Shown here piece by piece: positions 1 through 20,000 of a DNA stretch of 20,000 bases. The stretch's first letter is position 1, and the number at the start of each line of letters is the position of its first letter. The notes below the pieces were generated by a model that had not been told where the DNA came from, did no database searches, and was given only the letters and a program-made list of their open reading frames with translations. The stretch lies in the IMG/VR virus record IMGVR_UViG_3300021964_000044; one strand, given 5' to 3'. The stretch is from an uncultured virus (IMG/VR IMGVR_UViG_3300021964_000044). Its lineage: Duplodnaviria > Heunggongvirae > Uroviricota > Caudoviricetes. A program made the translations under genes and the position numbers.

Positions 1-1
1 A

Positions 2-640
2 CAAAATCCTCAAGGTCGTCAAGATCTTAAGAAAGGTGCCAGTTTTGCTGTTGAAGGCATGAAGAAAACTGGTCAAGCTCTCAGCGGATTAGGTCAAGCA
101 GCTGGACGTGTTGCTGAAGAGGCTGTTCTTACTGGCGCACCCGCTGCACGTGAGTTTGCTGGTAAGTTTGCAGCTAATCGTGGCTTGCTTGGTGATGTCG
201 CCCGAGCAGCTTCCAAAGTAACTGATGACCAGATCATTGGTGCTGCGATTGGCGCTGGAAAGATTGCAGAGCCTGTTTCTAAGGGTGTGGCTGTTCTGGG
301 CACAAGTGCTTTAGTTGGTGGCGCACTTTCTAAGCCAGATTCTTACTACTCACTTCCGATGCAGGAGATGGCTGCACGTGAAGCTGCTGCATATGGTTTA
401 GTTGATGCAAAGCTTGCGGCGGATACTGAACGTCAATTAGGAAACTCTCGTCTGGCCCAAGAGAAGTTTGAGCAATCTCTCTATCTGCAGAATCAGCGTC
501 AACAACATGAGATGATGATGGCGTCCGCACGTCAAGAGGCGCGTACCCCACGGAATCAGCCTATGTACGGTTCGGGTTTATTTGATCCGATGGCCCTCGC
601 ACAGATGTCTTTTGGTGGCGACGTTCAACAATACCGCTAA
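2..640 (+). CDS. Ala/Gly-rich hypothetical protein, 5'-truncated; candidate internal virion/ejection protein
   Basis: The frame is open from position 2 (QNPQGRQDLKKGASFAVEG-MKK...), so the true start probably lies upstream of the window. Ala/Gly-rich N-half, Gln/Met-rich helical C-half, ends QQYR. Confidence 0.6.
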   Translation, partial: QNPQGRQDLKKGASFAVEGMKKTGQALSGLGQAAGRVAEEAVLTGAPAAREFAGKFAANRGLLGDVARAASKVTDDQIIGAAIGAGKIAEPVSKGVAVLGTSALVGGALSKPDSYYSLPMQEMAAREAAAYGLVDAKLAADTERQLGNSRLAQEKFEQSLYLQNQRQQHEMMMASARQEARTPRNQPMYGSGLFDPMALAQMSFGGDVQQYR

Positions 641-680
641 TCCATAGCACGTATAATTAATATCAAGATAGTTAACTAAC

Positions 681-1259
681 ATGGGCGCTTCTAAATCTAC
701 TAATAAATTTGCTGGTCTGGGCAATACAAACTATGGCCAACTTTCTGGACCCTCGCCTTCGTTCGGAAGTGCCCCCAGTTTAAACGTTGCGGAGAAAGTT
801 TCCTCTCCAATGAACAATCCTTTTTCAGGAAAAGCAACTTCTGGCAATGTGGGTTTTCTGCAGGGTGCTAAGGCAAATATTGATTACGGTCAGATGGAAA
901 ATAAAAAGCCATCTTGGCAGGAGGGTGCAACATATCTCGGTAACCGTTTGCAGGATTTAGGCGGGGTCGGCGGTCAACTTGGCGCTGCTCAGCGTAGGGC
1001 TGGTGAGATTAACCAAGGGTACGGTAATTTCGGCGGGCGTTCTGAGCAAGTGGGTGACGGCATGTATATGTACACCCCTGATCGTATGGGACCAATGGTA
1101 ATCGGTGGTGGGGCAGCTCCTCAAGAACGGAGCACTGGTCAACGTATTGCAGGTGCTGCTGGCGGTGCATTGTCAGGCGCTGCTGCAGGATCTACGTTTG
1201 GTCCCGTCGGGACCGCTGTTGGTGGCGCCATCGGCGGACTTGGTGGTCTCTTTGGTTGA
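681..1259 (+). CDS. Gly/Ser-rich protein with C-terminal glycine zipper; candidate ejection/membrane-penetrating virion protein
   Basis: 192 aa; C-terminus IAGAAGGALSGAAAGSTFGPVGTAVGGAIGGLGGLFG has GxxxG repeats and is a hydrophobic hairpin; TATAAT at 652-657. Confidence 0.6.
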   Translation: MGASKSTNKFAGLGNTNYGQLSGPSPSFGSAPSLNVAEKVSSPMNNPFSGKATSGNVGFLQGAKANIDYGQMENKKPSWQEGATYLGNRLQDLGGVGGQLGAAQRRAGEINQGYGNFGGRSEQVGDGMYMYTPDRMGPMVIGGGAAPQERSTGQRIAGAAGGALSGAAAGSTFGPVGTAVGGAIGGLGGLFG

Positions 1260-1305
1260 GGAGTTTAGTTCATTTAAAATAATTACCATAAGAAGATAAA
1301 AAATT

Positions 1306-2079
1306 ATGGCTGTCGGTCAGTTAGCAGTAGCCTTGCCAAGGGTTGGAAGAATGGCTATGCAGGCGCTTCCGTATGTTATTGGCGGTAGTGCAGCATATAG
1401 GCCTTTAATGGAAGGTCGCCCATTAGAAGCAGCTATTCAGGGCGGATTAGGTTTTATTGGTGGTAAAGGTGTTCAAGGACCTCTTACGGGTTTAACTCAG
1501 CGGGCGATGTCACAAGGTCCTCGCCTTGCAGGGCTTGCAGGACAACCGCAACTTGCTGGAGCTGTTACTAGAGGTCTTGGACTTGCAGTTCCTGCAGCCG
1601 CAATTGCATTAACCCCTAAAATTGCAGGTGCTTTAGTACCTGGTGCATCAGGTGCTGTACAACAAGGTCTAGGTGGTGCTGCACAACTTGGTGCAGGCGC
1701 TCTTGGTTACCAGGCTCCAGGTGCTCCTCAATACGGCGGCGCTCCGTATAACGCCACTGACATGTACGGCAATATCACTCCATCAGGCTTACCTACTGAA
1801 GTACTCGGTGCTCCTGGAATGGGTCGTCGTTTGGAGCAGCTTAAATCCGCTGAAACTGCGCGTGATGCGATGCGTTTGCTTAATCCCGAGATTTATGCGG
1901 CAGGTGAAGCTCGTGAAAAACAGAATTTCGCACGTCAAATGGCCGCAGCTGGTATCCGCCAGAACATCGCAACCCGCGCTGCAATGCTTCAAAATGCACA
2001 GGCAGCTGGTTTAAATATGGGTCTGACTGCAGCTCAACAAGCAGGTAATGCTTTGACGTCCCAATACCAATATCAGTGA
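1306..2079 (+). CDS. Gly/Ala-rich protein with hydrophobic segments and C-terminal helical region; candidate internal virion protein
   Basis: 257 aa; hydrophobic GLGLAVPAAAIALTPKIAGALVPG; ends SQYQYQ; TAAAAT at 1275-1280. Confidence 0.6.
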   Translation: MAVGQLAVALPRVGRMAMQALPYVIGGSAAYRPLMEGRPLEAAIQGGLGFIGGKGVQGPLTGLTQRAMSQGPRLAGLAGQPQLAGAVTRGLGLAVPAAAIALTPKIAGALVPGASGAVQQGLGGAAQLGAGALGYQAPGAPQYGGAPYNATDMYGNITPSGLPTEVLGAPGMGRRLEQLKSAETARDAMRLLNPEIYAAGEAREKQNFARQMAAAGIRQNIATRAAMLQNAQAAGLNMGLTAAQQAGNALTSQYQYQ

Positions 2080-2080
2080 T

Positions 2081-2680
2081 ATGGCAAATAATCCATATAA
2101 CGTCCCCTTCTCTGCTGGTTTCTTAGATACCGGTTTTGGAGGTGGGCGTATCACCAAGAGTAACCCAAGTTTTGTGAAGGCTCTCCTTGACACTGATTTA
2201 GGGGCTTTTGAACCTAAGTCTTCGGATAGCGAGAAGTCTTACGAAACACCTGACACGCCTGATTACAAATCCGATCCTATTGGCGATTACATAGAGCGTC
2301 TTCCTGACATTTATGGAAAGATCGCTCCTATTCAAGCTGAGCTTCAACGTCAAGCAAGTGAATTAGCTCTTCAGCAAGGTATTCGCCAAACTGCAGCTCT
2401 CTATCCATATTTAAGTGCAGCTGGAGCTGAATCGACTGAGCGTGCTCTTGACGCTAGTAAGCGATTCTTGGCGCGTAAGATGCAAGAGCAACGCGGAATT
2501 GAAGCTTTCCGTCAAACGTTGCCGACTACTCAGCAAGACATCATGTCTGCCAAGCAACGGCAACAATCAGCTGCTTCTACTGATTTTTACAACGAGGCTG
2601 CTGCCATGGCGTTGGCTTCAAATGCAGCACAAAATTTTGCTGAGACAGGTTTAGGCAAGTATCGTTACATTGGTTCTTGA
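2081..2680 (+). CDS. Hypothetical Gln/Ala-rich helical protein; candidate internal virion protein
   Basis: 199 aa; starts 1 nt after the previous stop; coiled-coil-like C-half; ends KYRYIGS followed by tandem stops TGA-TAA. Confidence 0.6.
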   Translation: MANNPYNVPFSAGFLDTGFGGGRITKSNPSFVKALLDTDLGAFEPKSSDSEKSYETPDTPDYKSDPIGDYIERLPDIYGKIAPIQAELQRQASELALQQGIRQTAALYPYLSAAGAESTERALDASKRFLARKMQEQRGIEAFRQTLPTTQQDIMSAKQRQQSAASTDFYNEAAAMALASNAAQNFAETGLGKYRYIGS

Positions 2681-2718
2681 TAAAGCCGAATTAAAATACT
2701 GAAATCAGGAGAAACTTT

Positions 2719-3372
2719 ATGGGCGGCGGTCAAAAGAAGCAGAAAAAGACAAAAATTAAATACGTAAAAGCGCCTCCGCCGCCGAAGGTACAAAAGACTC
2801 CTACTCAGAGTCTGCGGACTCAGGTTGCTTTGGCAGAGACAGCTGGCATCCAGTCGCGTCTTAATATGACCACTCAGGCGAATCTGGACCGTACTAATAA
2901 AGAATTCTTCACGGGTCAGAACATTCGCCAGCTTCAGGCTGCGGGTGCTCAGGATCGTTTGACCATCGGAGCACAGTCTGATGCTGCTGTCCGGCAAACT
3001 CGTGTCGGCGGGCAGGAAGAGAGGGCAACGATTGGTGCTCGTGGGCTCCAAGAGCGTTTAACTATCGGTGAGTCTGGACGTCAGCAGCGTCTAGGTCTTG
3101 AAACCGCTGGTCAGCAGGAGCGACTTAATATTGGTACTCGTGGGGTTGAAGAGCGGCTGACTCAGGCCCAAGGGGGGCAGATCGAAACTGGTTTGATCCA
3201 GACCCGTGGTCAAGAACAACGTGCAGGCATTCGCACGACCGGCGAAGAAGAACGCGCCACTGTTTCTCGTACAGCGCAAGAACAACGTGCAACCCAGTTG
3301 CAATCAGAGATGTTCCGGCGCTATAAAGAGAACAGAGATTACGAGCAGGCTCAGAGCCAGTACAGGGTATGA
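2719..3372 (+). CDS. 11-residue-repeat (hendecad coiled-coil-like) protein with basic N-terminus
   Basis: 217 aa; SD-like AGGAG at 2707-2711; N-terminus MGGGQKKQKKTKIKYVKAPPPPK; repeats such as GQEERATIGAR / GLQERLTIGES / GQQERLNIGTR. Confidence 0.7.
   Translation: MGGGQKKQKKTKIKYVKAPPPPKVQKTPTQSLRTQVALAETAGIQSRLNMTTQANLDRTNKEFFTGQNIRQLQAAGAQDRLTIGAQSDAAVRQTRVGGQEERATIGARGLQERLTIGESGRQQRLGLETAGQQERLNIGTRGVEERLTQAQGGQIETGLIQTRGQEQRAGIRTTGEEERATVSRTAQEQRATQLQSEMFRRYKENRDYEQAQSQYRV
2845..3306 (+). repeat. About 14 degenerate 33-nt (11-aa) coding repeats, consensus G-x-[EQ]-[EQ]-R-[LA]-T-I-x-x-x
   Basis: Gly at residues 43, 76, 98, 109, 120, 131, 142, 153, 164, 175 and Arg at 47, 58, 80, 102, 113, 124, 135, 146, 168, 179, 190, all in an 11-residue register. 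Confidence 0.85.
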
Positions 3373-3854
3373 CGGATTGGATTTGCGAACTGACCGACAA
3401 AGAACGTGAATCCTTTCTAACCTTCGCAAAACAATCCTCAAGCCCGATTCAGATCTACCTGTATTCCCGTTTCATGGGATATACGGGTAGCATCGTCGAT
3501 TGCGATGAGTGGGTCAAAAGCAAGTTCAAGAAAAGAAATTTCGTAGCTTTGCTTGAGATGGAGATCGACTCCATGCAACAAGATATTGCGAAACTGCGAG
3601 ATGCCATTGATATGGGCATTGTCAAGCAAGACATGGGTGCTTCTCGCATCGCGATGATGCAAAAAGAACTTCGAGGTTCGATTAAACAATTAAATGATGA
3701 AAAAGTTCTTCTTGACAAGCAAGGCTTGATTCTTGCTGGTGCCGATCGCGCTATTCGAGAGATGCTTTTGATTTTCCGCGATGACCCGATTGAAGGCCCA
3801 CTGCAAGAAGCGTCGATGGGCGTCTGGACAAAGATTTTCCAAGAAGAATCTTAG
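3369..3854 (+). CDS. Probable terminase small subunit
   Basis: 161 aa, helical, immediately upstream of TerL, ATGA overlap with the preceding gene. Assigned by position and size only. Confidence 0.5.
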   Translation: MTDWICELTDKERESFLTFAKQSSSPIQIYLYSRFMGYTGSIVDCDEWVKSKFKKRNFVALLEMEIDSMQQDIAKLRDAIDMGIVKQDMGASRIAMMQKELRGSIKQLNDEKVLLDKQGLILAGADRAIREMLLIFRDDPIEGPLQEASMGVWTKIFQEES

Positions 3855-3878
3855 TGATTGTTACGCTATGCTTTGAGC

Positions 3879-5402
3879 ATGGCAGGAACAAGTCTTCATA
3901 GCGTATATCGTCGATCTGCACGTGCAGCAGCACAACAAAGAATTGTCAAAAAGACAACTTCTGTAGATGTAGCACGCGCACGAACTGATTTTGCATATTT
4001 TTGTGATGTGGTTGGAGATAAACCTCCTGCTACGCACCATAAAGAATGGCATCAATACCTGTGCACAGGGGATGATTCAGAATGTCTTGTTGGTATCGGT
4101 GGACCCAATATTGATATTCTTGCTCCACGAGGTAGTGCTAAATCAACTATTCTTGGTTTATACACGGCTTGGGCTGTTGGTGTTCACGCGGTACACAAGA
4201 AACCGCTGAAAGTTCTCTATATTTCATATACGGTTGACGTTGCTCGTCCGAAGAGCGCAGCGATTAAGCGCATTATTGAGGAGAGTAAAACGTATCGAGA
4301 GATCTTTCCAATGGTGAAGATTGCTAAGGGAATTAACTCTAACGAGTACTGGAGCATTGACTGGAAATTTGCAGGGATTAAATCGACTGGTGAAGAAGAA
4401 TTCACTGTTTGTTGTGCTGGTCTCAAAGGTGCTGTGACCTCTAAACGTTCCCATCTCTGTATTATTGATGACGCCATCAAATCTGCGGACGACATTAAGA
4501 ACAGGGATATCCGCCAGGCGATGGAGGACAACTGGAACTCAGTTATTGTTCCCACTATGTTTGAAGGTGGGCGTGCCATTTGCTTGGGAACCCGTTTCCG
4601 TCACGACGATATTCACAACAGCACGTTCACTCCGGCCAACAGTTGGGTCCAGATCGTTCAGTCAGCGATCACAGTGGATGAGCATGGGGACGAGATTTCT
4701 TACTGGCCAGAAATGTGGTCTTTGGATTACTTGCGTGATCGGCGTCGTCAAGCCCCTGTCGCGTTTAGCTTCCAGTATCAGAACCAGATTGTTCAGACGA
4801 GTGAGTTGTCCCTATCACCTGAGCTAATTGTCAAAGGAAATATTGCCACAGAATTCGACACCTTAGGGGTGGGAGTGGACCTTTCGGCTGGTGTTCGGGA
4901 AAAGAACGATTACACCGTTTTCGTGATGGGTGGTCGTATTGGCGGCAAGATTCATATTATCGATTGCAAGCGTCTCCGCATTATGGGCAATTTGGAAAAA
5001 CTCGAGGCTCTGATGGAGATGATGGATGAATGGGGCGTTTGCTACAAAGATGGCGATAAGTATTTCCCTTCTGGTACAGGCATTGAGATTTGGTCAGAAG
5101 CCGTGGCGTATCAGGCGTCCTTGGAGGCAGACTTCAAACGTATTTGTCTTGGGGAGCACGGCCTCTATAACATGCATTGGCATCCCATCAAAGGATTTCG
5201 CGGGGACAAAGTTGCCCGGTTCAGGGGAATTATGGGTCTTTTTGAGCAGCATAAAATCACGTTTAATAAGTATCGAAAAATGAAAGAGCTTACAGATGAG
5301 ATCGTGAACTTTGGTGTAAGCTCTCACGATGACTGTGTCGACGCTCTTGTCTGGCTCTGCAATGGTTTGATGACCCGAGGGAAACTAGAGTTAGAGTATT
5401 GA
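3879..5402 (+). CDS. terL: Terminase large subunit
   Basis: Walker A-like APRGSAKST, Walker B LCIIDD, coupling motif GTR, RNase H-like nuclease motifs GVDLSAG..NDYT and HDDCVDA. ATG 3879 preferred over TTG 3858. Confidence 0.95.
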   Translation: MAGTSLHSVYRRSARAAAQQRIVKKTTSVDVARARTDFAYFCDVVGDKPPATHHKEWHQYLCTGDDSECLVGIGGPNIDILAPRGSAKSTILGLYTAWAVGVHAVHKKPLKVLYISYTVDVARPKSAAIKRIIEESKTYREIFPMVKIAKGINSNEYWSIDWKFAGIKSTGEEEFTVCCAGLKGAVTSKRSHLCIIDDAIKSADDIKNRDIRQAMEDNWNSVIVPTMFEGGRAICLGTRFRHDDIHNSTFTPANSWVQIVQSAITVDEHGDEISYWPEMWSLDYLRDRRRQAPVAFSFQYQNQIVQTSELSLSPELIVKGNIATEFDTLGVGVDLSAGVREKNDYTVFVMGGRIGGKIHIIDCKRLRIMGNLEKLEALMEMMDEWGVCYKDGDKYFPSGTGIEIWSEAVAYQASLEADFKRICLGEHGLYNMHWHPIKGFRGDKVARFRGIMGLFEQHKITFNKYRKMKELTDEIVNFGVSSHDDCVDALVWLCNGLMTRGKLELEY

Positions 5403-5430
5403 CGATTTAAACTAAAGGTATCCACATACG

Positions 5431-5613
5431 ATGTCACCTAGTTATTTCGTGGTAGAGCTTGAGCAAGATGCTTACGGTTCTGCTATCCTCCCGCTCCCTG
5501 ATGAGCTCTGTCATGACATGGCTCTTCAACCTAATGAACGCTTCGATGTTGAAGTCGAAGAGGGCACGATCGTTTTCAAACGCCTGGAGGCTGGGTACGA
5601 TATTGATCAGTAA
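5431..5613 (+). CDS. AbrB/MazE/SpoVT-like small DNA-binding protein
   Basis: 60 aa; GSAILPLPDELCHDMALQPNERFDVEVEEGTIVFKR fits the swapped-hairpin pattern (G-S-x-x-hydrophobic-x-L-P...L-x-x-G/N-D/E-x-hydrophobic...G-x-I-x-hydrophobic). Confidence 0.7.
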   Translation: MSPSYFVVELEQDAYGSAILPLPDELCHDMALQPNERFDVEVEEGTIVFKRLEAGYDIDQ

Positions 5614-5627
5614 ACTACTTAATCAGA

Positions 5628-7889
5628 ATGGGCGATAGTGCGAAATCCCAAATTGAGGATATGCTCAAGGCGGTAGTCACCCGCAGTAGTGACGGTCCAG
5701 CGGACACGATGCTGATTAACGCGCATCTGTCCCAGATGAAGATGTTCGGTATCCGCCAGGGTGTTGAGTTTTATCCCGCGCAAGACAACTTAGGGACACA
5801 GCGATACGACTTCATTCAACAAGTAATCCGTTTTAATAAGCTCGATGCACGCCTGGATTCCATTTGGGATCGATTTTTGGCATACGGCAAAGGGTTGTTT
5901 TATATCCGACCCACGCAGAAAACGTATCGTCTGTACTGGTTTGACAAAGATGCGTATCGGACTTATTACTCTCCAGAAGGTGACCTTGAAGAAGTCCTGA
6001 TCATCTACCCGTATAAGGTAAAGTCCTCTAAGGGTTTCCAAGGCGTCGGCTTAAATACGGATAAGCGTTACATGCGTCTGCGCATTACCGCTAGTGAGAT
6101 TGAGGAATACCATAGCGAAAAAGAGATTGGGTTCGATGACGTGTCAATGGACATGCCATTCACTCAAAAGAAAGTGGTTGCCAACAGTATGGAGTTCATT
6201 CCATGCGTGGAGGTGCTGAACAACCCTGACGCCTTTGGCACTGAAGGCAGTGGTGAGTTTGAGTGGGTTGCTAACCAGATCATTGCTCACGATGAGATGG
6301 TAAAGAACATTCGTGCCAACCTTTCGTTCTTTGGCAATCCAACCCTCCTGTCATCCCGTCCTAAACAGGACATCGTGGAGACAAACCAAGATGAGACCAG
6401 CCAGCGGCCAAGTATTTCGAGTCAATCTGGTTTCCAATCCGACTTCTTCCTGTCTAGCTCAACCTTTAAGCAGGACAACGTAACTCGTGCTCCTGCTGGG
6501 TATAACGGTCGCCCTGGTCAGGGGATGCGCGTTCCAAGGGTGATTGCAAACCTTGAGCCTACAGATCGTGTTGGCTTTATTACGCCTAATGCGGTTAGTA
6601 CTGACCAGGCCCGTTACGCAGAACAGCTTCGCAGTGAGATACGCCTTGCTCTGGGCGGTATTGATGACCTGAGTATTACCAACGTCACTGCAACCGAATA
6701 TAAATCTGCATACGGTCGAGTTAGCGCCACTGCCAAGAAAAAGTGTTTACAGCTTTATACATATGGCATCTGCCGTTGTTTTGAGCTGATGATCTTCCAG
6801 GAGGAGCAAATCTTCCGTAAGTCGATGGCTTATGAAGCTGGAATTAAAACTCCTGCTGTTCCTGAGGATCTCGAAGACGAGAAAGCATTAGCTAAATACG
6901 AAAAACAGAAAGCAAAGTACGAAGAGAAACTGCAAGCTGCAGTTGATGCGGCTATCGAAACCCAGGAGATTCCGCCAGGAGTTCTTGGTTTGGCGCCAGA
7001 CGGTGATAGAACTGTCGATTGGCGTTGGTTGGGTCCTGTGTATGAAGATACAACGCAGGATAAACTCAACCAGTCTATCTTCACCAGGAACTTGCAAGAG
7101 TTAGGTGTTGATAGCATTGAAGCACTGAAGTATTTATTCCCTTCTAAAACGGATGACGAAATCGCGAGCATGCTCTCTGGTTTCCCATTCCGTGTGGTAG
7201 GGGAAGTACAGAGGGCTTATTCCGCGTTTATTGATCTAATCAATCAAGAAATGCGGACTCCACACCCGCAGCAACCGAATCTTCCGATGGCTGCGGATCC
7301 GAGACTTGATCTCACTCCCTTCCTTTACCGCACACTAGAAAGCCTACAAAAAGAGGTAACCTATGCAGGCCGATACCGCAATGCCGACCCAATCGGCACC
7401 CCAAGTATCCCAGACCCCACAGAGCAGCTACGCGGCTCCAACGCAAACAGCAGCGGCAGCTCCTTCGGTGGCAACGACCAATCAGTGGGTGGCGCCGTAC
7501 CAGCAGGCAGCGGCCCCAGCCCCGCAAATGCAGGCCCAGATGGGGATTCCCCAAGCGCCGGTCTCAACCCCTACTCAGTACGCACCCCAGACATCGCAGG
7601 CAGCCCCACAACAGGAGAATCCTTATCGGGACGCATTCAACAAGGTGGTCGGGCTCCTGAGTTCGCCCGTCCAATTCCCGTCCCTGGGTCAACAGTCGAG
7701 TCAGACTCAAACAATCGACCCGGCCAGTTACAGTTCCCAACAGGCTCCCCAATTCAGCAACCTGGGGATGCAGACTTCTTCGCCTTCGATCAACAACAAC
7801 CAGGCATTCTCCAACGACTATTCCCAAACTTCTCTGGAGATAACTCCGGAGCAGATGCTGGCAAACGGAGTAAGTCACGAGGGTCTTGA
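5628..7889 (+). CDS. Probable portal protein with a long low-complexity C-terminal extension
   Basis: 753 aa between TerL and scaffold/MCP, with a mixed alpha/beta core of about 580 aa. The last 175 codons overlap the scaffold gene. Assigned mainly by synteny and size. Confidence 0.72.
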   Translation: MGDSAKSQIEDMLKAVVTRSSDGPADTMLINAHLSQMKMFGIRQGVEFYPAQDNLGTQRYDFIQQVIRFNKLDARLDSIWDRFLAYGKGLFYIRPTQKTYRLYWFDKDAYRTYYSPEGDLEEVLIIYPYKVKSSKGFQGVGLNTDKRYMRLRITASEIEEYHSEKEIGFDDVSMDMPFTQKKVVANSMEFIPCVEVLNNPDAFGTEGSGEFEWVANQIIAHDEMVKNIRANLSFFGNPTLLSSRPKQDIVETNQDETSQRPSISSQSGFQSDFFLSSSTFKQDNVTRAPAGYNGRPGQGMRVPRVIANLEPTDRVGFITPNAVSTDQARYAEQLRSEIRLALGGIDDLSITNVTATEYKSAYGRVSATAKKKCLQLYTYGICRCFELMIFQEEQIFRKSMAYEAGIKTPAVPEDLEDEKALAKYEKQKAKYEEKLQAAVDAAIETQEIPPGVLGLAPDGDRTVDWRWLGPVYEDTTQDKLNQSIFTRNLQELGVDSIEALKYLFPSKTDDEIASMLSGFPFRVVGEVQRAYSAFIDLINQEMRTPHPQQPNLPMAADPRLDLTPFLYRTLESLQKEVTYAGRYRNADPIGTPSIPDPTEQLRGSNANSSGSSFGGNDQSVGGAVPAGSGPSPANAGPDGDSPSAGLNPYSVRTPDIAGSPTTGESLSGRIQQGGRAPEFARPIPVPGSTVESDSNNRPGQLQFPTGSPIQQPGDADFFAFDQQQPGILQRLFPNFSGDNSGADAGKRSKSRGS

Positions 7890-8382
7890 GATTCACGACC
7901 ACTTCGGTCCTGATGCTGCAAAAGTCCTTAACGACTATTCATGCAACCTCGAAGATGCTCTGATTCAAACCAACGCGCAGTTGGTTGAAGCTTGCAACCT
8001 GCTTCAGGAACTGTCTGGTGAGCATAAAGCTTACGAGCAGATCCTGACTGATCCTGACACTCTGGCTGACTACACCTGCGAATTCTTCGGTGAGAACGGT
8101 CCTTATCCGATCCCCGAAGAGCAAGTGCAGCCTCAGGGCATGGCTGTTGGTCAGCAGTTCCAACAGCAGCAGTTCCAGCAGCCCGCTGCACCTCAGCAGG
8201 TGGCTCCTCAGCGCCCTCAGATGCCTGTTCCTCCCCAGCCTCAGGCCCAAGCCAACCCCAGTGACTTCTGGAACAGCTTCGGCAACCTGGCTGACCGCGA
8301 CCCCGCTAATGCTTGGCGTTATCTGAACTCCGCCCAGCAGACACCTGATGTGTTCCGCAACAAGCTCCTGGTCATGGAGTGA
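7363..8382 (+). CDS. Probable capsid scaffolding protein
   Basis: 339 aa, Gln/Pro/Ala-rich and acidic; helical segment LEDALIQTNAQLVEACNLLQEL; compact C-terminal domain SDFWNSFGNLADRDPANAWRYLN; SD GAGGT at 7353-7357; located between portal and MCP. Confidence 0.72.
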   Translation: MQADTAMPTQSAPQVSQTPQSSYAAPTQTAAAAPSVATTNQWVAPYQQAAAPAPQMQAQMGIPQAPVSTPTQYAPQTSQAAPQQENPYRDAFNKVVGLLSSPVQFPSLGQQSSQTQTIDPASYSSQQAPQFSNLGMQTSSPSINNNQAFSNDYSQTSLEITPEQMLANGVSHEGLEIHDHFGPDAAKVLNDYSCNLEDALIQTNAQLVEACNLLQELSGEHKAYEQILTDPDTLADYTCEFFGENGPYPIPEEQVQPQGMAVGQQFQQQQFQQPAAPQQVAPQRPQMPVPPQPQAQANPSDFWNSFGNLADRDPANAWRYLNSAQQTPDVFRNKLLVME

Positions 8383-8409
8383 TCTAGGAACATAAGTAGT
8401 TCTAGAATA

Positions 8410-8438
8410 GGGGGTAGGAAACTGCCCCCGAATTTTTT
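8410..8438 (+). terminator. Hairpin with GAAA tetraloop and T-tract; possible intrinsic terminator or processing stem
   Basis: GGGGGTAG-GAAA-CTGCCCCC (8410-8429) then GAA and T6 (8433-8438), downstream of the scaffold stop. Confidence 0.6.
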
Positions 8439-8446
8439 ATAAAGTC

Positions 8447-8878
8447 ATGAAGAAAAAGAAGGCAGGCGCTAGAGAACGGGCTGATCAATTTTTAAATGAG
8501 ATTGGTACTGCCGGTGGCGCTATTGGAGCTCCCGGTTTAGTCACATTTGGCGCTGGAGATACAGCTAACCAAGTGATGGCTGGCAATGTCGACCAGTACG
8601 CAATGCAACGTTCCGCTCCAGGGGCTCTGGGTATCGGTGCTCAAGATCAGCAACCCCCAGCTATGCCTATGGACTTGGACGCCTCTTATTTAAAGCTGAA
8701 TCTCCCTGGATCTCCACTGCCGACTAACGGTCTCTTGACGCCTCAGTACCTCAGCAATGCTGAGATGGTGCAGAACCAGATCATGGCGGAGAATCAAATG
8801 TTATTGATGCAGCAAACTCCGTACCAAGGTCAACTGCCTATGGGTTATCCGGAGAGCCCTAAGAAAAAAGGACGCTAA
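8447..8878 (+). CDS. Hypothetical protein with Lys-rich termini
   Basis: 143 aa; begins MKKKKAG and ends PKKKGR; located in the head module. Confidence 0.65.
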   Translation: MKKKKAGARERADQFLNEIGTAGGAIGAPGLVTFGAGDTANQVMAGNVDQYAMQRSAPGALGIGAQDQQPPAMPMDLDASYLKLNLPGSPLPTNGLLTPQYLSNAEMVQNQIMAENQMLLMQQTPYQGQLPMGYPESPKKKGR

Positions 8879-8880
8879 TT

Positions 8881-9135
8881 ATGGATTCCACTAAAGCAAA
8901 AAAGGCCGTTGGTAAAGCGAAGCAGGCTAAAGAAATGGCTGCATTGATGACTGCACAAGCAATTGCAGACGCTCCCATCAACCCAGAGATTCAAGCTCCA
9001 ATCGCAACAATGCAGCCTGAAGACGGCTACATTAATCCTTATCGTCCACTGGGCACTGTTGCCTCTGTTCCTTACAGTGTTGGCAATATGCTTGGCGGTG
9101 GTAACTCCCCTATGTTTGTAAACCCAGAGGCTTAA
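8881..9135 (+). CDS. Small hypothetical protein with basic N-terminus
   Basis: 84 aa; starts 2 nt after the previous stop; MDSTKAKKAVGKAKQAK. Confidence 0.6.
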   Translation: MDSTKAKKAVGKAKQAKEMAALMTAQAIADAPINPEIQAPIATMQPEDGYINPYRPLGTVASVPYSVGNMLGGGNSPMFVNPEA

Positions 9136-9157
9136 ATAAGCGGGGTTGATAAACCCT

Positions 9158-9166
9158 TGTTATAAT
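9158..9166 (+). promoter_or_regulatory. Extended -10 promoter (TGnTATAAT) for the major capsid gene
   Basis: Perfect TGTTATAAT 82 nt upstream of the MCP ATG, in an intergenic gap; no canonical TTGACA at 17-nt spacing. Confidence 0.7.
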
Positions 9167-9248
9167 TTTTTGTAATGGAATCCCCATTTCCATACTTAAA
9201 GGCTTAAAAGCCCTCAGGTATCAGCTAAACCTGTGCTGAGAAACCAAC

Positions 9249-10394
9249 ATGTTTATTGATAACGATTTTCCAAAACTGTTGGGTGCTGAGCTGTATCGCC
9301 CTCACCCCGCATACGTGGTGGAAATGGCCTGCGAACCCGTCGTGGTCCATGACTTCACCAAACAACCCGGTCAAACTGTTCAGTTAGATCGTTACCGTTT
9401 CTTCGGGAACCCCGGCACCAAGACCAGCCGTGAGCGTACCCAAGATCAAACCATCGGTACTGCTAACAGCCGTTCGATCGTCAAGGACAAGGTGCTTGTG
9501 TCTCTGCGTGAGTACACCGGCCCTGCAGACCCGAACAACACCAACCTCCCGAGCACTTTCAAGATTGCTCGTGAGACCCTGATGACTGCTCAGCGTCTGC
9601 TGCTTGACACCGGCAACCTGAACATGTTCCACCAGAGCATCGGTTCTTTGACCCTGCTCGACGACTATCGCCGTTGGCGCGATCGCGTCTTCCTGGACGA
9701 ACTGTTCAAGGCTGAGTCTCGTGGTCAGTCTGGCGACACCCAAGGCGGTTACTACTACCCCAACGACCACACCAAGACCGGTGTGACCGTTTCTGCTTAC
9801 TCTGCTACTGAGTATGCTTCCGAGCGTTTCAAGTTCAACGTTAAGACCGACCTTCTGAACGTTGTTAAGAGCCTCCGTAAGCGCAACGTGCCTGTCTTCC
9901 AGGACGGCTACTACCGTTGTATTGCTGATCCCTCCTTCATGAAGGATCTGCGTGCTGATCAAGGCTTCCGTGAAGTGGCCCGTTACCCTGGCATGGGTCA
10001 GCCTAACCCTCTGATGGGTATTGGCGCTCCTAACGCCGCTATCTACGCTGGTGGTCAGTATGGCCAAGCCCAGTTCGTGGGTGGTGAGCCTGTGATGCCT
10101 TCCGGTTTCGTGTTTGAAGGTGTCCGCTTCTTCGAGTCCACCAACTTCCCCGACAAGACTGCTACCGTTGACATCGGCGATGGCTCTGGTGCTGTTGCTA
10201 ACCGCACCACCCCTGCTGGCTTGTTCTTCGGTCCTCAGGCTGTTGGTGTTGGTATCGGTGGTCCTAACGCTCAGGTCCTGATCAATAACAACGACGACTT
10301 CTCTCGTTTTATCATCCTGATCTGGCAACTGTACGCTGGTTTCGCGAACCTGAATAAGGACTTCGTGACCACTGCCTTTACCATTTCTGAGTGA
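9249..10394 (+). CDS. Major capsid protein (HK97-fold expected)
   Basis: 381 aa after the scaffold. Strong C/T-ending codon bias typical of high expression. PGQTVQLDRY E-loop-like segment, GFVFEGVRFFESTN and DDFSRFIILIWQLYAGF resemble phage MCP C-terminal motifs. Confidence 0.88.
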   Translation: MFIDNDFPKLLGAELYRPHPAYVVEMACEPVVVHDFTKQPGQTVQLDRYRFFGNPGTKTSRERTQDQTIGTANSRSIVKDKVLVSLREYTGPADPNNTNLPSTFKIARETLMTAQRLLLDTGNLNMFHQSIGSLTLLDDYRRWRDRVFLDELFKAESRGQSGDTQGGYYYPNDHTKTGVTVSAYSATEYASERFKFNVKTDLLNVVKSLRKRNVPVFQDGYYRCIADPSFMKDLRADQGFREVARYPGMGQPNPLMGIGAPNAAIYAGGQYGQAQFVGGEPVMPSGFVFEGVRFFESTNFPDKTATVDIGDGSGAVANRTTPAGLFFGPQAVGVGIGGPNAQVLINNNDDFSRFIILIWQLYAGFANLNKDFVTTAFTISE

Positions 10395-10412
10395 TAAGGG
10401 AGGTACTAACTA

Positions 10413-11219
10413 ATGGCAACTTACAAATCTGAAGCCGGTGCTATTCTGCAGCCCGGTAATCAAATCAACCGCCTGTCCTCCTACAACACCGAAGGTGTTT
10501 ATGCCTGGCCAGGTCTTGAGTTCTATGAGCTCATCGGCTACTTCAAGGTCGATTCCACCACTGGTGTTACTAGCGGTGATCTGATCGTTCCTTCCCCTGA
10601 CCGTCGTCCCGACGATCGTGTGCGCGATGACCGCACTTCCCTGGTGGTTCAGGCTGACGCTGCGCGTCCTGCTTACGTCTACCAGACTTCGATCGCTCTT
10701 GGTCAGGACATCCCTGCTGGTGGTGAGCCTTCTTTCCCTGCTTCTCCTGTTACTGCCGACCTCGTTGGTACTAACACCGAGATCGTCACACTGAAGCCTG
10801 CCAATGGCGCCAACCCTGTCCCCACCCCTGCTTCCGTCCTTAACGGTATCAAGGCAGCTACCTCGCAGCTGACTGCTTTCGCTAGCGGCTCGATTGCTCA
10901 GGGCGACTCTGGCGTTTCTACCGCCAAGGTTCCTTTCATCGACGCTGTCACCGCCACCATCGCCGCTGGCGACTTCGTCGATTCCATGATGTATGAAGTC
11001 ACCGCTGATACCACCTTCAAGGTGTTCAACGTGACCGCTCTGACCGCCACCACTCCTGATGGCGCTGGCATCTCTATCAGCTCCGCTGACGTGGACGCTG
11101 GTAAGGCTGCTTACATCATCGGTCGTGTTAACTACGTCCGTCCTGCTGCTGCTTCTACCTTCGCAGACATCCAGGGCTTCATCGATTTCGCCTCACAAGT
11201 GGGCGGTTCCGATAGCTGA
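10413..11219 (+). CDS. Abundant virion structural protein (capsid decoration/minor capsid candidate)
   Basis: 268 aa, Ala/Thr/Val beta-rich; strong SD AAGGGAGGT at 10396-10404; same codon bias as MCP; lies between MCP and the terminator. Confidence 0.6.
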   Translation: MATYKSEAGAILQPGNQINRLSSYNTEGVYAWPGLEFYELIGYFKVDSTTGVTSGDLIVPSPDRRPDDRVRDDRTSLVVQADAARPAYVYQTSIALGQDIPAGGEPSFPASPVTADLVGTNTEIVTLKPANGANPVPTPASVLNGIKAATSQLTAFASGSIAQGDSGVSTAKVPFIDAVTATIAAGDFVDSMMYEVTADTTFKVFNVTALTATTPDGAGISISSADVDAGKAAYIIGRVNYVRPAAASTFADIQGFIDFASQVGGSDS

Positions 11220-11246
11220 TAAGCGGATCGTAAAATCCAACTTTTC

Positions 11247-11273
11247 GCGGGCCGCCACAGGCCCGCTTTTTTT
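11247..11273 (+). terminator. Rho-independent terminator
   Basis: GCGGGCC-GCCACA-GGCCCGC followed by T7, just after the MCP/decoration pair. Confidence 0.9.
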
Positions 11274-11325
11274 ATGGCTAAATGGTATTAATCTTGATAT
11301 GCTTATCTAGTGATTTATTGAAATT

Positions 11326-11766
11326 ATGTTGTATCAAAACCGTGTGACTGGTGGTCTTGTTGAAGTTATCTCCCAGCACGGTGCAGGTATCCTCATGTGC
11401 GTTGACGCCAATGAAGAAGTTCTTTATCTGAATGAGGAGGACCTGACTCCACACCTGGAGGCGACTACGGAGAAGATGAAAAATGAGGAACGTCTGACGG
11501 AAGATTTAAAGTCAGATGGCGCTAATCCAGCCAAGCCGACAAAAAAAGAAACATTTCCTAACGACACTCGTATCAATATCAACCTTGCATCAGCTCGTCA
11601 GATTGCCGATGCTTTGCCCGGTGTCGGATTAAAAACTGCACGTGATATTAAAGATCTGCAGATGTCCCTCCCTGGCGAGCGCTTCCAACGGTTGGAGCAA
11701 CTTAAGTCTGTTAAGCGTGTTGACTGGGAGGAAATTTTCAAAGAGAATTTAGTGCGTGTTGAGTGA
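11326..11766 (+). CDS. Helix-hairpin-helix (ComEA-like) DNA-binding domain protein
   Basis: ININLASARQIADALPGVGLKTARDIKD...FQRLEQLKSVKRV matches the ComEA/HhH_3 pattern (ININxAS...LPGIG...A..I....F...E.L..V); small beta-rich N-terminal domain. Confidence 0.8.
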   Translation: MLYQNRVTGGLVEVISQHGAGILMCVDANEEVLYLNEEDLTPHLEATTEKMKNEERLTEDLKSDGANPAKPTKKETFPNDTRININLASARQIADALPGVGLKTARDIKDLQMSLPGERFQRLEQLKSVKRVDWEEIFKENLVRVE

Positions 11767-11835
11767 TAATTGGCGCGTGCTAATGTGTTATTGGAGCATC
11801 TAAAGCGTTGCCCAGTAATGCATTGGTGATGGTTA

Positions 11836-12315
11836 ATGCAGCTTGATAATTTTCTAAAGTCCAAAGTTCGTTGGCACTTGGGTTATAACTTAACCTCGGT
11901 GCCAGCGGGTGATATAGCTCGCCTAGAGGAGGCTTTAAGCAACATCCAGGATTCCTACTGGTATGGCAAGATTGTCGAGCAGTTGAGTCGCTGTGATGAA
12001 GCAGAAAAGCGTACAGACATGACCGGCTCAGTCAATAACGACACTGTGCCGCGTAGCCGGATCGAATCGATCGCCGGTGACGTTGATCGTACGATTGCAA
12101 CGTCTGATTTCAGGGATACGTTGAAGACGTGGACGCAGATTTATATTTACGAAACAGATAGGTTAGCATTACATTTATATGTCCCTAACTACAGAAATCC
12201 AGAACAAGCGCGGTATAGATTTAATCGGGAGGGTGCGGAGTTTATTCAGGCTCTTCCTGGTCCTGCTGATACTGCTGTTGGCACCCGCCTTTTACTTGAA
12301 AACAATTTCCGGTGA
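11836..12315 (+). CDS. Hypothetical virion protein, possible head-tail adaptor
   Basis: 159 aa, helical, KVRWHLGY near the N-terminus; located after the capsid genes. Function inferred from position. Confidence 0.45.
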   Translation: MQLDNFLKSKVRWHLGYNLTSVPAGDIARLEEALSNIQDSYWYGKIVEQLSRCDEAEKRTDMTGSVNNDTVPRSRIESIAGDVDRTIATSDFRDTLKTWTQIYIYETDRLALHLYVPNYRNPEQARYRFNREGAEFIQALPGPADTAVGTRLLLENNFR

Positions 12316-12331
12316 GAATATTTCAGTTGAA

Positions 12332-13057
12332 ATGGAACGCAAATTACTAGAAAAATTTTACCAAACTCCTGAAGCTAAAAGGCTGTTAGATACGATCAGT
12401 TTTGCTGAGGGGACGTATCGTGACAACCCAGAAGAGTCGTACCGTGTGATGTTTGGCGGTGGTCTATTTAATGACCTCAGTAGGCATCCCGATAAGGTCA
12501 TTCATGGCGGTAGATATAGCAGTGCAGCAGCTGGCCGCTATCAATTCATGCCTGGTACATGGGAGAATACTTCGGGTCGTTTAGGTCTCCAAACTTTTCA
12601 GCCTAGGGAGCAAGATTTAGCTGCTTTAAAACTGGCTAGGGATCGTCTTTTACCTATAGGCGGACTGTCTATTTTACAGAAAGAAGGGTTTTCTCCACGT
12701 GTTTCAAACGCTTTAGCACCAGAGTGGGCCTCATTCCCTACTTTTGAGGGTGTCAGCTACTACGGCCAGCCAGTCAGATCCTATTCAGAGCTTGATAAGT
12801 TCTATCGGAATGTAAAAGCTCCTGGATCAGTGCCAGTCTCAACTCCCTCAGCGCCAGTTTCAACCCCCTCAGAGTCAGTTAAACCCGAGGTGAAGGAAGA
12901 TACCAAGCCAAAAGAGCAAAGAGGTATGCAGTTTTTACGTAATTATCTGCATTTTCTTCCTGGATTTGGTAGTTCCATGATGCCAAAAGAAACTTCATCT
13001 ATCGATGCTCCTAAAATTCTGGCCCAGGCCTTCAAACCACCTCAATTTATGGAGTGA
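12332..13057 (+). CDS. Lambda-R-type lysozyme/lytic transglycosylase with C-terminal linker and tag
   Basis: LLDTISFAEGT (catalytic Glu), YRVMFGG, SAAAGRYQF, EQDLAAL, LAPEWASFP, YYGQP. ATG 12332 chosen because 12179 overlaps the upstream gene. Confidence 0.9.
   Translation: MERKLLEKFYQTPEAKRLLDTISFAEGTYRDNPEESYRVMFGGGLFNDLSRHPDKVIHGGRYSSAAAGRYQFMPGTWENTSGRLGLQTFQPREQDLAALKLARDRLLPIGGLSILQKEGFSPRVSNALAPEWASFPTFEGVSYYGQPVRSYSELDKFYRNVKAPGSVPVSTPSAPVSTPSESVKPEVKEDTKPKEQRGMQFLRNYLHFLPGFGSSMMPKETSSIDAPKILAQAFKPPQFME
12833..12874 (+). repeat. 21-nt tandem duplication (PVSTPSA/PVSTPSE) in the lysozyme linker
   Basis: ccagtctcaactccctcagcg followed by ccagtttcaaccccctcagag. Confidence 0.85.
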
Positions 13058-13677
13058 TGAGCGTGCAACAGTACGGAATAGCTGATATTGGCCGAGAGTT
13101 TCAGAAATATGGCCTGACTGTCAAGGAACACCCTGAATTCGGCGGTGTTGGCGGCCATGCGCCTGACTCGTATCACTATTATGGTGAGGCTATTGACGTT
13201 ACTGATTGGCGTCCTGACCTTGCACCAGAGCATAAAGGCGGCGAGCCGAAGGATTGGCGCGTCAGAACTGCTAATCTCATTCAGAGAGCACGTCAATCAC
13301 GTCTTTTTAACGAAACATTAGGCCCTGGTGATAAAGGTCACGACACGCATGCTCATTTGGCACTAAAGGATACCGTTCAAGCCACCCCTCAGCTTCTTCA
13401 ATGGGTAGCTACAGGTAGTTACGAGACCCCAGACGGTAGCACCACTACCCAAATGCCTCTCCAACAGAAAGATTCTCCTTTGGTTGGCTCTAAGGTCTCA
13501 GAATTAGATGCAAAAATTAAAAATACAGCAAAAGAAGAAAAAACTAATGCTGATCGGTTCCTCAGCTCTTTTGTTTTAGATAATTTGATGCCTAAAGCGC
13601 CTTCTTTCAAGCCACAGTCAAGCAGTGCAGCAGAAATGCTTCAATCTGCCTTCAAAGCACCTAAATTCATGACGTGA
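13057..13677 (+). CDS. Peptidase M15-like (Hedgehog/DD-peptidase fold) Zn metallopeptidase with C-terminal tag
   Basis: SYHYYGEAIDV fits SxHxxGxAxD, with a downstream HDTHAH third ligand; TGATG coupling to the lysozyme stop. Confidence 0.8.
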   Translation: MSVQQYGIADIGREFQKYGLTVKEHPEFGGVGGHAPDSYHYYGEAIDVTDWRPDLAPEHKGGEPKDWRVRTANLIQRARQSRLFNETLGPGDKGHDTHAHLALKDTVQATPQLLQWVATGSYETPDGSTTTQMPLQQKDSPLVGSKVSELDAKIKNTAKEEKTNADRFLSSFVLDNLMPKAPSFKPQSSSAAEMLQSAFKAPKFMT

Positions 13678-13955
13678 TGAGATTTGCTGCTGTACCTGGT
13701 TACTATCCTGGGTTCCCTGTGACGTATAACAATATGTATAACGACTACCAGCTGACTACGGCTGGTTATGGTGACCCTTTTAGTCCGGCAAAGACTGAAA
13801 AGCACACACCTTGTAACCTTGTCGTGTCATATACAGGTCAAAATGACCCACGCTACCAGTTGAACAATCCTGCTTACATGCGAGAGGTAATGCGTTCGCA
13901 CAGTGACAACATACCAATGGTAATTAACAACAGAAATCCTATTCAAAACCTATGA
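13677..13955 (+). CDS. Hypothetical protein
   Basis: 92 aa from ATG 13677; TGATG coupling upstream and ATGA overlap downstream. Confidence 0.6.
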   Translation: MRFAAVPGYYPGFPVTYNNMYNDYQLTTAGYGDPFSPAKTEKHTPCNLVVSYTGQNDPRYQLNNPAYMREVMRSHSDNIPMVINNRNPIQNL

Positions 13956-14188
13956 GCATTAAGCCGACTACAAAGCTGGGGTATATGTTTGGTCTCGGCG
14001 GTAGGGAACGGGTTCCCTATGAATCTAGTGCCTCTACAGGAGCTGTTTTTAGGGGTAGCGGACGTCGGATGGCCGGGGATGTCTACCCGTTAGGATTGTT
14101 AGAGCCTGGGTACATTCCAGAGCCTTATGTACCAGAACTTCTAGTACGCGATTTTGATTTTTCTATATCTGACGATTCAGATTTTTAA
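13952..14188 (+). CDS. Hypothetical protein
   Basis: 78 aa; ATGA overlap with the previous gene; fills the gap exactly. Confidence 0.5.
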   Translation: MSIKPTTKLGYMFGLGGRERVPYESSASTGAVFRGSGRRMAGDVYPLGLLEPGYIPEPYVPELLVRDFDFSISDDSDF

Positions 14189-14190
14189 CA

Positions 14191-14361
14191 ATGGCTAAGA
14201 ACAAAATGCCTCCTGAGCTTTTGGCTCACTTTAAGTCAAAGAATGAAGGCAAAGATTCAAAAGACGAGTCCAATAAAGATGATAAGGCAAAACGCAAAGA
14301 AGCGCTTTCTAAAGCACGGACTCGTTTAGAGAAGAAAGACAAGGGCGACGGCAAAAAATAA
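14191..14361 (+). CDS. Small highly charged Lys-rich protein (not in the ORF track)
   Basis: Hand translation: MAKNKMPPELLAHFKSKNEGKDSKDESNKDDKAKRKEALSKARTRLEKKDKGDGKK* (56 aa, 16 Lys); starts 2 nt after the previous stop. Confidence 0.7.
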   Translation: MAKNKMPPELLAHFKSKNEGKDSKDESNKDDKAKRKEALSKARTRLEKKDKGDGKK

Positions 14362-14404
14362 TCAACTCCGTTATAATTAAATTAGTGCAATCCGCTGAAT
14401 AAAC

Positions 14405-15199
14405 GTGTCTAGTACCAGCTCTAATAAACAGCCGTTGATGGTAGATCGTCCAGCATCTACCTCTACTTTGCTGACAGTTGCATCAGGACAAGCTTTTACC
14501 ACGAGTTTGATTCCAAGTGCGGTTGGTAACGTGACACGTATTTTTGATGTTGATAGTAGCCTGACGGATACATCAATTTCTGGTGCTTATATTGACGAGA
14601 TCTATCTTCAATACACTAAACGGCCTATTGAATTTATTGACGCAAAAGCCGCTGTAACTGGCACATATACGGTAGATGGCGCAGGTACAGGCATTGAGAT
14701 TGATTTTGGCACAGGTCATAATGCACGTGTTGGACAGCAAGTTTGGGCTGACTTTACATCTTGGAGTGCGGGTTCAGTCCCTATTGATCAGGCTTTAACA
14801 ATTACAGCCATCACTGATCAAACAATCACAGCGACGATACCTTCTCAGACTGCAGGTATCACTGGTAACGTCAGTGTGTATCTTCCGATTGATATTGTTT
14901 TTTACGCTGTAAATGTCGGGACTATTACAAATGTCAACCAAATCTTCCCTTTGTTTGTAACAAGCATTGAGGCTGTAGCGGCTAACTCTTATCACAGCCT
15001 TACTGACGCAAACGTTCTGCCTTATATCAATCACCCTGTCGTTCAAGCTGGCGCAAACTTTGGATCTGCTAATAGCACCACGGCACCTAAAATGCGGGGC
15101 CTAATGCTCAAGCGTGGGCAAGCCTTATATGCTGCTGCAAGTGGGGCCACAGCCTTGACTAACGGTTTCTATGTGAACGTTCAGGCAGGTTTCTATTGA
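14405..15199 (+). CDS. Virion structural protein with one beta-repeat module
   Basis: 264 aa, GTG start, Thr/Ser/Ala/Val-rich; GHNARVGQQVWADFTS...LTITAITDQTITAT module; TATAAT at 14372-14377. Confidence 0.65.
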   Translation: MSSTSSNKQPLMVDRPASTSTLLTVASGQAFTTSLIPSAVGNVTRIFDVDSSLTDTSISGAYIDEIYLQYTKRPIEFIDAKAAVTGTYTVDGAGTGIEIDFGTGHNARVGQQVWADFTSWSAGSVPIDQALTITAITDQTITATIPSQTAGITGNVSVYLPIDIVFYAVNVGTITNVNQIFPLFVTSIEAVAANSYHSLTDANVLPYINHPVVQAGANFGSANSTTAPKMRGLMLKRGQALYAAASGATALTNGFYVNVQAGFY

Positions 15200-15208
15200 T
15201 CTAAGGTA

Positions 15209-17605
15209 ATGCCATTTGGAGTCGGCGGTTTCGGTGGTTCTTCGAGCCAAAGCTTCGATGGGAAGTTTGCCAAGAAGTTTGACAAGTTAACAGATTTTAG
15301 CCCTAAGAGAGAAAAGCGTCAGGCTCCTAATCCTTTTGATTTCGAGCCTAGCAATAGAGAAGCTGATAGTGAGATTATCTTTTATAACAACGACTCTTTG
15401 TGGTCTCGGTGGCGAAGAGGCTATGACCTGTACAGCCTGACTCAGACTTATTTCGGCACTTCTTCGTCTGATCGTAATACCCGAGGTGACTTCAGGATGT
15501 ACTGCGCTTTCCAGCAGTTCCCTGGTGTGTTCATTCCTGCGCGGATGTTCATGTTCCCCAGCTCTAATCCGGAGATTGGAGAACATATGGTTGGCGTGCG
15601 AGATACTAATAGTTTTAGTTTTTATAACTTCGGTCTTCCTATTGACGAGGTAAGGTATCTCACTGCACCTCAAGATGGGACCTATTCCCAGGTAGGGACT
15701 ACAATAACTGTGACATTGCAGAATCATGGTTTATTTCCCGGACAATCTGCTTATTTAGTATTTACAAGTGGTGCCGCTCTAGACGCCACCTTGACAATTG
15801 ATTCCATTACAGACGGTACTTTTACATGCACTGCGGCGGCGGCGGTAACAACATCAGGAGATGTAAAGGTACGGAGAAGCACTGATTTTGATAGTCCCGC
15901 ATGGACTGAGATGCGAGTCAAAATACGATTCCTCCCTACGCCTGTCACTTTCTTTGCTGGTGAACGTCTCGCTGATCGCGTTATAGAGCGTGATCCCGGA
16001 ATTAATTTTAGTTATACACAGTCTGCTAATACAATTACTGTTAACTGCTTTGGCGTGCATGGTCTTTCGACTGGCAATACTGTTTTACTTGTCTTCTTTA
16101 GCGGGGTTTCTATCCCTGGACTATATGAAGTTACTGTCACAAGTCCGACTCAATTTACGGTCCAGTCGGTAGCACCCGCAACGACAGCTGGTGCTGGATT
16201 ATTGAGCCGAAGAATTAGAGGATATGATTACAACAACTATGTCGGTTATACAGTCACAGGGGTTGACGACAATACAAATGAGATTCTTTTCCAGCGTGCT
16301 GATAGTTATGGTAACTCTTTAGTGGATCCGGCAACTGGGCTACCTGCAGCGCAAGGTGTCTCTAGAACTCTAGTCCCGGCGCATCGCGGTTTCGAAGTTG
16401 GAAGATACCTCACCACTGAGATACGACATCAGTGCAGTTGTCCTGATTTCATGCGTCGACAGACTTACAACCTTTATAAGGATGCAAGGAAAAAACGCAT
16501 TCCGATTACTCCCATCACAAGTGTTAAGCCTGGCCAACGCTTAGGTCGGGACGTGGATCCAACCACTGGCGAAGAAACAGAAAATACTTTTACTACCTAT
16601 AACGAACGAGCGCAGGAAGGTGTCTACAGTGACATTGGGTACGTTGCTGTAAACAATTTTTATCAGTTACCCACCTATGAGGACGGCGCGGAATATTCTC
16701 AACCAAGTCTTCTTTACTACCAAACCCGCTGGTGCAAGCACGTGTATGCTGCAATGTGGTCAATTGTTCATGACGAAGGTAATCTGAGTATTGATTTGAG
16801 GGGTACGTATAGTCAATCAGGCGGTCCAAATATCACAATCAATGCTCCGGGGCATGGCCTAGGCGTGAATACTCGGATCAATCTTGAGTTCACCAGTGGA
16901 AATGCTTTGTCGGGTGAGTTTACGGTAACCGAAGTCATTGATGAGAATAATTTTGCAACAATTTATCCTTTTAACCAGACGACGTCAGGGTATGTACAAG
17001 TCAAAAATCTTAGAAACCATGAGTACGTAGGGAACTGGTTGTTGGAGCCCAACGATCCCCCAATTGGCGCGGCTCTGGACAAGTTTTATGAGCGCCTCCA
17101 TAAAGATAACGATCGAACAAGACGTCAAGCAGAGCGTATGGCGATGATGGGTTACGGTATGCCTTGGACGGGGGCTAAAGATATTACAGGTGCGCGAAAC
17201 CAACCTGAACAGACCGGTAATTTTGATCCCAATCTTATCAGTTTGATGGCCACTGACAATATAGAAAGGACCTTGGACACCGATCCAACAAGCCCTACTT
17301 ACAATCAGTCAGTCTTAACGCATAGTGGCGGCATCAAGCAGAACAAGACGACAGTGATGCTAATGATGATGCAAAAGCTTTTCAATATTGATCCTGATCT
17401 TATCCAGTCAACTAAGATTGGCATGTTGGATCAACCACTTACTGATTACACCGGCGACTTTCAGTTTGGAGAGATTAATGGTGGCATATATCTTAACGGT
17501 GCTCCTGTGCCAACTGCTGTAAGTAGTGAATTGAACTGTCAGACTTATAATCCATTTGTGGCCCAGCCCATTCTTGTGGACGCTGGTACTTATATCAACA
17601 ACTAA
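15209..17605 (+). CDS. Large virion-module protein with three HGL beta-repeat modules and a split SWIM-like zinc finger
   Basis: 798 aa; repeats NHGLFPGQSAYLVFTSG, VHGLSTGNTVLLVFFSG, GHGLGVNTRINLEFTSG; CSCPDF (C409, C411) and WCKHVYA (C509, H511). Confidence 0.7.
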   Translation: MPFGVGGFGGSSSQSFDGKFAKKFDKLTDFSPKREKRQAPNPFDFEPSNREADSEIIFYNNDSLWSRWRRGYDLYSLTQTYFGTSSSDRNTRGDFRMYCAFQQFPGVFIPARMFMFPSSNPEIGEHMVGVRDTNSFSFYNFGLPIDEVRYLTAPQDGTYSQVGTTITVTLQNHGLFPGQSAYLVFTSGAALDATLTIDSITDGTFTCTAAAAVTTSGDVKVRRSTDFDSPAWTEMRVKIRFLPTPVTFFAGERLADRVIERDPGINFSYTQSANTITVNCFGVHGLSTGNTVLLVFFSGVSIPGLYEVTVTSPTQFTVQSVAPATTAGAGLLSRRIRGYDYNNYVGYTVTGVDDNTNEILFQRADSYGNSLVDPATGLPAAQGVSRTLVPAHRGFEVGRYLTTEIRHQCSCPDFMRRQTYNLYKDARKKRIPITPITSVKPGQRLGRDVDPTTGEETENTFTTYNERAQEGVYSDIGYVAVNNFYQLPTYEDGAEYSQPSLLYYQTRWCKHVYAAMWSIVHDEGNLSIDLRGTYSQSGGPNITINAPGHGLGVNTRINLEFTSGNALSGEFTVTEVIDENNFATIYPFNQTTSGYVQVKNLRNHEYVGNWLLEPNDPPIGAALDKFYERLHKDNDRTRRQAERMAMMGYGMPWTGAKDITGARNQPEQTGNFDPNLISLMATDNIERTLDTDPTSPTYNQSVLTHSGGIKQNKTTVMLMMMQKLFNIDPDLIQSTKIGMLDQPLTDYTGDFQFGEINGGIYLNGAPVPTAVSSELNCQTYNPFVAQPILVDAGTYINN

Positions 17606-17607
17606 CT

Positions 17608-18033
17608 ATGACAATTCAGATCCTCAGCCGACGTTCAGAGCTCCTGCATGACCGGCCTACGCCAATTCGAATCGGCACTGGGGAACTGTGCCTTAACCTC
17701 AATCCTGGTGACCCTGGTTTGTATTTTGCAGACCGTACTCCAGCTCCTAGCACAGGTTTGATTAAGGCTGGACCGACGTTTATTGGGTCGACAGCGCCGA
17801 ACACTCCTGCTTCAGGTTTTGCTTCTTTTTCAAAAGGGGAGTCTTGGTTAGACACATCGAGCACTCATATTATGAAGCTTTGGGACGGCAGCACTTGGCA
17901 AACACCTAAAGCAGTTGTGTCTCGATCTGCTGGTAAACCTACAGCCCCTGTGGATGGTCAGTTGCATTACGATACCGCTGCTGCCGGACTTTTTATGTGG
18001 GATGCAGGCGGTTCGTCTTGGGTGGCAGTTTAA
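17608..18033 (+). CDS. Short tail-fibre-like/adaptor protein
   Basis: 141 aa; MTIQILSRRS...RP....GELCLN....GLYF, plus GESWLDT...WDGSTW and GQLHYDT...WDAGGSSW repeats typical of phage fibre N-terminal and joint domains. Confidence 0.65.
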   Translation: MTIQILSRRSELLHDRPTPIRIGTGELCLNLNPGDPGLYFADRTPAPSTGLIKAGPTFIGSTAPNTPASGFASFSKGESWLDTSSTHIMKLWDGSTWQTPKAVVSRSAGKPTAPVDGQLHYDTAAAGLFMWDAGGSSWVAV

Positions 18034-18272
18034 CTCTTGATGAGGTGGTCCAGGATGCGATCAAGTTTGTTATGCACTGCTTCCATCTCTCTCACAAAGT
18101 CGTCTTTGAGAACGTAGTTGCGCATGACATCTGTTTCTAATGCGTTAATATTTCGTTCAATACGGTCAAACTTTCTTTCTAGTTTGGCGTTAAAGTTAGA
18201 TAAAGCCCTAGATAAACCTGTGAACGCACCGACAGCACCAGTAAGCATCGCGGCTATCATCTCAGTTGACAT
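18030..18272 (-). CDS. Small membrane-anchored coiled-coil protein (holin-like candidate)
   Basis: 80 aa; N-terminal hydrophobic MIAAMLTGAVGAFTGL, then a coiled coil with YVLKDDF...KLDRILD; own TAGAAT box on the minus strand; shares TTAA stop overlap with the convergent gene. Confidence 0.65.
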   Translation of the reverse strand: MSTEMIAAMLTGAVGAFTGLSRALSNFNAKLERKFDRIERNINALETDVMRNYVLKDDFVREMEAVHNKLDRILDHLIKS

Positions 18273-18295
18273 AACATGTAGCCTCTGATATGTCT

Positions 18296-18322
18296 ATTCT
18301 AAAGGATTTAACAACTTAGAAT
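18296..18322. promoter_or_regulatory. Back-to-back divergent -10 boxes
   Basis: ATTCTA 18296-18301 (TAGAAT on the minus strand, 23 nt from the minus-strand ATG) and TAGAAT 18317-18322 (22 nt from ATG 18345). Confidence 0.6.
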
Positions 18323-18344
18323 TGAAAAAAGTATGTAAGCACAT

Positions 18345-18872
18345 ATGTCATCTTATGAGCCTAATGTAGAAGGCGCCATAGCCGTCCTTGTTGACATTAT
18401 GGTTGCTAACTCTTTTACGATGATTCGGCAGCCATACGAGCCAAATTATCGTGGGCTTGTTGATGCATTAATTGATTTAAAAGAAGGCTTCCCTACATTT
18501 ACTCCGGAACGTATTGGTTTTAATACCACTGCATTTGAAGCCCTTAGTAGCGGTGATGCAGTCTACATGCGTGATACTGATGGCCACGTAGGTAAAGCAG
18601 TTGCAAATGATACGCAAGAAAAAGCTATTGTTGTTGGGTTTGCTGATGATGATGCAATCTTAGGTGGAACTGTTCGTGTTGTTGTTGCTGGTTTATTAGA
18701 TCATCCAGGTACTTTAACTGTTAGTGACATTCACTTTTTAAGTACTACAACTGCTGGAGAGATTACAAATGTTGTGCCCTCCACTCCAGGTCACTATGTA
18801 ACACGTGTTGGGGAAGCTTCTTCTGCTACAGAATTAGCAATTCAAATTGAACCTCCAATTCAGCTACATTAA
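18345..18872 (+). CDS. Virion fibre/cement-like beta protein (DUF2190-like pattern)
   Basis: 175 aa; GDAVYM...KAVA...VVGFA...AG....LT....FL....GEIT...P......VGEA.S.TELAIQIEPP; two N-terminal YEPNxxG repeats. Confidence 0.6.
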   Translation: MSSYEPNVEGAIAVLVDIMVANSFTMIRQPYEPNYRGLVDALIDLKEGFPTFTPERIGFNTTAFEALSSGDAVYMRDTDGHVGKAVANDTQEKAIVVGFADDDAILGGTVRVVVAGLLDHPGTLTVSDIHFLSTTTAGEITNVVPSTPGHYVTRVGEASSATELAIQIEPPIQLH

Positions 18873-18874
18873 TA

Positions 18875-20000
18875 ATGACAATACCTGACGTAAAAGCTTA
18901 CGAACCTTACGGTCCTAACAGTCAAAGTTTGACTGAGGTATTAATTGATTTAAAAGAAACTATTGCAACGATTCCGGCTTACCCTGCAGTAGCACAATTT
19001 AACGCAATAGCAGCAGCTACTGTTACACAAGGAGCTGCATTATGCATGTATCCAGGTGGTCTTGTTCAAAATGCAAGAAATAGTGGAGACTTTCAAGAAG
19101 CTAATGTTATTGGTTTTGCTTTAAATTCAGCTCTGGCAGGAGAAGAGGTTGATGTTGCAATGGCAGGTATTTTTCCTACCTCTGGTTTATCTCCCGGTCG
19201 AATTTATTACTTAGGCAACGCAGGAGGTTCTATCACTGCTACACCTCCAACAGTTGCAGGTGGTGCAGATTATCTTGTGCGTGTAGGAGAAGCAGTATCA
19301 ACTGGAGAACTTGCAGTACAGATTGAACCACCAATACGTATTGATCCTCCTACATTAATTGGACAATCTGAGTTTACTACTCCCGGCTTACAGTCTTGGA
19401 CTGTTCCATTGGGCGTGACCAGTGTTTCTGTTGTCTGTGTTGGCGGCGGTGGCGGCGGCGGTAATTGGACTCTTGGACTTCAAGGTGGTGCAGGTGGTGG
19501 ATTAGGTTATATCAATAATTATGCAGTGACTCCTGGGGATGTAATTACGATTAGAGTCGGCGGTGGAGGAAATGGAGGTGGCCAAGGAACCAATGGTCAA
19601 GATGGCGGCACCAGTTATTTTGTAAATAATGTAACTTGTCGAGGTGTAGGAGGAGAAGGAGGTGAACAAAGAAACCCTAGAAGTATAGGAGGAGGTTTTA
19701 TTGGAGATGGAGGCGGTAATGGAGGCGGCGGCACTATTGCATTTAGCGGCGGCGGTTCTGGAGGAGGCGGCGGTGCTGGTGGTTACTCAGGTGATGGTGG
19801 GAACGGTGCAAATAATGTAGGTAATGGAGGTAGTGCAGGCGCAGGCGGAGCAGGCGGCGGCGGCGGTGGAGCTTCTACAAGTGGAGATAATGGAGCTGGC
19901 GGCGGCGGCGGCGTTGGTATTTATGGCGAAGGTGCAAGTGGTGCCAGAGGTGCATCAGGCACCAATGTTGGTACAGGTGGTGGAGGAGGTTCTGGTGGAA
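18875..20000 (+). CDS. Tail-fibre-like protein: paralogue of the preceding gene fused to a glycine-rich domain; 3'-truncated (not in the ORF track)
   Basis: Hand translation MTIPDVKAYEPYGPNSQSLTEVLIDLKE...VRVGEAVSTGELAVQIEPPIRI, then GQSEFTTPGLQSWTVPLGVTSVSVVCVGGGGGGG...; open to the window end. Confidence 0.85.
   Translation, partial: MTIPDVKAYEPYGPNSQSLTEVLIDLKETIATIPAYPAVAQFNAIAAATVTQGAALCMYPGGLVQNARNSGDFQEANVIGFALNSALAGEEVDVAMAGIFPTSGLSPGRIYYLGNAGGSITATPPTVAGGADYLVRVGEAVSTGELAVQIEPPIRIDPPTLIGQSEFTTPGLQSWTVPLGVTSVSVVCVGGGGGGGNWTLGLQGGAGGGLGYINNYAVTPGDVITIRVGGGGNGGGQGTNGQDGGTSYFVNNVTCRGVGGEGGEQRNPRSIGGGFIGDGGGNGGGGTIAFSGGGSGGGGGAGGYSGDGGNGANNVGNGGSAGAGGAGGGGGGASTSGDNGAGGGGGVGIYGEGASGARGASGTNVGTGGGGGSGG

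Follow-up and report, generated by a model that had tools for sequence, protein, structure and literature searches.

The 20,000-nt window analysed here carries, within a phage head module, a portal gene (753 aa; 5628..7889, plus strand, ATG start) that appears to consist of a core, approximately residues 1-578, and a low-complexity tail, residues 579-753. The following ORF (7363..8382, plus strand, 339 aa, ATG start) begins inside the portal gene, and the two have 527 nt in common, at 7363..7889. Since (7363-5628) mod 3 = 1, the second gene is read in the +1 frame with respect to the portal gene. Frame 0 of the overlap thus encodes the last 175 portal residues and frame +1 the first 175 residues of the next protein. 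An earlier note on this DNA had claimed a 527-nt overlap in the +1 frame, preceded by a GAGGT Shine-Dalgarno (SD), and both the ORF list and the sequence confirm this description.

The shared region is distinguished by its composition. Its GC content is 0.61-0.62 and it is poor in T, as compared with 0.45-0.50 in the flanks. The portal tail is rich in G (0.15), S (0.14) and P (0.13) and ends in GKRSKSRGS, and the N-terminal half of the +1 protein is rich in Q (0.17), A (0.14), S (0.13), P (0.11) and T (0.09). These residue fractions agree with the low complexity that the earlier note had ascribed to both products, a G/S/P-rich tail and a Q/P/A/T-rich N-half. The shift in codon endings that it had seen by eye is also real, with T-ending codons of the +1 frame accounting for 0.16 of codons in the overlap, 0.29 downstream of it and 0.37 across the window's genes. 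A search of the overlap for tandem DNA repeats as the source of the low complexity found none. Indels alter the length of both arms together; the overlap measures 506-563 nt here and 65-683 nt among clades. Judged from its composition, the portal tail is probably disordered.

The name portal, already given to the 753-aa protein in the note, is supported by portal-family matches among its relatives. The protein matches PHROG 20475 at E 4e-209 over residues 5-747. Within its family, 28 of the 62 members match phrog_64 'portal protein' (best E 2e-10) and 12 of 62 match Pfam SPP1_portal (best E 2e-4); the window protein itself matches only phrog_104, at E 0.0068. PDB profile searches gave nothing significant, the comparison with the gp45 portal reaching only E 0.22. 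The order of the head module is TerL (3858-5402), portal (from 5628) and major capsid gene (9249-10394, phrog_1357). From these family assignments we identify the 753-aa protein as the portal.

The +1 gene sits between the portal and the major capsid gene, which are also separated by two small ORFs at 8447-8878 and 8881-9135. Its 339-aa product is acidic (pI 4.17, net charge -21) and has 993 homologues, the best 120 of 993 all covering 100% of the query. No family was matched by this protein in Pfam, PHROG, PDB or Atlas, and we refer to it as a putative, scaffold-like head protein on the basis of gene position and acidity only.

The start signals of the +1 gene are embedded in portal codons for LQKEVTYAG (7344..7370, plus strand). 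Within aaaGAGGTaacctATG, a GAGGT SD (7353-7357), a TAA in the +1 frame (7357-7359) and the ATG (7363-7365) follow one another, and because of the in-frame TAA, the +1 ORF cannot begin before the ATG at 7363. All close sequences (61/61) share this SD-ATG context almost without change, and the mean SD duplex energy is -7.10 kcal/mol (n = 61). In a distant clade, the homologous start site is ATG in 32/63 sequences and GTG behind AAGGAG in 26/63. In remote clades, the ATG of the +1 gene lies inside portal 'NYG' codons. The portal start region (5608..5630, plus strand) has no SD, with a mean duplex energy of -0.97 kcal/mol (n = 58).

Direct homologues of both proteins are encoded by S-EIVl (KJ410740), as AHV82224.1 (767 aa) and AHV82225.1. 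Its portal-like gene is 51% identical to that of the window and, as here, is overlapped by the +1 ORF (L001 7751-8728), in this case by 554 nt. In the S-EIVl record both genes are called 'hypothetical protein', the overlap is unannotated and the second gene is annotated from L001 8327, past the portal stop. This annotation favours an alternative in which only the portal frame codes in 7363-7889 and the next gene starts near or after the portal stop, an arrangement that we consider very unlikely. A strong SD followed by ATG or GTG right after the +1-frame stop is conserved in 61/61 close and 58/63 distant sequences, which argues against it. The methionine annotated as the S-EIVl start is absent from the window, which has IHDHFG there, a search near the end of the overlap found no conserved internal start, and Met166 of the window protein is not conserved. 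Residues M1, P20, Q79, P87, A91, L99 and S112 of the N-half are kept in at least 90% of 46 sequences.

A long portal ORF could also arise artificially, if an assembly or sequencing error had removed a stop or shifted the frame; we found nothing in favour of this. Independent DNA contigs that span the overlap agree with the window, and wherever divergent contigs carry indels, these add up to 0 or 3. Moreover, over 150 loci assembled independently of one another share this architecture, as do an isolate genome and genomes of cultured cyanobacteria. The check for an assembly error that the note had envisaged thus refutes this reading, to which we attach a negligible probability. A 700-nt contig from an RNA library also covers 7158-7857 without gaps, although it proves neither transcription nor translation.

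We compared the overlap among relatives at increasing distance. In 61 distinct close sequences, both the portal and the +1 frame have 0 stops (61/61), and the +2 frame contains 3-9 stops in every one of them (61/61). Distant IMG/VR loci were found with alignment queries, the single-protein queries P0012 and P0068 having given nothing; in all 71 of those with a complete portal end (71/71), the +1 stretch overlaps the portal tail. The overlap is likewise present in two still more remote clades, in 8/8 loci of a P0068-like and in 7/7 examined loci of a P0063-like clade, and in 12/12 loci with a complete portal end from genome collections, some of them from cultured cyanobacteria. In this check of homologous loci, which the note had proposed, every relative examined keeps the portal frame open. 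In these comparisons, both frames have demonstrably been kept open across a lineage in which portal identity has fallen to 24-45%.

How often a frame would be open by chance was estimated by resampling 10 sequences in 5000 trials each, with one protein kept unchanged and its codons drawn anew according to codon usage in the window. When the +1 protein was held constant, 6-11 portal-frame stops were expected, and the portal frame was open in 0/5000 trials for 8 of the 10 sequences; the remaining two gave 1 and 10 open cases in 5000. When the portal tail was held constant, 37-3190 of 5000 trials left the +1 frame open. Because it is often open by chance given the portal tail, an open +1 frame is weak evidence on its own, a result that favours the portal-only alternative. 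The first result bears on a different alternative, according to which only the +1 gene is functional in the overlap and the portal simply reads on, its tail being a tolerated, functionless appendage. An open portal frame requires special synonymous choices in the +1 gene (0/5000), yet it is open in every relative examined, and stop mutations should have truncated a functionless read-on in some lineages. We regard a functionless tail as improbable.

Nucleotide diversity by codon phase, calculated from 57 sequences, was 0.144/0.078/0.489 in the portal-only region, 0.209/0.148/0.500 in the region of the +1 gene only and 0.253/0.127/0.238 in the overlap. Portal third-position diversity therefore drops from 0.49 to 0.24 within the overlap, against portal-only coding. 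At four-fold sites of conserved portal codons, diversity was 0.63 upstream of the overlap and 0.10-0.16 within it. We then estimated conditional omega with a pairwise estimator, using ghost frames as controls. In 28 independent pairs, omega was 0.52 (0.46-0.59) for the portal and 0.36 (0.29-0.41) for the +1 gene, and the corresponding ghosts gave 1.70 (1.46-2.00) and 0.86 (0.74-0.98). A replicate with 25 pairs of the distant clade gave 0.64 and 0.51, with ghosts of 1.85 and 1.11; the ghost values, which range from 0.86 to 1.85 and are not exactly 1, indicate that the estimator is biased by context. The outcome was robust to either alignment guide, to the use of close pairs only, to kappa weights of 1-4 and to the separate analysis of each third of the overlap. 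A +1-frame omega of 0.36-0.51 against ghosts of 0.86-1.11 argues against coding by the portal frame only, and a portal-frame omega of 0.52-0.64 against 1.70-1.85 for its ghost continuation argues against a functionless tail. Substitution rates in the overlap followed the order predicted by dual coding, SS 0.058 > NS 0.032 > SN 0.022 > NN 0.011. The synonymous-site check proposed in the note thus found constraint in each frame, and these estimates establish that purifying selection acts on both.

Part of the lost synonymous variation may have another origin. The SS rate of 0.058 in the overlap compares with 0.115 and 0.091 outside, meaning that the whole region is less diverged, and at 300 nt 5′ of the +1 ATG synonymous diversity has already dropped by half. 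A recent sweep, recombination or another nucleotide-level constraint may account for part of this loss; the omega ratios, taken within the region, are independent of its lower overall divergence. At 7062-7362, no RNA structure explaining the low synonymous diversity was detected (RNAalifold z -0.9 to +1.7; no Rfam match) and a sequence scan for a promoter gave no sigma70-type site. The nucleotide sequence of an invariant block at 7107-7136 is not conserved in the distant clade.

Constraint appears to be divided in patches along the overlap. At 7443-7526, amino acid diversity is 0.18-0.21 in the +1 frame versus 0.26-0.52 in the portal frame; at 7620-7673 it falls to 0.01-0.11 in the +1 frame; and at 7728-7844 it is 0.20-0.25 in the portal versus 0.37-0.47 in the +1 frame. 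That the low-complexity tail is most variable at the places where the +1 protein is best conserved favours the appendage reading, as do the portal omega of only 0.72 (0.55-0.93) for the initial third of the overlap and the much shorter tails of more distant portals. The +1 N-half carries conserved QWVAPYQ... and NPY..AFN.VVGLL. The +1 frame dominates constraint in QWVAPYQQAAAPAPQMQAQMG (7483..7545, plus strand), and NPYRDAFNKVVGLLSSPVQFP (7618..7680, plus strand) keeps P87, A91 and L99, which are retained down to 25% identity.

Short conserved motifs, P-x-P-G-S-T-V and QPGILQRLFPN, are found in the portal tail as well. The P-x-P-G-S/A-T core of APEFARPIPVPGSTV (7653..7697, plus strand) recurs in distant portals, and portal P684 is kept in at least 90% of 62 family members. 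In QQQPGILQRLFPN (7791..7829, plus strand) it is the portal frame that dominates constraint, and 'QPG(I/L)L.QLFP' persists in portals at 37-40% identity. The tail ends in the basic GKRSKSRGS (7860..7886, plus strand), its last 20 aa having a pI of 10; a K/R-rich end is found in relatives, with variable length and stop position. The persistence of P.PGSTV, QPG.L.QLFP and the basic end in portals at 24-40% identity argues against the tail being a functionless appendage.

The locus comprises two long same-strand ORFs with their own starts, open in homologues and under purifying selection. Our preferred reading, with a probability of roughly 80% on sequence evidence, is that 7363-7889 is a genuine same-strand dual-coding region encoding the portal tail and the N-half of the next head protein. 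The overlap may persist because both products are low-complexity here, each tolerating the constraints of the other. As to the claim that overprinting gave the portal a long tail, the conserved overlap and the long low-complexity tail stand, and either frame may be the older, with motifs kept in both frames at 25-40% identity. Codon usage in both frames departs from that of the window (z -4.9 and -5.7), and because both are distorted, this measure does not single out an ancestral frame.

A frameshift fusion likewise presupposes two long open frames on the same strand. The overlap might serve mainly programmed frameshifting towards a portal::scaffold or a scaffold::portal-tail fusion, the separate products being secondary. 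The heptamer C_CCA_AAC (7823-7829, portal frame) fits this possibility in being kept in 59/61 sequences, with CCCAAAT in 4. However, a -1 slip at this heptamer leads into the +2 frame, with a stop 4 codons on, and not into the frame of the +1 gene, and its conservation is wholly explained by 'LFPN' over 'YSQTS'. No conserved X_XXY_YYZ site was found in the +1 frame, where such sites are present in at most 1/61 sequences; nor is there a conserved homopolymer run, and the portal stop differs among sequences, as does its context. Searches of the region gave no conserved RNA structure and no Rfam element, and the +1 gene has a strong start of its own, which also speaks against this reading. A role centred on frameshifting is thus highly unlikely, and the +1 portal-scaffold fusion that the earlier note had entertained is not supported, there being no conserved shifty site into the +1 frame and no fixed portal stop.

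Under the dual-coding reading, the two proteins would be produced by separate initiation events, probably from one mRNA. The portal start, without an SD, suggests few portal copies, and the strong SD with ATG or GTG within the conserved portal codons K-E-(V/L)-x-Y-(A/G) suggests many copies of the +1 protein. The idea that the overlap couples portal:scaffold stoichiometry is not supported, the starts being independent and very unequal (-0.97 versus -7.10 kcal/mol). Just 3′ of the stop of the +1 gene lies a terminator-like hairpin followed by a T-run (8410..8439, plus strand). A hairpin of -8 kcal/mol or lower directly before a T-run, at most 90 nt from the stop, is found in 56/60 close loci, with different stems.

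The likeliest role of the two arms would be to carry short linear motifs on flexible chains at the portal vertex, inside the procapsid. The tails of the portal, expected to number 12, should lie there with their motifs and basic end, near scaffold and DNA. A more far-reaching proposal, which we put forward tentatively and at low probability, is that the shared DNA encodes a co-evolving pair in which the portal tail and the scaffold-like N-arm contact one another, or a partner shared by both, at the vertex of the portal and so nucleate the procapsid. If this were true, the interface would be genetically inseparable, recombination could not split it and indels would resize both arms, which would explain the survival of the overlap and its growth from 65 to 683 nt at ~25% portal identity. 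Neither arm looks young, and the pair offers a natural test case for constraint-sharing by two disordered arms.

Long out-of-frame overlaps are textbook features of tiny viruses; to our knowledge they are rare among large tailed phages, in which genome size imposes no limit. The present pair resembles the overprinted genes of small viruses, such as phiX174 and eukaryotic RNA and DNA viruses, in having two selected frames, biased or disordered products and distorted codon usage, as described in a review on overlapping genes (PMC8227390; see also PMC3744397, PMC6195259 and bioRxiv 10.1101/229690). The small-virus cases concern size-limited genomes, and in most of them one gene is old and the other a young accessory gene (PMC8227390). 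In contrast, the present case belongs to an ~80-kb-class tailed phage, each partner is a core morphogenesis gene and both arms are old. Neither 'portal' nor 'Caudovirales' appears as a word in the review (PMC8227390), and our literature search found no described portal/scaffold out-of-frame overlap.

Among phage genes, the spanins provide a further parallel. A study of spanins (PMC6139136) lists 528 systems, 182 embedded, 228 overlapped and 118 separated. As described there, lambda Rz/Rz1 and P2 lysB/lysC are, like the present genes, out-of-frame, same-strand pairs in which the downstream SD lies inside the upstream gene, with variable overlap length and an enrichment of disorder-promoting residues in the overlap. 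The spanin overlaps quoted there are ~116-155 bp (PMC6139136) and Rz1 is a small lipoprotein, whereas here a portal gene and a head-module gene have 506-563 nt in common. Also, spanin partners are known to bind each other, and binding of the present arms is only hypothetical. The present pair further differs from spanins in having no lysis function and no membrane signals.

Nested or frameshifted head genes are familiar in tailed phages, with lambda C/Nu3 (in-frame nesting), T7 10A/10B and lambda G/GT, whose products share sequence through the same frame or a short shifted extension. The likeness is that morphogenesis genes share DNA; unlike in those cases, the two proteins here have no residue in common, and the search for a frameshift signal was negative. 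The portal and scaffold genes of P22 are not known to share coding DNA, unlike the present portal gene, which shares it with a neighbour whose interaction with it is hypothetical. The P22 scaffold is reported to drive portal ring formation and incorporation (PMC5529062, PMC12005531 and PMC13386823), so that by analogy the portal and the product of the neighbouring gene plausibly interact here; a scaffold contact at the P22 portal wing is reported in the abstract of PMC13386823.

The lineage comprises widespread aquatic S-EIV1-like cyanophages and related elements in cyanobacterial genomes. With regard to annotation, the GenBank record of the isolate truncates the second gene, and its product is consequently mis-sized. 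Upstream of the portal gene, tandem stops at 3852-3857 had raised the possibility that TerL is split, which was rejected, the upstream 161-aa ORF being unrelated to S-EIVl TerL. S-EIVl TerL carries an insertion of ~330 aa, which accounts for the difference in length between it and the TerL of the window.

The window covers a phage morphogenesis module. After the large terminase gene (TerL, 3858-5402) come ORFs of 753 aa (5628-7889) and 339 aa (7363-8382), a pair of small ORFs, the gene for the major capsid protein (9249-10394) and, downstream of it, tail and lysis genes. The 753-aa and 339-aa ORFs have 527 nt (7363-7889) in common, the latter being read in the +1 frame. A GAGGT (7353-7357) and a +1-frame TAA (7357-7359) precede the ATG of the +1 gene; since the TAA lies just before it, this ATG is the earliest possible +1 start. 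In this region the portal frame encodes a G/S/P-rich stretch that ends in basic residues, and the +1 frame one rich in Q/A/S/P/T. The shared DNA stands out as rich in GC and poor in T (GC 0.61-0.62 versus 0.45-0.50 around it), and no tandem repeats were found in it. Recomputing ORFs, Shine-Dalgarno sequence (SD), frame and compositions showed that the earlier note had located and described the overlap correctly. The codon shift it had noticed by eye was also borne out, T-ending codons making up 0.16 of +1-frame codons in the overlap versus 0.29 downstream.

An exhaustive HMMER search recovered 308 relatives of the 753-aa protein. The protein itself matched PHROG 20475 ('virion structural protein', head and packaging) with an E value of 4e-209 over residues 5-747, a match that consequently takes in the tail (the last 175 residues, encoded in the overlap). 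Among 62 aligned family members, 28 matched PHROG 64 'portal protein' (best E 2e-10) and 12 matched Pfam SPP1_portal (best E 2e-4); SPP1_portal clusters were also among the Atlas feature matches, and a PDB profile search gave a portal match at a mere E of 0.22. On the basis of these family matches and its place after TerL, we accept the 753-aa protein as the predicted portal. For the 339-aa protein we found 993 homologues, the best 120 of which all span 100% of the query; searches of Pfam, PHROGs, PDB and Atlas were negative. Because only its acidity (pI 4.17) and the position of its gene between the portal and capsid genes speak to function, the name 'scaffold' is a positional guess, to which we give roughly even odds.

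Among GenBank phages, the sole relative is Synechococcus phage S-EIVl (KJ410740), with a portal identity of 51%. At this locus (L001), the portal-like ORF (6001-8304) and the +1 ORF (7751-8728) overlap by 554 nt. The GenBank record annotates the second gene from 8327 only; the conserved ORF starts at 7751 and encodes 325 aa. The annotated part (L001 8327-8728; KJ410740 59863-60264) covers just the 133 C-terminal aa of the +1 product, which lie outside the overlap. The best 80 of 513 IMG/VR relatives, together with S-EIVl and the window, provided 82 sources, of which 8 end in the portal gene and 5 in the +1 ORF; the remaining 69 complete sources gave 61 distinct close sequences. In all 61, an ATG lies 3 nt past the +1-frame stop, the SD and its surroundings hardly vary, and the overlap measures 506-563 nt. 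In a more distant clade (33-45% portal identity, 80 loci, the portal running off the end in 9), a +1 stretch covers the portal tail in 71/71 remaining loci and, in the 63 complete distinct ones, opens 470-608 nt upstream of the portal stop. The earliest start codon is an ATG 3 nt past the +1-frame stop in 32 of these 63 and, in 26, a GTG 6 nt past that stop and behind AAGGAG; 5 depart from both patterns. A remote clade (24-31% identity) has a +1 overlap of 65-398 nt in 8/8 loci. A second remote clade with short portals has one of 266-356 nt in its 7 best loci, the 7 looked at among 80 retrieved; the rest resembled the main family. In several loci of these remote clades, the ATG falls within conserved portal N-Y-G codons. 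Finally, 13 loci came from a genome collection, and the 12 with a complete portal end all carry a +1 overlap (353-683 nt). Aligned homologous loci in the close, distant, remote and genome-collection sets thus keep the portal frame open across the 5′ part of the +1 gene, as in the window. Two of the collection loci, in Nodosilinea nodulosa PCC 7104 (scaffold 736869-745196; overlap 683 nt) and Aetokthonos hydrillicola CCALA 1050 (overlap 353 nt), lie in genomes of cultured filamentous cyanobacteria and probably represent prophages or their remnants. Several further matches from this collection are phage contigs binned into unrelated MAGs.

A second open frame might arise by chance. Over the overlap, the +2 frame contains 3-9 stops in every one of the 61 close sequences, and the antisense frames are mostly closed, one being open in 9/61. 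We fixed one protein and redrew its codons from the window's usage (5000 trials, 10 sequences). With the +1 protein fixed, the portal frame gained 6-11 stops on average and stayed open in 0/5000 trials for 8 of the 10 sequences, and in 1/5000 and 10/5000 for the two others. In the converse test, which fixed the portal, the +1 frame was open in 37-3190 of 5000 trials; openness of the +1 frame is therefore weak evidence. An assembly error, the artefact considered in the earlier note, was excluded: independent contigs from metagenomes are identical to the window over 7516-8500 and 7106-7367, a 700-nt RNA-library contig spans 7158-7857 gap-free, and where divergent contigs carry indels, these add up to 0 or 3.

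Constraint was then measured in both frames. In 57 sequences (4 of the 61 were dropped for incomplete genes), nucleotide diversity at codon positions 1/2/3 was 0.144/0.078/0.489 where the portal alone is encoded, 0.209/0.148/0.500 where the +1 gene alone is, and 0.253/0.127/0.238, in portal phase, in the overlap, where neither frame thus keeps a free third position. At four-fold sites of amino-acid-conserved portal codons, diversity fell from 0.63 to 0.10-0.16 in the overlap. We also applied our own simplified pairwise version of a conditional test, after Wei and Zhang. Across 28 phylogenetically independent pairs of the close set, the conditional selection ratio omega was 0.52 [0.46-0.59] for the portal and 0.36 [0.29-0.41] for the +1 frame, each below its ghost control, the same frame read outside the overlap (1.70 [1.46-2.00] and 0.86 [0.74-0.98], respectively). 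A replicate in the distant clade (25 pairs) gave 0.64 and 0.51 versus ghosts of 1.85 and 1.11. These results were stable to another alignment guide, close pairs only, kappa weights of 1-4 and each third of the overlap; they were weakest for the portal in the first third (0.72 [0.55-0.93]). Constraint is distributed patchily between the frames: among 163 codon pairs, both codons are conserved in 32, only the portal codon in 30, only the +1 codon in 32 and neither in 69. The +1 frame dominates at 7443-7526 and 7620-7673, and the portal at 7362-7415 and 7728-7844. Deeply kept are P.PGSTV, QPG.L.QLFP and the basic end in the portal tail, and NP(Y/W)..AF with several near-invariant residues in the +1 N-half. 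Codon-usage z scores against the window were -4.9 and -5.7 for the two frames in the overlap and -2.1 and +2.5 outside; judged by codon usage, both frames are equally far from that of the window, neither being singled out as older. Both frames are old.

The overlap and the 300 nt upstream are less diverged overall. At 7062-7362, portal four-fold diversity is already halved (0.30 versus 0.63) some 300 nt before the +1 ATG; RNAalifold, Rfam and sigma70-type searches there gave no signal. The block 7107-7136 is invariant in 55/57 close sequences, and metagenome contigs pile up on it; its nucleotide-level conservation is absent from the distant clade. A weak TTGATA-N17-TATTTA is visible by eye at 7108-7136.

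The portal start lacks an SD (mean -0.97 kcal/mol, n=58), and the +1 gene has a strong one (mean -7.10 kcal/mol, n=61), encoded in portal codons K-E-V-T-Y-A. Directly 3′ of the +1 gene, a hairpin followed by a T-run (8410-8439) has equivalents in 56/60 close loci, their stems differing in sequence. This points to either a transcript end or a hairpin with a stabilising role. The two cistrons are probably the last on a single transcript, from which the portal would be translated rarely, for 12 copies per particle, and the +1 protein often, through independent initiation at its internal start. Low complexity in both arms could let each tolerate the constraints of the other, and indels would change the length of both together. 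We found no basis for the suggested coupling of portal:scaffold stoichiometry, nor, on checking the overlap for slippery sites, for a portal-scaffold fusion by frameshift. A slippery-type heptamer in the portal frame, C_CCA_AAC at 7823-7829, is present in 59/61 close sequences (CCCAAAT in 4). Slipping by -1 at this heptamer would lead into the +2 frame, with a stop 4 codons on and loss of the basic C-end; the heptamer is probably a by-product of 'LFPN' over 'YSQTS'.

Full-text searching of the literature accessible to the analysis returned no account of an out-of-frame portal/scaffold overlap. The general phenomenon is that of overlapping genes in viruses, a review of which (PMC8227390) mentions neither portal nor Caudovirales. 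The nearest described tailed-phage analogue is the embedded or overlapped spanin pair (PMC6139136).

Elsewhere in the window, ORFs 11836-12315 and 12179-13057 nominally overlap by 137 nt. The endolysin/M23-like match of the latter does not set in before residue 54-61, which makes a true start downstream of the first gene probable. On the - strand, the major capsid gene contains a 314-aa antisense ORF (9384-10328), which is probably mechanical. Tandem stops TAG TGA (3852-3857) close a 161-aa ORF in frame with TerL, which then begins at TTG 3858. A TerL split by these stops was rejected, the 161-aa protein being unrelated to the S-EIVl TerL, and the site is, on sequence comparison, a normal gene border. 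The S-EIVl TerL (L001 2544-5084) has 846 aa versus 514 aa in the window and aligns in two blocks (6-200 with 14-207; 531-846 with 201-514). This places an insertion of ~330 aa, which the window TerL lacks, in S-EIVl between ...SHLC and (I/L)IDD; beginning 'C-LVGDTMV', it looks intein-like.
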